64,000 nt of DNA, from IMG/VR virus record IMGVR_UViG_3300047509_000221, positions 1,949 through 65,948 of that record. The stretch is one strand, 5' to 3'. Origin of the DNA: a virus (taxonomy: Duplodnaviria; Caudoviricetes). A program made the position numbers and the translations under genes. The notes under the pieces are model-generated. The model searched no databases and had not been told where the DNA came from. It saw nothing but the letters and a program-made list of their open reading frames with translations. Positions 1 through 64,000 of the stretch are shown here, piece by piece; position 1 is the stretch's first letter, and every line of letters begins with the position of its first letter.

Positions 1-194
1 GAGCGCGGAGAGCGCCGCGCCGGCAGCGTCGGTCCAGCGGGCGGACCGGCTCTTGGGGCGCTGCCGCTTCGGCCGGGTCTTCGGGGCCTCGGGGCCCTGC
101 AGGTGGGCGGTGATCTCGGCGAGGGTGCCGGTCATCACCTTCTTGCCCCTGTGGTACAGGGTCAGCGAGCCGTTGGTGTTGAGAGAGATGTCGG

Positions 195-428
195 TCACAG
201 CTTGGTCACTCCTCCCTCGCGGGTGATGCGGAAGAGCTCGGTGCGGTAGTCGAGCCGGGGGTTGCCGGTGCGTCCGGTGAGGACTGTGCGATGGGCAACA
301 ATACTGTCGCCGTCGCGGCTCCACTGGAAACTGGCGACGTTCACGCAGCGTCCCAGCTGCGACTCCAGGACAGGGAGGCCGTCCTCGATGCGCTCGAGAA
401 CCTCGGCCTGCAGGGTGGTTGGCTTCAT
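195..428 (-). CDS. hypothetical protein
   Basis: 77-aa ORF with AAGGAG RBS and a predicted promoter upstream. Confidence 0.6.
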   Translation of the reverse strand: MKPTTLQAEVLERIEDGLPVLESQLGRCVNVASFQWSRDGDSIVAHRTVLTGRTGNPRLDYRTELFRITREGGVTKL

Positions 429-452
429 GTCGATCTCCTTGGCGGGAGCCGA

Positions 453-902
453 CTAGATACGCCCAGTCGGAGAAGATGTAAAGGGGCCCATCAATTCTGC
501 GTATCCCTTCTCTGCCCACGGCGGCAGATCCCCGATGCCGCGCCGGGTGACGGTGAATCCCTCGGGCTCTGGCCTGTTCTCACACCACTCGACAATCTCG
601 ACCTCGTGCTCCTCCTCGGAGGCTCGGCGATTGGCACTCTTCATCTCTGCCAGTATCGCGCGGCCATGAGCCACGAGCAGGCCCTGTGCATATCCCAGCC
701 AGCGCTGCGCCTTGTTGCCAGTCACGCGCCCAGAAATGATCTCCTCCAGCATCCACATGGCATGCTCCGACGTCCGGCCCTCGGCCACGTCTCGCACGAC
801 TTCCGGAGGACTGCAGTGGCTCCATCCGGCAATGCGCCGGACACACTCCACCGTGAGCTCGGCGGCTCTGGCACTCTCGTTCATGTCACTGAATCCTTGC
901 AA
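453..902 (-). CDS. hypothetical phage protein
   Basis: ORF in a tightly packed leftward cluster; start codon uncertain. Confidence 0.5.
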   Translation of the reverse strand: MQGFSDMNESARAAELTVECVRRIAGWSHCSPPEVVRDVAEGRTSEHAMWMLEEIISGRVTGNKAQRWLGYAQGLLVAHGRAILAEMKSANRRASEEEHEVEIVEWCENRPEPEGFTVTRRGIGDLPPWAEKGYAELMGPFTSSPTGRI

Positions 903-1034
903 TCTGCGCAGTGGGCGCGACCCGGCAGGTGGACCCGCGAGCTGTGCAGCTTGGTGTGGCCGCAGCTGAGCGTCAGGATGATCCTGCGTCCCTGGTTCTG
1001 GACCTCGACGATCTCCCGCAGGCAGGTGGGGCCT

Positions 1035-1256
1035 CTATTCGGCACGACGCTTCTTCCTCGGCACAGGCACACGGCGAGCGGCGAGCCAGGCACGGCGCTG
1101 CACCCAGTCCTCGGCGGCGCTGGGGTACGCCTGCCGGAGCATGGCGACGGTCCGGTCGAACGCGGCCCGGCGCTCCCGGCTGCGGAACGGATTGCTGCGG
1201 GCCAGTGGCGTGGTGCGGGGCTTGCTCTTGTGGACGCACTTCCTGGGGTTGACCAT
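1035..1256 (-). CDS. small basic hypothetical protein
   Basis: Start overlaps the exonuclease stop; AGGAGGAG RBS. Confidence 0.5.
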   Translation of the reverse strand: MVNPRKCVHKSKPRTTPLARSNPFRSRERRAAFDRTVAMLRQAYPSAAEDWVQRRAWLAARRVPVPRKKRRAE

Positions 1257-1939
1257 CAGTCTCTCCTCCTGCGGTCGATCTCACGGCGCGCATTCCACTT
1301 CAGGTCAGCCTCCATGTCGGCCTGCCGCAGCATCCAGTCCAGGAAGCCCCGGTCGACCTCAGACCATGGCTTGTTGCGGAACTTGCCAATCGGGCAGCGG
1401 GGCAGGAGGCGGGGCTCGGTGCTCCACTGGACCATTTGGTCGAGGGTGGTCTCGCACAGGAGCCTGCGGAGGATGGCGGCGGTCACGTATGCGTCTGGTA
1501 GGGCGCGGTGCGGCGGGTGACGCTGTCCCTCGTCGAGCTCGGTGTCCAGTCCCAGCCAGTACATCAGGGACTGGTTGCCGTGGTGCGGAGCCTCGGGCCA
1601 GACGCGCAGCGCGCACTTGTAGGTGCAGAGCCAAGGCGTCTCGAAGTAGTCGCCGAGGAACCGCTGCTCGTACTCGGCATTGTGAGCCGCCAGATAGCGG
1701 ATACTGTCGCGACAGATCTCGGCCATGAACAGGTCTCGCGAGAACGGTGGCATCCCCTCATACTCGCTGGGATGGATGTGGTGCACGGCCCGAACCTCTG
1801 GCGGGCACGGACGCTGCGTGCCGTGGAAGCGGACGCCGAACCGGCGCTCGGGGCCAACGTCGTACCACCCGAGCTCTATGACCTCGGCCCCCTCGCCCGG
1901 CTCCATGCCGGTGGTCTCGATGTCGACGACGCGGATCAT
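1256..1939 (-). CDS. DEDDh 3'-5' exonuclease (exodeoxyribonuclease X-like)
   Basis: VVDIETTG, AAHNAEYE and HRALPDA motifs; C-terminal PIGKFRNKPWSEV...FLDW. Confidence 0.85.
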   Translation of the reverse strand: MIRVVDIETTGMEPGEGAEVIELGWYDVGPERRFGVRFHGTQRPCPPEVRAVHHIHPSEYEGMPPFSRDLFMAEICRDSIRYLAAHNAEYEQRFLGDYFETPWLCTYKCALRVWPEAPHHGNQSLMYWLGLDTELDEGQRHPPHRALPDAYVTAAILRRLLCETTLDQMVQWSTEPRLLPRCPIGKFRNKPWSEVDRGFLDWMLRQADMEADLKWNARREIDRRRRD

Positions 1940-2520
1940 TACTTCAGCTGCGTCGCGACAGAGGTCTCCTTGGCATCGACCACCTTGGTGGGGTCGACGT
2001 CGCTCGGACACGGCGACGTGACCGTCGACGCCGGCAGCTTGAAGGGGACCGTGACAACGTTCGGCTCGATGACGGCAGTGTGCGCCTCACCGTTGGCCGG
2101 ATTGATGAGATCGACGATCGTCGCCGCACCGCTGCTCGGCATGTAGAGCATGTTGGGGTCTGCCTGGTCCAGCAGGATGTTCCCACCGCCACTGTCGCTG
2201 TGATACTCGACCTTGTGCGGCGAGGTAAACTCGGTGCCCAGCGAGACACCGTATCCGAGCGCCTGCCCGAGGCAGACGAACTTGCCGTCCAGTCCCTGCG
2301 AGTAGACATAGGTCAGGGTCGTCTGGTCCATGTCCTCGTAGGCGTTCTTGAGCAGCTTGCGCTGGGCAAAGTTCACAATGCGCGGCATCCCGGTCTCTCG
2401 GTCTGCGGCGTTCATGGCCTGTGCGGTGGCCTGTGCCTGCCTGTCCTCGGCGTCCCCGCCCTGCGGAACATTGCAAGCGGACAGTGCGGCGAGCGCCGCG
2501 AGTACAATGATGTTGCGCAT
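1939..2520 (-). CDS. putative lipoprotein
   Basis: MRNIIVLAALAALSAC lipobox. Confidence 0.75.
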   Translation of the reverse strand: MRNIIVLAALAALSACNVPQGGDAEDRQAQATAQAMNAADRETGMPRIVNFAQRKLLKNAYEDMDQTTLTYVYSQGLDGKFVCLGQALGYGVSLGTEFTSPHKVEYHSDSGGGNILLDQADPNMLYMPSSGAATIVDLINPANGEAHTAVIEPNVVTVPFKLPASTVTSPCPSDVDPTKVVDAKETSVATQLK

Positions 2521-2524
2521 TCTC

Positions 2525-2893
2525 TTAGCTCCTGTTGGCCTCGGCGAGGCAGTCCTGGTTGTCGGGAGACAGCGGCCCATCGTACGTGGAGGCTGTCGAG
2601 CGAATCAGTGCCGCGACTGCCCGCTTGGCGGCCACGGTGTCGGCGCTCCTCATCTGCTCGCAGTAGCGGGCGAGGTCCCTGTTGATGCCCTGCTGATACT
2701 GGCGACTGGTGTCGTACACCTCCCTGCGGGTCTCCTCCTGGTACCGCGCCATCGGCCTCCCAGTCACGAGGCCAAACCAGCTGGTGGCTACCCCGAGTAT
2801 CAGCAACCCACCCAGCAGCAGGGCGCCACCGAGAGCCACCATAATGCAACCCTTAGACTGATCACTCACGGCCATGTCCTCCAGAAGTCCCAC
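2525..2893 (-). CDS. membrane-anchored hypothetical protein
   Basis: N-terminal hydrophobic helix; adjacent to the lipoprotein gene. Confidence 0.65.
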   Translation of the reverse strand: MGLLEDMAVSDQSKGCIMVALGGALLLGGLLILGVATSWFGLVTGRPMARYQEETRREVYDTSRQYQQGINRDLARYCEQMRSADTVAAKRAVAALIRSTASTYDGPLSPDNQDCLAEANRS

Positions 2894-3052
2894 GTCTCCA
2901 CACCGGTCCTGGCGTGGCGTCCGTGGAGATATATAGCGCTCGTCCCTCCCCGCTCAGCGGCAGCCTCGAGGGCATCCTGCTCTCGCAGGCAGTAGAGCGG
3001 GGGGAGGCCCGGCGTGTCCACCCTGTGGGTGGCGCGGTAGGGGCGCGGTGGG

Positions 3053-3475
3053 TCAGAGGGCACGGATATTCTCGTATGCTCTCTGGAATGTGTCTGCGAG
3101 ATCATCGTGTCCAGCCTCCCTGAGAGCAGCAATGCTCATCTGGGTCCATCCAATGTCGTGCACTGGTTGCGAGAGAACACGCGGCTGTCCCCAGATGATC
3201 TCGTAGGGGTCTCCGCTCTTCTGAGTGCGGAAGCGCAGCATGAGGGCTAGGTAGGCGACGTTCACGATCACCAGGAGCGCTGCACCGACCGTGGAGACGG
3301 GCTGCCGCAGGTGGGGGTAGTAGGCGAGGTTCCATGCTCCCCACGCCGTGAAGAAGACGGTCGGACCCCAGTGCGCGCCGCGCAGCTGGCGGTCGCGGAG
3401 CAGCTGTCTCACGCTGAGGAGCGTGATGAGCGCGCCGCCCGTCTCGAAGAGGCCGTTGAGGAGGTCCATGGTCAT
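3053..3475 (-). CDS. PQ-loop/SemiSWEET-like three-TM membrane protein
   Basis: Three hydrophobic helices, WGAWNLAYY...VNVAY pattern. Confidence 0.55.
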   Translation of the reverse strand: MTMDLLNGLFETGGALITLLSVRQLLRDRQLRGAHWGPTVFFTAWGAWNLAYYPHLRQPVSTVGAALLVIVNVAYLALMLRFRTQKSGDPYEIIWGQPRVLSQPVHDIGWTQMSIAALREAGHDDLADTFQRAYENIRAL

Positions 3476-3783
3476 ATGCCCATGTACCTGCTGCCGCGAT
3501 AGCACGGGAATGCCAGGCACGGGAAGGTGGCTGGTGGCCGGTGCTGGGGTGGGCCGGCAAGCCACATCGTGTGGTTGCAGTCCAAGGTGAGGAACACACC
3601 GTCGGGGCGCTGGTTCACGCTGCGGACCTTCCTCATCACGCATCCTGGCGGGACTGTCCTCACGTCTCGCTCTCCATCCACTCGATGGTCTGGGTCATGC
3701 GACGAAGGGCAACGGTGCTGAAGCCGAGGCGGGCCATCAGTAGCAGGAGGCGCTCGGCCTGCCGAATGGCTCGCTGGCGTGGC

Positions 3784-4053
3784 TCACTCATCGGGCACCG
3801 GGTCGAAGAGGGAGAGGAAGCGGTCACGCTGCATGACGTAGGTGTGCGGCTCGCCCGGCTCGGGCTCCTGTGGCGAGAAGGCGACGGGGACGTCCCAGTC
3901 TCCGTCGGGCAGCCGGAGCGCCCAGCCATGGGTGGTCGCGACCACGTAGCGGCGTCCGTCGCGCTGGTACAGTCCGCCATCGAAGCCCTCGACGGGATCA
4001 CTGGCGAAGTCCTCGGGTGTCAGCTGCATGGTGTCTCCGTCCAGAGTGGGCAT
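3784..4053 (-). CDS. hypothetical protein
   Basis: ORF in a packed leftward cluster. Confidence 0.5.
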   Translation of the reverse strand: MPTLDGDTMQLTPEDFASDPVEGFDGGLYQRDGRRYVVATTHGWALRLPDGDWDVPVAFSPQEPEPGEPHTYVMQRDRFLSLFDPVPDE

Positions 4054-4289
4054 GGGGTGGGCTCGAAGCGCCGCAGGAACTCGTCCACTGGGCGGCAGAA
4101 TTCGAAACCGCGCTTGCCGTGGGGGAAGTAGCGCACGAGGGGCTGCAAGTCAGCCTCTCGTAATGTAATTCCCACCGTGACGTACACGCCCCCGGTGCCG
4201 ATGTGACGCCAGTACGACTCTGCGCCGAAGCGCGTGCGGGCCTCCTGGACAATGCGGACGAGCTGGGCGTCGGTCAGTCTGTCAGGCAC
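4020..4289 (-). CDS. DUF1653-like SH3-fold protein
   Basis: WRHIGTGGVYV...LVRY...FCRPVDEFLRRFE pattern. Confidence 0.65.
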   Translation of the reverse strand: MPDRLTDAQLVRIVQEARTRFGAESYWRHIGTGGVYVTVGITLREADLQPLVRYFPHGKRGFEFCRPVDEFLRRFEPTPCPLWTETPCS

Positions 4290-4849
4290 TGCTCAATCTC
4301 TCTCCTCGCGTCTGCGGACATCTGGCCAATGGCCAGGTCGATCACCTGCCACATCGCGTCCTCGCGGGGCTGGTGGTGTGGGTCGAAGGCGTCGGTGGGC
4401 GGCTGGCCAGAGGGGCATAGAACCAGTGGTCGCCGCCCGCGCCAGTCGTCGCTGGGCCTCTTCTCAATGATGGTGGCCGTGACTTCACTGGACTCGCTCT
4501 CGTGGTACTCGCCGGCAGGGAAGATGTACACGCTGCCAGGCTGCATCTGGTACTCGCCAGTGACCCGAATGTCGCAGTGGTGGAGCAGCCTGTCCGGGCC
4601 ATCCTCCCCGGCCTCGTAGGCAGCATAGATGTTGCGCCACTCGGTGATCTCGTGCAACATGTAGGTGCGGTGGGTCAGGCATCCCACGAGCACCCGCGAC
4701 TGCATGTCCCACACGTGACAGTGTATGGTGGCGTTGTGGCCCTCGATGGGGGGCAGGGAGGGGTGCCAGATGTGGAGTCGCCTCTGCGCAGACAGAGGCA
4801 ACTGCACAAATCCGTTGCCATGGAAGCGGGGTCGTGGCTCTCTGGCCAT
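4274..4849 (-). CDS. cupin-fold protein
   Basis: RLHIW...IHCHVWDMQSRVLVG...YHES cupin motifs. Confidence 0.65.
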   Translation of the reverse strand: MAREPRPRFHGNGFVQLPLSAQRRLHIWHPSLPPIEGHNATIHCHVWDMQSRVLVGCLTHRTYMLHEITEWRNIYAAYEAGEDGPDRLLHHCDIRVTGEYQMQPGSVYIFPAGEYHESESSEVTATIIEKRPSDDWRGRRPLVLCPSGQPPTDAFDPHHQPREDAMWQVIDLAIGQMSADARREIEQCLTD

Positions 4850-4913
4850 GAGGCGGATTGTGGTCACTGGCGGCGGCTCCTGGACCCTGGATAGCGTGTG
4901 TGTCTGGGAGGCG

Positions 4914-5477
4914 CTAGGCTGCCTGCTGGTCTGGCACCTGCAGGACCTCGTCCGCAGGCGCGAGACGGATGAAACACCGCTCCTGGTCCCACTGGAGGTC
5001 GCCGCGCGTTCCGCCCGCACGGAGGAACTCGGCAACTGTCATGCCGTCCACGTACAAGGCGAAGCGGTCATGGGCAGCGGTGCCCGGTCTCTTCGGGTTC
5101 CGGTCCGCGAGGACCCTGATGAGTCTCGTGTCAGTCGTTGCCTCTCGCGCGCTCACGGGGGCAGCTATCGCTCTCGGCGTCAGCAGCTGTCTCTCACGCT
5201 CGACCTCGGTCGCGGTGCGACGGTCGATCGGCTTCATGATGAGGTGCTCGGTGGCGGAGACGGCGGCGACGGTGTGCTGGTGTGCCAGGCTCATGACTAT
5301 CTCGGCCTGAGAGATGTGCTCTGAGATGCAGTATCCGAGGAACTCCTCGGGGTCAGTGATCTCCGGAATGGTGTTTCTGGCTGTCCGCAGTCCTGCGAGA
5401 CAGCAAGAAAGCTGCTCAGCGTTGAGGGTGCAGAATGCCTCGTGGTAGCGCGGATGAATCATCGGCGGTGTCCCCAT
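4914..5477 (-). CDS. hypothetical protein with C-terminal NPK..RF.LY..GMT domain (paralogue 1)
   Basis: NPKRPGTAAHDRFALYVDGMTVAEF...DLQWD; predicted promoter upstream. Confidence 0.7.
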   Translation of the reverse strand: MGTPPMIHPRYHEAFCTLNAEQLSCCLAGLRTARNTIPEITDPEEFLGYCISEHISQAEIVMSLAHQHTVAAVSATEHLIMKPIDRRTATEVERERQLLTPRAIAAPVSAREATTDTRLIRVLADRNPKRPGTAAHDRFALYVDGMTVAEFLRAGGTRGDLQWDQERCFIRLAPADEVLQVPDQQAA

Positions 5478-5524
5478 CTAGTGCGTGGTCCCATCGGCGG
5501 ACGGGTGTGGCCCCACGTGACACC

Positions 5525-5552
5525 ACTATACGCGCACGGCGGCCTGTGTAAA
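5525..5552 (-). promoter_or_regulatory. sigma70-like phage promoter
   Basis: TTTACA-N16-TATAGT on the minus strand; the same motif recurs elsewhere in the window. Confidence 0.6.
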
Positions 5553-5679
5553 GGGGCTATTAACGGGCTGGGGCTTTACTGCAGGGACGGGTCAGGTGTA
5601 TGCCTACCCCGACTCAGTGTCGAGCCAGTCTCCGCTGAATGCAGCCGGGGTGCGTCTCCTCGGCGGGTCTCGCGCCCCG

Positions 5680-5960
5680 GCTGCTATTGGTGCTATTGAG
5701 CGCTATTACTTTTTTCACGCTGTTTCAATAGGGTCTCCACCGAGGGGTGGACAATCTGTGCTATGGGTTTTTCCTACGCGCGGGCGCGGGTAGCAGCAGA
5801 AATTTGCTGGCAAATCCTGGAAAAAGTAATAAAGTAATAGCACGGCGGTGTTTGCTGTGTGATAACAGTGACTTACTGCTATTGAAGTCTCTGTGGAAAA
5901 CCAATAACCGGGGCCGGAAAGTAATATCGTCAATATCGGGGATTAATCAACCTTTACAGT
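5680..5960. repeat. AT-rich intergenic region with GCTATTG/CAATAG repeats (candidate ori or packaging site)
   Basis: Several GCTATT(G) copies in both orientations, upstream of the terminase small subunit. Confidence 0.45.
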
Positions 5961-6132
5961 CGCATGTGGGGATGGTGCCTTTGCCTTTACCATGGTCCTC
6001 TGGGCGCGCTATGAGGGCATCCTGGCCTGGTCGCTGGAAAACGATTGGGTCGGTAAGGGTCATCCGGTTGTCTGCTCGGGGGGCGAGTGACAGGGTTGAC
6101 GCCTCACCAGACGTCGGGGAGGGGTCTGGGAC

Positions 6133-6558
6133 ATGGACGAGGGCGCGCAGCGCGGGAAGCCCGGCCGACCGGCTGGCATACCGAACCGAGACAAGGCAGA
6201 GCTGCGCGCCCTGATTCAGGAGCGCGTCCACGAGTTCACGGAGCTCCGAGCGCGGCAGGAGGAGTCCGAGGGCGTCCCCCCGGACCAGCGTCAGCAGATC
6301 ATCGAGGACTATGACCCGGTCGTGGCCATGGCGATCCTCGCCGTCGACAGACGAACCCGGCAGGACACCGCGATCAAGTGCCACTCGGAGGTGGCCCAGT
6401 ACGTGCGGCCCAAGCTCAAGAGTGTCGAGTTCACCGCAGACCCGGACGCCATCGAGACGCTCGAGGAGCGCCGACGACTGAGCGAGAGACTGGTCGGTCT
6501 TCTGGAGGCAGCCGCCACTGCCAAGAAGCCACCGAGGCAGGTGCCCAGTGGCTCATGA
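6133..6558 (+). CDS. terminase small subunit (putative)
   Basis: GRPAGIPNR...VAQYVRPKLKSVE pattern; lies upstream of terL. Confidence 0.65.
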   Translation: MDEGAQRGKPGRPAGIPNRDKAELRALIQERVHEFTELRARQEESEGVPPDQRQQIIEDYDPVVAMAILAVDRRTRQDTAIKCHSEVAQYVRPKLKSVEFTADPDAIETLEERRRLSERLVGLLEAAATAKKPPRQVPSGS

Positions 6559-6796
6559 CAGACTCCGCCGCTGCGTGCTCGAGCGCCAGACGCGCGCCGA
6601 GCACCTGATTCGTCTCGCGATGGTCGAGGTGGAGAAGATCGGTGCCCACCCCGATCTCACCAGTGTCGTCCTGACGCTGCAGACTGCGCAGCAGGAGATG
6701 GGTGACTTCGTGGACGACATGATCCAGGATCGCGCCGGAGTGATGCTGGCGCCGCTGTTCGTCCAGGAGATCGAGCGCGTCGGGAGGCGGCCGTGA
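6548..6796 (+). CDS. hypothetical protein
   Basis: Overlaps the terS stop. Confidence 0.5.
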   Translation: MAHDRLRRCVLERQTRAEHLIRLAMVEVEKIGAHPDLTSVVLTLQTAQQEMGDFVDDMIQDRAGVMLAPLFVQEIERVGRRP

Positions 6797-7622
6797 GCGT
6801 GGTGCTGATCGTGTGCGGAATTCTGTGGGCCAATCCTGACCACGGCACGGTGGTGAGGGTCTGCTATGCGCAGAGCCTGCTGCATCACAGGCGAGTTCGT
6901 GGTATGAGTGCGGTGGACATCGCGTGAGTCGTGGACATGCTAGACCACTTCGCCGAGCTCTTGTCCCAGCACAGCGTGAGCCGAGGAGACCCAGGCGGGG
7001 ATGTCAGGAGGACGGCGGCGCGGCTCGGACAAACCGAGGCGTGGGGACGAATGATGCTCCGCCGTTTGACGGTGGCGATGGGAGATCAGGCGAGATGAAC
7101 AAGCTGATGCGAGAGCAGGACGACGATGGCATCGGCAGATGTCGCCAGAGATTTGAGAATGGTGACCTCAAGGGTCGCGTCGAGGCATTGGGTCGTGGCA
7201 TTCGGAAGGCCGTTCCCGTGGGGAATGCCGATCGTGACTCGCAGATGGACGACGTCATGCGTCGTCTCGGGGAGATCGAGTGATGATGAGCATTCTGGCG
7301 GCTGTTGCCCACTATCTGCTGATTCTTGCGATCATTCTCGGCGGCCTCGTTGCCGCGCTGATCGTGGTCCTGATCATTATCGCGGTGGTCATTCTGACGA
7401 GCTCGGAGAACCCATTCCAGTGATCCACTACCTGCGCGAGACATGGGACCTGCACGCCGGGGCGATGGTCGCCTTCGCGCTGATCGCGATCATCATGCTG
7501 TGGCTCGGCGTCTTCTCCTGGGTGTGGTGGGTCCCCGTGATCGCCGTGGGCGGTGCCACACTGTTTGTGCTCGGTCTTCTCTGGGTCCTCGCGCTGTTCG
7601 GAGTTTCACTGCCGTGGTGAGC

Positions 7623-7823
7623 GTGGCCAGACAGATTGTCGACGACGTCGTCGAGCAGGTCAGGGAGGTTGGCGTGACAGAGGTCGCCCGGCGCTCTGGC
7701 TACGACCGTGGGCAGATCTACAGGCTCTTCAACACCAGGAGGGCAAGCCTGGAGATGATCTGCGACATCGCCGAGGCGGTCGGCATGAGGCTCCACGTGG
7801 GCGTGGTGAGGAGAGATGGCTGA
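7623..7823 (+). CDS. small HTH DNA-binding protein
   Basis: GVTEVARRSGYDRGQIYRLF...SLEMICDIAEAVG (XRE-like HTH). Confidence 0.7.
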   Translation: MARQIVDDVVEQVREVGVTEVARRSGYDRGQIYRLFNTRRASLEMICDIAEAVGMRLHVGVVRRDG

Positions 7824-8347
7824 TGCTCGCCCGCGCCCTCATCATGTGGATGGTGCGCCGCACTGACTGGTGTCGCAGGCACGACATGACTCAGTGGCTG
7901 GACGGTGTCCGGAACACCGGCAGCATGCACAACAGGACAGAGAACGAGCGCGTGGGCCTGCGGAAGCGAGTGGCCATTCGTCGTCTGCCGTTTCTCCAGG
8001 ACGAGATTCAGCGTGGCGACGACACCATCCACCGGGCGCTGCCATGGTGGGCACCCCTCAACATCATCCTTCACCAGTGGGCGCAGCACGACGACATCCT
8101 GATGCACGACCATCCGAGGCGAACGGCCACGATCGTGCTGCGCGGCGAGATCATCGAGAGAACTCCGTGGGGTGAGCGTCGTCTACGCGCCGGCAGCGTC
8201 GTTGTTCGTGGCCACAGGTACATCCACGGCTTCCGCGTGGAGCGCGAGCACAGCTGCCGGACCTGGACGCTGTTCATCGTGGGACGCCGTCGCCACCTGC
8301 AGAACACCTACCACGTTCTCCGCAGGACGGGGACGCCGCAGCGATGA
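7823..8347 (+). CDS. cupin-like hypothetical protein
   Basis: LHQW...MHDHPRR...VLRG..E...IH...TWTLFIVG. Confidence 0.65.
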   Translation: MLARALIMWMVRRTDWCRRHDMTQWLDGVRNTGSMHNRTENERVGLRKRVAIRRLPFLQDEIQRGDDTIHRALPWWAPLNIILHQWAQHDDILMHDHPRRTATIVLRGEIIERTPWGERRLRAGSVVVRGHRYIHGFRVEREHSCRTWTLFIVGRRRHLQNTYHVLRRTGTPQR

Positions 8348-10005
8348 GCATCGTCCACTCCGCAGGCGTCATTCAGACGCTGCAGCTCCAGAGTGAGATC
8401 GCGCAGCTTCCGCTCCAGCAGCAGCAGGCCATGGTCCACAGGATGGAGTGGCTGGAGGACGGCCGCAAGGACCAGATGTCGCCGCCCGAGGAGGACGAGT
8501 CGTGGTTCCTCTGGCTGATGATGGCCGGGCGCGGTGCCGGCAAGACACGAGCCGGGGCCGAGGATGCGTGGTGGTACGGGTACGAGAACCCAGGATGCCG
8601 ATACGCCATCGTGGCCCCCACCAGCGACGACTGCCGCAAGACTTGCTTCGAGGGCGAGAGCGGACTGCTGGCGCGCTGCCCCCCGCACCTCGTCGCCAAC
8701 TGGAACCGAGGCGAGAAGGTCCTGACCCTGACGAACGGCACCATCTACCAGGGATACAGCGCCGAGGAGCCTGACCGCCTGCGCGGACCGCAGCACCATA
8801 GGGCATGGTGCGACGAGCTCGCCGCGTGGCGCTACCTGGACGAGACGCTGGACATGCTGCTCATGGGTCTTCGTCTGGGCCAGATGCCGCGCATCGTGGC
8901 GACCACGACGCCGCGACCCATCAAGCGTCTCAAGGAGATACTCGCCGACGAGACGACGTGGCTGGACACTGTCTCGACGTACGAGAACATCGCCAACCTG
9001 CCGAAGATCTTCGTGGAGAAGATCCTCAAGCGGTACGAGGGCACGCGACTGGGTCGCCAGGAGCTCTACGCCAAGATACTCGACGACAATCCCGGCGCTC
9101 TCTGGCAGCGGACCGAGCTCGACGAGCACAGGATCACGCTGCCGTACAGGCGGCAGACCGTCACGCTGGAGAATGGTCGGACCGTCCATCTGGAGCGCAT
9201 CGTGGTGGGTGTCGACCCTGCCAGCGGCGGACTGGGCGAGGACGACAAGAACAAGAGCCCGACGCGAGAGAGCGACGGGGACGAGGTCGGCATCGTCGTC
9301 GTGGGGCTGGGCGATGACGGGCGGGCCTACGTCCTGGCGGACTGCACCGTCGCCGGGGTGTCGCCGGGCGAGTGGGGCGTGGCCGTGGTGCGAGCGTACG
9401 ACGACTGGGCCGCTGATCGCGTGATCTACGAGGCCAACCAGGGCGGCGAGATGGTGCGCCACACGGTCGTGACCTCTGCCAAGGCGATGCGCGACAGGGG
9501 AGAGCGTCGCAGTGACTTCGTGCCAACCGAGGCCGTGTGGGCCAGCCGGGGCAAGGTGACGCGGGCCGAGCCGGTCTCTGCCCTGTACGAGCAGGGACGA
9601 GTCAGCCACGTCGGCTGCCACGCCGGGCTCGAGGACCAGATGTGCGAGTTCACCTCTGGCTTCGACCGCAGGCGCATGGGCTACAGCCCCGATCGCGTCG
9701 ACGCCCTCGTCTGGGCCGTGACCCACCTCAAGCTCAACGACGACGCAGGCATGAATGTCCAGGACTTCTACCGCCAGGAGCACAGCAGGCACCAGGAGGC
9801 CATGGCCAGGCGCGGAGAGACGGCGACGCCGGACGAGCTCATCACGCTCCTTCCGCCGCCCGGCTCGACCAGCAACACTGTCTTCGGCATCATGGGCAAC
9901 ATGTACAGCCAGCAGCCAGACGGCACCTTCCTCGTCCACCTCGCGGACGTTGAGCCATTAACCAGGGCAGGCTACACCCACCCAGTCACCGAGGAGGCGA
10001 ATTAG
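8344..10005 (+). CDS. terL: terminase large subunit
   Basis: Walker A AGRGAGKT, LRGPQHHRAWCDE Walker B, VGVDPA and SPDRVDA nuclease motifs. Confidence 0.95.
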   Translation: MSIVHSAGVIQTLQLQSEIAQLPLQQQQAMVHRMEWLEDGRKDQMSPPEEDESWFLWLMMAGRGAGKTRAGAEDAWWYGYENPGCRYAIVAPTSDDCRKTCFEGESGLLARCPPHLVANWNRGEKVLTLTNGTIYQGYSAEEPDRLRGPQHHRAWCDELAAWRYLDETLDMLLMGLRLGQMPRIVATTTPRPIKRLKEILADETTWLDTVSTYENIANLPKIFVEKILKRYEGTRLGRQELYAKILDDNPGALWQRTELDEHRITLPYRRQTVTLENGRTVHLERIVVGVDPASGGLGEDDKNKSPTRESDGDEVGIVVVGLGDDGRAYVLADCTVAGVSPGEWGVAVVRAYDDWAADRVIYEANQGGEMVRHTVVTSAKAMRDRGERRSDFVPTEAVWASRGKVTRAEPVSALYEQGRVSHVGCHAGLEDQMCEFTSGFDRRRMGYSPDRVDALVWAVTHLKLNDDAGMNVQDFYRQEHSRHQEAMARRGETATPDELITLLPPPGSTSNTVFGIMGNMYSQQPDGTFLVHLADVEPLTRAGYTHPVTEEAN

Positions 10006-12422
10006 TGGGTCTGTTCCAGCGAGTCTCCGCAGCCGTCCGCGAACGTATTGGAGCACGTCCCGAGAACCAGGGTGCGCGACAGGTGCCGCTGGAGACACCG
10101 ACTCAGGCACCTCCGCCTCCCGGCGCTGACACGCACGGCTGGTTCGGTGCCGGCGATCCGCCGTCGCCCGGTGCTCCGGCAGATGTCGCGGGCCGACGTC
10201 TCGACTACGTCCCCGGCGTCAACATGCTCCAGCAGCCTCGGCAGTACGAGGCAATTGGGTTCAATGAGCTGCGGGCACTGGCCGATGGGTACGACATCAT
10301 GCGGCTCATCATTGAGACGCGCAAGGACCAGATCTGTCGCCTGACGTGGACCATTGGTCCGATCAACGACGACAAGGAGATGACCGCCGAGCAGCAGGCC
10401 AGGGCGGAGAAGTACACGCAGCTGTTTCGCCGCCCAGATCGCAAGGAGTTCTGGGGCGACTGGATCAGGAACATTCTCGAGGACCTGATCGTCATCGACG
10501 CTCCCGCCATCCACGTGCGGCGCACGCTGGGCGGAGACGTCTACTCCCTCGACCAGATCGACGGGGCCACGATCAAGCGCGTCATCGACGACACCGGACG
10601 CTCGCCCGAGCCGCCGTTCGCGGCCTACCAGCAGATCCTCAAGGGCCTGCCGGCAGTGAACTACAGCACCCTCGACCTCATCTACCGCCCGCGCAACATG
10701 CGGGTGCACAAGCTGTACGGGTACTCGCCGGTCGAGCAGGTCATAATGACCGTGAACATTGCGCTGCGCCGTCAGATGTGGCAGCTGGCCTACTTCACGG
10801 ACGGCAACCTGCCGGACAGCCTCATCGGTGTTCCGAGCACCTGGACGCCCGACCAGATCAAGCAGTTCCAGGACTGGTTCGACAGTCTCCTGCAGGGCAA
10901 CCTCCAGGGTCGTCGCTCCGCCAAGTTCGTTCCCGGGGAGGTGGCCAAGAGCTACGTCCCCACCAAGGAGGCCGAGATGTTCGGCGCTGCCGAGGAGTGG
11001 ATGGCTCGCGTCGTCTGCTTCTGCTTCGGCATCTCGCACCAGCCGTTCGTGAAGGAGGTCAACCGGGCGACGGCCCACGCAGCCATGGACCAGGCCAAGG
11101 AAGACGGCATGGCCCCGATCATGAACTGGATCAAGGGGCTGCACGACTCCATCCTGATTGACTACTTCGGCGAGACAGAGCTGGAGTTCAACTGGAACGA
11201 CGACAAGGAGATGGACCCCAAGGTCCAGGCCGACATCCACAAGGAGCAGGTCGGCATCATCAAGACAATCAACGAGATACGCGACGATCTCGGACTGGAG
11301 CCGGACCCGAGCCCAATGGCCAGTGTTCTCGGCATGTTCGGCGTCGACGGCACGTTCACTCCTCTCGACCCAGACATCGCGATCGAGATGAAGCAGAAGA
11401 TGGTCACGGCATTCACCGGAATGGGTCTCGGGCCCACCGGCCAGGCACTTCCTGCTCCCCCGCCCACACCGGGTGCGGAGAACGACAACAACTCCGCCCA
11501 GAGTGGCGGCTCGGCGGCGGGGGGAGAGGGCGGCGGGTCCAGCAAGGAGCCGTCGTCCGCCCCGGCACCCAAGAAGATGGCCAAGGCGCTGCCGCTGACC
11601 TCGCCGCTGAGACCGAAGGCTGTCCGGCTGCGCAAGTCCATGCAGCACAAGGTCGCCGCTGTCCTGAAGACTGTCGGTGAGCAGGTCGCCCAGCACGTGC
11701 GGGTCGAGCTCGCTCGGCAGGGCATTGCGAAGGCCGATGACGGCGACAGCGCAATCCTGGACGCTGTCCTGTCGGGCATTAGCCTCGAGGGACTGGAGGC
11801 GCTGATTGACGCCACCTTCGGCGATCTTGAGCAGATGGGCAAGACCACCGGCAGCGAGGTCCTGGCACAGGTCGGCGTGGACGACCAGAGGGCGCTCGTG
11901 GACAGAGTGAGTCAGCGCGCGGTCGACTACGCCCGCGAGCGTTCGGCAGAGCTGGTCGGCAAGCGCGTCCTGGAGGATGGCACGATCATCGACAATCCGG
12001 ACGCCAAGTGGGCCATCACCGACACCACTCGCGGGATGATTCGCGACACCATTGCCGGCGCACTGGCAGACAACCTCGGGTCCGACGCCATCGTCGACGC
12101 GCTCGAGAACAGCTACGCCTTCTCGCCCGAGCGCGCGGAGATGGTGGGTCGCACCGAGATCGCCGCAGCCAACTCCGACGCCAACATGACCGCTCTCCAG
12201 GAGGCCTCCGACGCGGGCGTAAACCTCCAGAAGGCGTGGATCACGGGTCCCGACCCGTGCGAGGACTGCGTCGCCAACGAGGCAGACGGCAACATCGACA
12301 TAGACGACTCATTCTCCAGCGGTGACGACACCGCCCCGGCGCACCCCAACTGCGAGTGTGCCGTGGTGGGCATTGTCGTGAATGACGACACCGGCGAGGA
12401 GGAGGACGACAGCGAGGAGTGA
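10005..12422 (+). CDS. portal protein fused to a Mu gpF-like head morphogenesis domain
   Basis: Portal-like N-terminus (YGYSPVEQ); C-terminal RAEMVGRTE...KAW...C..C...PAHPNCEC. Confidence 0.85.
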   Translation: MGLFQRVSAAVRERIGARPENQGARQVPLETPTQAPPPPGADTHGWFGAGDPPSPGAPADVAGRRLDYVPGVNMLQQPRQYEAIGFNELRALADGYDIMRLIIETRKDQICRLTWTIGPINDDKEMTAEQQARAEKYTQLFRRPDRKEFWGDWIRNILEDLIVIDAPAIHVRRTLGGDVYSLDQIDGATIKRVIDDTGRSPEPPFAAYQQILKGLPAVNYSTLDLIYRPRNMRVHKLYGYSPVEQVIMTVNIALRRQMWQLAYFTDGNLPDSLIGVPSTWTPDQIKQFQDWFDSLLQGNLQGRRSAKFVPGEVAKSYVPTKEAEMFGAAEEWMARVVCFCFGISHQPFVKEVNRATAHAAMDQAKEDGMAPIMNWIKGLHDSILIDYFGETELEFNWNDDKEMDPKVQADIHKEQVGIIKTINEIRDDLGLEPDPSPMASVLGMFGVDGTFTPLDPDIAIEMKQKMVTAFTGMGLGPTGQALPAPPPTPGAENDNNSAQSGGSAAGGEGGGSSKEPSSAPAPKKMAKALPLTSPLRPKAVRLRKSMQHKVAAVLKTVGEQVAQHVRVELARQGIAKADDGDSAILDAVLSGISLEGLEALIDATFGDLEQMGKTTGSEVLAQVGVDDQRALVDRVSQRAVDYARERSAELVGKRVLEDGTIIDNPDAKWAITDTTRGMIRDTIAGALADNLGSDAIVDALENSYAFSPERAEMVGRTEIAAANSDANMTALQEASDAGVNLQKAWITGPDPCEDCVANEADGNIDIDDSFSSGDDTAPAHPNCECAVVGIVVNDDTGEEEDDSEE

Positions 12423-12461
12423 CCCTTCTCGTTAACCGACCCAGGGGTATGAGCTGAGCCC

Positions 12462-14276
12462 ATGACCACAGAGACACTGTCGCGCATCTTCATTCCGATC
12501 TGCAAGGTCGACGAGGAGAAGCGTCTCGTCTACGGAAAGATGACCTTCGAGGCCGAGGACGCGGCCGGAGAGATCTGGGACTACGATGGCTCGAAACCCT
12601 ACTTCGAGAAATGGTCCGAGAACGCGGAGAAGACTAGCGGCGGGAAGTCGCTCGGAAACCTCCGCGCCATGCACCAGCCCATCGCGGCCGGCAAGCTCAC
12701 CCAGTTCATCCTCAGCGACGAGGACAAGTCAGTCGAGATCGCCGCCAAGGTCGTCGACGACGCCGAGTGGAACAAGGTTCTCGAGGGCGTCTACACTGGC
12801 TTCTCGCAGGGCGGGCGCTACGTCAAGCGCTGGAAGGACCCCAACGACCCAACCAAGACCCGGTACATCTCAGACCCGGTGGAGTGCTCCATCGTCGATC
12901 TGCCGTGCCTGCCGGGGGCAACATTCGAGCACGTGAAGGCGGATGGCTCTGTGGAGATCCGCAAATTCATCACCAGGGAGACGGTCATGGACCCGACTAA
13001 CGAGCAGATTGAGGTGCGGGCCAAGGAGCTCGCCAAGGCAGCAGGCGACGAGGCCAAGTGGGCCGATCACGTTGAGGCAGCGCGCGACGATCTTGTTGCC
13101 AAGGCTGCGCCCGTGGTCGAGGAGCCAGTGGTTGAGGTGGCCCCTGTGGATGGCGAGCCGCGTGAGGCAGCAATCGAGGTCGAGAAGGTCGAGCAGCCCG
13201 AGGGCGGCGAGCCCACCGGCGAGGAAGAGGAGGCCCCGATCGAGGACTCCGCGACCGAGATCTCCGCCGAGGAGACCGAGAAGGCCCGCAAGGCTGCTCG
13301 TGATCGTCTCGCGCAGGTCTGGAAGACCAGCGACGGCAAGACGTTCGGCAAGTGTGATGAGGCCGTCACGCACGAGGCCACCCTGAGCGTCTCCCCGCCC
13401 AGCGCGGTCGAGGCTGCCCTCAAGGCTGCCAGGGGCGAGGAGCCCGCTGAGGAGGTCGCTGTCGAGAAGACCCGGTTCGAGCCGACCGAGGGCCTTGATG
13501 TCGCCAAGACTGTCATCGAGACATTCGTCGAGAAGGGTCTCTATGGCGCCAGCCGGGCGCTCCAGGTTCTCGACTCCGTGATCGACCTGCAGCACTGCAG
13601 CGCGTGGGAGGAGGAGTACGAGGGAGATGGCTCGGGTGTCCCGGCCGCTCTTGCCGACGCCGCTCGCTCGCTCGGTGCGGCCGCACTGGCCATGTGCCAG
13701 GAGGAGATCGCCGAGGCGCTGTCCGACCTTGGCGGGGACGAGGTCGAGATTGACGTCTACCTTTCCGAGAACGAGATCCTTGTCGAGAATGCCGCCGCGA
13801 CCGAGTTCGTCAAGGCCGTCTATGCCGACGAGGAGCTCATGAAGGCTGGGGCGCGCAACAGCAAGAAGGATGCCGACACCATCCAGAAGATGCACGATGG
13901 CGCGGTCGATCTCGGTGCCAAGTGTGCCATGGGCGATGAGGAGAAGGCCCTCGAGCCCGACGAGCTCCAGAAGCGGGCCGAGAGGGACCCCGTGGTCAAG
14001 CACCTGCTCGATCGGAACGTCGAGCTGTCGGCCGAGGTCGAGAAGGCGCTCGCCGGTATTGGTGAGCTCGGGGAGCAGATCAAGGTCCTCAAGGCGACGC
14101 CAGCGCCCATGGCTCCGCGCACCCATGTCATTGGGAAGAACGACAGTCCGGACGAGATGGACATCGCCAAGGCGGAAAACATCGTGGCAGAGCTCAGCAA
14201 GACCCAGGATGGTCGGCGAGTTCTGACCGAGGCGGCCATTCGTGCCTCGCAGGCAGCTGGGGGGCATGCAGCATAG
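12462..14276 (+). CDS. prohead protease/scaffold protein
   Basis: KVDEEKRLVYG, LRAMHQP, YTGFSQGG, ECSIVDLP; acidic coiled C-terminus. Confidence 0.8.
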   Translation: MTTETLSRIFIPICKVDEEKRLVYGKMTFEAEDAAGEIWDYDGSKPYFEKWSENAEKTSGGKSLGNLRAMHQPIAAGKLTQFILSDEDKSVEIAAKVVDDAEWNKVLEGVYTGFSQGGRYVKRWKDPNDPTKTRYISDPVECSIVDLPCLPGATFEHVKADGSVEIRKFITRETVMDPTNEQIEVRAKELAKAAGDEAKWADHVEAARDDLVAKAAPVVEEPVVEVAPVDGEPREAAIEVEKVEQPEGGEPTGEEEEAPIEDSATEISAEETEKARKAARDRLAQVWKTSDGKTFGKCDEAVTHEATLSVSPPSAVEAALKAARGEEPAEEVAVEKTRFEPTEGLDVAKTVIETFVEKGLYGASRALQVLDSVIDLQHCSAWEEEYEGDGSGVPAALADAARSLGAAALAMCQEEIAEALSDLGGDEVEIDVYLSENEILVENAAATEFVKAVYADEELMKAGARNSKKDADTIQKMHDGAVDLGAKCAMGDEEKALEPDELQKRAERDPVVKHLLDRNVELSAEVEKALAGIGELGEQIKVLKATPAPMAPRTHVIGKNDSPDEMDIAKAENIVAELSKTQDGRRVLTEAAIRASQAAGGHAA

Positions 14277-14363
14277 ACCCACCGGCGACGGGCGGTCATT
14301 AAGGAAGTGAGTGTATCAACCAAGAAGCCGGGCCAAGATGGCCCTGATGGGGGTAATTGAGTC

Positions 14364-15839
14364 ATGGAAACCAATATTCAGGAGCTGATGGAAGCAATGC
14401 GCAAGGCGCAGCGCATTCCTGATCCGCTCGGCGGAGAGGTCGCGAAGTCGACGTTCTCCCAGTCGGGCTCGCCAACCACTGGCCTGACGTTCTACGACCT
14501 CGAACCGGGAGCGAAGTTTCTCTACCCGGTCCTGACGCCGCTGCGCAACAGCATCCCGCGCGTCAGTGGTCGCGGAGGCACGCAGGCGAACTGGAAGGCA
14601 GTCACCGGCGTCAACACGCAGAACATGGAGATCGGCGTCTCCGGCGGAAACCGTGGCGGTGTGCAGGCAGTCAGCACGGCTGACTACAACGCAGCCTACA
14701 AGGGCATCGGCCTGGAGACCAGCGTCGACTTCGAGGCCCAGTACGCGGCCCAGAACCTCGTCGACGTGCGCGCCATCGCTGGCCGTACCGGCCTCGAGGC
14801 GACCATGCTCCGCGAGGAACTCCTCATCTTTGCCGGCAACGGCTCGCTCCAGCTCGGCATTCCGGCGACCCCGGCGCTGACTGGCTCGACCACGGGCGGA
14901 ACGCTCGCGGCGCAGACCTGGTCGGTCATCGTCGTGGCTCTCACGCTCGCTGGCTACCTAAACGCCACGATCGCTGGCGGTGCTCCGGTGACGGTGACTC
15001 GCACGAACGCGGACAGCTCGAGCGACACCTTTGGCGGTGGCTCCTCGCAGAAGTCTGCGGCCCAGACGGTCGTCACGACCGGCGCGACGAGCTCGATCGT
15101 TGCGACTGTCGCCGCCAAGCGCGGCGCGGTGGCCTATGCCTGGTACTACGGCACGGCGGGCAACGAGGTCCTCGGCGCCATCACCACTGCCCCGACAGCG
15201 ACGCTGACGGCGGCGGCGGCAGGCACCCAGAATGCCTCGACATTCGCGGCCGACAACAGCACGAACAGCCTCATCTTCGACGGCCTGTTCACGCAGGCAG
15301 CCAAGTCGGGCAGCAATGCCTACTGGGCCGATCTCGCGGGCGGAACTCTGACTGCCGACGGCGACGCCGGCATCGTGCAGATCGACGCGGCGCTGAAGTA
15401 CATGTGGGACAATTTCCGGCTCACCCCGGACACCATGTGGGTCAACAGCCAGCAGGCGGGCGACATTGCCAAGAAGATCCTGGCGGGCAACGCCAACGGA
15501 GCCTTCCGCATCAACGTCGACCAGTCGCAGGGCATGCTCGTCGGTGGTGTCATGGCCACTGCGTACCTCAACAAGTACGTGATGGGCGGTGCCTCGAAGA
15601 TCGACATTAAGATTCATCCGAACTGCCCTCCGGGCCTGATTCTGATGACCTCGAAGTCGCTTCCGTACCCGGTCAACAACGTCGGCAACATCATGCAGGT
15701 CCTCTGCCGACAGGACTACTACCAGATCGAGTGGCCGCTTCGCAGCCGCCGCTACGAGTATGGCGTCTACGCGGATGAGGTGCTCCAGCACTACGCTCCG
15801 TTCTCGATGGCCATCATCACGGGCATCGGCGCAGGCTGA
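14364..15839 (+). CDS. major capsid protein
   Basis: Position after the protease; YDLEP...LYPVLTPLRNSIPRV and C-terminal GVYADEVL..YAP. Confidence 0.85.
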   Translation: METNIQELMEAMRKAQRIPDPLGGEVAKSTFSQSGSPTTGLTFYDLEPGAKFLYPVLTPLRNSIPRVSGRGGTQANWKAVTGVNTQNMEIGVSGGNRGGVQAVSTADYNAAYKGIGLETSVDFEAQYAAQNLVDVRAIAGRTGLEATMLREELLIFAGNGSLQLGIPATPALTGSTTGGTLAAQTWSVIVVALTLAGYLNATIAGGAPVTVTRTNADSSSDTFGGGSSQKSAAQTVVTTGATSSIVATVAAKRGAVAYAWYYGTAGNEVLGAITTAPTATLTAAAAGTQNASTFAADNSTNSLIFDGLFTQAAKSGSNAYWADLAGGTLTADGDAGIVQIDAALKYMWDNFRLTPDTMWVNSQQAGDIAKKILAGNANGAFRINVDQSQGMLVGGVMATAYLNKYVMGGASKIDIKIHPNCPPGLILMTSKSLPYPVNNVGNIMQVLCRQDYYQIEWPLRSRRYEYGVYADEVLQHYAPFSMAIITGIGAG

Positions 15840-15854
15840 TAACCCCATGGGACT

Positions 15855-15882
15855 GGAGGCCCGGCTGCAAGGTCGGGCCTCT
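15855..15882 (+). terminator. hairpin after the capsid gene
   Basis: GGAGGCCCGGC-TGCAAG-GTCGGGCCTC inverted repeat. Confidence 0.5.
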
Positions 15883-15963
15883 GGCCTCTGGTGAGGGCTG
15901 GCAAAGGTCCACTTCGCTCCGCCAGCCCTCTCCTGAGTCCAGACCGCCAAGGGAGACGACGAC

Positions 15964-16440
15964 ATGAAGATGCAGGCACCAGAGGGCGTCACCAACGCTG
16001 CTGTCGAGAACGACAAGTACGAGGTCGACGAGAATGGCCACATCGAGATCAACAACGGGGAGCACATTCCCGTGCTCGAGATGCACGGCTTCACCCAGGT
16101 GGCCGACGAGGCTGGCGCAACGCAGAGTGAGCCCGAGCCTGCGGACCCGGTCGGTCCCAAGCCGGACTTCACCCGGTTCCAGAACAAGCAGTCGCTGCTC
16201 GACTGGCTCCTGCACTTCGGCCACCACAGTGCCGACATCAACTCCTCGCGTGCCGAGCTCGAGGCCACCTGCGACGCCCACCACGCCGCTCTCGCCAGCG
16301 GCGAGGCCGAGCTCCCCGAGCCTCCGGCACCGGTCGAGCCTGCCCCCGAGGAGATCGCTCCTGTGGACCCCGCTCCTGTGGACCCCGCTTCGGAGGTTGT
16401 TACCAATGAGGACCCCGAGGCTGCGCCCAGCGCAGAGTGA
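15964..16440 (+). CDS. virion-associated hypothetical protein
   Basis: GGGAG RBS; acidic, Pro-rich C-terminus. Confidence 0.65.
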   Translation: MKMQAPEGVTNAAVENDKYEVDENGHIEINNGEHIPVLEMHGFTQVADEAGATQSEPEPADPVGPKPDFTRFQNKQSLLDWLLHFGHHSADINSSRAELEATCDAHHAALASGEAELPEPPAPVEPAPEEIAPVDPAPVDPASEVVTNEDPEAAPSAE

Positions 16441-16448
16441 GGGCTTGA

Positions 16449-17237
16449 GTGAGGGGTGACCTGACCAGACTGGCAAGTGTGCAGGGATGGCTCTCGGGCC
16501 AGACCACGATTTCCAGCGACAATGACTCACTCCTCCAGCGTCTCATCACCTCGGCCTCGATGTTCACGCGCAATCACATCGCGCGCGAGATCGCGGTCAT
16601 GCCGTACGACGAGTGGTACGACTGCGGAGGGCAGAACTTCATCTCTCTGCGCCAGTTTCCCGTTCGGGGGGTCACCTCCGTGCAGTTCTGCGGCAACGAG
16701 GTCCTGACCGAGGCCACTGGCAATCCTCCGATCGGGGGCTGGCTCCTGAGCCCGCCCACGCGGCTGGAGATGCGCGGATGGCGCTTCCCGAGCGGGCGCA
16801 GCGTGATCCGCGTCCAGTACTCCGCCGGATACGCCACAGACGCCGAGGCACAGGTCGTGCCGTCCATGGCTCCCTACACGGTGCAGACCAGTCTCGTCTG
16901 GCTGGGTGACATCGCCGTCACCCTCGCCAACGGGACGCCCCTGACCGCCGTGCCGTCCTCGCCCGGCGCGCTCCAGTACTCCGTCGACAGCAGCGGGAAC
17001 TACACCTTCAACGTGGCCCAGCAGGGTGCCTCCGTGCTCATCTCCTACTCGAGCGTCCCCCCGGACCTGGAGCAGGCGGTCATCGAGCTTGTCGGAGAGC
17101 GCTTCCGGCAGCTGGGGCGCATCGGGCTCAACTCCCAGTCGCTGGCGCAGGGCGAGACCGTCAACTATCTCGTCAAGGACATGAGCGACAACATTCGCAC
17201 CACCCTGGAGCGATACAAGAACCAGGGGGCGTGGTAG
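16449..17237 (+). CDS. head-tail adaptor protein
   Basis: DSLLQRLITSAS...YSAGY...VPPDLEQAVIELV. Confidence 0.8.
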   Translation: MRGDLTRLASVQGWLSGQTTISSDNDSLLQRLITSASMFTRNHIAREIAVMPYDEWYDCGGQNFISLRQFPVRGVTSVQFCGNEVLTEATGNPPIGGWLLSPPTRLEMRGWRFPSGRSVIRVQYSAGYATDAEAQVVPSMAPYTVQTSLVWLGDIAVTLANGTPLTAVPSSPGALQYSVDSSGNYTFNVAQQGASVLISYSSVPPDLEQAVIELVGERFRQLGRIGLNSQSLAQGETVNYLVKDMSDNIRTTLERYKNQGAW

Positions 17238-17238
17238 G

Positions 17239-17730
17239 ATGCTGCGGATCACCCTCGTCGGTACTCAGGAGCTCATGGCTCGCCTGGACCGAATGCCCGC
17301 CGCCGTGAGGTCCATCCTCGAGACAAAGATGCGCGAGATTGCCATCCAGCTGCAGACGCACGTGCAGCGGGACAAGCTGTCCGGGCAGGTACTGAACGTC
17401 GTCACCGGAGCTCTCCGCAGGTCCATCACCCAGACGGTCTCTTCCTTCGGCGACACCGTCGTGGCCGAGGTCTTCTCTGCCGGCGACGTCAAGTATGCTG
17501 GCATCCACGAGTACGGCGGCCAGACCCAACCTCACGACATCTACCCTAAGAGCGCCGACGCGCTCCACTTCATGATTGGCGGGCAGGAGATCTTCGCCAA
17601 GGTCGTCCACCATCCCGGCTCGCGCATGCCCGAGCGCTCGTTCCTGCGCTCTGCCCTCGGCGACATGGCTCCGACCATTGCCGAGGAGATTCAGCAGGCG
17701 GTCGTGCAGGGGATGGATGAGGCCACATGA
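17239..17730 (+). CDS. neck/tail completion protein (HK97 gp10-like)
   Basis: TGALRRSI...YAGIHEYGG...MPERSFLRSAL. Confidence 0.8.
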   Translation: MLRITLVGTQELMARLDRMPAAVRSILETKMREIAIQLQTHVQRDKLSGQVLNVVTGALRRSITQTVSSFGDTVVAEVFSAGDVKYAGIHEYGGQTQPHDIYPKSADALHFMIGGQEIFAKVVHHPGSRMPERSFLRSALGDMAPTIAEEIQQAVVQGMDEAT

Positions 17731-18179
17731 ACCGCGAGGCAATCTTTGCTGCTCTGTACGCCCTCGGCTCGGTGGTCGAGTGGGACAGTCCGCCTCGCAC
17801 CTTCAAGACGATCTCGCGCCGGGTGCAGCACTTCTCCAAGTGCGCTGACCAGCCAGCCTTCTTCCAGGTGGAGCGGGACGAGAAGATCGAGCAGATCACC
17901 GGCATGCCGTACAAGACACGCCTCGAGGCCGTCTGGATGGTGTACCAGAACACCGGCAAGGACCCGAAGGCGGTGCCGGCGACAGAGAACAACCTGATCC
18001 TGGACGCGCTGCAGGCGGTCGTCAGCCCCAAGTTCGTGGCCGGAGAGCAGTACGTCGACCGATGCACGCTGGGCGGCCTCGTCTACGACTGCAAGATCAG
18101 CGGCACGATCACCAAGTACGACGGGGCACTCGAGAATCAGGGCATCGTTGTGGTGCCGCTCGAGATACTGGTTCCGTAG
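17727..18179 (+). CDS. tail terminator-like protein
   Basis: Gene order; TLGGLVYDC motif. Confidence 0.65.
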   Translation: MNREAIFAALYALGSVVEWDSPPRTFKTISRRVQHFSKCADQPAFFQVERDEKIEQITGMPYKTRLEAVWMVYQNTGKDPKAVPATENNLILDALQAVVSPKFVAGEQYVDRCTLGGLVYDCKISGTITKYDGALENQGIVVVPLEILVP

Positions 18180-18196
18180 ATTAAGGAGCAGAGACT

Positions 18197-18514
18197 ATGG
18201 GTAACGACAAGGTAAAGAGCCCTGTGGAGGACGCCACAGCGTCGGCAGCCGCCGCCGCTACCCCCGTCGACTCGGAGCTCTTGCTGACGCCTGGAGACGA
18301 CTCCAGCGCGTCTGGTGTTATCTCGGGGGCGGAGCACGCCGTCGAGGAAACTCTTGCGGAGGTCCACACGGAACTCAGCAGGGCGGAGCAGGTCGTGGTG
18401 TCGTGGTGCAATGAGCACTTCTTCAACTCGCCCATCTCCCGTGCAACCGAGGCCCTGAACTATCTGCGATTGCATGCAGTTCCGGACCTCATCGAAAGAG
18501 TGAAGGAGCTCTAG
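18197..18514 (+). CDS. hypothetical protein
   Basis: AAGGAG RBS; lies between neck and tail-tube genes. Confidence 0.6.
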   Translation: MGNDKVKSPVEDATASAAAAATPVDSELLLTPGDDSSASGVISGAEHAVEETLAEVHTELSRAEQVVVSWCNEHFFNSPISRATEALNYLRLHAVPDLIERVKEL

Positions 18515-18516
18515 CA

Positions 18517-19245
18517 ATGCAGTATAACTTCGGTACGGGGCAGCTCTTTGCGATGCCCGTGGGCGGTGGTGCCCCGCTCGGTATTGGTGCTCTACAGGAC
18601 GTCAACGTCGACTTCCAGGGTGACGTCAAGGAGCTGTACGGACAGTTCCAGTTCCCGCTGGACGTCGCTCGCGGCAAGACCAAGATCACCGGCAAGGCCA
18701 GCACTGGTCAGATTGACGTCGACCTGTACAACCAGATCTTCTTTGGCGGGACGACCACGACTGGCCAGACGAAGACCGCGTACAATGAGGCGGGCACTGT
18801 TCCGGCAATGACGACCTACACCATCACGGTGACCAACTCGGCACACTTTGTGATGGACCTCAGAGTCGTGTACGCACTGACTGGTGCGCCACTCAAGCAG
18901 GTGCCGTCAGGCCCGACGATTGGGCAGTACTCAGTCGCGGCGGGTGTGTACACCTTCGCAGCAGCAGATGCCAGTGCGGCGGTCCTGTTCACGTACCTGT
19001 ACACGGACGCGACCAGTGGCAAGACGCTGCAGCTGACGAACAATCTGATGGGCAACACGCCCAAGTTCCAGGCTGTCCTGTCTGACATCTACGAGGGCAA
19101 GTACATCACCCTCGTTCTCTACAGCTGCACGAGCTCCAAGCTCACCCTGCCGCTGAAGCAGGACAACTACACGATGCCCGAGTTCGACTTCTCGGCCCAG
19201 GACAACGGGTCGGGGTCTGTTGGATACCTCAGCACCAGCGGCTGA
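18517..19245 (+). CDS. major tail tube protein
   Basis: Gene order; LQDVNVDF..DVKELYGQ..FP; inserted beta domain. Confidence 0.8.
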   Translation: MQYNFGTGQLFAMPVGGGAPLGIGALQDVNVDFQGDVKELYGQFQFPLDVARGKTKITGKASTGQIDVDLYNQIFFGGTTTTGQTKTAYNEAGTVPAMTTYTITVTNSAHFVMDLRVVYALTGAPLKQVPSGPTIGQYSVAAGVYTFAAADASAAVLFTYLYTDATSGKTLQLTNNLMGNTPKFQAVLSDIYEGKYITLVLYSCTSSKLTLPLKQDNYTMPEFDFSAQDNGSGSVGYLSTSG

Positions 19246-19312
19246 GTCACCGCGCGCCTCCCCCGCATGCGGGGGAGGCGTACTCCTGCCAACCGCCATT
19301 GGGAGAAGAGAC

Positions 19313-19702
19313 ATGGCGAAAGTTACCATTGGGGGCGAGGAGTTCGTCCTGTCCCCCCTCAAGTTCAAGCAACTCAAGAAGGCATACCCGCTCATTCTGC
19401 GGAACCAGGAGCTCGACCGAGAGGCCGAGGCACTGGCCAAGGAGACTGGCAAGCCAAAGCAGGTCGACCCCATCGGGGCCATGGACAATGCCATTGCCAT
19501 CCTCGCCATCGCGCTCGAGCGCGACCACCCAGAGATGAACGCCGACAAGATCGAGGACGAGATCACGCTGGCGGAGTGCGCCAGTCTGAACGAGGCCATT
19601 GTCGATCTCATCACTGAGTCGGGCTTCGAGGTCGCTCGGCCGGGGGAAGGCGAGGCGGCGGAGGGCGAGGCGAGCCTTTCGACGGAGACTTTGACCGACT
19701 AA
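19313..19702 (+). CDS. tail assembly chaperone (G)
   Basis: Lies between tail tube and tape measure genes. Confidence 0.75.
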   Translation: MAKVTIGGEEFVLSPLKFKQLKKAYPLILRNQELDREAEALAKETGKPKQVDPIGAMDNAIAILAIALERDHPEMNADKIEDEITLAECASLNEAIVDLITESGFEVARPGEGEAAEGEASLSTETLTD

Positions 19703-19932
19703 TCGCCGAGCTCGTCGCTCGCCTCTGTCTGGACTGGACACTGATAGAGGAGGAGTGGGACCTCCTGCGCTACGACAAGATGCAGGACTACTGGGCACAT
19801 GTCGCGCCTCCGCTGGACGTGATGTATGCGGCCAAGATGGGGTGGAAGCCTGAGCCTCGCGTTAAGCCCGGCAGCCGTAGGGGTAGTCTCGGTGACCTGA
19901 TAGCGATGGTCGAGGGGGGCGTCTCGCACTGA
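19642..19932 (+). CDS. tail assembly chaperone GT extension via -1 frameshift
   Basis: GGGGGAA at 19642-19648; the -1 frame stays open to TGA at 19930-19932 (DFDRLIAELV...YWAHVAPPL). Confidence 0.65.
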   Translation, partial: GGRRGGGGRGEPFDGDFDRLIAELVARLCLDWTLIEEEWDLLRYDKMQDYWAHVAPPLDVMYAAKMGWKPEPRVKPGSRRGSLGDLIAMVEGGVSH

Positions 19933-22784
19933 TGGACAACATTGGCGTCAAGATCACTGCGGACGCCTCTGGCGTTGCTCCTGGTGTCAACACCACCAAG
20001 TCTGAGATCGGTGGCCTCGAGGCCGTGGTCTCTGGCCTGAACGCGACCTTCCAGGCGCTCGGCGCCAAGATACAGTCTGCGTTCACCGGGGGTGCCGCTG
20101 CCGCCAAGGGCATGTCCGAGGCCGTGGCCTCTGTGGGCGTGGCGGCCGAGGCCAAGATCATGGCCAGCATGGAGGCTGTGGCCGCCCTACGGGCCGCGAT
20201 GGCTGGCTTCGCAGAGGTCGCGATTGCTGCCTTTGCCGTGCACGAGGTCGTCAGCTTCATCAACAATATGGGCGAGGCCTCCCAGAAGATCGTCCACCTC
20301 TCTGAGCAGTTCGGCATGTCCGTGACGCAGGTGCAGCAGCTGCAGGGCGTGGCCACTGCGACTGGCATCTCGATCGACTCACTGACCCGTGGCATGGCCT
20401 TCATGGACCGCAACATGGCCAATGCTGCGGCCGGGTCCAAGCGCATGCAGCAGGCATTCAATGCCGTGGGCGTGTCGCTCAACGACGGACGTGACCAGTT
20501 CCAGAAGCTGGAGGCGGTGGCCGACAAGTTCAAGAACATGGACGACGGGCCCAAGAAGGTCGCCCTTGCCATGCAGCTGTTCGGGCGCTCGGGCAAGGAG
20601 CTCATCCCTGTCCTCAATCTGGGCTCCGCCGGTATTGAGCTGCTCAACCAGAAGCTGGATGAGTACGGTGTCAAGAACGCTGATGCCGTGGCCAAGGGCG
20701 AAGTCCTGGCCCAGAACCTCAACGAGTCGAAGCTGGGCTTCCTCGGCCTCGGCAACGTCATGACTGAGGCGCTGGCCCCGGCCTTCACGGAGCTGGTCGC
20801 GGGATTCAACGATCTCGTCAAGGCGTTCATTCAGTCGTACCAGCAGGGCGGACTCGTCTACGTCATCATGCAGACGATCGCGGCCGTCATCAAGGTCGTG
20901 GTCGACGTGGTGGAGCTCCTGGGCACAATCTTCAAGGCCGTCTGGGACGTGATTGTCGAGGTCATCACGGACATCGGGCACGACTTCGCCGACATCTTCG
21001 GCATGTCCGTGCCCAAGAACGTCAACGTGACCGACCAGGTGCTCAATGTGTTCAAGGACACCTGCATCATCGTCGGGGACGCTATCAAGATCTTCGTCGA
21101 GACGGTCAGTCTTGGCTTCCGGGTGCTGGCGCAAATCATCATAACATTCGGGAAGATCGCCTACGATGCCCTCACTCTGAACTGGGGCGCAATAGCGGGC
21201 GACTGGCAGACCGGAATGAATCGCGTCGTGAACATTGTCCACGAGGCGACCAAGAAGATCGTCGACGACGCCGGAGAGATGGCCAAGGCCATCCAGGCAG
21301 CCGCGCAGGGCAAGGCTCTCGGCGGGACGTCGGGCGGCGTGGACTTCGGCAAGGGCTCGGGGGACTTTGATTTTACTCCGTCCGCCAACAAGAAGACCAA
21401 GAAGCCCAAGCAGCAGAACGACCAGATGCAGCTCTGGCGGGACGACCTCGACACCCAGCTGCTGGACGAGAAGAACTGGGGCGTTGACGAGGCCCAGTTC
21501 ACCGAGCAGTTCTGGGCGCAGAAGCTGGCAACCCTGAAGGTCAACTCCAAGCTCTGGCTCCAGGTCCACAAGGAGATGCTCACGGCCAAGAAGGCCCTCT
21601 TCAAGGAGGACCAGGCCGAGGAGATTGCCGACATCAAGATGCACGAGCAGATCGCGCTCGACGATGTCAAGACCCAGACCTCCATCGCCAAGGAGGGCCT
21701 CAACCAGCAGCTCGAGCTGATCAACGAGAAGGAGAAGCTCGGCCAAATCAGCAGCACCAAGGCTGTTGCCCAGCGCAACGCAGTCAACAAGCAGCTACTG
21801 CAGCTCGACATGCAGGAGGCCGACGCCGAGTACAACATCAAGCTCCAGGCCCTGCAGCAGGAGCTCGCTCTCGAGAAGCTGAAGCCGACCGAGCGCGCAG
21901 CCATCAACCGACAGATCGAGGTCCTCGAGCGGCAGCACGAGAACCAGATGCTGCAGATGCAGGCGCAGTACAACGCTAAGGTCAAGGCCCAGAACGACGC
22001 GCTCGTCAATGCCTACGTCGAGAAGTGGAAGAGCGCTATCCAGCCGATCAGCTCGGCCATGGGCAACATGTTCAACCAGCTGATCACTCGGCAGGCAACC
22101 TTCCGGCAGGCCGCAATTCAGGCCATGGACAGCATCGTCTCCAGCTGGATCAGCAAGGGCGCGGAGTGGCTCGGGAACTACATCGCCACGCAGCTCGGGA
22201 TGCGAGCAGCCAACACCGCGACCAAGGCCGAGGATCAGGCTACCCAGACGACCACGGACGCCACCAAGCTGCTGAGCGCGCAGATGTCCAACGCCGGACA
22301 GATCGCCTCGGACGCGGCGGTCGCAGCGGCGGCGGCCTTCGCCTCCACAGCAGCCATCCCGGTCGTCGGACCCGCGCTCGCGCCAGAGGCTGCTGCGGGC
22401 GCATCGGCGGCGGTCATGGCCATGGTGCCGCTCGCCTTCGCCGAGGGTGGCTTCGACATTCCGTGGGGCAGCAACCCACTCACCCAGCTCCACCAGGAGG
22501 AGATGGTCCTGCCGGCGCACATCGCCAATCCACTGCGCGACCTGCTTGCCTCCCCGTTCATGCTGCGCGGCGGCACGGACCTCGGGGGCGCTGCCGGACG
22601 TCAGGCGGGGGCGACTGGACTGCAGACGCAGATTGACAACAGTCGGGGGGACGTTCGCCTGTACCACCAGCCTCACTACCCGACGCCGGGACCGGGTGTC
22701 GACATGGAGCACCTGCTCAGAACAGAGGGCGACCGCCTGATTCGCTATGTCAAGAAGGCCCACCGCGACGGAAAGTTCAACTGA
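19932..22784 (+). CDS. tape measure protein
   Basis: 950 aa, Ala-rich helical; LFGRSGKELIP; C-terminal AEGGFDIP...LHQEEMVLPA. Confidence 0.9.
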   Translation: MDNIGVKITADASGVAPGVNTTKSEIGGLEAVVSGLNATFQALGAKIQSAFTGGAAAAKGMSEAVASVGVAAEAKIMASMEAVAALRAAMAGFAEVAIAAFAVHEVVSFINNMGEASQKIVHLSEQFGMSVTQVQQLQGVATATGISIDSLTRGMAFMDRNMANAAAGSKRMQQAFNAVGVSLNDGRDQFQKLEAVADKFKNMDDGPKKVALAMQLFGRSGKELIPVLNLGSAGIELLNQKLDEYGVKNADAVAKGEVLAQNLNESKLGFLGLGNVMTEALAPAFTELVAGFNDLVKAFIQSYQQGGLVYVIMQTIAAVIKVVVDVVELLGTIFKAVWDVIVEVITDIGHDFADIFGMSVPKNVNVTDQVLNVFKDTCIIVGDAIKIFVETVSLGFRVLAQIIITFGKIAYDALTLNWGAIAGDWQTGMNRVVNIVHEATKKIVDDAGEMAKAIQAAAQGKALGGTSGGVDFGKGSGDFDFTPSANKKTKKPKQQNDQMQLWRDDLDTQLLDEKNWGVDEAQFTEQFWAQKLATLKVNSKLWLQVHKEMLTAKKALFKEDQAEEIADIKMHEQIALDDVKTQTSIAKEGLNQQLELINEKEKLGQISSTKAVAQRNAVNKQLLQLDMQEADAEYNIKLQALQQELALEKLKPTERAAINRQIEVLERQHENQMLQMQAQYNAKVKAQNDALVNAYVEKWKSAIQPISSAMGNMFNQLITRQATFRQAAIQAMDSIVSSWISKGAEWLGNYIATQLGMRAANTATKAEDQATQTTTDATKLLSAQMSNAGQIASDAAVAAAAAFASTAAIPVVGPALAPEAAAGASAAVMAMVPLAFAEGGFDIPWGSNPLTQLHQEEMVLPAHIANPLRDLLASPFMLRGGTDLGGAAGRQAGATGLQTQIDNSRGDVRLYHQPHYPTPGPGVDMEHLLRTEGDRLIRYVKKAHRDGKFN

Positions 22785-23857
22785 TGCTGCGCTACCTCAA
22801 CGGCTTCGACTACTGGCCGAATGGAGGAGCCACAGCCAACGCGATAGCTGACGGCTGGTTCGGCAACACCACCACGCTGAGTGGGTCCTCTCCCGGGCGC
22901 TTTGGCAAGGGGCTGTGCGGCCAGATCTCGGTTGGCGGAGTCACCTCTGTCAACGTCTACCAGGCACTGGGACAGAGGTTCACCACCGAGACCTGCGTCA
23001 TCGGTCAGGCTCTGTTCATTCCTACTGCCTCCCTGCTGCCGGGTGGCTCCTACTTCTTCTATGCCTACGACGCCGAGGGCAATGTCGGGGACCAGATAGC
23101 GATTGAGTTCACCGAGGACGGTGTCATTCGCGCCTATCGCGGCGGCACCCTGATCGCGACGACGGGCAACAATGTATTTCACCTCAACGAGTGGTTCTGG
23201 TTCGAGCTCAAGCTCAAGGTCCACAACACCTCGGGCATTATCGAGGTGCGCATCAACACAGTGACCGTCATCTCGTTCACGGGGGACACGCACTCGGGAA
23301 CTCCGGTCCTCAGCCTGCCCTACGGGTGGGACACCATTCACTATCTTGTCCCGCCCAGCGGCAGCACCACCATTCTGTACATGGACGACATCTACATTCT
23401 CGACAATACTGGGTCGCACAATACTGACTACCTCGGCAACACCAGGGTTAATACACAGCTGACCATCTCTGCCGGCGACTTGACGCAGTTCAGCCTTGTC
23501 GGTGCGGCGGCCAACTGGGATGCGGTCAATGACACCGCCCTCAACGACAGTGAGTACGTGTACTCTGGCACCGTGGGCCAGGAAGACCTCTACACGATGA
23601 ACCCGAACGTGGCGGCCCAGAACATCTTCGGTGTCCAGGTGCGGGGTGCCTACAGGCAGGATGACTCGACCCAGATTGTTGCGCACAATATCCTCAAGAC
23701 CGGTGGCACCATCTACGAGGGCGGTGACCAGTACCTCTCGGGCAGCTATCGCTACTATCGCGACATCTGGGAACTCAACCCACACAGTGGTGTGGGCTGG
23801 GTGTCGGCAGACCTCAACGCAATTCAGGCAGGTACGAAGGTGCAATCGATAGGATGA
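22784..23857 (+). CDS. tail protein with lectin/ConA-like beta domain (paralogue A)
   Basis: Beta-rich; shares motifs with 28967-30001. Confidence 0.65.
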   Translation: MLRYLNGFDYWPNGGATANAIADGWFGNTTTLSGSSPGRFGKGLCGQISVGGVTSVNVYQALGQRFTTETCVIGQALFIPTASLLPGGSYFFYAYDAEGNVGDQIAIEFTEDGVIRAYRGGTLIATTGNNVFHLNEWFWFELKLKVHNTSGIIEVRINTVTVISFTGDTHSGTPVLSLPYGWDTIHYLVPPSGSTTILYMDDIYILDNTGSHNTDYLGNTRVNTQLTISAGDLTQFSLVGAAANWDAVNDTALNDSEYVYSGTVGQEDLYTMNPNVAAQNIFGVQVRGAYRQDDSTQIVAHNILKTGGTIYEGGDQYLSGSYRYYRDIWELNPHSGVGWVSADLNAIQAGTKVQSIG

Positions 23858-23858
23858 C

Positions 23859-24944
23859 ATGGCCAATATCCACTCCCAGTTTCTCGCCGACGAGTCCCTC
23901 ATCGACGGCCAGCCGCTGCTGCGATCGATGCTCGTTGCGAGCGAGGTGTCGTACGGTGGCAACCCTGATCTTCGGTCGATGCTCGTCGTCATTGAGTCGG
24001 CCTATGACGGCAATCCTCGGCTGCGCTCGGAGTTTCTGGACGTCGAGACAGCCTACGGCGCGAGCCCAAATCTCCGCTCCCGGCTCATCATCATCGAGGC
24101 ACTCCAAGAGATACTGGAGCCATTCATGAGCAACGTGTTCTTTCCGGCAATGCAGGGCCTGGCCTTCGACGTCAGCAAGAAGCCGGTCTTCAGCACCAAG
24201 ATCGCCGAGCACACCAGCGGAGGCGAGACGGCGACGTCCTACTTCCAGTATCCGAAGTGGGAGTTCAAGCTCACCTACGACTATCTCCCTGATCTGCCGA
24301 AGTCAGTTGGTGACACGGACCTGCACAATCTCATGGGCTTCTTCCTGGCGCGACAGGGCCGCTGGGACACGTTCCTGTTCCAGGACCCCGATGGCTACTC
24401 GGTGACGGACGGCTTCCAGGCAACCATGGACGGGGTCACGGCGCAGATAAAGCTGGTGCGTGGCATCGGGGGCTACTACGAGACCATCGGGCAGCTCGAC
24501 CAGAGCATCGTCACTCTGGCCGTGTACCTCGCCGTGGACGAGACCTTCAACGTGCCGGCGACTGGTCCGTACACGCACACGGTGACCCACGCGGCGGCCT
24601 ACCACCTGACCGACAGCGTCACCATCGGCGGCGTCGCGGCGACGGTCGGCACCGGACCCGGACAGTACACCGTTGCGGCGGGCGTGTACACCTTCAACTC
24701 GGCCGACCACGGCAAGGCCGTGGATGTCCGCTATCGCTACCTGCTGACCCTGACGACCGACTACACGATCACGATGCCGAACGTCATCATCTTCACCTCC
24801 GCCCCGGCCTCGGGAGTCGGGGTCTATGCGACATTCAACTACTGCTACGTCTGCCGCTTCCTGGAGGACTTTTCGGAGTACACCAAGTTCATGGACAAGT
24901 TGTGGAACCTCAGTGAGCTGGGCTTCCGGAGTATCCCACAGTGA
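23859..24944 (+). CDS. DUF2460-like distal tail protein with N-terminal repeats
   Basis: FFLARQGRWDTFLFQDP (GTA-type distal tail motif). Confidence 0.8.
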   Translation: MANIHSQFLADESLIDGQPLLRSMLVASEVSYGGNPDLRSMLVVIESAYDGNPRLRSEFLDVETAYGASPNLRSRLIIIEALQEILEPFMSNVFFPAMQGLAFDVSKKPVFSTKIAEHTSGGETATSYFQYPKWEFKLTYDYLPDLPKSVGDTDLHNLMGFFLARQGRWDTFLFQDPDGYSVTDGFQATMDGVTAQIKLVRGIGGYYETIGQLDQSIVTLAVYLAVDETFNVPATGPYTHTVTHAAAYHLTDSVTIGGVAATVGTGPGQYTVAAGVYTFNSADHGKAVDVRYRYLLTLTTDYTITMPNVIIFTSAPASGVGVYATFNYCYVCRFLEDFSEYTKFMDKLWNLSELGFRSIPQ

Positions 24945-25843
24945 GAGTCGTCCAGCCAGAGACCGGCTACGTTGCCGGCGATGTCACAGCGCTGCTCGCG
25001 ACCCGGCAGTTCATCTTCGCCGAGTGCTACACACTCGTTGCGCCCAACGGAGACACGCTCTACCTCAGCTCGGCCAAGGAGGACGTCATCGTCACGCCCA
25101 TTGGCGGCGGGGTAAAGGTCGCCTTCACGTCGAAGGGCGGCAAGATCGACGGCATTCGCATGAAGCAGGGCGTCGGGGTCGACGTGGACGAGCAGACCGC
25201 CCAGCTCGACTTCGAGCCCTCGCTGATGTTCCAGGGGCTGCCCATCAGCAAGGCACTCCTGTGGGGTCGCTTCGACAGTGGCAAGCTGTTCCGCGACAGG
25301 TACTTCGCCGCAGCCTGGGGCGGTGGCAATGCGCCCACTCTCTGGATGGGTGGCACACGCCTGTTCTCCGGCCGCATTGGCGAGCTCTCCGAGATCGGGC
25401 GCTCCTACTGCAAGTCCAAGGTGCGCTCCAACCTCATGTATCTGGACCGGGACATGCCGATGATTCTGGCGCAGCCCGGATGCAAGAACGCGATATTCGA
25501 CGTCGGGTGTGGTCTGGACCGCAGTCTGTTCGCCACGACCGGTCTGATCGGCGCAGGCTCCACCACTGAGGTCATCAACTTCAGCGGCGCGATCGCCGAG
25601 CATCTGCTCGGGACCGTGTACATCGTCTCGGGCGCGGGCGTGACCCTGGTCCGGACAATCCGCGCCGTCGTGCCCGGCGTCTCCATCAGCCTCAGCCATC
25701 CGCTGGAGGATGCCCCACTGATCGGCGGCACCCTGACGGCCTACGAGGGATGCGACCGCAGCCTGACCCGGTGCAATGTGCTCGGCAACGCGGCAAACTT
25801 CCGTGGCTATCCCTTTGTCCCGACAGAGGAGACGGCATTCTGA
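24941..25843 (+). CDS. DUF2163/BR0599 tail hub protein
   Basis: C...FD..CGL...GCDRSLTRC...NFRGYPFVP. Confidence 0.85.
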   Translation: MRVVQPETGYVAGDVTALLATRQFIFAECYTLVAPNGDTLYLSSAKEDVIVTPIGGGVKVAFTSKGGKIDGIRMKQGVGVDVDEQTAQLDFEPSLMFQGLPISKALLWGRFDSGKLFRDRYFAAAWGGGNAPTLWMGGTRLFSGRIGELSEIGRSYCKSKVRSNLMYLDRDMPMILAQPGCKNAIFDVGCGLDRSLFATTGLIGAGSTTEVINFSGAIAEHLLGTVYIVSGAGVTLVRTIRAVVPGVSISLSHPLEDAPLIGGTLTAYEGCDRSLTRCNVLGNAANFRGYPFVPTEETAF

Positions 25844-26319
25844 CGACGAGGCAGCAGGTCATCGACGCCGCTCGCTCGTGGGAGCGGACGCCCTACCACC
25901 ACCGCGCCCGCGTCAAGGGGCTCGAGGGATCGGTGGACTGCGGACAATTCATCATCAAGGCATTCGCCGAGGCCGGGGCCATCGAGGACTTCGACCCCGG
26001 CTACTACAGCATGGACTGGCACCAGCACCAGACTGAGGAGCGCTACCTCGCCATCGTCGAGCGCTTCCTGACCCGCTGGGACAACGGAGAGATGCCCCTG
26101 CGCCAGCGCCTTCGCGCAGACCCCAGCTGGTGTCCGCCCCCCGCCTCAGTCATCATGCTGCGCATCGGGAACACCTTCAGCCACGGGATGATCGTGACTG
26201 AGTGGCCCCGAATCATCCACGCCAACGTGCTCGATGGCTGTGTCGCGGAGACGGAGGCGCGACAGCTGGTCGTGACCGAGAACCCAATCCGGGTCTATGA
26301 CTGGGAGGGCTTCGAGTGA
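25840..26319 (+). CDS. NlpC/P60 tail-associated peptidase
   Basis: ARSWERTPYHH...VDCG...SHG...IIHA; start uncertain (possibly CTG after GAGGAG). Confidence 0.8.
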   Translation: MTTRQQVIDAARSWERTPYHHRARVKGLEGSVDCGQFIIKAFAEAGAIEDFDPGYYSMDWHQHQTEERYLAIVERFLTRWDNGEMPLRQRLRADPSWCPPPASVIMLRIGNTFSHGMIVTEWPRIIHANVLDGCVAETEARQLVVTENPIRVYDWEGFE

Positions 26320-28970
26320 GTCTTCTCTTCGGCAGCGGAAAGCGGACCAAGCCGCAGTACACCTCTCTGCAGGTGCAGACGAGCTCGAGTAACATGCCAA
26401 TCACGCTGGCCTGGGGCCTGTGCCGCCTGTCGCCGAACTTGATCTGGTACGGGGACTTCGCCTCGCAACAGCAGAGTGCGCAGGGCGGCAAGGGCGGGGG
26501 AGGCGGCAAGGGGAGTGGTCAGTACGACTACACCGCCGCTGTTATCATGGCCCTGTGCCAGGGCGTGGCTCCGGCCATCCAGCGCATCTGGGTGGACAGC
26601 GACAAGACGTCGACGCTCACCAAGCTCAACCTGACCCTCTTCACCGGGACACACGGACAGGCTCCGTGGGACTACCTGGTCACCAATCACCCGACCGAGG
26701 CGCTGGCCTATCCGGACCTCGCCTATCTGGCGTCAACCAAGTACGATCTGGGCTCGAGCGCGGCCCTGCCGCAGCACAGCTTCGAGACTGAGTGCCGCCT
26801 GTACAATACCGCGCCGGGCGGACTCGGGGACGCCGACGTGGCGCTCGTTATCCAGGACTACATGACCGTTCCCATCTGGGGAGCGGGCTTCCCCTCGGCC
26901 GAATTGGACACCGTGTCTCTGCTGTCCTCGGGAAGTGCCGGCACGACCGGCGATGCGGCGACCGAGACATACTGCACGGCGATGGGCTTCGGGATGAGTC
27001 CGAACCTGTCCAGCCAGGAGAACGGCCTCAGCATCCTGAAGCGCTGGTGCGACATCTTCAACATTGCGCCAGTGTGGAATGGCGAGATGATGAAGTTCAT
27101 TCCGTACTCCCTGGAGGGGGTCAGCGGGAATGGTGTCATCTTCGTCCCGAACACGACCTCCGCCTTCTCCCTGACCGATGCGGACTACGTCGGCAATCCC
27201 CAGAGCCCCGACGACCCGGTGCTGGTCAAGCGACAGGACTGGACACAGGTCAAGAACCGCCTGCAGATGGAGATCTCCGACAGGCAGGACAAGGAGTACA
27301 ACGCGGTCCCGATCGAGTATGTCGAGCAGGGGCTCGTCGATCTCTACGGCGACCTCCAGGACAGTGTGTTCACGGCCCACGAGGTCTGCGAGAAGTCGGT
27401 CGCGACCAAGTGCGTCCAGATCATGGTGCAGCGCAATGCCTATCGCGGCGCCAACACGTACACCTTCAAGCTCGGCCCGGCGCACTGCCTACTTGAGCCG
27501 ATGGACCTCCTCGATGTCATGGACCCGCAGCTGGGTCTCGTGCAGGTGCAGATCGACAACTTGGACGAGGACTCAGACTTCAACGTCACGTACACCTGCA
27601 GCCAGATCTCGGTCGCAGCCTCCAACGCAGGTGGCTTCAGCAATCCGGACCAGACGCCGGGCGGAAACGACACCGGTGTTGATCCCGGCAGCGTCAACAC
27701 CCCGATCATCTTCGAGCCGCCGTCGTCACTGGCGGGGCCGACCGCGCAGGTCTGGGCCGCCATCTCCGGTGCGAGCCCGAACTGGGGTGGCTGCAACGTC
27801 TTGATCTCGACAGACGGCACGTCCTATGTCGAGATCGGGACACAGAACTCCAAGGCTCGCATGGGCCTCACGACCACAGCACTGGCGGCCTACGGGGGCA
27901 CCAACCCCGACACGACGCACAGCGTCGGCGTGGACCTGACCCAGAGCTCGGGAACACTGGTCGGCGTAACGGCGGCCGACGCCGCGACCTACGCCTCACT
28001 CTCCTACCTCGGCGGAGAATTCATCTCGTACGAGGACGCCCTCTTCACGAGCACGTACCACTACACGCTCCAGACGCAGCTGTACAGAGGTCTCTACGGC
28101 TCCTCCCCCGCATCACACCTCTCCGGGGTGCCGTTTGCCAGACTGGACGACAACATCTTCAAGTACAATCTGCCGTCACAGTACATCGGCAAGACGCTCT
28201 ACTTCAAGTTCCAGTCGTTCAACATATTCGGGCAGGCCTTCCAGGACCTGTCGACGTGCACAGCCTACACCCTCACCGTGGCCGGCACCGGCTTTGGGAC
28301 GGGCTCTGGTGGTCTTCCAGCGACTCCCACGGGCCTTGCAGGGTCGGCGGGCGCGGGCTTTGCCAAGCTGACGTGGAACGCCAACTCCGCCAACGACAAC
28401 GTCAAGAATTACGAGGTCTGGCGCGCGGCCGGACCGTCGGGCTCGTTCGGCTCCGCCACGCGCATTGGCACTCCGGCCGGGACGACCTTCACGGACACTT
28501 CGGGGGCGTATGGTGTAGTCTACACCTACTTCGTCGTTGCCGTCAACGCAGTTGGCTCGAGCGGGGCCACCTCGGGGGTCGACCTGACCGCCACACAGCC
28601 GAGCACGACGCAGCCTTTCGGCTTCGCCTTTGGGCCGAAGGTGCCGACCGCCAGTAAGATCGTCGGGGCCTTCGACTCTCCGATCGCCTGGACGATGCCG
28701 GCGAGCCTCACGAATTCCGAGGGTCGCATCATCGACAGTGACTCGGTTACGGCAGTGGCTCCCACGTCGCAGACTGACTTCGACATTCAGTCCCCGGTCG
28801 GGACCTCAATCGCCACAATGCGCTTTGCCGCCAGCTCCCTGACGGCGACCTTCATCAACACGGTCGGTGACAGCGTCGCCATTGGCTCGACTGTGTACAT
28901 CGTGGCCCCGTCAAACCTGAATGGTCTGGCCGGGGCAATCATTGGCTCCATCCTGGGGACACGGCCGTGA
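26316..28970 (+). CDS. tail tip / host specificity protein with FN3 domain
   Basis: GTA-like tail protein features (LLEPMD, RGLYGS, YFKFQSFN), followed by an FN3-like segment. Confidence 0.8.
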   Translation: MSLLFGSGKRTKPQYTSLQVQTSSSNMPITLAWGLCRLSPNLIWYGDFASQQQSAQGGKGGGGGKGSGQYDYTAAVIMALCQGVAPAIQRIWVDSDKTSTLTKLNLTLFTGTHGQAPWDYLVTNHPTEALAYPDLAYLASTKYDLGSSAALPQHSFETECRLYNTAPGGLGDADVALVIQDYMTVPIWGAGFPSAELDTVSLLSSGSAGTTGDAATETYCTAMGFGMSPNLSSQENGLSILKRWCDIFNIAPVWNGEMMKFIPYSLEGVSGNGVIFVPNTTSAFSLTDADYVGNPQSPDDPVLVKRQDWTQVKNRLQMEISDRQDKEYNAVPIEYVEQGLVDLYGDLQDSVFTAHEVCEKSVATKCVQIMVQRNAYRGANTYTFKLGPAHCLLEPMDLLDVMDPQLGLVQVQIDNLDEDSDFNVTYTCSQISVAASNAGGFSNPDQTPGGNDTGVDPGSVNTPIIFEPPSSLAGPTAQVWAAISGASPNWGGCNVLISTDGTSYVEIGTQNSKARMGLTTTALAAYGGTNPDTTHSVGVDLTQSSGTLVGVTAADAATYASLSYLGGEFISYEDALFTSTYHYTLQTQLYRGLYGSSPASHLSGVPFARLDDNIFKYNLPSQYIGKTLYFKFQSFNIFGQAFQDLSTCTAYTLTVAGTGFGTGSGGLPATPTGLAGSAGAGFAKLTWNANSANDNVKNYEVWRAAGPSGSFGSATRIGTPAGTTFTDTSGAYGVVYTYFVVAVNAVGSSGATSGVDLTATQPSTTQPFGFAFGPKVPTASKIVGAFDSPIAWTMPASLTNSEGRIIDSDSVTAVAPTSQTDFDIQSPVGTSIATMRFAASSLTATFINTVGDSVAIGSTVYIVAPSNLNGLAGAIIGSILGTRP

Positions 28971-30001
28971 ACGTACTGCTGACCGAGGGCTTCGACATGT
29001 ACAATGGGACCGGTGCCAACACCGGTCTCCAGTCCAGATGGACAGTTGCGAGCGCAGGTGGATCAATGTCCATGACCACGGGGCGCTTTGGCGGCCAGTG
29101 TCTCGCACTGGCAGACAGCACTGGCAGCACCGAGGCGGTGCGGAAGCAGCTCACCTCGTCAATGGTCAATTTCTCTTGGGGGTTTGCCTACAAGCAGGAC
29201 TCTCTCTCAGCTATCGGCAACCAGCCATTTGCGTACGTGTTGGACAGCGCAAACGGCGTGCAGCTCTCTCTTTACATTGCCTCCACTGGCGTGGTCACAC
29301 TCTACAGGGGCAACGGTGCCACGGCCATTATTACATCGGCTGTTGGTGTAATCGCTCTCTCCACGTGGGCCTACATTGAGTTGTTTGGTAAGATCGACGG
29401 GACCACGGGCACTGCTGAATTGTGGATAAATGGTGTCCAAATCGGCACCTTCAGCGGTAACACGCTGGCCACGGCCAACGTCAATATGCAGGGCATCGAA
29501 TTCGCTGCGCCGGATGCCTCAGGCAGCGGCAACAATGCCTACTTTGATGATGTATTCCTGACCGACACGGCGGCTCGCGTCGGGGAGCGCCGCATCGAGA
29601 CCCTGCGTCCGGCTGCCGACAACACGGCGATCTGGGTCCCGAACAGCGGTGTCACCAATTTCAGCAGAGTCAACGAGACGACCGTGGACGGCGACACCAG
29701 CTACGTCTCCTCGTCGAACGTGGGCGACAAGGATCTCTACACGCTGAGTGCACTGAGCAGCACCCCGGCGTCGATCGATGCCGTGAATGTTGTGTCGTTT
29801 GCCGAGAAGACGGACGCCACCACGCGCACACTCTTCAACTCAGTGCAGAGCGCCGGCACCAACAGTGACGGCTCTGCCTTCGCCCTGGCAGCCAGCTACG
29901 GGCGCTTTGACAGGCTAATCCAGACTGACCCGAATGGAGGCGGTGCCTGGACGGCCAGTCGAGTCAACGGTCTATTCATTGGTCCGAAGGTGGCTTCGTA
30001 G
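28967..30001 (+). CDS. tail protein with lectin/ConA-like domain (paralogue B)
   Basis: EGFD...GRFGG...YFDDVFL...DLYTL...DPNGGGAWT, matching 22784-23857. Confidence 0.65.
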   Translation: MNVLLTEGFDMYNGTGANTGLQSRWTVASAGGSMSMTTGRFGGQCLALADSTGSTEAVRKQLTSSMVNFSWGFAYKQDSLSAIGNQPFAYVLDSANGVQLSLYIASTGVVTLYRGNGATAIITSAVGVIALSTWAYIELFGKIDGTTGTAELWINGVQIGTFSGNTLATANVNMQGIEFAAPDASGSGNNAYFDDVFLTDTAARVGERRIETLRPAADNTAIWVPNSGVTNFSRVNETTVDGDTSYVSSSNVGDKDLYTLSALSSTPASIDAVNVVSFAEKTDATTRTLFNSVQSAGTNSDGSAFALAASYGRFDRLIQTDPNGGGAWTASRVNGLFIGPKVAS

Positions 30002-30463
30002 ATGCCGACACTCGGAAACTTCACACTGTTCGACGCGGCGCTCGCCAAGATCATGAACGCGGCTGGGCCGATCAATCTGACAAGCGGCACGATCAAGGCC
30101 GTGTTGACGACGAACTCACAGGCGCTCTCCCACAGTTTCGTGGGCGCGAGCGGGAACGCACGCTACGCCGACCTCACCGCCGAACTCGCAACTGCGAGTG
30201 GCTACACTAACGGGGGCGTTGCACTCAGTGGTCTATCAATAGCTGGCGCCAGCAATCTCTGGTACTGGACCGCCGCCCCATGGAGCTGGACACTGAGCGG
30301 CTCCATTGTCTTCAAGTACTGTGTCTTGTTCGACTTTGCCGCCACGAACAAGGACCTGCTTGCCTTCGTGGACATGGACACTGGCGGAACAAACATAACG
30401 GCAGTTGCCGGGGCTCTCCAGTACACGCCGGGCGCCAGCGGCATCTTTGATTGGATACAGTAG
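30002..30463 (+). CDS. virion structural protein
   Basis: IKAVL...ELATASGYTNGG pattern common in tail modules. Confidence 0.65.
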   Translation: MPTLGNFTLFDAALAKIMNAAGPINLTSGTIKAVLTTNSQALSHSFVGASGNARYADLTAELATASGYTNGGVALSGLSIAGASNLWYWTAAPWSWTLSGSIVFKYCVLFDFAATNKDLLAFVDMDTGGTNITAVAGALQYTPGASGIFDWIQ

Positions 30464-30464
30464 G

Positions 30465-31451
30465 ATGGCAGGTCCCTTCTTCAACAACGTGAAGTCAGTC
30501 GCCTCCGGGACGCCAGGGACCGGAGCATTCGTCGTGGGCGCGACCGTTCTGGGTGCCCAGGGGTGGGCCATTGTGGCTCCCGGCTGGATTGGGCTCGTTC
30601 GCTATGACGACGGCTCCGCTGCCGAGGAGTCCTACGGCTACTGGAACGGCACCCAGATCACGAGACCTGCCAACGGCTTCGTCTGGAGCACGACCAGCTC
30701 ACAGCTCAGCCTGTCCTCATCGGCCACTGCGACACTCGTCACGGACGGGGCAGAGGCACAACCGCACGTCGGGACAGTGCCGTGGCGTGGTGGCTCCACG
30801 ATGTATGGCTCCGCGAGCAGCATCATCGGCGGTCTCGCGATCACCGTCGCCGGCACAGGGGCCGCTGTCTCTCTGGCCACCACCAACTTCCTGACGCAGC
30901 AACCGCGCATCCAGTACACGTCGCTGACAACTGCTAACGCGCAGGGAGGATGGTCAGCCACCACTGCGCAGCTTCTCTACTCTACCACTGCCGGTGCGGG
31001 CGGCGGCGAGTATGTCATGCGCTTCGGTGCGTCACAGCTGCCAACAGGGCCACGCCTATTCATGGGTCTGACGACGGTCACTTTCGTCGGCAGCACTGGC
31101 GAGCCCTCAGCTCTCGCTGCCAGCATCATCGGATTCACTAAGGACAGCACCGACACCAATATCCAATTCCTCACGAAGGACGGAACCACCGCTCACAAGA
31201 TCGACACTGGCATTCCTCTCGCGGCAAATGGTTGGTACGAGGCTAGTGTCTGGTTCGATCCTGGCGGAGGCAAGGCTTACGGCCTGCTCGTCAGACTCGA
31301 CACCGGCGACATCTGGTACGGAACCACCACTTCCAATCTCCCCGCCAACGGGTCTCTCTTCTTCCCGATGATGATTGGTGGCCTCAGCAGCACGACTGGC
31401 ACCGCCATGATTATTCACATGGGGAGTCTGTGGCTGCGCAACGGGACCTAG
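30465..31451 (+). CDS. putative tail fibre / receptor-binding protein
   Basis: Gly/Thr/Ser-rich beta protein at the end of the tail module. Confidence 0.55.
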   Translation: MAGPFFNNVKSVASGTPGTGAFVVGATVLGAQGWAIVAPGWIGLVRYDDGSAAEESYGYWNGTQITRPANGFVWSTTSSQLSLSSSATATLVTDGAEAQPHVGTVPWRGGSTMYGSASSIIGGLAITVAGTGAAVSLATTNFLTQQPRIQYTSLTTANAQGGWSATTAQLLYSTTAGAGGGEYVMRFGASQLPTGPRLFMGLTTVTFVGSTGEPSALAASIIGFTKDSTDTNIQFLTKDGTTAHKIDTGIPLAANGWYEASVWFDPGGGKAYGLLVRLDTGDIWYGTTTSNLPANGSLFFPMMIGGLSSTTGTAMIIHMGSLWLRNGT

Positions 31452-31454
31452 TAC

Positions 31455-31847
31455 ATGAGCTGGGGCTACGCAGGATGGGGCGCGGTCAGATGGGCCGCTG
31501 GCAATGGCGCAAATGCCGGCGTCAGCTACACCCCTGGGCAGGCAATTGTCACCTTCACCGGACAGGCACCCGGCAGCGTCAGCTACCAGTTCCCGGCTGA
31601 CCGCGTCTCGTGGATTGGTCTCGAGGCGATGCACGCCGGAGTCGCCAAGGCAAAGGCATCGTGGATTGGTCTCGAGGTGATGCGCACCACCGCCACGGTG
31701 CCGACCGGGGCAGTGGTCTCGTGGATTGGTGTGGAGGCAATGCACAGGGGCGTGGCGGCGGCACTCGTGACGTGGATTGGCGTGGAGGTCCTCCGCAGCA
31801 TCCTCTCAGTCTCCAATGACTCGAACTACACCTCGATCATCTGGTAA
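31455..31847 (+). CDS. structural protein with four (S/T)WIG(L/V)E repeats
   Basis: Tandem repeats visible in both protein and DNA. Confidence 0.6.
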   Translation: MSWGYAGWGAVRWAAGNGANAGVSYTPGQAIVTFTGQAPGSVSYQFPADRVSWIGLEAMHAGVAKAKASWIGLEVMRTTATVPTGAVVSWIGVEAMHRGVAAALVTWIGVEVLRSILSVSNDSNYTSIIW

Positions 31848-31916
31848 TAGGTAATTTAACGTATTGAGGGCTACGCTCTCCATGGGCCGCTGCCGCGTGA
31901 TTTTAGGGAGTGACTT

Positions 31917-32327
31917 GTGGGGACTGTGCCGGCATGGATAGCCATTGCACTGACGTCGCTGACAATGCTGGGGGCCTGCGTGGCCTACATTCACATGCTC
32001 GTGGCTGGTGTGGAGAGTAGAATCAGCACCCAGCGAGAGTGGACTGACCAGAAAGTCAGCGAGGTCAGGAGCGAACTCAAGAAGGGCATCGAGGACGAGG
32101 CCAGCGAGCGCAGGCGAGAGCACGAGAGGTTCGAGGACTTGCTCGAGAGCTTTCGGGCCGTGGGAACTGCAGTCACCAGCGTCTCCGACGGAGTAAAGCA
32201 CCTGGGAGAGCGCTTCGACGACAACCGCCGCAGCACCGACCGGGCACTGGACGAGATCAAGCACGGCATGCGTCAGATGGACGCCAAGATAAGCAGCAGG
32301 GGAGACAGTGGTGCAGCTAGTAGCTAG
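31917..32327 (+). CDS. TM plus coiled-coil protein (lysis-associated)
   Basis: N-terminal TM helix and coiled coil; upstream of holin and endolysin. Confidence 0.6.
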   Translation: MGTVPAWIAIALTSLTMLGACVAYIHMLVAGVESRISTQREWTDQKVSEVRSELKKGIEDEASERRREHERFEDLLESFRAVGTAVTSVSDGVKHLGERFDDNRRSTDRALDEIKHGMRQMDAKISSRGDSGAASS

Positions 32328-32562
32328 ACTTCGGGCCCACCTCGTCGACGACTGGCATGAGGCTCTCAAGTGGTCCAGCGTGCGCCTGCACCTGGCAGTA
32401 ATCGCCCTCAACACTCTCTTCGCCGCCATGCCGGTACTGGACCCCTCCATTGCCGCTGTCCTGCCCAAGTGGCTCCAGAGCCCGATGATCGGCATCTACG
32501 CCTCGATCGCGCTTGCCCTGCGCATGACCAAGCTCAAGTCTTCCACACCGCCCAGTGCCTGA
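32308..32562 (+). CDS. putative holin
   Basis: 84 aa, two TM helices, LVDDWHEALKWSSVRL; directly before the lysozyme. Confidence 0.65.
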   Translation: MVQLVARLRAHLVDDWHEALKWSSVRLHLAVIALNTLFAAMPVLDPSIAAVLPKWLQSPMIGIYASIALALRMTKLKSSTPPSA

Positions 32563-33106
32563 CGAGAAGCAGGGCACTCCGGCTCCCCCGGACCCGTCGC
32601 TCCGGAAGCGGGGGGCCATCGCGATTGCCGTTGTCGCCATGTGCGGCCTGACCAGCGCATGGGAGGGCGAGCGCCTTCACCCGTACCGAGACAAGATCGG
32701 CACTGGGCACCCAATGACCGTCTGCCGGGGTGACACCAATGTCCCCATGCACGTGTACACACACGAGGAGTGCGGACTGGTGCTTGCCGGCGAGGCACGC
32801 ACAAAGTGGCTTCCGGCCGTGCAGAAACTCATGCCCCACATCGACCAGGACCCCTACATGTGGGCGGCCTACGGAGACTTCGCCTACAATGCCGGCATCG
32901 GCTCGAGCCGAAGGCACACCGGTCTGGCAGGAAGCAGGATACCAGCACTCTACAACTCTGGGCACAAGGTCGAGGCCTGTCACGAGATGGAGCGGTACAA
33001 ATTCGGCGACCACAAATTTCTGCCCGGACTGTACCACCGTCGAGTCGGCGACCAGTGGCGCATCGGCGAGGTCGAGCTCTGCCTGATGCCATTCCCCAAG
33101 AATTAG
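32555..33106 (+). CDS. endolysin, GH24 lysozyme (possibly SAR type)
   Basis: WEG.RLHPYRD...TVCRGDT, FAYNAG, LPGLYHRR; weakly hydrophobic N-terminus. Confidence 0.85.
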   Translation: MPDEKQGTPAPPDPSLRKRGAIAIAVVAMCGLTSAWEGERLHPYRDKIGTGHPMTVCRGDTNVPMHVYTHEECGLVLAGEARTKWLPAVQKLMPHIDQDPYMWAAYGDFAYNAGIGSSRRHTGLAGSRIPALYNSGHKVEACHEMERYKFGDHKFLPGLYHRRVGDQWRIGEVELCLMPFPKN

Positions 33107-33135
33107 GGGCCAGCGTCGCCACGACACTGGCCCCT
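33105..33135. terminator. hairpin between convergent genes
   Basis: AGGGGCCAG...CTGGCCCCT inverted repeat. Confidence 0.55.
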
Positions 33136-33225
33136 GCTCTGGAGAGCGGGCGCGATGGGGGTGGGGAGTGAACGCCCGCTCGCCGGGCTAAACTACTGGC
33201 AGCGCGGTGAGTTTCTCCTCAGCGC

Positions 33226-33582
33226 CTATTTATTTTTCGGGGTAGTGTCCGTCTCTCGCTGGAGGAGCACGCCGCGCATCTCCTGCACCCTGCGCCAGCC
33301 CTCGCGGCCCCACTCTGGCTCGTCCACCGTGATCCACTTGAAGAGGGCGTCCGCCGTCGAGGCGTCTAGGAAGCTCTGCAGAGCGGTGCGGAGCGCGGCG
33401 GCCCCTACCCCCGTGGGCGGTAGTGGCTCGTCCTGGAGAGCCTCTCGAGCGACCGCTGGAGCGGTCTCAGTGCGTGGGGGCGCGGTAGGCAGCCCCGGCG
33501 AGGGTGTCCCTGAGGTCGACGTCGTCGTTCCGCAGGCCGACAGCAGTAGTGCCGCCCCGCTGACCAGTACGAGTGCTCGCAT
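33226..33582 (-). CDS. lipoprotein, candidate o-spanin (Rz1-like)
   Basis: MRALVLVSGAALLLSAC lipobox, Pro-rich, overlaps the 3' end of the TM gene in another frame. Confidence 0.55.
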   Translation of the reverse strand: MRALVLVSGAALLLSACGTTTSTSGTPSPGLPTAPPRTETAPAVAREALQDEPLPPTGVGAAALRTALQSFLDASTADALFKWITVDEPEWGREGWRRVQEMRGVLLQRETDTTPKNK

Positions 33583-33970
33583 TCTTGCCTCCTCTGCATG
33601 AGGCCGCGCCGAGCCGGTAGGCCGCGTCACGGCTGGCGGACCCTGCCGCCCTGATCTCGTCGAGATACCCAGCCTCGTCCTGGCTGGTCGCCAGTTTCTC
33701 GGACTGGCACTGTGCCAGCGCCGGGCGCCAGCTGGTGTTCACGATGTTGACGTCGTAGGCCAGCTGCTCGGTGTGGCCCTGTCGCTGCGCGGCAGTCACC
33801 TGCGCGGCGACGCTGTTCTGGAGTTTCTCGAGCCGGTGCCCGAGGCCCCAGGGCATCTTCCGCTCGTTGAGCTCTGCCGTTGTCACGCCGGCACCGAAGA
33901 CGACGATGGCGGCGATGATTCCGATGGTGCTCTTGAGGGCTCCCAGCGGCCCGAGTGGAATTCCGAACAT
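33467..33970 (-). CDS. candidate i-spanin (Rz-like)
   Basis: N-terminal TM helix and helical periplasmic part. Confidence 0.55.
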   Translation of the reverse strand: MFGIPLGPLGALKSTIGIIAAIVVFGAGVTTAELNERKMPWGLGHRLEKLQNSVAAQVTAAQRQGHTEQLAYDVNIVNTSWRPALAQCQSEKLATSQDEAGYLDEIRAAGSASRDAAYRLGAASCRGGKNASTRTGQRGGTTAVGLRNDDVDLRDTLAGAAYRAPTH

Positions 33971-34274
33971 CAGTGGTCTCCTGTCCGCCGCCACCCTACC
34001 CTCCACCGCGCGCGAGACCAAGGGGCTTTACTCTTGGGTCAATGGGGCGTATTGGAGGAGGGCCGAGGAGATTTGCATTGACGACCAAGACCTACAGTCC
34101 CGAGTTTCTGGCCAAGATCGACGAGTACGTCCGCGTCGAGACTGCCAAGGATGCGCGACTGGGCCGTTTCATCAACGGCGAGGCCAACAAGGCCCACGAT
34201 GAGGGCCGCCTCGAGGAGTGGTACGAGGAAGTCACCCGCTAAATCAAGCATCAATCCGAGACAGGAGAGAGCAA

Positions 34275-35867
34275 GTGAACACCGCCGAGATCACCGCCCC
34301 CTGCACCTTCGTCCCGTCGCCGCAGCAGGCAGCCTACTTCGACTGGCTGCAGAACGGTCGCGGCTCCGCCATCATGGAGGCCGTCGCCGGGGCGGGGAAG
34401 ACCACCACTCTCATCGAGGGTGCCGAGCGGATGGTCGGCTCGGTCACGTTCGTGGCCTTCAACAACAAGATCGCCAGGGAGATCGGCGAGAAGCTGGTCG
34501 CCCGTGGTCACCAGACATACGGGCGCAGCGGCAAGGCCGCCCGGACCTTCCACTCCGTCGGTTTCAAGATGCTCCGTGAGACCTTCCCGCAGGCCCCGTG
34601 GGCACGTGACCCGAAGGATGCCCAGTACCTCACCGACAAGAAGGTCATCCGCATCTGCGAGAAGCTGATCTTCGAGAAGCAGCGCCGCGATCTCGAGGGC
34701 CTCGAGGCCGCCGTTGCCAGCATGGTCGGCATGGCCAAGAACCGGGGCATCGGCGTGTTCTGCGCGATCGACGACGAGCACGAGTGGCGCCAGATGGTCG
34801 ACCACTTCGCCCTCGACGAGGCACTCCCGGAGGGCAAGGAGGACATGGTCCCGCAGCTGATCAAGATGGCGCAGATCTGCCTGAAGAGGTCGACGGAACA
34901 GTTCATGGACTGCATCGACTACGACGACATGATCTATCTGCCGCTGGTCCGGAACCTCCGCGTGAAGTGGCAGAGCGACTGGGTTCTCATCGACGAGGCC
35001 CAGGACACCAACCCAACCCGCCGCGCGATCGCGAAGAAGATGCTGCGGCCCGGCGGACGCCTCGTCGCGGTGGGCGACCCCCATCAGGCGATCTACGGCT
35101 TCACCGGAACCGACAACAACTCGCTCGAGCAGATCGCCGAGGAGTTCGGCTGCCGCCGACTGCCCCTGACCGTCACGTACCGCTGCCCGAAGGCGGTGGT
35201 CCGCGTCGCCCACAACTACGTCGACCACATCCAGGCGCACGAGTCCGCGCCGGAGGGCACCGTCGAGCACTACCAGTACGCCGATGTCCTGGACCACGTG
35301 CAGCTGGGCGACGCCGTCCTCTGCCGGTTCAACAAGTACCTCGTCTCGCTGGTATTCCGCCTCATCCGGGGCGGAGTCGCCGCCAAGATCGAGGGTCGGG
35401 CCATCGGCAGCGGCCTCGTCAAGCTGGCAACCCGCTGGAAGTCCATCAAGACGCTCAACGCTCTCGAGGCCAAGCTGACGGAGCACAACGAGCGGGAGAT
35501 CGCGAAGGCCAAGGTCCGCGACGACGACCGCAAGATCGACGAGCTCAACGATCGCCACGAGACCATGCAGGTCCTCATCGAGCGGGCGCGGGAGCAGGGT
35601 CTGTCGACGGTGGCCGAGCTCTCCACGATGATCATGAGCATCTTCGAGGACGCCGAGCGGCTGGGGGACACCAGCAAGATCGTGACCCTGTGCTCCGTCC
35701 ACCGGTCGAAGGGCCTGGAGTGGGAGCGGGTCCACGTCCTCGGCCTCAACGAGGTGATGCCCGCCCGCTGCAGCCGCGCGTGGCAGGAGGCCCAGGAGCT
35801 CAACCTGCAGTACGTTGCGGTGACCCGCGCGAAGTCCGAGCTCCACATAGTTGGGGGCCTCGCCTAG
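34275..35867 (+). CDS. UvrD/Rep superfamily 1 helicase
   Basis: AVAGAGKTT, IDEAQD, VGDPHQAIYGF, YRCP, HRSKGLEW, YVAVTRA. Confidence 0.92.
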   Translation: MNTAEITAPCTFVPSPQQAAYFDWLQNGRGSAIMEAVAGAGKTTTLIEGAERMVGSVTFVAFNNKIAREIGEKLVARGHQTYGRSGKAARTFHSVGFKMLRETFPQAPWARDPKDAQYLTDKKVIRICEKLIFEKQRRDLEGLEAAVASMVGMAKNRGIGVFCAIDDEHEWRQMVDHFALDEALPEGKEDMVPQLIKMAQICLKRSTEQFMDCIDYDDMIYLPLVRNLRVKWQSDWVLIDEAQDTNPTRRAIAKKMLRPGGRLVAVGDPHQAIYGFTGTDNNSLEQIAEEFGCRRLPLTVTYRCPKAVVRVAHNYVDHIQAHESAPEGTVEHYQYADVLDHVQLGDAVLCRFNKYLVSLVFRLIRGGVAAKIEGRAIGSGLVKLATRWKSIKTLNALEAKLTEHNEREIAKAKVRDDDRKIDELNDRHETMQVLIERAREQGLSTVAELSTMIMSIFEDAERLGDTSKIVTLCSVHRSKGLEWERVHVLGLNEVMPARCSRAWQEAQELNLQYVAVTRAKSELHIVGGLA

Positions 35868-35899
35868 TGGCCGCACCGCGCTCAGGCTACTCTGAGCGC

Positions 35900-36000
35900 G
35901 GACACTGGGTGCCAGAGAGGCCTAATGGTGAGAGACGTCAAGACACTCGGGCATGCCTTGAACCGGGTGCCGTGGGTTCGAACCCCACTCCAGATGTCCA
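35900..36000 (+). tRNA. atypical tRNA-like element with long variable arm (Leu-CAA-like or pseudo-tRNA)
   Basis: T-arm GTGGG-TTCGAAC-CCCAC, D-arm CCA-GAGAGGCCTAA-TGG, 3' CCA; anticodon and acceptor stems irregular. Confidence 0.5.
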
Positions 36001-36094
36001 CTTACTCGAGGATGGGGAGAACGCCGTGACATACCACGAGGCCACCCGCTAGGAGCGGATGATCATATCTCTACGCTAAGAGACGTTTCTTGAG

Positions 36095-36126
36095 AGACCC
36101 CGGCGCTGCTCCAGTTCCGGGGTCTC
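36095..36126. terminator. hairpin between convergent transcription units
   Basis: GAGACCCCGG...CCGGGGTCTC. Confidence 0.55.
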
Positions 36127-36127
36127 G

Positions 36128-37588
36128 TTACACCAGCCAGCGACGGGTCGGGTCGCTCATGACCACCGTTGCGAGGTCGATCTTCTTCCGCAGGGAGGGG
36201 ATCACCATGGTCTCCTCAATGGTGCCTGGTACCACGAGATCGGAATAGGTGCAGGGCCAGTGCTGTCCGTCGCGGTGAGTGCGGCTCTCGCTCTGGTCGC
36301 GATGGTCCAGGTTCTGGGTGTTGGAGTAGTACAGGGTGTCAGAGGCACGGACAAGAGTGAGGCCGCGAGCTCCCTTCTGAAGAGAGCCAAGAAACCAGTC
36401 CGCACTTCCATCCTGGAAACGTCTCTTATTAACATCGCACTCCTCCTGGGAGATGCCGCCGTGGTAGGGGGCAACCCGGCCCGGATATGCTCTCTCGAGC
36501 CTCTCCTGGACTCGCTGGACGTCATTCTGGAAGGCGCACCACACGACGCCCCCGCTGCGGCACTCCTCCGTCCAGTCGAGCGCGGCCTGCGGACGGTTGC
36601 TCGGGAGTTCGTGGACCCCGTGCACCTCGTCCACCACGTGGCCACACAGTATCTGCTGGAGGCGCAGCAGCTGCGTCAGGACCAGCGTCGCCGTGACGTG
36701 GTCCCCCGCATCGTTGATGCGTGCCGTGGCGTTGTCCCGCACCTCATTGTAGATGCGCCGCTGCTCTGGCGTCAGCTCGACATGGCGGAAGGGAGTGTAT
36801 ATCTGCTCCGGGAGATCGAGACACTCCTCCTTGCGCTTGCGGAATGAGTGGGGCCGGATGCGCTGGGCCAGCTCGGGCAGGTCCCTGTAGCCGACGATCA
36901 TCTGCACGGCCTTCTTCGAGTTGCCGAAGAACTGCTTCTGCAGTATCGCGTAGCGCGCCCGGTAGGAGTAGAACGAGCCGCCGAGGCAGCCCGGCACGGC
37001 CCAGTCCATCTGTGAGAACAGGTCCATCGGCCCATTCGGCACTGGCTGGCCAGTCAGGATGCGCCGGACGGCGGCCATCTCCCGCAGGCGGCCGACCGAC
37101 CGAGTCCTCTGTGCCTGGTGGTTCTTGATGACGGTGCTCTCGTCGATGCTGATCTTGACGCGGCCCTGATGTCTCTTGACGAACTCGTACGCAACGTCGA
37201 ACGCCCGGTCCGACTGGCTCAGCGCCTCGATGTTCATGCAGAAGAACTTCAGCGTCGCCGGGTCCGGCGAGAACAGCCGGTTCACCTCTTCCTTGTTGGC
37301 GCGCGTCCCCCCGCCTCTCCAGGCCCCTGTAATGACGAGTTCGCGGAACTCATCAGTCCAGTGCTTCGGCACCTCGTCGGTCAGCCAGTTGGTGTACACC
37401 CCCTTGGGAGCGAGAATCAGGCAGGCGGAGATGTCTCCACTGCAGAAGAGCTCGCCGGTCTCGTCCAGATCGGTCTTTGTCTTCCCGGTCCCCATCTCCA
37501 TGAGCCAGCCGAAGCCCTCTCGGCCTCTCGCCTTCTCCAGGCCCTCGGTCTGGTGCGCTCGCGGGGGGAGGGCTGGGGTGTACTTCAT
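36128..37588 (-). CDS. SNF2-family helicase
   Basis: MEMGTGKT, IDES, LTGQP, RGLTL, QSESRTHRDGQ. Confidence 0.9.
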   Translation of the reverse strand: MKYTPALPPRAHQTEGLEKARGREGFGWLMEMGTGKTKTDLDETGELFCSGDISACLILAPKGVYTNWLTDEVPKHWTDEFRELVITGAWRGGGTRANKEEVNRLFSPDPATLKFFCMNIEALSQSDRAFDVAYEFVKRHQGRVKISIDESTVIKNHQAQRTRSVGRLREMAAVRRILTGQPVPNGPMDLFSQMDWAVPGCLGGSFYSYRARYAILQKQFFGNSKKAVQMIVGYRDLPELAQRIRPHSFRKRKEECLDLPEQIYTPFRHVELTPEQRRIYNEVRDNATARINDAGDHVTATLVLTQLLRLQQILCGHVVDEVHGVHELPSNRPQAALDWTEECRSGGVVWCAFQNDVQRVQERLERAYPGRVAPYHGGISQEECDVNKRRFQDGSADWFLGSLQKGARGLTLVRASDTLYYSNTQNLDHRDQSESRTHRDGQHWPCTYSDLVVPGTIEETMVIPSLRKKIDLATVVMSDPTRRWLV

Positions 37589-37814
37589 GGGCGCGACAAC
37601 TCATGTGGGCCGAGTTCTCTAAGCAGGCTCACGCCCATCGCCGTCAGGGCCACCCGGTTGTAGTTGATGTCGTGATCGTCGACGTGCACTGTCCTGGCCA
37701 GACCTGCGTCGAGGAGTCTGTCGAGAGCCCTGCCCCTGCACTCTCCGTATGCGGAGTGGTCTTCCTTCGCGAGCCAGTCAAGAAGAAAGTGCTCGTCGCT
37801 TGTCAACTCTGTCA
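37585..37814 (-). CDS. hypothetical protein
   Basis: MTELTSDEHFLL with GAGGAG RBS. Confidence 0.5.
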
Positions 37815-37937
37815 TGATGTCTCCTCGGTCGGGGACCCTGATAGCGTGTCGCGGCGCAGAGAAAAAGGCCCAGGTGCGAGGCCCAATGGTTGAGAGTTTA
37901 CTTGTGCGTCGGCCTCCTATACGCGCTCGCGCGCGAG

Positions 37938-38060
37938 CTGCTATTGAGGATATTGGTTTTTGCGACTGTAAAGCGGAAATCAATAGCGATTTCAATAGCA
38001 GCAAACCCCCGGAATACCTCGCTTTTTCGCTGGTGCTATTGAAGGTATTACTTTTTTCAG
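37938..38060. repeat. AT-rich GCTATTGA/CAATAGC repeat region (candidate replication origin)
   Basis: At least four motif copies between divergent replication genes; same motif as 5680-5960. Confidence 0.45.
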
Positions 38061-38190
38061 GATTTATCGCAGCGTGTCACACGCCGCGTCCACACGGGCG
38101 TAATAAAGGCATAGCACCGCACGAGGGCCACGGGGCTTTCCCATCCGCCCCTGAGAGGGGTATGTGGGGTTCCCCAAGGGAGACCGCCGA

Positions 38191-38838
38191 GTGACCGACA
38201 TATTCGCAGAGATGGAGCGCGACGCCGTCGCCTTCCAGAAGGCCCCGACCACCGAGGAGAGTCAGGACCTGACCCGGCTGGCGCTGGAGCTGGTCGAAAT
38301 CGACAAGCGCCTCGCTCGCTATGCCGAAGTCGCCAAGCAGCTGGCGGAGCGCCGGACAGATCTCCAGATGCGCGTCCTCGTGGACGCCATGGACGCCGTC
38401 GGGCAGGACCGCATCGGGCTCGGCGGCGAGCAGGGCGTCGACCTCGTCCTCAGCGACTACTACAAGGCAGGCCTCCCCAATCCGGACAACGCGAAGACGG
38501 ACGAGGAGCGGGCCGAGATGGCCTCGCTGCGACAGGAGGGCGTCGACTGGCTCACCGCCGACGAGGACGGCGTCAACATTCTCACCACCACCATCACCGT
38601 GACTCTCCCCAAGGGCTCGCTCGAGCGGGCGCAGGAGATCGTGGGCTACCTGACAAGCGAGCAGGGTGCCGGCATCGAGGAGGCGCGGGTCGCGCTGGAG
38701 GAGGGGGCTCACTGGGCGACCCTCACGTCATTCGTCAAGGAGCAGGTCAGGGAGAAGGGGCGGTCCGACCTTCCTCTCAAGGCCCTTGGTGCCACCATCG
38801 GACGCATTGTCAAGATCGTGCCAAGAAAGAAGAGGTAG
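38191..38838 (+). CDS. phage replication-module protein
   Basis: AGGGAG RBS plus GTG; HWATLTSFVKEQ motif. Confidence 0.7.
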   Translation: MTDIFAEMERDAVAFQKAPTTEESQDLTRLALELVEIDKRLARYAEVAKQLAERRTDLQMRVLVDAMDAVGQDRIGLGGEQGVDLVLSDYYKAGLPNPDNAKTDEERAEMASLRQEGVDWLTADEDGVNILTTTITVTLPKGSLERAQEIVGYLTSEQGAGIEEARVALEEGAHWATLTSFVKEQVREKGRSDLPLKALGATIGRIVKIVPRKKR

Positions 38839-38839
38839 C

Positions 38840-39673
38840 ATGAACAAGAAGTCAGACACCGCCGAGCTCGACCGCAACCTTCCCGCCGTCCAGCAGGGAG
38901 CCGCCAATCTACCGGCGGAGCTCCTGAGCTCGATGGGAGAGGATGCCGGTCTGGGCGTCAGCACCGACCCGAGCGAGGTCGGCATTCCGTTTCTCTACAT
39001 CCTCCAGGACCTGTCGCCACAGGTCAAGAAGCGCGACGAGGCCTACATCGACGGGGCCGAGGTCGGGGACGTCTTCAACAACGTCACCCGAGAGGTCATT
39101 CCGGCCGCCGTGGGCTTCGACTGGATTGAGGTCGGCTTCGAGGCCGCGCAGGTGGAGTGGCGACCCGATCGCGGAGGCTTCGTCGCCAAGCATCCCCACA
39201 ATACGCCGCTGCTGGGTGACGTGAAGATTGTCGAGGACGCCACCGGCAAGCGCATCCCGACGCTGCCCAACAACAACATTCTGACCGAGACCAAGTACCA
39301 CTATGGCCTGTACAGGCGGAGCGCCACCGAGGGCGGCACTCCGGGCAACTGGGAGCCGGCAGTCATCGGCATGGCCTCGTCGATGATCAAGTGCAGCCGC
39401 GAGCTGGAGGGTCTCAAGAAGCGCCTCCGCCTGCCCAACAACGCGGTCGCCCCGGCGTTCGCCGTCTACTACCACTTCGGCACCAAGCTGGTGTCCAAGA
39501 ACAACAACGACTGGTTCGTCTGGGACATCACGCAGGGTCCCTGGGTCACCAGCGACGAGTACTACGTGGCGCGCGATCTCGCCCAGCAGGTCGCGGCCGG
39601 TACTGTCAAGACCTCGCAGCCCGACGACTCCGGCGGAGGAGCGGGCAGCGCGATCGACGAGGAGGTTCTCTAG
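38840..39673 (+). CDS. putative ssDNA-binding/annealing protein
   Basis: IPFLYILQDLSPQV...VEW; acidic C-terminal tail; upstream of primase. Confidence 0.6.
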   Translation: MNKKSDTAELDRNLPAVQQGAANLPAELLSSMGEDAGLGVSTDPSEVGIPFLYILQDLSPQVKKRDEAYIDGAEVGDVFNNVTREVIPAAVGFDWIEVGFEAAQVEWRPDRGGFVAKHPHNTPLLGDVKIVEDATGKRIPTLPNNNILTETKYHYGLYRRSATEGGTPGNWEPAVIGMASSMIKCSRELEGLKKRLRLPNNAVAPAFAVYYHFGTKLVSKNNNDWFVWDITQGPWVTSDEYYVARDLAQQVAAGTVKTSQPDDSGGGAGSAIDEEVL

Positions 39674-39756
39674 CAGAACTCCTCCGGGAGGCCGGGGCCG
39701 CCGCCAGCAGGGGTCCCGGTCTCCATCTTAGTCGGCGCGCGTGATGGGGATGACAG

Positions 39757-41286
39757 GTGCAGGACGAGGCCAGAAGAATGATGGCCCTCTTCGAGGGCTA
39801 CGACGATGCTCACGGCACCCACGGGGACACCGTCCGCAATCCAGACAAGCACGACAAGCTGGAGATCAAGGGGACGGCGCGCACCATTCGCGAGCCGGTC
39901 ACCGAGGACCTCTGGGAGCAGCACCTCAGCGGCGAGCGGCCCATAGGCATAATCCCCATCCGTCGCGACAACACATGCCGCTGGGGCTGCATCGACGTGG
40001 ATCGCTACGACATCGACCACGGCGCAGTGGTCAAGAAACTCAATGAGGAGAGGCTGCCGCTCATGCTCTGCCGCACCAAGTCTGGCGGCGCGCACTTGTT
40101 TCTCTTCGTCACGTCCCCAGTGCCGGCAGCGGAGATCCAGGCCAAGCTGCGAGACCTCGCGGCGCACCTCGGCTTCGGCGGCTCGGAGATCTTCCCCAAG
40201 CAGACCCGCGTGCTCGTGGAGAGCGGAGACCTCGGCAACTGGCTCAACATGCCGTACTACCGAGGCGACGAGACCGACCGCTACTGCGTCAACGAGCAGG
40301 GCAGAGGCCTGACGCTGCGCCAGTTCCTGGCAAGGTCCGAGGCCGCCGCCGTCACGCCGGACGAGATGATCTCCCTGAGGGCCTCCTCGGGCGGTGGCGG
40401 AGAGTTCCGCGACGGGCCGCCCTGTCTTCAGCACCTCACGACCACGGGCTTCCCCGAGGGGACGCGCAACAACGGGCTGTTCGCCCTCGGCACGTTCCTC
40501 AAGAAGAAGCACCCAGACCGCTGGGAGCAGATGATCGAGGAGATGAACCAGAAGCACTTCTCCCCCCCGCTCCCGGCGACCGAGGTGCTGGGGATCGTGA
40601 AGAACCTCCGCACCAAGGACTACAAGTACAAGTGCTCCGACATGCCCCTCGCCAATCACTGCAACGCCGGTCTCTGCCGGACCCGAAAATTCGGTGTCGG
40701 GATGCGGGGGACGCTGCCGGTGATGGGTTCGCTGTCGGTTGTCCAGACGGACGAGCCGACGTGGTTCCTTGACGTGGGCGGCGAGCGGATAGAGCTGAGC
40801 ACCGACGAGCTCCAGCAGCCGAGCCGGTTCCAGCGCAAGTGCATGGAGGCCATCCACGTGGTGGTCCCGATCATGAAGAAGGAGACCTGGGACCAGACCA
40901 TCCAGGGGCTCATGGAGAACCTCACTGTGATCGAGGCACCCCCGGAGGTCTCGCTGCGGGGCCAGCTGTTCGAGCACATCGAGACGTTCTGCACCGACAG
41001 GCAGCAGGCCCAGACCAAGGAGGAGCTCATTCTCGGCAAGGCCTGGCACGACGAGACCGGGCGTGTCTACTTTCGCATCCGCGATATCCAGGAGTACCTG
41101 GAGAAGGTGAAGTTCCGGGGAATGACGCGCACCCAGATCACGAACCGCATCCGGGAGTGGAAGGGTGGGCAGCACTTCTTCAATATCAAGGGGCGCGGCA
41201 CCAACGTGTTCTGGCTGCCTGGCGAGCTGTTCGAGACCCAGGAGGAGGAGCACGAGCTGCCCCAGCTGGGCGAGGAGGTGATATAG
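39757..41286 (+). CDS. primase-polymerase (AEP-type) with PriCT-like domain
   Basis: WGCIDVD, TKSGGAHLF, GNWLNMPY, PPCL...EGTRNN. Confidence 0.8.
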   Translation: MQDEARRMMALFEGYDDAHGTHGDTVRNPDKHDKLEIKGTARTIREPVTEDLWEQHLSGERPIGIIPIRRDNTCRWGCIDVDRYDIDHGAVVKKLNEERLPLMLCRTKSGGAHLFLFVTSPVPAAEIQAKLRDLAAHLGFGGSEIFPKQTRVLVESGDLGNWLNMPYYRGDETDRYCVNEQGRGLTLRQFLARSEAAAVTPDEMISLRASSGGGGEFRDGPPCLQHLTTTGFPEGTRNNGLFALGTFLKKKHPDRWEQMIEEMNQKHFSPPLPATEVLGIVKNLRTKDYKYKCSDMPLANHCNAGLCRTRKFGVGMRGTLPVMGSLSVVQTDEPTWFLDVGGERIELSTDELQQPSRFQRKCMEAIHVVVPIMKKETWDQTIQGLMENLTVIEAPPEVSLRGQLFEHIETFCTDRQQAQTKEELILGKAWHDETGRVYFRIRDIQEYLEKVKFRGMTRTQITNRIREWKGGQHFFNIKGRGTNVFWLPGELFETQEEEHELPQLGEEVI

Positions 41287-41465
41287 TGTCACTGGCCAGA
41301 GACTGCGGGAACATCGTCTTCGAGTGTGACGACTGCAACGATGTTCTGGACACCGGGACAGAGAGCTTCCGAGAGGCCATCGAGAACATGCACGCCGAGG
41401 GCTGGACGGCCCACCGCATTGACGATGGTGTCTGGGAGCACAAGTGCAGGAGTTGCTCGTCGTGA
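41286..41465 (+). CDS. small zinc-finger protein
   Basis: FECDDC...GW...HKCRSC. Confidence 0.55.
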   Translation: MSLARDCGNIVFECDDCNDVLDTGTESFREAIENMHAEGWTAHRIDDGVWEHKCRSCSS

Positions 41466-41806
41466 GTCTCTGCGACACATGCCGACAGCCCGGTGCATGC
41501 TGCAGGGGTTTCTCCCTCAATAGGATCAGTGATGGTGATCACCTAACTCTCTGGGACGACGAGGACCCTCTCAAGGCGGTCCACCCGCACATAGAGAGCG
41601 AGGCCCCTTTCCACCCTGTGGAGAGGCTCGGGCAGTGGACGGACGCGGAGAGTGGCAGGACGTACAGTTCCTGGAAGTGGTCGTGCTCTGCACTGGGCGA
41701 GGACGGGCGCTGCACGATGTACGACAACCGACCCGACCTCTGCCGGAGGTACGAGGCAGGGAGCTCTCCGCTCTGCGTGATGTACGTGCCGCCAGATGAA
41801 TCCTGA
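41444..41806 (+). CDS. YkgJ-like Cys-cluster protein
   Basis: CDTC..PGACC...C.AL...GRCTMYDNRPDLCRRY. Confidence 0.7.
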   Translation: MQELLVVSLCDTCRQPGACCRGFSLNRISDGDHLTLWDDEDPLKAVHPHIESEAPFHPVERLGQWTDAESGRTYSSWKWSCSALGEDGRCTMYDNRPDLCRRYEAGSSPLCVMYVPPDES

Positions 41807-43319
41807 GATAGTCCTCGGCCCACCGGGGACGGGCAAGACGACGACGCTCCTCGGCATAGTGGAGGAGGAGCTGGCCCGAGGCACCGCGCCGGAGCACATC
41901 GGCTTCGTCAGCTTCACGCGCCGGGCGGCGCACGAGGCGCGCGACCGCGCCCGCGAGAAGTTCGGTCTGGACAAGGACCGCTTCACTTGGTTCCGGACAC
42001 TCCACTCCCTCTGCTTTCGGGCGCTGGGAATGACCTCTGGCGACGTGTTCGAGGGCGAGGCCGTGGTCGAGTTCGCGGACTGGATTGGCGTCAAGGTCAC
42101 GTCCAAGCGCAGCCGCAGGAGCGGCGAGTTCGGCGAGGAGGGCATGCTCTTCGGCAACGAGCGCGGCGACCGCATCCTCCAGATGGAGAACAAGGCCAGA
42201 ATACGCTCGATGGAGCTGCGCGCCCTCTACGACGAGGACGACGACGATCTCTCCTGGTGGGAGGTCGAGAGGGTGGCGAGAGGTCTGGCTGAGTTCAAGG
42301 CAGCCAGATCTCTCCACGACTACACCGACATGCTCCAGATATACGTGGACACCGGCTGGCGGCCCCCGCTCGAACTCCTGCTGGTCGACGAGGCCCAGGA
42401 CCTCTCCATGCTGCAGTGGCGCGTGGTCGAGAAGCTGGCCCAGGGATGCCGGCGAGTCGTCGTCGCGGGAGACGACGATCAGGCAATCTACAACTGGGCC
42501 GGGGCCGCCGTGGACTACTTCGTCGACCTGCCGGGACAGGTCCGCGTCCTGCACCAGAGCTGGCGTGTGCCCGGCAGCGTCCAGAGGATCGCCAACAACG
42601 TCATTGGGCAGGTACGCCACCGCCGCCCCAAGGAGTGGGCGGCACGGGCAGAGGACGGCACCGTCCGGCAGGTCGGCATGCGGGACATCGACTGGTCCCA
42701 GCCGGACATCCTAGTCCTGGGCCGCAACTCGCTGTTTCTGGAGGACGTGCGCCGAAACATCCACGCATCGGGCTACATGTATCAGCGCGGCGACCATCGC
42801 TCAATCAGCGACAAGACTCGGCGCATCCTCCTGGCCTGGGAGGGCCTGCGCAAGGGCAGGCCCCAGCTGGTGGAGGACATCGTCCGCGTCTACGAACTGA
42901 TGTCCTCGGGCGTGGGCGTGGCGCGCGGGTACAAGGAGCTCCGCACCTTCCAGCGTGACCAGCTGGTCACCATGCAGGACCTCGTCTCCCAGGGCGGCCT
43001 GCTGCGGACCGACGTCTGGCACGACGCTCTCGACAAGATGGCCGTCAGGGACCGCGAGTACATCCGCGCCTGCCTGCGACGGGGCGAGAAGATGTCTGAG
43101 CCCCCCCGCATACGGCTCAGCACCATACATGGTTCGAAGGGCGGGGAGGCCCGCGAGGTGGTCGTCCTGCCGGACATGGCACCGAGGACCCACAGGGAGG
43201 CTGACAGAGACCCGGACAGCGAGGCCCGTGTCTGGTACGTGGCGGCCACGCGAGCCATGGAAACGCTCACGGTGGTCCGGCCCATGACTGAGCGTCACTT
43301 TACATTTCGGCGATGGTAG
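41796..43319 (+). CDS. second UvrD-like superfamily 1 helicase
   Basis: GPPGTGKTT, VDEAQD, AGDDDQAIY, STIHGSKGGEA, YVAATRA. Confidence 0.92.
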   Translation: MNPEIVLGPPGTGKTTTLLGIVEEELARGTAPEHIGFVSFTRRAAHEARDRAREKFGLDKDRFTWFRTLHSLCFRALGMTSGDVFEGEAVVEFADWIGVKVTSKRSRRSGEFGEEGMLFGNERGDRILQMENKARIRSMELRALYDEDDDDLSWWEVERVARGLAEFKAARSLHDYTDMLQIYVDTGWRPPLELLLVDEAQDLSMLQWRVVEKLAQGCRRVVVAGDDDQAIYNWAGAAVDYFVDLPGQVRVLHQSWRVPGSVQRIANNVIGQVRHRRPKEWAARAEDGTVRQVGMRDIDWSQPDILVLGRNSLFLEDVRRNIHASGYMYQRGDHRSISDKTRRILLAWEGLRKGRPQLVEDIVRVYELMSSGVGVARGYKELRTFQRDQLVTMQDLVSQGGLLRTDVWHDALDKMAVRDREYIRACLRRGEKMSEPPRIRLSTIHGSKGGEAREVVVLPDMAPRTHREADRDPDSEARVWYVAATRAMETLTVVRPMTERHFTFRRW

Positions 43320-43327
43320 GGTACAAT
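43298..43327 (+). promoter_or_regulatory. sigma70-like phage promoter
   Basis: TTTACA-N17-TACAAT. Confidence 0.65.
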
Positions 43328-43365
43328 AGGGGCGCGTCCCGGATGGTCCGGGCGCATCGCCAGGA

Positions 43366-44073
43366 GTGCATCCGCCAATGCCAACCTGCGTGGCAGTGAC
43401 CTGTTGGGGATGGGGCGACGTCTGGGGTTTCGACTCCCCAGAGCAGGCCCGTCTCCACCCGCTGATTGACACGTGCGACGTCGTCCTGTCCTCTGCCGAG
43501 GAAGTCTATCCCGGGAACTGGAACTATCTGTTCCTGCCCAGGATGTGTGCCGAGGTGCTGGGCGACAGGGAGGCCTGCGAGCGACTCAAGGAGACAATCA
43601 GGGAGGCACCGGACGCCCGGACCCGCGACTCGCGTGTCCAGCTCGCCTGCGTGCAGATCTGGAACCGTCTCTGCGACGTCGCCAAGCAGCCTCCCTCGGA
43701 CCCCCGGAAGATCTGCGACATGATCGTCAGGGACAGACGGCGGACGGACGAGTGGCACAAGCGAGAAGAGAATAGGAGAAGTTCTGTCATGAATGCACAG
43801 ACCCAGACCGCCGACGCCGGCACCACCACCAAGGCCCCTCCCGCGCCGAAGAATATTGCCGGTCGCGCTCCGACGCAGAAGATCGCGTTCGGGAAGGACA
43901 AGGACGGCAAGCACTACGGGAAGGACAACAACCCGAAGCGCGCCAACTCCAAGTCGGCCGATCGCTTCAACCTCTACACTGCGGGAATGACCCTGCAGCA
44001 GGCGGTCGACAAGGGCTGCTCGGCGGCCGACATCAAGTGGGACCTCGAGCACGGCTACATCACTGCCAGCTGA
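43366..44073 (+). CDS. hypothetical protein with C-terminal NPK..RF.LY..GMT domain (paralogue 2); possible internal start at 43789
   Basis: NPKRANSKSADRFNLYTAGMT...DIKWDLEHGYI; AGGAG RBS before ATG 43789. Confidence 0.7.
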   Translation: MHPPMPTCVAVTCWGWGDVWGFDSPEQARLHPLIDTCDVVLSSAEEVYPGNWNYLFLPRMCAEVLGDREACERLKETIREAPDARTRDSRVQLACVQIWNRLCDVAKQPPSDPRKICDMIVRDRRRTDEWHKREENRRSSVMNAQTQTADAGTTTKAPPAPKNIAGRAPTQKIAFGKDKDGKHYGKDNNPKRANSKSADRFNLYTAGMTLQQAVDKGCSAADIKWDLEHGYITAS

Positions 44074-44177
44074 GTGAGCACACAACGAGGGGGCGCCGCG
44101 GACCGCGAGGCCCGCCGCCCTTTTCTTCGCAGTCCCGGCACCCTATGAGGGCGAGAGCCCGAGGAGACCGCCAACCC

Positions 44178-45068
44178 GTGCGCACCGCCGACTTCTTCAA
44201 CTTCGCGAGAGCGAGGCACCAGATTTATCTGGACCGGCAGGCCGGGCGGCCGGAGCCGTGGACGCTAGACCCCGTCCTGGCAACCTATCGCTTCACCAAT
44301 GTCTTCCGCGAGCTGGACCGCACGACCATCTGGTTCCGGGCCAATGTCAGGCAGTACCTGACGCACGCCCCCGGCTGGGGCCAACTACTGGGCACCATTC
44401 TCTTCCGGACATTCAACCGCATCGAGACAGCCGAGGTGATCTTTAACCAGGAGCGCCTCGGAGAGTACCGGCCCACAGGATGGGCCTATCTCGAGGAGGA
44501 CATCACAGCCCCCGAGCTCGAGGCATACATGCGTGCTCACTGTCCGGCACCGTGGGTGACCGGCTCCTACATCGTCAAGACCCCCGACGGCATGGACAAG
44601 CTGTGCGGAGCCCTCTGGATTGTCGAGGAGGCGAGGAAAAGAATTCCCGACACCTTGGCCAAGGCCCCGGCGCAGATGTCCCTGGAGTGGCTCCACAGAG
44701 CCCTGCAATCGTATCCCTTCATCGGGGGCTTCACGGGATACGAGATCGTCTCCGACCTGCGACACCTGCCTCTGCTGCTGCGGGCACCGGACACCATGAC
44801 ATGGGCCCACGCCGGGCCGGGCGCGGTCCGGGGCCTCAACCGGCTGCTCGGGGTGCCGGTCGGGGACAGCAGGCCGCAGGCCAGCTCCCTGCACCACATG
44901 CGAGCGCTCCTCGCCGCGTCGCGAGGCGACGGCCCTGACCACATTCGATACTGGCCCTTCGAGTGGCCAGCCTGGGAGATGCGCGAGGTCGAGCACACGC
45001 TGTGCGAGTTTGACAAGTATGAGCGCGCCCGGCTCGGCGAGGGCAGGCCACGCGGGAGGTTCAGGTGA
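44178..45068 (+). CDS. aGPT-Pplase-like DNA base-modification enzyme (HhH glycosylase fold)
   Basis: PWT.DPVL..YRFTNVFRELDRTT, LFRTFN, GPGAVRGL, EVEHTLCEFDKY. Confidence 0.85.
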   Translation: MRTADFFNFARARHQIYLDRQAGRPEPWTLDPVLATYRFTNVFRELDRTTIWFRANVRQYLTHAPGWGQLLGTILFRTFNRIETAEVIFNQERLGEYRPTGWAYLEEDITAPELEAYMRAHCPAPWVTGSYIVKTPDGMDKLCGALWIVEEARKRIPDTLAKAPAQMSLEWLHRALQSYPFIGGFTGYEIVSDLRHLPLLLRAPDTMTWAHAGPGAVRGLNRLLGVPVGDSRPQASSLHHMRALLAASRGDGPDHIRYWPFEWPAWEMREVEHTLCEFDKYERARLGEGRPRGRFR

Positions 45069-45259
45069 CAGTTCGCATCATTCTCGAGGGACCGCGCGCC
45101 TGTGGCAAGAGTTTCTTGGCAAGAGTCATCGCCAATTTTCTAAGGCGCAAGGGATACGATGTGAGTGTCCTGAGCAGTGTCACAGAGTATGACGTGCCCG
45201 AGGACGTCAAGGGTGTTGGAAAAGTGATCATCCAGGAGAGATGGGGGCCCTCGGAATGA
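45065..45259 (+). CDS. short P-loop NTP-binding protein (possible truncated kinase)
   Basis: IILEGPRACGKS; only 64 aa. Confidence 0.5.
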   Translation: MTVRIILEGPRACGKSFLARVIANFLRRKGYDVSVLSSVTEYDVPEDVKGVGKVIIQERWGPSE

Positions 45260-45723
45260 GACCCGTCCTCCTCGGAATGAACAACCCCGTGTCGCGAGAC
45301 CCGGCGCACGCACTGTACCCGTACCCGTCGACATGCACGGGTGCCAGGCTGCTGCGCTTCTCGGGCCTGGACAAGAGGACGTACCTGTCTGTCTTCGAGC
45401 GCCGCAACGTGCTCGACGGGCAGCAGTGGAGCACTCGCGCGGCGAGGGAGCGCGCCCCATCCCTGCGCGAGGAGCTCCGAGGCCGGACGGTTGTGATGCT
45501 CGGGGCACCGGTCAACTCCGTAATGAGGAGTGGGACGGAGCACGAGCTGGCTGGTCCGTTCGTCTGGACCCCAGACGGGCACAACGGATGGCTGGCTAAG
45601 GTGCCGCATCCGTCCGGCCTCAACCAGTTCTTCAACGACCCGCTGCACAGGGAGCTCCTAGCCATCTTCATGGCGGAGCTCGTGCACTGGTCACAGCAGC
45701 AGGAGATGCAGAATGCCGCCTGA
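45256..45723 (+). CDS. uracil-DNA-glycosylase-like protein
   Basis: LLGMNNP...TGARL...NVL...VVMLG...VPHPSGLNQFFN. Confidence 0.6.
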   Translation: MRPVLLGMNNPVSRDPAHALYPYPSTCTGARLLRFSGLDKRTYLSVFERRNVLDGQQWSTRAARERAPSLREELRGRTVVMLGAPVNSVMRSGTEHELAGPFVWTPDGHNGWLAKVPHPSGLNQFFNDPLHRELLAIFMAELVHWSQQQEMQNAA

Positions 45724-46438
45724 GAGCACGTCGGACGAGCGAACAGTCAACAACGTCATGCGCCACGAGTACCGAGTCCTGAGCGACGACGAGAAGCTGG
45801 CAATGCAGCGCGTCAAGGACGTGGGAATACTGTTTCATGAACTCATCGACAGTCTCGGCAGCTCGAGAGAGGTCTCGATTGCCAAGACCAAGACCGAGGA
45901 GGCCGTGATGTGGGCAGTGAAGCACATCACGTCAGACAACCCCCCTTCACTGAGGAGAACACTCGTGGACCTTTTTGACCGCATCGCCGCCGCCATCGCC
46001 GCCAAGAACAGCGGGGACAGCCCCGCGCTCGACGAGCATCTTGCAGCAATCGACGCACACCTCCAGAGCCTCGACAGCGACGACACCGCAGCCAAGGCCG
46101 CCGTCCTGACGCTGCAGGGAGACGACACCTCGTCCCAGGGACGCCTGACCGCAATTGAGGCAGGCCTCCAGAAGGTGGCCGACGCCGTCAACCCGCCGCC
46201 CCCACCTGCCGTGTCCGTCTCTCCGGCGGCCATCAGCAGTGCCGTCGGCGCTGGCATCACCGTCTCGCTCAGCGTCACTGGCGGCACGTCACCGTACAGC
46301 TTCAGCAGCTCGCTGGGCGACGTCTCGGTGGACTCCTCGGGCAACGTGAGCGGCACCCCTACCGCCGCCGAGACCGGACTGATCACCGTGACCGACTCCG
46401 GCGGTCTCACGGCCACTGTTCCCGTCACGATCTCGTAA
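45713..46438 (+). CDS. Acb2/Tad1-like cyclic-nucleotide sponge, in frame with a coiled-coil plus Ig-like domain
   Basis: YRVLSDDEKLAMQRVKDVG..F...REVSIAKTKTEEAVMWAVKHIT; second RBS plus in-frame GTG at 45965. Confidence 0.65.
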   Translation: MPPESTSDERTVNNVMRHEYRVLSDDEKLAMQRVKDVGILFHELIDSLGSSREVSIAKTKTEEAVMWAVKHITSDNPPSLRRTLVDLFDRIAAAIAAKNSGDSPALDEHLAAIDAHLQSLDSDDTAAKAAVLTLQGDDTSSQGRLTAIEAGLQKVADAVNPPPPPAVSVSPAAISSAVGAGITVSLSVTGGTSPYSFSSSLGDVSVDSSGNVSGTPTAAETGLITVTDSGGLTATVPVTIS

Positions 46439-46490
46439 GTCAAGGAGTAGGCCCGCGCGTCCGGTTGCCCCCGGCGCGCGGGTCTGACAC

Positions 46491-46916
46491 ATGCAGACCT
46501 TCCTCCCATACCCCAACTTCGCCAACTCGGCCATGGTGCTGGACAGGCAGCGCCTGAACCAGCAGGTCAACGAGGCCCGCCAGATACTCTCCGCGATGCA
46601 GAACGGGGGTGGCTGGCGCAACCATCCGGCCGTCCGGATGTGGCAGGGACACGAGGTGGCTCTCCGCTTCTACCACGACGTGATGCTCCGAGAGTGGTAC
46701 AGGCGAGGCTACGCCGGGGAACGGAGGCAGTTCTCCCCCGACCCCGCCAGTATTGTCATGCCGTCCTGGCTCGGGGACGAGCGGCTTCACGCCTCACACC
46801 GGGCCGCCCTTCTGGCCAAGGACCCGCTCCACTACAGAATGTTTGGCTGGGAGGAGGAGCCCGCCGTGGCCTACTACTGGCCCCAGCCCACGGGGCTAGT
46901 GCCCGCCGACGCCTGA
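46491..46916 (+). CDS. pyrimidine-dimer DNA glycosylase-like protein (MSMEG_6728-like)
   Basis: MQTFLPY...LDRQRL..Q..E..QIL...WRNHPAVRMW.G...SHR..LL.KDP..Y. Confidence 0.8.
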   Translation: MQTFLPYPNFANSAMVLDRQRLNQQVNEARQILSAMQNGGGWRNHPAVRMWQGHEVALRFYHDVMLREWYRRGYAGERRQFSPDPASIVMPSWLGDERLHASHRAALLAKDPLHYRMFGWEEEPAVAYYWPQPTGLVPADA

Positions 46917-46954
46917 GGATAGGGTGGTGACCGCCACCGAGGAGACATGCTGCC

Positions 46955-47776
46955 GTGCTACTGTACATCCCGTCCCACGCTCGCGCAACCCGAGACAACA
47001 TCAACATGGGTCCGTTTCCTCGCATCCCTAGGGTGCTCTGGCCACAGACCCACTTTGTGGTGCCGCACGGCCAGATGGAGGAGTACGACGCCGTCCTCAG
47101 GGGAATGGGATGGCCGACGTTCTCTGTGATCGAGACACCGCCCCACGTCCGGGGCATCGGGCCGACGCGGCACTGGATTGGTCTGGACGCCCTCTCGCGC
47201 GGTGAGGCTAAGTTCGTCATGATGGACGACGACATCGACTTCCTGGTGCGGCGGTCGCCGGAGGACTGGCGACTGACGGCCCAGAACCAGGGCGACGCCT
47301 GGCACATGTTCGAGGAGATTGAGCACTGGCTTGATCGGTATGCATCAGTTGGCATATCGTCACGCGAGGGCAACAACCGTGCCGGCGTCGGAGGCCCCCG
47401 CGACGAGAACATGGTGGCGGTCGCGACGCGCGTAATGCGCATGTTCGGCTGCCGGACGCTAGAGTGGCTCCAGATGGAGCATGGACGCGTCGAGGTGATG
47501 GAGGACTTCGACCTCCAGCTGCAACTCCTCCGCGCCGGTCACGGCAACTGCTGCCTCTTCTACTACGCCAATGGCCAGCGCATGACCAGCATGGCGGGGG
47601 GCTGCTCGACCTACCGGACCCACGATCTCCACGAGGCCAGCGCGCGGCGGCTGCAGGAGCTCCACGGCGAGCGTCTCGTCCGCCTGCGCGACAAGGTCAA
47701 CAAGACCGACCGCGAGGGCTTCGGCACCCGCAAGGAAGTCACCATCTACTGGAAGCGGGCGGCGGGGATGCGCTGA
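46955..47776 (+). CDS. GT-A fold glycosyltransferase (DNA-base glycosyltransferase-like)
   Basis: YIPSHAR, GIGPTRHWI, MMDDDI, MEDFDLQLQLL, GGCS. Confidence 0.75.
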   Translation: MLLYIPSHARATRDNINMGPFPRIPRVLWPQTHFVVPHGQMEEYDAVLRGMGWPTFSVIETPPHVRGIGPTRHWIGLDALSRGEAKFVMMDDDIDFLVRRSPEDWRLTAQNQGDAWHMFEEIEHWLDRYASVGISSREGNNRAGVGGPRDENMVAVATRVMRMFGCRTLEWLQMEHGRVEVMEDFDLQLQLLRAGHGNCCLFYYANGQRMTSMAGGCSTYRTHDLHEASARRLQELHGERLVRLRDKVNKTDREGFGTRKEVTIYWKRAAGMR

Positions 47777-48174
47777 TGGACGAGGACCAGATCAGGGAGC
47801 ACATCGGAGAGCAGGAGTGGCCGGACTGCCAGTGCTTTCGGCATCGTGGTGGGGACGTCTGCACCCGGCTCTACACCATGGCGACGGAGTACTCAATGTC
47901 CATGGCCCACGACGCGACTGAGGAGGGCTTCTGTCCCACGGCCATGCCACTGGTGGCGGCGCTGACTGTCGACATGCTCCTGACCCGCGTGGCCGCAGCA
48001 ATGACCCTCATCAGCAGGCCCGGAATAACCGAGGTGACGCCCGCGACCTCTGTAGAACTGTCGGCCCACAAGCGTGAGCTGCACCGCATGGTCGCTGAGC
48101 GACTGGCCTCGCTGGAGCGGCGCAGCGAGAGGGAGTGTATGCTCAATGCAGGAGGAAGCGCCAGTGTTCAGTAG
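47776..48174 (+). CDS. hypothetical protein
   Basis: Start overlaps the glycosyltransferase stop. Confidence 0.5.
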   Translation: MDEDQIREHIGEQEWPDCQCFRHRGGDVCTRLYTMATEYSMSMAHDATEEGFCPTAMPLVAALTVDMLLTRVAAAMTLISRPGITEVTPATSVELSAHKRELHRMVAERLASLERRSERECMLNAGGSASVQ

Positions 48175-49315
48175 TCTGCAGGTCCGCAATGTCCAGGAGG
48201 CCTACGTTCGGGGTCTCCAGCTGGTCCGCCGCGAGGGGCAGCTGGAGGAGACGCGCAACGGCCCGGCCCTGGTCATCCCGTGGCCAGTCGTCACGATCTA
48301 CGAGCGCCCGTACGAGCGCGTCCTACTGGACCCGGTCCGCGACGCCAACCCATTTTTCCACCTCATGGAGAGCATCTGGATGCTGGCCGGACGCGGTGAC
48401 GTGGCCAGTCTCGAGCCGTTCAACGCCGGGCTCAAGCGGTACTCCGACGACGGCCGAACATACCATGGAGCCTACGGCTGGCGCTGGCGCAACTGGTTTG
48501 AGGACATGAGCGAACACAGCTGCATGCATCAGGAGGACGGTCCCAACATAGACCAGCTGGCCGAGGTCATCGAGCTCCTGAGGGCCAATCCCGGCGACCG
48601 GCGCGTGGTCCTGCAGATGTGGGACCCGGTCAGCGACCTCGGGAAGCAGGGCCTGGACTTCCCGTGCAATACCCAGTGTCTCTTTCGCGTTCGGCGGAGA
48701 CCGGGCGGTGGGTGGAACATGGGAGTGAACGACCTGGACATGACGATCTTCAATCGCTCCAATGACGCCATCTGGGGAGCCTACGGCGCCAACGCCGTGC
48801 ACTTCAGCGTGCTGCAGGAGTTCGTGGCGGCGGCGATAGGCTGCTCCGTCGGCCACATGTACCAGTGGAGTAACAATCTGCACGCCTACTGCGAGACCCT
48901 GGACAAGGTCGGAGAGCCCCGGTTGTACACCCGTCGGGGACTGGGCCCAATGCCGCAGGACGCCTCAGGGCCTACCGTAGGTCTCACGATGTACGAGGAC
49001 CCCAGCTTCCGGGCCGACCCGCTCTTCAATCCCCACGAGGCGAAGAAGGTGCCAGCGGAAGAGCTCTTCCGACAGGTCGAGGCGTTCTGGGACGGCTCGG
49101 ACGAGGTGGGGCGGCCGGACGACCGACGCGACGTATTCTCCTCGCGCGGCATCAGCACACTGATCATGATGCGGCAGGCATACCGCAGCTTCAAGAGCAA
49201 GGACTACGCGAATGCGGACAGCTGTGCAGGAGAAGTCCTCCTCCTCGACTGGAGACGAGCCTGCGTCGAGTGGCTCGAGCGTCGCGCCACGGCAAGGGCG
49301 GCCCGTGACGCTTGA
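48164..49315 (+). CDS. thymidylate-synthase homologue (probable dUMP hydroxymethylase)
   Basis: RDANPFFH..E..WML.GR, YGWRWR, DQL, DFPCN, RSND..WG..GAN..HFS, NNLH.Y. Confidence 0.85.
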   Translation: MFSSLQVRNVQEAYVRGLQLVRREGQLEETRNGPALVIPWPVVTIYERPYERVLLDPVRDANPFFHLMESIWMLAGRGDVASLEPFNAGLKRYSDDGRTYHGAYGWRWRNWFEDMSEHSCMHQEDGPNIDQLAEVIELLRANPGDRRVVLQMWDPVSDLGKQGLDFPCNTQCLFRVRRRPGGGWNMGVNDLDMTIFNRSNDAIWGAYGANAVHFSVLQEFVAAAIGCSVGHMYQWSNNLHAYCETLDKVGEPRLYTRRGLGPMPQDASGPTVGLTMYEDPSFRADPLFNPHEAKKVPAEELFRQVEAFWDGSDEVGRPDDRRDVFSSRGISTLIMMRQAYRSFKSKDYANADSCAGEVLLLDWRRACVEWLERRATARAARDA

Positions 49316-49826
49316 CCCTGTCCGCTCGGACCCGCGCCGGGGCGGAGCGGTCAAGAGATACCACACGTGGCCCATCATCCAGTCGCAGACCGTGGCCGAG
49401 CACAGCTGGAATGTCGTCCGCATTCTCGTGTCCATCTGGCCAATGGCCCCCGTGACGGCCATCCTATTCGCCCAGTTCCACGACACGCCCGAGGTCGCGA
49501 CCGGCGACCCCCCGTACCCGATCAAGGCGGAGAACCCACTGCTCAAGTCGGAGCACGACAGGCTGGAGGTCGAGGCCGCCACGGCCATGGGCATTGCCGA
49601 TCACCTGCGCGTCGACGAGCACTGGCGCAGGCGCGTCAAACTGTGCGACGTCATCGAGATGTGGGAGTTCGGTCTCGACGAGATGATGCTCGGCAGCCAC
49701 TTTGCCGAGCCAATCGTAGGCAGAATGTGGGACCTGCACGCCGCACTCATGGAGCAGGCCCACTTCAGTGCATCGGAGCGCCAGAGGGTCGCCCGGTATC
49801 TCTGCACCCGCAGGAGGACACCATGA
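49305..49826 (+). CDS. HD-domain 5'-deoxynucleotidase (YfbR-like)
   Basis: VKRYHT...QTVAEHSW...HDTPE..TGD.P.PIK...KLCD. Confidence 0.85.
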   Translation: MTLDPVRSDPRRGGAVKRYHTWPIIQSQTVAEHSWNVVRILVSIWPMAPVTAILFAQFHDTPEVATGDPPYPIKAENPLLKSEHDRLEVEAATAMGIADHLRVDEHWRRRVKLCDVIEMWEFGLDEMMLGSHFAEPIVGRMWDLHAALMEQAHFSASERQRVARYLCTRRRTP

Positions 49827-50656
49827 CTGACATGCGCTACATGGCCCGGCTCCGCGACGTCGTGGACGACGCTGTCGGACTGATCGAGGACAAGAGCCAG
49901 ACATACAAGGATAGCTGGAAGCGCCGGGGCGGCGCTGGTGCCTGGTTCACTGTCGTCCGTCCCTGGGACCGGCTGGAGACAATCGTCGCCCGGCACGGCG
50001 GAGACATCTTCGCTGCGATAGCAGCCGACCCGTTCGGCGCAGACGGCTCGGCCCTGGCCTGCGTCCGCGACGTCATGAACTACATGATTCTGACCGAGGC
50101 CGAATGCCGCACCAGCCACGGCGTCGGGCCGCACGGGCCCGAGAGACCCATGCCAATCAAGACCATCGAAGAGGTCAGAGTCGAGCTGGGCCTCCTCTAC
50201 TGCGACCACTGCGGCGAGCCCAGGGACCACATCTGCGTCAGCACCATGGGACACTTCTTCTGCGGCCGTGTCTGCGCCGAGCAGTACGTGGACGAGCAGA
50301 ACAAGAAGTGTCTCCAGGTCTTTCCCACCTTCGTCCCCGGCACCCCGGAGGACGGCGGACACCACGCCGCGCACTGCGAAGAGTGTGACTGCGCTCCCGG
50401 CCACCCGCACGAGCGGTTCTGCTCTAAGGCCCCCCCAGCCTGGACACACACCAGAGTCGCTGGAGAGGTCACACAGGACAGCGACGAGACGGCGAGTACC
50501 GGCCCCTCGCCGCGTCGTGCCACTATTCCAGTGACCCTCGGAGGCTTCGGAGACGACAGACGCGACGAGTTCGCCAGAGTAGTCAGGGAGACGGCGGCTC
50601 TCCTCGGCCTCGAGATGACTGTCTCGTGGGACAAGACTGAGTTCACACTGAGCTGA
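49823..50656 (+). CDS. nucleotide-modification-associated protein (MazG-like N-terminus) with Zn-binding C-terminus
   Basis: K...YKDSWKRRGG.GAW...WDRL...RD..NY; several CxxC motifs. Confidence 0.6.
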   Translation: MTDMRYMARLRDVVDDAVGLIEDKSQTYKDSWKRRGGAGAWFTVVRPWDRLETIVARHGGDIFAAIAADPFGADGSALACVRDVMNYMILTEAECRTSHGVGPHGPERPMPIKTIEEVRVELGLLYCDHCGEPRDHICVSTMGHFFCGRVCAEQYVDEQNKKCLQVFPTFVPGTPEDGGHHAAHCEECDCAPGHPHERFCSKAPPAWTHTRVAGEVTQDSDETASTGPSPRRATIPVTLGGFGDDRRDEFARVVRETAALLGLEMTVSWDKTEFTLS

Positions 50657-52695
50657 TGTCACGCACCCAGCCAAGTTTCGACCAGACGGACATGTTCCCT
50701 CCGGTCTCTGACTGGGTGGCACCGACGAGCCTGCCAGTGGTACCTGACGGCACACTCGTGGCGATCGACACCGAGACCTGCGACCGGGGCCTCCAGCGCG
50801 GTCAGGCCCCCAGCTGGGTGAACCAGGACGGCTGGCTCTGCGGTGTCAGCTGGGCATGGGCGGGGGGAGACGGCTATGCCCCAATCAGGCATCCGGACAC
50901 GCCGGGCTGCTTCGACCCAGACGTCGTCGGAGCGTGGCTCACTGACCTCTCCCGGCGCTGCCGAGTGGTCTTCCAGAACGGCCCGTACGACATGGGATGG
51001 ACCGGTGTGCGGCCCGACCAGCCCGACGACGTCCACACGATGGCCGTCCTGCTCGACGAGAACCGGACCTACTACAACCTGGACGCCCTCTGCGAGTGGC
51101 AGGGCATCCCGGGCAAGGACGAGACCCTGCTGCGAGAGGCCGTGATCGCCTGCGGGGGCAATCCGAAGCGCGTCAAGGAGCACATACATCAGCTGGCCGG
51201 GCGGTACGTCGGTCCCTATGCCACGCAGGACGCCGTGTCGACTCTTATGCTGGCCGAGAGATTTCTGCCGCAGCTCGAGGCCAATGGCCTCGTTGAGGCA
51301 TACGAGCTAGAGTGTGCGCTGACCCCGCACGTACTCGAGATGCGGCGGCGCGGCATACCGATCAACGTCGACCGGGCCGAGCAGAATCAGCAGCGGCTGA
51401 GGCAGCTTGCTGTGCAGGAACTTGCGGCCCTGACAGACATCCTCGGCCTGCGCCGAGGCGTCACCATCGAGAATGTCCGATCGCCCATCTGGCTCGAGCA
51501 CACGTTCACCGAGCTCGGCGTTCCCTTCCCCCGTACAGCCAAGACGCGGCAGGGCAGCTTTGAGAAGGAGTGGTTGGAGAGATGTGCCCACCCTGCGGCC
51601 AGGCACATAGCCCAGGCACGGGCGCTGCACGACGGGGCCGAGAAGTTCATCGGCACCTACATCATGGAGCACCTGGACCGGGGTCGCATCCACGCGGAGA
51701 TTCACCAGCTGCGCTCGGAGGAGGGCGGGACGCGGACGTTCCGGTTCTCGTACAGCAATCCCCCTCTCCAGCAGATGAACAGGGCGGAGCCGGACCGCAC
51801 CAATCCCGACCACCGCGACTACACGCCAGGCTTCATCGACATCGGGACGATGATCAGGGAGTGCTTCGTGCCGGAGGACGGCTGCGTCTGGTCAGCACCA
51901 GACTACAGCCAGCAGGAGTATCGGCTCATCGTCCACTACTCGGCTCGGCTGGGACTGAAGAAGGCCGACGAGGCCGTGACCTACTACCAGGAGCACGAGG
52001 ACGCGGACTTCCACAATCTCGTCGTTGAGATGACTGGCCTGCGCCGCAAGCGCGCCAAGGACTGCAACTTCGCCAAGGCGTTCGGCGCGGGCATCCCCAA
52101 GTTCGCCCTGATGACCGGCATGTCCCTGGAAGAGGCCGCTGAGACCATGGGCACGTACGACGAGAAGCTGCCCTTCGTCGCCCAGCTGGGCGACCGCTGC
52201 AAGGTGATGGCTGACCGCAAGGGATACGTCCGCCTCCTGGACGGCAGGAGAAGGCGCTTCGACCAGTGGGAGGCGTCCTGGATACCGAAGGAGGAGTGGG
52301 AGGAGGGCCGCCTCGCCGGGCACATGATGACGCCCTGCAGTCTCGAGGAGGCCCACAAGCGACAGGCCATCCAGGATCACCCGTGGCGGGGCAAGCGCCT
52401 GCGCCGGGCGGACACCCGCAAGGCGGGCAACTCAATAATCCAGGGCGGTGCAGCTGTCCAGACAAAGAAGGCGCTTCTGCAGTGTGCCCGGGAGGGACTG
52501 CTCCCCATTCTGCAGATGCACGACGAGCTGTGCTTCTCGTCCTCCTCGCAGAGGGAGGCTGACAGGCCGGCAGAGATCATGAGGGACGTGGTGCCGCTCC
52601 TGGTTCCCGTCCGCGTGGACAACGTGCACGGCCCAGACTGGGGCCGAGCCAAGTACATGTACGAGGAGGCACAAAAAATGAGGGCCGCCCGCTAG
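50656..52695 (+). CDS. polA: family A DNA polymerase with 3'-5' exonuclease
   Basis: AIDTET, RFSYSNPPLQQ, DYSQQEYR (motif A), RAKDCNFAKAFG (motif B), QMHDEL (motif C). Confidence 0.95.
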   Translation: MSRTQPSFDQTDMFPPVSDWVAPTSLPVVPDGTLVAIDTETCDRGLQRGQAPSWVNQDGWLCGVSWAWAGGDGYAPIRHPDTPGCFDPDVVGAWLTDLSRRCRVVFQNGPYDMGWTGVRPDQPDDVHTMAVLLDENRTYYNLDALCEWQGIPGKDETLLREAVIACGGNPKRVKEHIHQLAGRYVGPYATQDAVSTLMLAERFLPQLEANGLVEAYELECALTPHVLEMRRRGIPINVDRAEQNQQRLRQLAVQELAALTDILGLRRGVTIENVRSPIWLEHTFTELGVPFPRTAKTRQGSFEKEWLERCAHPAARHIAQARALHDGAEKFIGTYIMEHLDRGRIHAEIHQLRSEEGGTRTFRFSYSNPPLQQMNRAEPDRTNPDHRDYTPGFIDIGTMIRECFVPEDGCVWSAPDYSQQEYRLIVHYSARLGLKKADEAVTYYQEHEDADFHNLVVEMTGLRRKRAKDCNFAKAFGAGIPKFALMTGMSLEEAAETMGTYDEKLPFVAQLGDRCKVMADRKGYVRLLDGRRRRFDQWEASWIPKEEWEEGRLAGHMMTPCSLEEAHKRQAIQDHPWRGKRLRRADTRKAGNSIIQGGAAVQTKKALLQCAREGLLPILQMHDELCFSSSSQREADRPAEIMRDVVPLLVPVRVDNVHGPDWGRAKYMYEEAQKMRAAR

Positions 52696-52727
52696 GGCGA
52701 CCCTCGCGTAGGAGTGGTGGTGTGTGG

Positions 52728-53162
52728 TCAGGCCAGCTTGATGAAGCCGTGGGCGGTGTCCCACGTGATGTCGCGGATGGCCTTGCGCCGCCCGCCGCCG
52801 ATCTTGCTGGCGGCCTCGACGTACTGGCCGACAGTCATCCCGGTCTTGTAGAGCCCGAACCGCCGTGCGGACTTGGAGCCCTTGGCCTTTGGGTTGCTGT
52901 CGGCGACCACGGTGATCGTGCGGTCGTCGCCCTCGCGGGCGCGGCGCACCGGGGCGAGGGTCCCGACCGGGCCGACGGTCACGGTCGCGCCGTCATCGTC
53001 GACGGTGAAGTCGTACCCCTTCGCCTCGAGCGCCGTCAGTGTGCGCTTGACGGCGGTGGAGTGGTCACTGAACTTGCTGACCTGACGGTCGGCGACGTTA
53101 TTGTACACAGCCGCCAGCTGAACATTGGTGAGTGCGTTGAGGCGGGTCTCGATCTTCGGCAT
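52728..53162 (-). CDS. hypothetical protein with C-terminal NPK..RF.LY..GMT domain (paralogue 3)
   Basis: NPKAKGSKSARRFGLYKTGMT...DITWDTAHGFI; own predicted promoter TTTACA-N17-TATGAG. Confidence 0.75.
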   Translation of the reverse strand: MPKIETRLNALTNVQLAAVYNNVADRQVSKFSDHSTAVKRTLTALEAKGYDFTVDDDGATVTVGPVGTLAPVRRAREGDDRTITVVADSNPKAKGSKSARRFGLYKTGMTVGQYVEAASKIGGGRRKAIRDITWDTAHGFIKLA

Positions 53163-53434
53163 ATCGGCTCTCCTTGGCAGTATGCTGTACCGGCTCATAC
53201 ACCTCATGAGCCAGAATGTAAAGCACCATGAGCGACGGCGTCACCGAGAGAGTCCTTCGCATCGGCGGAGAGAGGCGCTGGCGCGGGAGAGAGGCGGAGC
53301 CCGGCGCTCGCTCCTGCTCAAGTGGGTTGTCCAGCTCAGGGAAGCGGCAGACTCTCTGGAGAGGAGCGCACGTGGTCACTAGCCCATCGGTCGCTCTGCA
53401 CGGTACAGTGGCCCGGACCACCGGGGGCGGGGCC

Positions 53435-54139
53435 ATGAGAATACTGCACGTCGACCACTGCGATGATCGATATCTGGAGATGGTACTCACGTGCCGGAAC
53501 CACGAGCTCGTCGTCCACTACGCCGAGGACGGGGACGAGGCCATCAGCATTCTGGTCCGCGACCCCTACGAGGTGGCCATTGTCGCGCCGGGTCTCCAAG
53601 ACTTCGAGGGCTGCGAACTCATCCGCCGTCTGCGGGCCTGCCGGGTCCACATCCCAATCATCCTCCTCGGCGACAGGACGACGCCCGAGTACCGAGCGCG
53701 GGCGCTCTGGGACGGGGCCGACGATGTGCTGGACCTGCCGTGGGCGCGAGACGAGATGGTCGCCCGCATCAAGAGCCTGGCCCGACGCTCCCACGGACAC
53801 AGCAGCGGCATCCTCAAGGTCGGCCCGCTGATCGTCGACCAGGAGCGCATGCGAGTACTCCGGGTCGGGGTCGGCGGCGGCATGCCCATCGCCATGACCG
53901 AGAAGGAGTACCTCCTCCTCGAGCTGCTGGCCATGCGGGCCGGGCGCGTCTGCACCAAGCAGCAGATCATGGACCACCTGTACGGTGGCCGCGACGAGCC
54001 CGAGGAGAAGATCATCGACGTCTTCGTCTGCAAGATCCGCCGCAAACTCGGGGAGCTGTCCTGGGTGATCGGCACAGTCTGGGGCAGAGGCTATCTCCTC
54101 CGCACCGACCAGCCCTCCCCCGCCTATGTCGCGGCCTGA
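53435..54139 (+). CDS. ctrA: CtrA-like response regulator with degenerate receiver domain
   Basis: HLYGGRDEPEEKIIDVFVCKIRRKL...TVWGRGY closely matches the CtrA DNA-binding domain; protein ends in AA. Confidence 0.85.
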   Translation: MRILHVDHCDDRYLEMVLTCRNHELVVHYAEDGDEAISILVRDPYEVAIVAPGLQDFEGCELIRRLRACRVHIPIILLGDRTTPEYRARALWDGADDVLDLPWARDEMVARIKSLARRSHGHSSGILKVGPLIVDQERMRVLRVGVGGGMPIAMTEKEYLLLELLAMRAGRVCTKQQIMDHLYGGRDEPEEKIIDVFVCKIRRKLGELSWVIGTVWGRGYLLRTDQPSPAYVAA

Positions 54140-54587
54140 CGACGGCCTCCGACCGCTCTTCCACGGTCGGCTTCCTGACCTGCACTGGCAGGCCATCGAG
54201 CTCGGAGTGGTTGGGCGGGGGGTGCCCGACAGCAACTACTGCGGAGACGGGGCCGAGGGCTGGCTCGAGTTCAAGAGTACTGAGTCCCACAGTGTGGGGC
54301 TCAGGCCTGAGCAGGTGGGGTGGATACTGAGACGATGTCGCTCGGGCGGCAGGGTCTTCGTCGTGACCCGACGCCGGCACGACGGCGGACCCCTGCTGGG
54401 GCCTCCGTCGGACGAGCTGTGGATTCATGAGGGCTGGGATGCGGCAGTGCTGAAGGCGGAGGGTCTGAACGCGGCACCACCGGTCCTCCACCAGGAAGGA
54501 GGCCCCAGTCGCTGGGACTGGGGCCTCGTCAGGTCGGTACTTGTGGAGTGGGTACTCAGTCGGCGTGGTGGGCCTTCAGTGACCTGA
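54126..54587 (+). CDS. PD-(D/E)xK nuclease (VRR-NUC/resolvase-like)
   Basis: GVPD...WLEFK...LRPEQVGW...GGRVFV. Confidence 0.75.
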   Translation: MSRPDDGLRPLFHGRLPDLHWQAIELGVVGRGVPDSNYCGDGAEGWLEFKSTESHSVGLRPEQVGWILRRCRSGGRVFVVTRRRHDGGPLLGPPSDELWIHEGWDAAVLKAEGLNAAPPVLHQEGGPSRWDWGLVRSVLVEWVLSRRGGPSVT

Positions 54588-54936
54588 CCGTGTCGCGGTC
54601 GAGGGCGTACTCCTCAGGCTCGATGCGGCCCCTCCTAACATCCTCGGCCAGTCCGGCGAGGCTGTCGGCGAGGTGAATGCCGCCTGCGGTGTAGATGCCG
54701 TCAAGCGTCGGCTTGTCGTCGGGGAGCTCGGGGTCGATGTCCCACAGGAGATCACCGCGAACCGGACAGCAGGTCATGCTCTCCGGACCCTCGTACACCA
54801 CGAAGATGCCGAACCGACTGGCGCCACTGTCGCAGCACTGTGCGATGGCGTGGTGAACACCATCCTTGTGCTTGCCCCAGTACCCGAAGGCACTCGGGGT
54901 CTTCGCCAGATACACGCGCGTCTTCTCGCTAGTCAT
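54556..54936 (-). CDS. hypothetical protein
   Basis: GAGGAG RBS; predicted promoter TTTACT-N17-TACAAT at about 55002-55030. Confidence 0.6.
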   Translation of the reverse strand: MTSEKTRVYLAKTPSAFGYWGKHKDGVHHAIAQCCDSGASRFGIFVVYEGPESMTCCPVRGDLLWDIDPELPDDKPTLDGIYTAGGIHLADSLAGLAEDVRRGRIEPEEYALDRDTVRSLKAHHAD

Positions 54937-55053
54937 ACCAGTCTCCTCACGTTGTCAAAGAGCCGGTCACTCAGGTGACCGACGCCCTCGGCGGGCGTCC
55001 AATTGTACACCGGATGGGTCAAAAAGTAAAGTCACTTGATCCACGGCCGACGC

Positions 55054-55085
55054 AAAACGAGGCCCCGGTGGGAGCCGGGGCCTCG
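55054..55085 (-). terminator. rho-independent terminator
   Basis: 11-bp stem CGAGGCCCCGG/CCGGGGCCTCG followed by TTTT on the minus strand. Confidence 0.7.
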
Positions 55086-55108
55086 GTCTGGCGCGCGAAT
55101 GGGGCGGA

Positions 55109-55237
55109 CTAGCGCGTCTGGAGAGTGGCCTCCGACCGGGCGAAAGCAGCGTTGATCGAGTGGGCGATGGCCGACATGGCGGCGAGGGCGATGAGGACCC
55201 CGACAAGGGTCACGAGACAGTACTCGGCAGTGCGCAT
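55109..55237 (-). CDS. leaderless Flp-pilin-like peptide (42 aa)
   Basis: AGGAGG RBS; MRTAEYCLVTLVGVLIALAAMSAIAHSINAAFARSEATLQTR (translated by hand). Confidence 0.6.
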   Translation of the reverse strand: MRTAEYCLVTLVGVLIALAAMSAIAHSINAAFARSEATLQTR

Positions 55238-55248
55238 GATGTGGCCTC

Positions 55249-55338
55249 CTAGCTGGCGACGGCGGTGAAGAGGAAGATGAAGACGTAGAAGCCAGCCATG
55301 CCGGCGAGTACGATGAGGGCGGCGCGGGTCCGTGTCAC
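55249..55338 (-). CDS. 29-aa single-TM peptide
   Basis: AGGAGG RBS plus GTG; MTRTRAALIVLAGMAGFYVFIFLFTAVAS. Confidence 0.55.
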   Translation of the reverse strand: MTRTRAALIVLAGMAGFYVFIFLFTAVAS

Positions 55339-55348
55339 GTGATACCTC

Positions 55349-55576
55349 CTACCTTGTGCGTGCCTGGCGCACAAGGCGCTGGGCCATCTTGACGTTGTTC
55401 AGGAGCGAGCGGTGGTCGCTCGCGGAGCCGGGGACGGTGATGATGCCCCGGCGCTGGCCGCCCGCCTCGCTCCAGAGAACGCGCGGGTGGCGGCGGCTGC
55501 GGTCTATGCTGACGTCGCGGACGCCCATCTCACGGATGGCACTGGCGACTGCCTCGGCGATGTCTTGCTTGGCCAT
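55349..55576 (-). CDS. HicA-like (dsRBD-fold) small protein
   Basis: RRHPRV...ITVPGSASDHRSLLN; GAGGAG RBS and predicted promoter. Confidence 0.5.
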   Translation of the reverse strand: MAKQDIAEAVASAIREMGVRDVSIDRSRRHPRVLWSEAGGQRRGIITVPGSASDHRSLLNNVKMAQRLVRQARTR

Positions 55577-55683
55577 GACTGGGTCTCCTCGGCTGGTGAC
55601 CCAAGTCTTGTACGCCCATTGGCCCATGGTGTAAAGCGAATTGTTCAGTGGACCCCCGGCCCCGATCGGGGGTCCGGGTACGA

Positions 55684-55911
55684 CTACACGGTCTCGGTCT
55701 GGAGAACCTCCAGGCTGCGGCGAATGGGCACCTGCTCGATGTTCTGCTGGCCCTGCGCCTTGGACATCGCGTCCGTGCTGGTCTCGTAGAACAGCGTCTG
55801 GGCGCTCAGCGGCCCGAACACCACCTTGCCGGCGCTGCTCAGGTACGCCCAGTTGTCCGTGCCCTTCTGGCGCAGACCAATGACCGTGTCGCTGTGGTTC
55901 TTCTGCTGCAT
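55684..55911 (-). CDS. hypothetical protein
   Basis: GAGGAG RBS, promoter motif upstream, hairpin downstream. Confidence 0.55.
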   Translation of the reverse strand: MQQKNHSDTVIGLRQKGTDNWAYLSSAGKVVFGPLSAQTLFYETSTDAMSKAQGQQNIEQVPIRRSLEVLQTETV

Positions 55912-55979
55912 AGGTAGTCTCCTCTGAGGTCCCACCCCGACGGGCACCCTACGCCCGCGCGCCGTGGTCCGTAAAGGGC

Positions 55980-56198
55980 CTAGACGACGATGTCGACGAC
56001 CCTGGAGACGCGGACCACCTCTGCCTCGGGGTGGCTCCTGAGAATGATGGCGAGCTCCTCGTCGTCCTCCTCGAAGAACGTGGTGACGGGGGACATGGGA
56101 CCCCACTCGCAGAATTCGTCGTCGTGCGTCAGACGCATGAACATGTCGCTGTCGCGGCGACGGACGGCGGCTGCCGTGTCGACGTGTGTTCTCATCAC
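55980..56198 (-). CDS. hypothetical protein
   Basis: Acidic 72-aa ORF. Confidence 0.45.
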   Translation of the reverse strand: MMRTHVDTAAAVRRRDSDMFMRLTHDDEFCEWGPMSPVTTFFEEDDEELAIILRSHPEAEVVRVSRVVDIVV

Positions 56199-56283
56199 GC
56201 GGTGGGGACCCCAGTGGCCAGACCGGGGTCCCCCTCCGAGCGCTCCCCGATGGGGAGGGGGTGGGTTGTGGCGCCCGGAGTTC

Positions 56284-56568
56284 TCATCGCGCCCTCTCCC
56301 TCATCGGCGTCAGCGGAACCCAGCCGTCTCTCCAGCGGTAGTCCAGCCTGCCCTCGTACACGTCCCGCTGCTGCTCCTCGCTCATGTGGTCGCCGGGGCA
56401 GTCGTGCGGAAGAGTCCCCTCCGCGCCACCACAGCGCTCGCAGGCGTACAGGGTGCAGAGGTGACAGATGCCTGCAGCGCAGGACTCAGTGTCACCTGGA
56501 CACCGGACACGCTTGTGTCCGTGAAAGTGAAGGATGATGGCGGTCATCTCGATCTCCGACCCTAGCAT
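56284..56568 (-). CDS. Cys-rich hypothetical protein
   Basis: C..C...CERCGGAEGTLPHDCPG...LDY..GW. Confidence 0.6.
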   Translation of the reverse strand: MLGSEIEMTAIILHFHGHKRVRCPGDTESCAAGICHLCTLYACERCGGAEGTLPHDCPGDHMSEEQQRDVYEGRLDYRWRDGWVPLTPMRERAR

Positions 56569-56602
56569 ACCCGATGAAGACCCGGTGCGAAAGGGGGCCG
56601 TC

Positions 56603-57079
56603 TTAGGAGCCCTTGCGCAGGACGCGCTCAGCCACGGTCGGGGCCGTCTGGGGCGGGGCCTCCACGCGCTCTCTGGGCGTCGAGGCGAGGGTGGATATCG
56701 CCCCGAGAAGAGAGCGCTCGGCGTCCACCTGCCTCGTCGTCGACCCGCCGAGATTGTAGGACAGGTGCGTGAGCCTGCGACCCTGTCGCCTCGCCTTGCG
56801 GCCGATGCTGCGGCGGGCCTGCTCGCCTATTCTGGGCACTTCGGTAGACGTCATCTTGCGAATACCGAGGCCACGCACAGTCTCGAACCGCATCCCAGTC
56901 CGACGCTCAACGTGCCTCCGGGCCTGGATGAGGGAGTAGCTGCTGGCGTCTATGGGACACTTCGCGACGTCGGCCAGTAGGACGTAATCCGCGATGGCGT
57001 CCATTGACAACTCAGACAGCACCTGAGACAGGGCTGCTATCTCTCGCTGTCTGGTGGGGTTCTTCCTGAACTGGATCAT
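56603..57079 (-). CDS. putative winged-helix-like accessory protein of the RAMP/pentamer-array locus
   Basis: AGGAGAG RBS; basic protein; FETVRGLGIRK wing-like hairpin. Confidence 0.65.
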   Translation of the reverse strand: MIQFRKNPTRQREIAALSQVLSELSMDAIADYVLLADVAKCPIDASSYSLIQARRHVERRTGMRFETVRGLGIRKMTSTEVPRIGEQARRSIGRKARRQGRRLTHLSYNLGGSTTRQVDAERSLLGAISTLASTPRERVEAPPQTAPTVAERVLRKGS

Positions 57080-57097
57080 GATGGTCTCTCCTGATGT

Positions 57098-57167
57098 GCG
57101 TTGCGGTGTGGTGCGCGGTGCGGTACGGTGACGTGTGGCGCCGCGTCGCTACGCGAAGCGTAGCTTG
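57098..57167 (-). ncRNA. pentamer array D (14 units), putative guide RNA
   Basis: All 14 units start with G on + (gcgtt gcggt gtggt gcgcg gtgcg gtacg gtgac gtgtg gcgcc gcgtc gctac gcgaa gcgta gcttg). Confidence 0.7.
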
Positions 57168-57168
57168 C

Positions 57169-57720
57169 TCAATCCCACTTGAAATTGCTGACCTCGTATC
57201 TTCCGAAGTATCCCCCCCGCTCGGGACGGAAGCGTCCGACCCCGACGGCGAGCCCGGCATAGCGAACTGCCTCCTCGAACACGTCAGGAGTGATCTCGTC
57301 GGCCAGGACGTGGAACTGGACCACTCCGTCCCAGTCGTCGATGCGGGGGAAGGTGCGCCACACGCGCTTGCCGGAGCCGCGAACACCGTCGGCGTTGGCA
57401 TGAATGCGCTCGGGCTGAATTTCGTCCTCACTGGCAATTGGCACGTTCTTCGTGACAATGACGCCGCTCTCGAAGAACTTGGTGTAGGTGGACTTGCCCT
57501 TGCCGGGTATCTGACGCCCCAGCATCTTGGCGGCTCGGTCGACGCCCATCTTGAAGGCCATCGCAGGAACGACGACCATGCCATTCTCGATGTGGGCCTT
57601 CTGCCTCCAGGTGCGCTTCTCGTAGTCGTCGGGCGTCTCTCTGTTCAGCTTCTCGGCGCAGTGTGCGCGACTGGCACTGTACGGTGCCTGTCCGACAAAG
57701 GTAACGGTGCAAGTTCTCAT
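57169..57720 (-). CDS. stand-alone Cas7/RAMP-like protein
   Basis: N-terminal beta strand VTFVGQAP, VPAMAFK, and C-terminal Gly-rich loop AGLAVGVGRFRPERGGYFGRYEV typical of RAMPs. Confidence 0.7.
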   Translation of the reverse strand: MRTCTVTFVGQAPYSASRAHCAEKLNRETPDDYEKRTWRQKAHIENGMVVVPAMAFKMGVDRAAKMLGRQIPGKGKSTYTKFFESGVIVTKNVPIASEDEIQPERIHANADGVRGSGKRVWRTFPRIDDWDGVVQFHVLADEITPDVFEEAVRYAGLAVGVGRFRPERGGYFGRYEVSNFKWD

Positions 57721-57744
57721 GGCGGGTCTCCGGTTGGTTTATTG

Positions 57745-58170
57745 GCGTTGCATGGTAATGCCGAGTGTGGAGCAGCGAAGCCCTGCGTTGCGTGGAGGAG
57801 CGTAGCCTCTTGGTGCATGACAACGCGACACGTGGTGGGGCGCTGTGTTGCATCGCGCCGTGGTGCTCAGCGTTGCGATGTGGGGCAGATGGTGCGTCGC
57901 GGTGAGAGGCGCTGCGGGGCGAGGCCCTGCGTAGTGCGGCGTCGCGCAGCGCAGTGGAGTGTTGCGATGCTCTGCGATGCGCAGCAAAAAGTAGGAGGGG
58001 ACGAGGCTCTGCGTTGCGATGCCATGCGGGACACTGCGGGGCGGGGCTACGCGGGACGTCGCGCAGCGGTGCGGTGAGCAGGGCAGAATTGCGTTGCGGT
58101 GCTGCGTGCAGCGGTGCGCAGAGACGCGCAGCGCCGCTGGGCCAAGAGGCGAGTAGCGCAGCGAGGACTC
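57745..58170 (-). ncRNA. pentamer arrays A (57745-57889), B (57894-57988) and C (58001-58170); putative guide RNAs
   Basis: 82 units in 5-nt phase, consensus GCG-NN on + (NN-CGC on -); 76 of 82 begin with G. Confidence 0.8.
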
Positions 58171-58180
58171 CATCTCATTA

Positions 58181-58210
58181 CATCTAGGCTGAGTATGCAT
58201 GGTTCGTAAA
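58181..58210 (-). promoter_or_regulatory. predicted promoter for the array and RAMP gene
   Basis: TTTACG-N18-TAGATG, same family as the other phage promoters, about 10 nt before the first unit. Confidence 0.55.
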
Positions 58211-58214
58211 GTCT

Positions 58215-59108
58215 TCATCCCATGCTCTCGATCATCTCGGCCAGCAGCCGCTTGTCCTCTACCTCCTGCTCGACCATCACGTCCCAGGCCTCCTCGTCGC
58301 GGATGCGCATGACCGCGTCCCGAATGAGGTCCTGGATGACCTGTGGGTCCAGAGCGTCGAGCTCCCACGACTCCTCCCCGTACAGGTCCCTGTAGGACGC
58401 GAACCGGGAGTCATTCTCCTTGGCTGGGTTGGGCGGGGGAGAGTACTGCTCGATCTGGTCCATGTTGAGCGCTAGGCGGCTGACCATGACGGGGACGCCC
58501 GCGTACAGGCTCAGCTTCTCCGCGTTGCTCTCGGTCATGTGGATTCCGCTCGGGTCGTGGTCGCCGAGGTGGAAGACGATCGGGCGCTGGCCCCGCTGGA
58601 TGTAGTCCGCGAAGCGTCGCCCGGCGCGCCAGTGCTCGCTCGTGGAGTTGTAGCCCTTCTGGGCGTAGAAGTCCACCTCGAGCCGGTTGCATATCTGGCC
58701 GACCACGCCCTCGAGCGCCTGCTTCTCGACCCAGACCTCCGGCCGGAACGGCTGGTTGGCCCACTTGTCGATGCTGTACCCGGCGAGCGCGTCCCGGAGC
58801 ACCTGCGCCGGGCTCGTCTGGTGGTTCAGTCCCATCAGGTTGCGGCCCCGGTCCTCGATCGCCGTCCACGAGATCAGGCCGACGTTCCGGCCGGTGTTGA
58901 TCGCGCCCTGGATGCGGTCGTAGGTGGCCCCGGTGTTGGGCATCCACCCGCGCTGGACGAACTGGTAGTGAATCTGGCGAACGGTCAGGGTGAAGCCCTT
59001 CTGCTCGTACTCGCCGACGACGTGGTTGATGCGCCCGATGAGGTCGACGGTGACTGACCGGAGGTTCCGCTCCTCGTACGCGATGTAGAGGCCGGTGTCC
59101 TCAGTCAC
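58215..59108 (-). CDS. TOPRIM-domain protein (Topo VI-A/JetD-like)
   Basis: TVRQIHYQFV, EVWVEK, HLGDHDPSG, RLALN..QI, WELDAL. Confidence 0.75.
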   Translation of the reverse strand: MTEDTGLYIAYEERNLRSVTVDLIGRINHVVGEYEQKGFTLTVRQIHYQFVQRGWMPNTGATYDRIQGAINTGRNVGLISWTAIEDRGRNLMGLNHQTSPAQVLRDALAGYSIDKWANQPFRPEVWVEKQALEGVVGQICNRLEVDFYAQKGYNSTSEHWRAGRRFADYIQRGQRPIVFHLGDHDPSGIHMTESNAEKLSLYAGVPVMVSRLALNMDQIEQYSPPPNPAKENDSRFASYRDLYGEESWELDALDPQVIQDLIRDAVMRIRDEEAWDVMVEQEVEDKRLLAEMIESMG

Positions 59109-59340
59109 GACTCTCGGCCTCCTGCTTGCGGACAATCTGCCGGGCTCTCCGGCCCTTGACGTCCAGAAAGCGCTCGCGGCCCATCCGGGCCACGGTCAGC
59201 GGAAACTTTGTCTGCCCCAGCAGTCTCTCGGTGTGATCCTTCGGGCGCAGGGCCACCAGGATGACGCGGTCGCGGTGTCGGCAGACGCGGTACGTGCGTC
59301 CACGATCACGAACATAGGTGTTGGTGATTGGGCTAGTCAT
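59101..59340 (-). CDS. hypothetical protein
   Basis: Basic ORF downstream of predicted promoter TTTACA-N17-TACATG. Confidence 0.5.
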   Translation of the reverse strand: MTSPITNTYVRDRGRTYRVCRHRDRVILVALRPKDHTERLLGQTKFPLTVARMGRERFLDVKGRRARQIVRKQEAESRD

Positions 59341-59545
59341 CCTCGGGTCTCCTCGGCAGAGGATCACCATGTACCTCGGTCAGGCCATCATGTAAAGCCC
59401 TCCTGAGCTCCGCGATCAGCTCGGGGACGTCCACGTGGCAGTCCCAGTGCTCCGCCCAGCGTCCGTCGGAGGACGACGCCGGGCCGTAGCGCGGCTGCGT
59501 CGATCGGACCGGCTCTCCACAGATCCTGCAGACGGGGTCAGGCAA
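59333..59545 (-). CDS. small Zn-finger-like protein
   Basis: CRICGEP...HWDC. Confidence 0.45.
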   Translation of the reverse strand: MPDPVCRICGEPVRSTQPRYGPASSSDGRWAEHWDCHVDVPELIAELRRALHDGLTEVHGDPLPRRPEDD

Positions 59546-59710
59546 TGTATATGTCCTCGATGGCGTACTGAATCGCCTGCCGGCAGAACTCCTTCATGGA
59601 AACACCATTCCGCGCAGCGTGGGACTGAATCTCCTGATAGAGTTCTCGCGACATTGGCAGAGTTATCTGAGTCATGTCGACATCCTTGGCAGGCTTCTTT
59701 GGGCGGAAGG

Positions 59711-60733
59711 TCATCCGATCACTCCCGCCACCTTGCGCTCTCCGGCCTGCTGGTCGATGCCGACGGAGTCGCCAGCTTCGTAGCCCGCGCGGTAGGCTCC
59801 CCAGTCGCGCTGCTTCTCCGAGCCCGTGCCGGCGTTCGAGGACCGCTTGCGCTCGGCCTTGCGGCGCTCCTCCTCCTGCGCGGCGGCCTCCTCGGGGTGG
59901 GCGGCTGCCCAGCGGGTGTACTCCTCCTGAGCCTCTCGCTTGCGACGGGCGCGCTCGGCCCTCTCATATCTCTGCTGCGCCGACCAGCCCTCTCCCATGA
60001 CGAAGTCCATGTTGGCGTCTTCCTCCGTCTTGCGGAGGTCGGCCAGAGTCATGGCGGTCGCAGTGCTGACTCCCGCCATCCCTGCCTCGCGGACGCGGCG
60101 CTCCTCGTCCAGGGCGCGCTGGCGCTCCTCGGATATCTGGGTCTGGCGGCGGTCCCACAGCTTCTCGGCAATCCTCTCGGCGATGCCCTCGCGGAAGGAG
60201 ACGGCCCAGCGGCTGCGCAGCTGGGTATTGACGGATTCAGTCACGCCTTCTTCATGAAGACGTGACCGAGTCAGTCTCTCGATCGTGCCGAGCAGGTACT
60301 GGGCCATCGTCCGCGTCGCCTGGATATTGTGCAGACGCCCGATGATCTTGAACTCGCCCCGGAGAATGTGCGTCCGGCGGAACGGGTCCAGAATTCGGAG
60401 CGCCTTCGCATCAAGGCGCTCCCTCTTCACCCAGTGCTTCTGGTGCCAGCAGAGGCAGAAGTTGAGCTCGGCGATGCGACTCCAGAGATCGCGCTCGTAC
60501 TCGTAGAAGCCCCCGACCAGCCGCTCCTCGGCCCGGCGTCCGCCGCCCTCGCCCGTCTCGTCCACGGACGCGAGGGTGAGGTTAAGGTCGGCCAGCATGG
60601 CCATGGCCTTGGCCGTCGCGGCGGCGGCCTCGTGCTCGTTGGGGTTCCGTCCGGCGAGGCGCAGCAGCTTCTCGACAGTGTCGAGTCCGGCGCGCTGCTC
60701 CTCAGTGAGCTGGTCGGTGGTCAAGCGTCGCAC
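59711..60733 (-). CDS. DUF2786-domain protein
   Basis: VEKLLRLA...NEHEAAAATAKA..M; SFREG; AYRAGYEAG. Confidence 0.75.
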   Translation of the reverse strand: MRRLTTDQLTEEQRAGLDTVEKLLRLAGRNPNEHEAAAATAKAMAMLADLNLTLASVDETGEGGGRRAEERLVGGFYEYERDLWSRIAELNFCLCWHQKHWVKRERLDAKALRILDPFRRTHILRGEFKIIGRLHNIQATRTMAQYLLGTIERLTRSRLHEEGVTESVNTQLRSRWAVSFREGIAERIAEKLWDRRQTQISEERQRALDEERRVREAGMAGVSTATAMTLADLRKTEEDANMDFVMGEGWSAQQRYERAERARRKREAQEEYTRWAAAHPEEAAAQEEERRKAERKRSSNAGTGSEKQRDWGAYRAGYEAGDSVGIDQQAGERKVAGVIG

Positions 60734-60969
60734 TCCTCATCCTCGTCCGCATCGCAGACAGTGGCAATCGACGACGGAAACATCTCCACTGTCAAGCGTA
60801 GCGGGGTCCCGCACTCGCAGCGCATGAAGACAGGGGTCTCGCTCCCGTCATCTGCAGGCTTTGTGGGTGGCTCCAGATCTGAGTAGCAACCGGGACAGGT
60901 GAAGCGATCACTGAAATGATCGTTTGAGCAGTAGACACCGCGCTCAACGTCGAAACGTCCGAATGGCAT
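60721..60969 (-). CDS. Zn-ribbon hypothetical protein
   Basis: CPGC...CECG. Confidence 0.5.
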   Translation of the reverse strand: MPFGRFDVERGVYCSNDHFSDRFTCPGCYSDLEPPTKPADDGSETPVFMRCECGTPLRLTVEMFPSSIATVCDADEDEECDA

Positions 60970-61004
60970 GACTGAGTCTCCTCGGCAGAGACCTCATCAT
61001 AGCG

Positions 61005-61469
61005 TCAGGACGGACTTCGCGAAAGTCCCCCTCTCGCCCTCTCAATCAGGGCCGACGACGACTGCGTCTTGCCGCCGCCCACGCCAAAGGCAAGGTCGAC
61101 CGCGCCCTCGTACCGGCACCACGACTCCTCGGGGGTCGTGCCGGTGCCCCGGTCGCCGCCATTGCAGAACGTGATGCGGGAGCGGGGGTGCAGGGCTCGG
61201 AGCTCGATGAGAGAGCGGACGACTGTGCCATCCTCGTCCAGCGCATGGTGCACGCAGACCACGCCCCGAATGGCCCTGACGATCTCGGCCCTCTCGTCCC
61301 AGGACATGAAGGGCTGCCCCTTCTTGCGGACCAGCCATGCGTCGGAGTTGAGGATGACGTGCACCGGGCCGTGCTCGAGCGCGCCCAGGAGCAGGCGCGC
61401 GTGTCCGGAGTGCAGCGGGTCGAAGCCTCCGCTCACGACGGAGATGCGACGCTCGAACCAGTTCATCAC
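61005..61469 (-). CDS. cytidylyltransferase-like nucleotidyltransferase (HxGH family)
   Basis: SGGFDPLHSGH, LNSDAWLVRKKG, NGGDR, GGGKTQSSS. Confidence 0.85.
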   Translation of the reverse strand: MMNWFERRISVVSGGFDPLHSGHARLLLGALEHGPVHVILNSDAWLVRKKGQPFMSWDERAEIVRAIRGVVCVHHALDEDGTVVRSLIELRALHPRSRITFCNGGDRGTGTTPEESWCRYEGAVDLAFGVGGGKTQSSSALIERARGGLSRSPS

Positions 61470-61780
61470 AGGTCGCCCTCCCTCAGCTGCTGGTTGCGCC
61501 CGGCATCGTCCTCCGGCACGAACCTCTCAGTGTCGATGGTCCGGGCTGGCTGCGTGCGGTTGGGGCGCGGGTACTGCGTGCCCAGCGGCATCGACGGAAT
61601 GTCCCCGAAGAAGGCGTGGCCGTCCTGGTACTTGCCGGCGATCTCGGCAGCCGTGACCCAGCGGTCAAAGACCGGGGCGAGCTCCAGGTTGTCATCTGGC
61701 ATCTCCACGAACCAGCGCTGGCAGGCAGGCCGCCAGGCGACCACGCAGCGCCGCGCCCTCACGCAGCCCTCTCGTCCCAC
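61466..61780 (-). CDS. hypothetical protein
   Basis: Fills the gap between flanking genes. Confidence 0.4.
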   Translation of the reverse strand: MGREGCVRARRCVVAWRPACQRWFVEMPDDNLELAPVFDRWVTAAEIAGKYQDGHAFFGDIPSMPLGTQYPRPNRTQPARTIDTERFVPEDDAGRNQQLREGDL

Positions 61781-62988
61781 TGGGCGAGGTCCTCGTCCAC
61801 CAGATGGTGGGCGTCGCTCTCCATCCAGTCGTAGTCGTCGTGCCCGAACTCGGTCTCGACCACGCCGAGGTACAGCCGGAGGTAGTCCTCGGCAGCCCGC
61901 GCGGCCTCCCCCCGCCCCATGTCGGGGCAGCGGGCCTCGTATCTGTCGGCCATCCAGCCGACGAACTGGGCGCGGCTCTGCCGCCTGCCCATCATCTGCT
62001 CGAACGAGGTCCAGACCTGCGGCCAGGAGCCGCGCGTGGCGGCCTTGCTGTACTCGGTGGCTCGCGTCTCGAAGAAGTTGGCGTGCTCGACACCGCTCAG
62101 GAGCGGCTGGAGCCAGACAGACACCGGGTCATCAGTGACTCCGAAGAGCGGGGGTAGTCGAAGCTGGTGCAGGCGCCAGTCCGCAATGCGGCGGATGTAG
62201 AGCTTCATCTCGGCGGCGGAGAGGCCCTCGACCTCGCCGCCAGAGGCCTCGAACGCGAGGTCGACGAACGCATCCTCCAGGCGTACCTGCGTCGCGAAGA
62301 CGTCCATGATGTCGCTCTCGACCTGCTTAGTCCTACCTCCGGTCTCCTGGGCAAGTGTGTGGTGCAGGCGGATGATGCCGTCGCAGTGGAGGCTCTCGTC
62401 GCGCACTGACCAGGTCACGATCTGCCCCATGCCCTTCATCAGGCGTCGGCGCGGGAAGTGCATCAGCATCGCGAAGCTGGCGAACAGGGAGAGGCCCTCG
62501 GTCGCGCCGCCGAACATGGCAGTGGTGCGGAGAATGTCGTCGACGCTGCCGACCCCGAAGGTCTCCATGTAGTCGGCCTTGGCGGCCATGGCCTCGTAGT
62601 TACGGAAGGCGCTGAACTCCTCGTCGGGCATGCCGACGGTGTCCAGCAGCAGCGAGTAGGCCAGGATGTGGATGGTCTCCATGGACGCGAAGGCCGAGAG
62701 CATCATCTTGACCTCGGTTGGCCGGAAGACCTGCGCGTATCGCTCCAGATAATTGTCGTTGACCTGCACGTCGGACTGCGTGAAGAAGCGGAATATCTGC
62801 GTCAGCAGCCCGCGCTCACCGTCTGTCAGGCGCCCGCCCCAGTCCCGGACATCGTCGGCCAGCTGGGCCTCCTCGGGCGTCCAGTGGATGCGGTGCTGCT
62901 GCCGGCAGTACTCGACTGCCCAGGGATACATGTACGGGCGGAAATTGGCGCTGGGCCGCAGAAGGCCAGGAAGTCTACTCGTCGACAC
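61759..62988 (-). CDS. nrdB: ribonucleotide reductase class Ia beta subunit with C-terminal extension
   Basis: FRFFTQSD, ETIH..AY, EGLSLFASF, WSVRDESLH, HANFFE.RATEY. Confidence 0.92.
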   Translation of the reverse strand: MSTSRLPGLLRPSANFRPYMYPWAVEYCRQQHRIHWTPEEAQLADDVRDWGGRLTDGERGLLTQIFRFFTQSDVQVNDNYLERYAQVFRPTEVKMMLSAFASMETIHILAYSLLLDTVGMPDEEFSAFRNYEAMAAKADYMETFGVGSVDDILRTTAMFGGATEGLSLFASFAMLMHFPRRRLMKGMGQIVTWSVRDESLHCDGIIRLHHTLAQETGGRTKQVESDIMDVFATQVRLEDAFVDLAFEASGGEVEGLSAAEMKLYIRRIADWRLHQLRLPPLFGVTDDPVSVWLQPLLSGVEHANFFETRATEYSKAATRGSWPQVWTSFEQMMGRRQSRAQFVGWMADRYEARCPDMGRGEAARAAEDYLRLYLGVVETEFGHDDYDWMESDAHHLVDEDLAQWDERAA

Positions 62989-63466
62989 GCTCGGCCGCCT
63001 CCTCGTCGGTGCATGGTGGAATGAACACAGGGCCGCCGAGGGCGGCGACGGCCATGTGGACGTACTGCTCGGCCTCCTCGGGCCGGTCGCGGAGCACCAT
63101 CTCCCAGGCGTCCGGGACCATCCGGCCCTCGGAGGTGGTGATCATCTTCTCGCGGGCGACATTGTAGATGCCCTCGGCGGCGGCCAGGAGGACCTCTCTC
63201 GAGTGCTCGCCGGTCGTGTCCTTCAGCACGGACACCCGGCGGAGCTCCTCGTGCAGCATGACCATGTGGCCCGCCGCGCGATGGATGGCCTGTCCCTGCG
63301 GTGTCCTGAGACCCCCGGCCTGCTCGGCGAGGGTGCGGAGGAACTTGACGGCAGTCACCCGCTCGGGTGGCTTGTCCGGCACGAGGGCCTGGCCGCGACT
63401 GTCGACCAGTCTTGGTCCGGGGACAAACGTCTCTCCGTTGAGGAGGCGGTTCTTGATGTCTGGCAT
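62975..63466 (-). CDS. hypothetical protein
   Basis: ORF upstream of nrdB. Confidence 0.5.
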   Translation of the reverse strand: MPDIKNRLLNGETFVPGPRLVDSRGQALVPDKPPERVTAVKFLRTLAEQAGGLRTPQGQAIHRAAGHMVMLHEELRRVSVLKDTTGEHSREVLLAAAEGIYNVAREKMITTSEGRMVPDAWEMVLRDRPEEAEQYVHMAVAALGGPVFIPPCTDEEAAERVDE

Positions 63467-63656
63467 AGTACGCCAGCCTAGCCTGACGCCACCCTGTCCG
63501 CTACTCTGTAGCCCTCGTCCATGCCGAGCCTCCTGCGAGCCTCCAGGACGCGCTGGAGGTGGTCGCGACGGACGACGGTACGCGGGGCCGGGACGGAGCT
63601 CAGCAGCGTCCTGGACGACGCTCGAGCGCCTCGAGTAAAGTAGTCGACCTCAACCT

Positions 63657-63971
63657 TCACAGTGTGTCCCCCATCTTGCTGTCGAGGAGGGTCTCCTCAA
63701 TCTTGTACCGGAGGACGCGCGCACATCGATGCGGCAGGTCTCCCAGAATGCGAACCATGCTGCCCACCTCAGCGACAATCGTGGAATAGGAGACAGAGCG
63801 GAACGAGAGAAACCACTTGCCAGCAATGTCGTCGACATCGTCGTGATCGAAGCGACTGGCCCTCCATCCCGAGCCAGTCACGAAGGAGACGAAGTCCTCG
63901 TACGACGAGGTGCCCGGCTCACACGTGACGTGTGCCTCGAAGTAGCGCGGATCGATGCGGTCGGGCAGCAC
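63657..63971 (-). CDS. hypothetical protein
   Basis: YFEAHVT...RYKIEETLLDS; may extend beyond the window. Confidence 0.55.
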   Translation of the reverse strand: MLPDRIDPRYFEAHVTCEPGTSSYEDFVSFVTGSGWRASRFDHDDVDDIAGKWFLSFRSVSYSTIVAEVGSMVRILGDLPHRCARVLRYKIEETLLDSKMGDTL

Positions 63972-64000
63972 CGTCTCGGCGATGGCGTCGAGCGCGGTCA

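What the first reader, a model, noticed from the sequence alone, without database searches (positions are those of the whole stretch)
57894..57988. Array block B decodes to a conserved DNA-methyltransferase motif (LGSLYRSQHELI)
Seen: NN = TC GT AG CT GG AG CT TA CG TC CA CA GA TT AT CT AT CA AA, giving S-V-[S/R]-L-G-[S/R]-L-Y-R-S-[Q/H]-[H/Q]-[E/D]-[L/F]-[I/M]-L-[I/M]-[Q/H]-[K/N]. From memory of the family, G(M/L)GSLYRSQHEL...K is a typical segment of N6/N4 DNA methyltransferases, often ParB-fused, in alphaproteobacterial prophages and MGEs. A third recognisable motif in the same strand and phase makes a chance reading less likely, although the matching was post hoc. Inference: this guide targets a competing prophage or MGE gene.
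Basis: partly seen in the sequence, partly recalled or inferred. Interest (0 to 1): 0.85.

Follow-up and report, generated by a model that had tools for sequence, protein, structure and literature searches.

The report
VIPR guide array against methylase gene
This stretch is part of a phage's VIPR guide-RNA array, a recently described RNA-guided gene-silencing system, and its variable letters spell the first two bases of each codon of a conserved DNA-methylase motif found in rival mobile elements of Alphaproteobacteria.

Summary

It lies in a roughly 420-base period-5 array directly upstream of a 183-aa gene (57169-57720, minus). That protein folds as a Cas7-like RAMP and matches the solved SUSP1 Vipr protein by profile (E 9.8e-9). 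This is a VIPR system as described in 2026 preprints: the NN pairs read a DNA target while skipping every third base.

Ten consecutive units of block B, written NNx, gave 42 exact hits in 596 Gb of genomes. About 1 is expected, and the reversed-order control gave 0. All 42 lie in frame on the same motif, GSLYRSQHE followed by L or F; the 5 ORFs tested are ParB_N and/or N6_N4_Mtase proteins. The best natural matches reach 30 of 34 guide bases.

Ten units of block A hit a terminase large-subunit motif (46 exact hits), about 1.8-2.0 kb downstream of the methylase motif on the same strand. Two guides therefore converge on one element.

Blocks C and D have no target found. The transcribed strand, RNA ends and actual silencing are inferred, not shown. 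Verdict: a new member of a known kind, with a CGC/NN rather than GGY/NN repeat.

The parts
57169..57720 (-). vipr gene: 183-aa RAMP (Cas7-like) protein, the presumed filament subunit that binds one repeat unit each
   Evidence: A profile of 25 homologues hits PDB 36pp_D 'SUSP1 Vipr protein' at E 9.8e-9. AlphaFold model pLDDT 94.1. Top Foldseek hits are Cas7 of type VII, Csm3 and Cmr at E 2e-7, prob 1.0. A C-terminal glycine-rich loop is conserved.
57894..57988 (-). Array block B (the finding): 19 units, GCG+NN on the + strand, which is CGC+NN on the gene strand; strand assignment is probable, not shown
57914..57973 (-). Core of guide B (units 4-15). The NN pairs equal codon positions 1-2 of the peptide GSLYRSQHELIL in ParB-fused N6_N4 DNA methylases; unit 18 (57984-57988) also matches the conserved K.
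   Evidence: The 10-unit pattern gave 42 exact hits, all in frame. The 12-unit run is exact in L042, L053, L054 and L188. Best match is 30 of 34 bases over units 2-18.
57745..57889 (-). Array block A: 29 period-5 units. Only units 10-19 have a target; units 20-28 may be the tail of guide B.
   Evidence: the tail idea is an inference.
57795..57844 (-). Guide A (units 10-19). The NN pairs equal codon positions 1-2 of DYSVCTTWGL in the nuclease domain of a terminase large subunit.
   Evidence: 46 exact hits in genome contigs, all in frame. The ORFs are Terminase_6C in 5 of 5 tested.
58011..58170 (-). Array block C: 32 period-5 units, no target found
   Evidence: 0 hits.
57098..57167 (-). Array block D: 14 units between vipr and the downstream 158-aa gene, no target found
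   Evidence: 0 hits.
56603..57079 (-). 158-aa gene, a candidate vipr-accessory gene (vap), probably a winged-helix DNA binder
   Evidence: A homologue lies next to vipr in 7 of 25 related loci. Model pLDDT 80.2 with helix-strand-helix-helix-strand-strand order. Only weak fold hits (best E 0.05), many of them winged-helix and other transcriptional regulators. No Pfam, PHROG or NCBIfam hit.
57989..58010 (.). 22-base non-repeat spacer between blocks B and C; blocks A and B are separated by only 4 bases (57890-57893)

Best explanation
The finding is one guide of a VIPR (Viral Interference Programmable Repeat) locus in a roughly 66-kb soil phage.

Proposed mechanism, by analogy with the published systems:
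- The intergenic DNA on both sides of the vipr gene is transcribed, most likely on the gene's own (minus) strand, into RNAs made of five-base units: three near-constant bases (C-G-C on that strand) followed by two free bases.
- One Vipr protomer (a small Cas7-like RAMP) binds each unit, hides the constant triplet and presents the two free bases.
- The presented dinucleotides pair with double-stranded DNA while every third target base is skipped. A guide therefore reads codon positions 1 and 2 and ignores the wobble position.

What is shown by sequence:
- Guide B reads the conserved motif GSLYRSQHELIL..K of ParB-fused N6/N4 DNA methylases.
- Guide A reads the DYSVCTTWGL motif of a terminase large subunit encoded about 1.8-2.0 kb downstream in the same elements of Alphaproteobacteria.

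The expected effect is transcriptional silencing of a competing resident element's methylase-terminase module, with no escape by synonymous mutation.

Shown here: the repeat anatomy, the Vipr homology and fold, the codon-register matches and their controls, and the co-location of the two targets. Inferred: transcription, strand, RNA ends, filament formation, silencing, and which element is the real target.
For: Anatomy:
- The period-5 array occurs only around this gene in the genome.
- 22 of 25 related IMG/VR loci passed the array filter, with the G-rich side on the strand opposite vipr. The simpler scan also flagged a few weak runs on the gene strand.
- Over 1679 units the composition is G 90%, C 70%, G 87%, then two near-equiprobable bases.

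Protein:
- Profile hit to the solved SUSP1 Vipr, E 9.8e-9, over the thumb and G-loop.
- Confident model with Cas7, Csm3 and Cmr as top folds.

Published mechanism:
- Read in 10.64898/2026.04.26.720920 (Results, Discussion, Methods parts 1-2) and 10.64898/2026.04.26.720927 (Results part 1).

Targets:
- Guide B, 10 units: 42 exact hits in genome contigs and 4 in viral contigs. All 42 are in frame. PF01555 in 5 of 5 ORFs.
- Reversed unit order: 0 hits.
- An independent sample of 50 PF01555 stretches was chosen by Pfam score. True order reached a maximum of 10 of 15, with 3 loci at 9 or more. 500 shuffles gave a mean maximum of 7.1, a highest value of 9, and a mean of 0.01 loci at 9 or more. Skips of 0, 2 and 3 gave 8, 7 and 7.
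- Best natural match is 30 of 34 bases (88%) over units 2-18 and 32 of 38 over all 19 units. This is above the paper's 80% criterion.
- Guide A: 46 exact in-frame hits. Terminase_6C in 5 of 5 ORFs.
- 16 of 46 guide-A loci have a B-like motif (8 or more of 19 units) 1.79-2.0 kb upstream on the same strand.
- No self-target at 8 of 10 or better in the phage's own genome. The phage has no PF01555 gene.
Against: - No full-length exact target was found. The 12-unit pattern that included unit 3 gave 0 hits, and 15 units gave 0 in metagenome contigs. The matches may therefore be to relatives of the true target, reached through motif conservation.
- Units 0-3 and 16-17 of block B, units 0-9 and 20-28 of block A, and all of blocks C and D have no match.
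- The constant triplet is not the published GGY.
- The window's blocks are 19-32 units long with almost no spacers, unlike the published 9-16 repeats plus a roughly 40-nt tail.
- RNA boundaries are unknown and no expression data exist.
- The SUSP1 residues that hold G1 and G2 (D177, R138, W178) are replaced here (R163, F124, F164).
Confidence: 0.86

Rival explanations
1. Chance or post hoc reading: the array is real, but its resemblance to a methylase motif is an accident of decoding a G-rich repeat.
For: The decoding has many two-fold ambiguities. Block C also 'looks' protein-like (a G-rich GLGGTGS-type string) yet has no hit in any scan, which shows how easily such strings look meaningful.
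Against: Block B gave 42 exact DNA-level hits against 0 for the reversed-order control and about 1 expected, all in one frame on one motif. A second block does the same on the neighbouring gene. Shuffle and skip-length controls on an independently chosen methylase set also favour the true order.
Confidence: 0.02
2. A protein-binding regulatory leader without guide function. An oligomeric RNA-binding protein, as in TRAP with its triplet-plus-2-nt-spacer sites, would bind the constant triplets to control expression of the flanking genes, and the NN bases would be mere spacers.
For: Triplet plus two-base spacer geometry; the arrays sit in 5' and 3' untranslated positions of the gene. This was my first reading.
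Against: Spacers with no function would not reproduce 10-12 consecutive codon prefixes of two adjacent genes of foreign elements. The protein is a RAMP related to a solved Vipr, not a TRAP-like ring.
Confidence: 0.03
3. A VIPR locus, but the RNA is made from the + strand (GCG/NN, antisense to vipr), so the guide would pair with the template strand of the methylase gene.
For: The published constant triplet is G-rich (GGY), and the + strand here is the G-rich one. Hairpins in relatives' spacers fold on either strand.
Against: - Read on the vipr strand, the base just before NN is a pyrimidine in 5 of 5 triplet variants of this protein clade (CGC, CTC, AAC, GAY, GAC). Read on the other strand it is so in only 3 of 5. 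The published pocket for that base excludes purines.
- CNNCG fits the paper's 'YNNNG' class.
- In L013 and L014, 3 of the 4 folded spacers have as their first hairpin 3' of the repeats a UUCG or GAAA loop on the vipr strand only; the fourth spacer has neither loop.
- Shuffle z-scores are more negative on the vipr strand in 5 of 6 structured spacers.
- SUSP1 vrRNA1 and vipr were cloned as one unit behind one promoter (paper Methods).
Confidence: 0.12
4. A VIPR locus whose real targets are not the methylase and terminase of a rival element. The matches would then be decoys, fossils of past conflicts, or hits on host-domesticated islands such as gene-transfer-agent-like loci.
For: No exact full-length target was found. 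The hit elements carry no recognisable capsid or portal genes next to the terminase: 0 of 10 ORFs in two genomes had a PHROG hit. In a third genome a serine recombinase follows. The host of this phage is unknown.
Against: Two guides converge on adjacent genes in the same orientation. [quoted passage not shown]
Confidence: 0.15

Closest known systems
VIPR systems (Vipr protein plus vrRNA), type II of Escherichia phage SUSP1 and a Pseudomonas fulva prophage (bioRxiv 10.64898/2026.04.26.720920, 10.64898/2026.04.26.720927, 10.64898/2026.10.15.759431)
   Same: - A small RAMP protein flanked by intergenic arrays of pentanucleotide units with three conserved and two hypervariable bases.
- NN pairs match foreign coding DNA with one base skipped, wobble-aligned.
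- Several guides converge on one mobile element.
- No self-targets.
- A small neighbouring gene that looks like a winged-helix DNA binder.
   Different: - The constant triplet is CGC (or GCG on the other strand), not GGY.
- The SUSP1 residues contacting G1 and G2 are replaced (D177 to R, W178 to F, R138 to F); R179, which contacts the pyrimidine, is kept.
- The blocks have 19-32 units with 4- and 22-base gaps, instead of 9-16 repeats plus a roughly 40-nt pseudoknot tail.
- The targets are a ParB-methylase motif and a terminase motif in alphaproteobacterial elements, not a satellite recombinase or prophage regulators.
- I could not place the locus in the paper's seven types, because the figures and supplements were not visible.
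Class 1 CRISPR backbone proteins (Cas7, Csm3, Cmr4; type VII Cas7)
   Same: Best structural matches of the protein. The published Vipr work describes the same RNA-binding mode, with the thumb breaking the guide-target duplex periodically.
   Different: The contig scan found only the period-5 arrays; cas genes and CRISPR repeats were not searched for specifically. The guide is periodic (2 of 5 bases read) rather than a contiguous spacer, and the target period is 3 rather than 6.
TRAP-type RNA sites (triplet repeats separated by 2-3 nt; recalled, no call)
   Same: Five-base period with a conserved triplet.
   Different: The protein fold is different (RAMP), and the 'spacer' bases carry sequence information.

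Membership tests
VIPR system | A Vipr protein: a small RAMP with RRM core, thumb and glycine-rich loop, related to known Viprs | tested here: met
   Profile E 9.8e-9 to PDB 36pp_D SUSP1 Vipr. Model pLDDT 94.1. Cas7, Csm3 and Cmr are the top folds, E 2e-7. The motif G.GRFRPE.GG..GR is conserved.
VIPR system | Intergenic tandem pentanucleotide units flanking vipr, with three conserved and two hypervariable positions | tested here: met
   Found in 22 of 25 related loci by the filter, with different NN strings in each.
VIPR system | Constant triplet GGY (YNNGG), or one of the paper's listed alternatives NNNGG, YNNNG, NNNNG | tested here: inconclusive
   GGY itself is not met. The unit is CGC/NN on the gene strand, that is CNNCG, which fits 'YNNNG' only if the RNA comes from that strand. 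The paper's fig. S17 with the logos was not visible.
VIPR system | NN pairs match foreign DNA under the 1-nt skip rule, with the skip on the codon wobble position and at least 80% NN match | tested here: met
   Guide B: 42 exact 10-unit hits, all in frame; best 30 of 34 bases; skip 1 beats skips 0, 2 and 3. Guide A: 46 exact hits in frame. Not met for blocks C and D.
VIPR system | No self-targeting of the source contig | tested here: met
   No 10-unit window with 8 or more matches anywhere in the 65,948-base genome, on either strand (block D was read 2 bases out of phase in that call).
VIPR system | Conserved structured 3' tail after the repeat tract | tested here: inconclusive
   Relatives have 33-83-nt conserved spacers, some with hairpins. 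The window has only 4- and 22-base gaps. Part of block A may serve as a tail (inference). Rfam found nothing, including no hammerhead.
VIPR system | vrRNAs are expressed and co-purify with Vipr; the target is repressed | not testable with these tools
   No RNA run holds the stretch. No bench data.
VIPR system | Accessory vap gene next to vipr | tested here: inconclusive
   The 158-aa neighbour is conserved beside vipr in 7 of 25 loci. Its winged-helix-like model has only weak fold hits. Its relation to the published vap1-6 was not tested.
N6_N4_Mtase (PF01555), the target gene of guide B | The ORF carrying the matched motif scores above Pfam's gathering cut-off | tested here: met
   5 of 5 ORFs tested scored 83-112 bits against a cut-off of 26.7. 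4 of 5 also have ParB_N, two of them just below its cut-off of 26.3. In a further genome, phrog_498 DNA methyltransferase at E 1.5e-107.
Terminase large subunit (Terminase_6C, PF17289), the target gene of guide A | The ORF carrying the matched motif scores above Pfam's gathering cut-off | tested here: met
   5 of 5 ORFs tested scored 40-56 bits against a cut-off of 22.6. phrog_38 terminase large subunit at E 1.9e-100.

The most novel reading that the evidence does not exclude
This Vipr clade may show that the 'constant' part of the VIPR code is itself evolvable. Within one protein family the triplet is CGC, CTC, AAC or GAY/GAC on the gene strand. Only the pyrimidine next to NN is fixed, and the changes go along with changes in the G-loop (GRFR, GTFR, GSLR, GFFR).

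If each protein loads only its own repeat type, co-infecting phages would run mutually orthogonal guide systems that rivals' solo guides cannot hijack.

In addition, the methylase-small ORF-terminase module hit by two guides may belong to a terminase-carrying satellite-like island of Alphaproteobacteria rather than to a full prophage.
Probability: 0.3. Interest if true: 0.7.

Novelty: new member of a known kind. Interest (0 to 1): 0.5.

Why it matters
VIPR was described only in 2026 preprints, and there mainly for enterobacterial and Pseudomonas systems. This locus adds three things.

First, it is a natural soil-phage example in which the wobble-skipping code can be read directly against public genomes. 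Two guides are aimed at highly conserved motifs of a DNA methylase and of a terminase, residues that a rival is unlikely to change without cost.

Second, it gives a repeat variant, CGC/NN, with matching substitutions at the positions that hold the two guanines in the solved SUSP1 structure. That is useful for working out how Vipr proteins recognise their own repeats and for building orthogonal tools.

Third, it shows that such guides can be recognised from raw sequence alone.

It does not change the known mechanism.

Tried and rejected
- **First working idea:** a TRAP-like protein-binding leader. I dropped it.
- **Search for the exact target of guide B:** units 3-14 gave 0 hits in genome contigs and viral contigs, because unit 3 does not match the M, or in one locus Q, that 40 of the 42 later natural hits carry there. 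Units 4-18 gave 0 in metagenome contigs. Units 4-15 gave 1 (L188).
- **Block C:** units 2-12 gave 0 in genome contigs. Units 3-12, 12-21, 22-31 and 18-27 gave 0 in viral contigs. Units 2-14 and 18-31, with up to 3 mismatches, gave 0 in five whole genomes that carry the A and B targets.
- **Block D:** units 2-11 gave 0 in viral contigs. In some searches, block D was read 2 bases out of phase (start 57096 instead of 57098), so those D rows are void.
- **Local scans:** 40-80 kb around six target loci showed no match at 8 of 10 or better for block C or for the rest of block A.
- **Relatives' arrays:** none carries these two guides. One unexplained 8-unit hit came from L012.
- **Rfam:** only a sub-threshold snoRNA row and no ribozyme.
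- **Promoter and terminator scan:** nothing useful.
- **Sequencing runs:** no RNA holder listed; one DNA run of a soil metagenome, possibly the source, holds the stretch.
- **Spacer folds:** folding relatives' spacers on both strands did not decide the strand by energy alone.
- **Material I could not see:** supplementary files and figures of the VIPR papers, so the seven-type classification, the repeat logos (fig. S17) and the staggered-array layout (fig. S18, legend only) could not be compared. They may already cover CGC/NN repeats.
The DNA-level test stands in for it.

Full report
**1. The observation**

Window 57894-57988 consists of 19 head-to-tail five-base units. On the + strand each unit starts with GCG or a close variant and ends with two free bases. 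The stated decoding into codon prefixes is reproduced.

**2. The array as a whole**

The stretch is the middle block of a larger period-5 array that fills the gap between two minus-strand genes:
- block A, 57745-57889, 29 units;
- block B, 57894-57988, 19 units;
- block C, 58011-58170, 32 units;
- block D, 57098-57167, 14 units, on the other side of the 183-aa gene 57169-57720.

The blocks are separated by phase shifts of 4 and 22 bases.

The window is nearly the whole of a 65,948-base IMG/VR virus record that CheckV rates complete. A simple hidden-Markov segmentation found such arrays nowhere else in it, and none occurs with GCGNN on the minus strand.

A search with the 183-aa protein brought in 25 related viral loci at 37-77% identity. 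22 of them passed the array filter, with period-5 arrays close to or on both sides of the homologous gene and the G-rich side on the strand opposite to the gene. A simpler scan flagged 18 loci on that strand, plus weak runs on the gene strand in five. The other three loci have period-5 arrays with a different constant triplet.

Over 1679 five-base units the + strand composition is G 90%, C 70% (T 15%, A 13%), G 87%, then two positions close to equal use of all four bases. The priors of my model colour these figures somewhat.

**3. The protein**

Pfam, PHROGs (one family of unknown function) and NCBIfam gave no name. A single-sequence search of the PDB gave a weak row for 36pp_D, 'SUSP1 Vipr protein' (E 1.4). 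A profile of the 25 homologues raised this to E 9.8e-9 over the thumb and glycine-rich loop.

The AlphaFold model is confident (pLDDT 94.1). Its best Foldseek matches are Cas7 of type VII CRISPR, Csm3 and Cmr subunits (E 2e-7 to 1e-5, probability 1.0). That fold library ends on 2026-04-08 and showed no Vipr entry.

**4. What is known**

A literature search on 'Vipr' led to three 2026 preprints.
- 10.64898/2026.04.26.720920: I read the abstract, Results, Discussion, the first two parts of Methods, and passages with supplementary figure legends.
- 10.64898/2026.04.26.720927: abstract and the first part of Results.
- 10.64898/2026.10.15.759431: abstract and eight passages.

They describe VIPR systems as follows. 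A small RAMP protein, Vipr, polymerises on a vrRNA made of pentanucleotide repeats (GGY plus NN), one protomer per repeat. It hides the GGY and presents the NN. The NN pairs read double-stranded DNA with every third target base skipped, the '1-nt skip rule'. Natural targets are mostly coding sequences of rival phages and satellites, and the skipped base falls on the wobble position.

The Methods also mention repeat forms NNNGG, YNNNG and NNNNG, staggered arrays, and accessory vap genes that look like DNA binders or nucleases.

**5. Testing block B against nature**

- Units 4-13 written as NNx gave 42 exact hits in genome contigs and 4 in viral contigs.
- For 20 specified bases in 596 Gb, both strands, I expect about 1.1 by chance (my arithmetic).
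- The same units in reversed order gave 0.
- All 42 hits lie in the same frame on the same peptide, GSLYRSQHE followed by L or F. By record title most come from Alphaproteobacteria.
- Five carrier ORFs were put to Pfam. 5 of 5 are N6_N4_Mtase, 83-112 bits against a cut-off of 26.7, and 4 of 5 also have ParB_N; two of those four ParB_N hits score just below Pfam's cut-off.
- Three genome loci (L042, L053, L054) and one metagenome locus (L188) match 12 consecutive units plus the conserved K at unit 18.
- At base level the best natural sequences match 30 of 34 bases over units 2-18 and 32 of 38 over all 19 units. This is above the 80% used in the paper.

Because these loci were picked by my own pattern, I repeated the test on 50 PF01555 stretches chosen by Pfam score from 61 alphaproteobacterial genomes. 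Of these, 30 are top-scoring loci and 20 are lower-scoring domains picked by me from the list for a domain length near 630 bases.
- With the true order of units 4-18, the best match was 10 of 15 and 3 loci reached 9 or more.
- In 500 shuffled orders the mean maximum was 7.1, the highest was 9, and the mean number of loci at 9 or more was 0.01.
- Skips of 0, 2 and 3 bases gave maxima of 8, 7 and 7.

The phage itself has no PF01555 gene and no site matching any guide at 8 of 10 units.

**6. A second guide on the neighbouring gene**

Scanning the 42 methylase loci with block A showed its units 10-19 matching a motif 1.77-1.95 kb downstream on the same strand in seven of them. An eighth locus, L036, has the motif about 1.0 kb upstream instead.

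As an NNx pattern these ten units gave 46 exact hits in genome contigs. All are in frame on DYSVCTTWGL, inside the conserved context QSWD(T/P/V)A....DYSVCTTWGL. 5 of 5 carrier ORFs tested are Terminase_6C.

16 of the 46 loci have a B-like motif (8-11 of 19 units) 1.79-2.0 kb upstream. Two guides that sit side by side in the phage thus read two genes that sit side by side in the same class of element. This is the convergence reported for natural VIPR targets.

In one genome the module reads ParB-methylase, a small ORF (phrog_26239), terminase large subunit, two unknown ORFs, then a large serine recombinase. In two other genomes none of 10 ORFs downstream of the terminase had a PHROG hit. The element may therefore be an island or satellite rather than a full prophage. 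This is open.

**7. What did not match**

Units 0-3 and 16-17 of block B, units 0-9 and 20-28 of block A, and all of blocks C and D found no partner. The true targets may be absent from the collections. Alternatively, parts of the 'blocks' may be tails rather than guides.

**8. Strand and architecture**

Relatives show more classical layouts, with 11-17 units followed by conserved 33-83-base spacers. In L013 and L014, three of the four folded spacers have as their first hairpin after the repeats, read on the vipr strand, a UUCG or GAAA loop; the fourth has neither loop. Shuffle z-scores favour that strand in 5 of 6 structured spacers, though both strands fold.

Relatives with another G-loop carry other constant triplets. 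On the vipr strand these are CTC (L010, L011), AAC (L020), GAY (L021) and GAC (L025), against CGC here. On that strand the base before NN is a pyrimidine in all five variants. On the other strand it is so in three of five.

The solved SUSP1 structure holds that base in a pocket that excludes purines. The arginine that stacks on it (R179) is invariant in this family (R165), whereas the residues that hold the two guanines are replaced: D177 to R163, W178 to F164, R138 to F124 (paper Results). I therefore think the RNA is made from the minus strand as CGC/NN, that is CNNCG, which fits the paper's 'YNNNG'. No RNA data exist to show it.

If that is right, the guide bases are complementary to the coding strand of both target genes.

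**9. Accessory gene**

The 158-aa gene downstream of vipr (56603-57079) has a homologue beside vipr in 7 of 25 relatives. The topoisomerase-like gene upstream of the array has a homologue in none of the 25. The model of the 158-aa protein (pLDDT 80.2) has a helix-strand-helix-helix-strand-strand order. Its fold hits are weak (E 0.05 and above) and many are winged-helix and other transcriptional regulators. It is a candidate vap, no more.

**10. Verdict**

The finding is a VIPR guide. The kind is known from 2026 preprints, so this is a new member.

It has some features of its own:
- a CGC/NN repeat;
- long, nearly spacer-free blocks;
- guides against methylase and terminase motifs of alphaproteobacterial elements.

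Transcription, RNA ends, filament formation and silencing are inferred by homology, not shown.

Noticed in passing
L010, L011, L020, L021, L025 (related IMG/VR loci), arrays listed: Homologues of the same Vipr protein with a different glycine-rich loop carry period-5 arrays with other constant triplets on the gene strand: CTC, AAC, GAY and GAC. The forms without a G are not among the repeat forms named in the paper's Methods.
   Followed up: partly
L118 (G010:C17) 11404-18512; L122, L127: The targeted module is ParB-methylase, a small ORF (phrog_26239) and a terminase large subunit. No recognisable portal or capsid genes follow it: 0 of 10 ORFs in two genomes had a PHROG hit. In one genome a large serine recombinase follows it. 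This may be a terminase-carrying island or satellite.
   Followed up: partly
window 58215-59135 (-): The gene upstream of the array matches phrog_6247, 'DNA topoisomerase' (E 3e-95). At DNA level it is the only part of this region shared with named phages (Pseudanabaena Pam3, Rhizobium RHph_TM26, Roseobacter RDJL phages, Pseudomonas PaMx25-like phages). It is not linked to vipr in the relatives.
   Followed up: no
L012, array at 4587-4772 (reverse-strand coordinates): An 8-unit window of a relative's array matched 2-4 places in the methylase and terminase loci, decoding to DKLYGGSV. This was not examined further.
   Followed up: no
window 57745-58170 and relatives: Many arrays begin, on the G-rich strand, with the units GCGTT GCGTT or GCGTT GCGNT. 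TT is the commonest NN pair, 237 of 1679. The first one or two units may be a fixed end of the RNA rather than part of the guide.
   Followed up: partly
window 59711-60733 (-) and 61759-62988 (-): Neighbouring phage genes: a DUF2786/DUF7168 protein and a ribonucleotide reductase small subunit.
   Followed up: no
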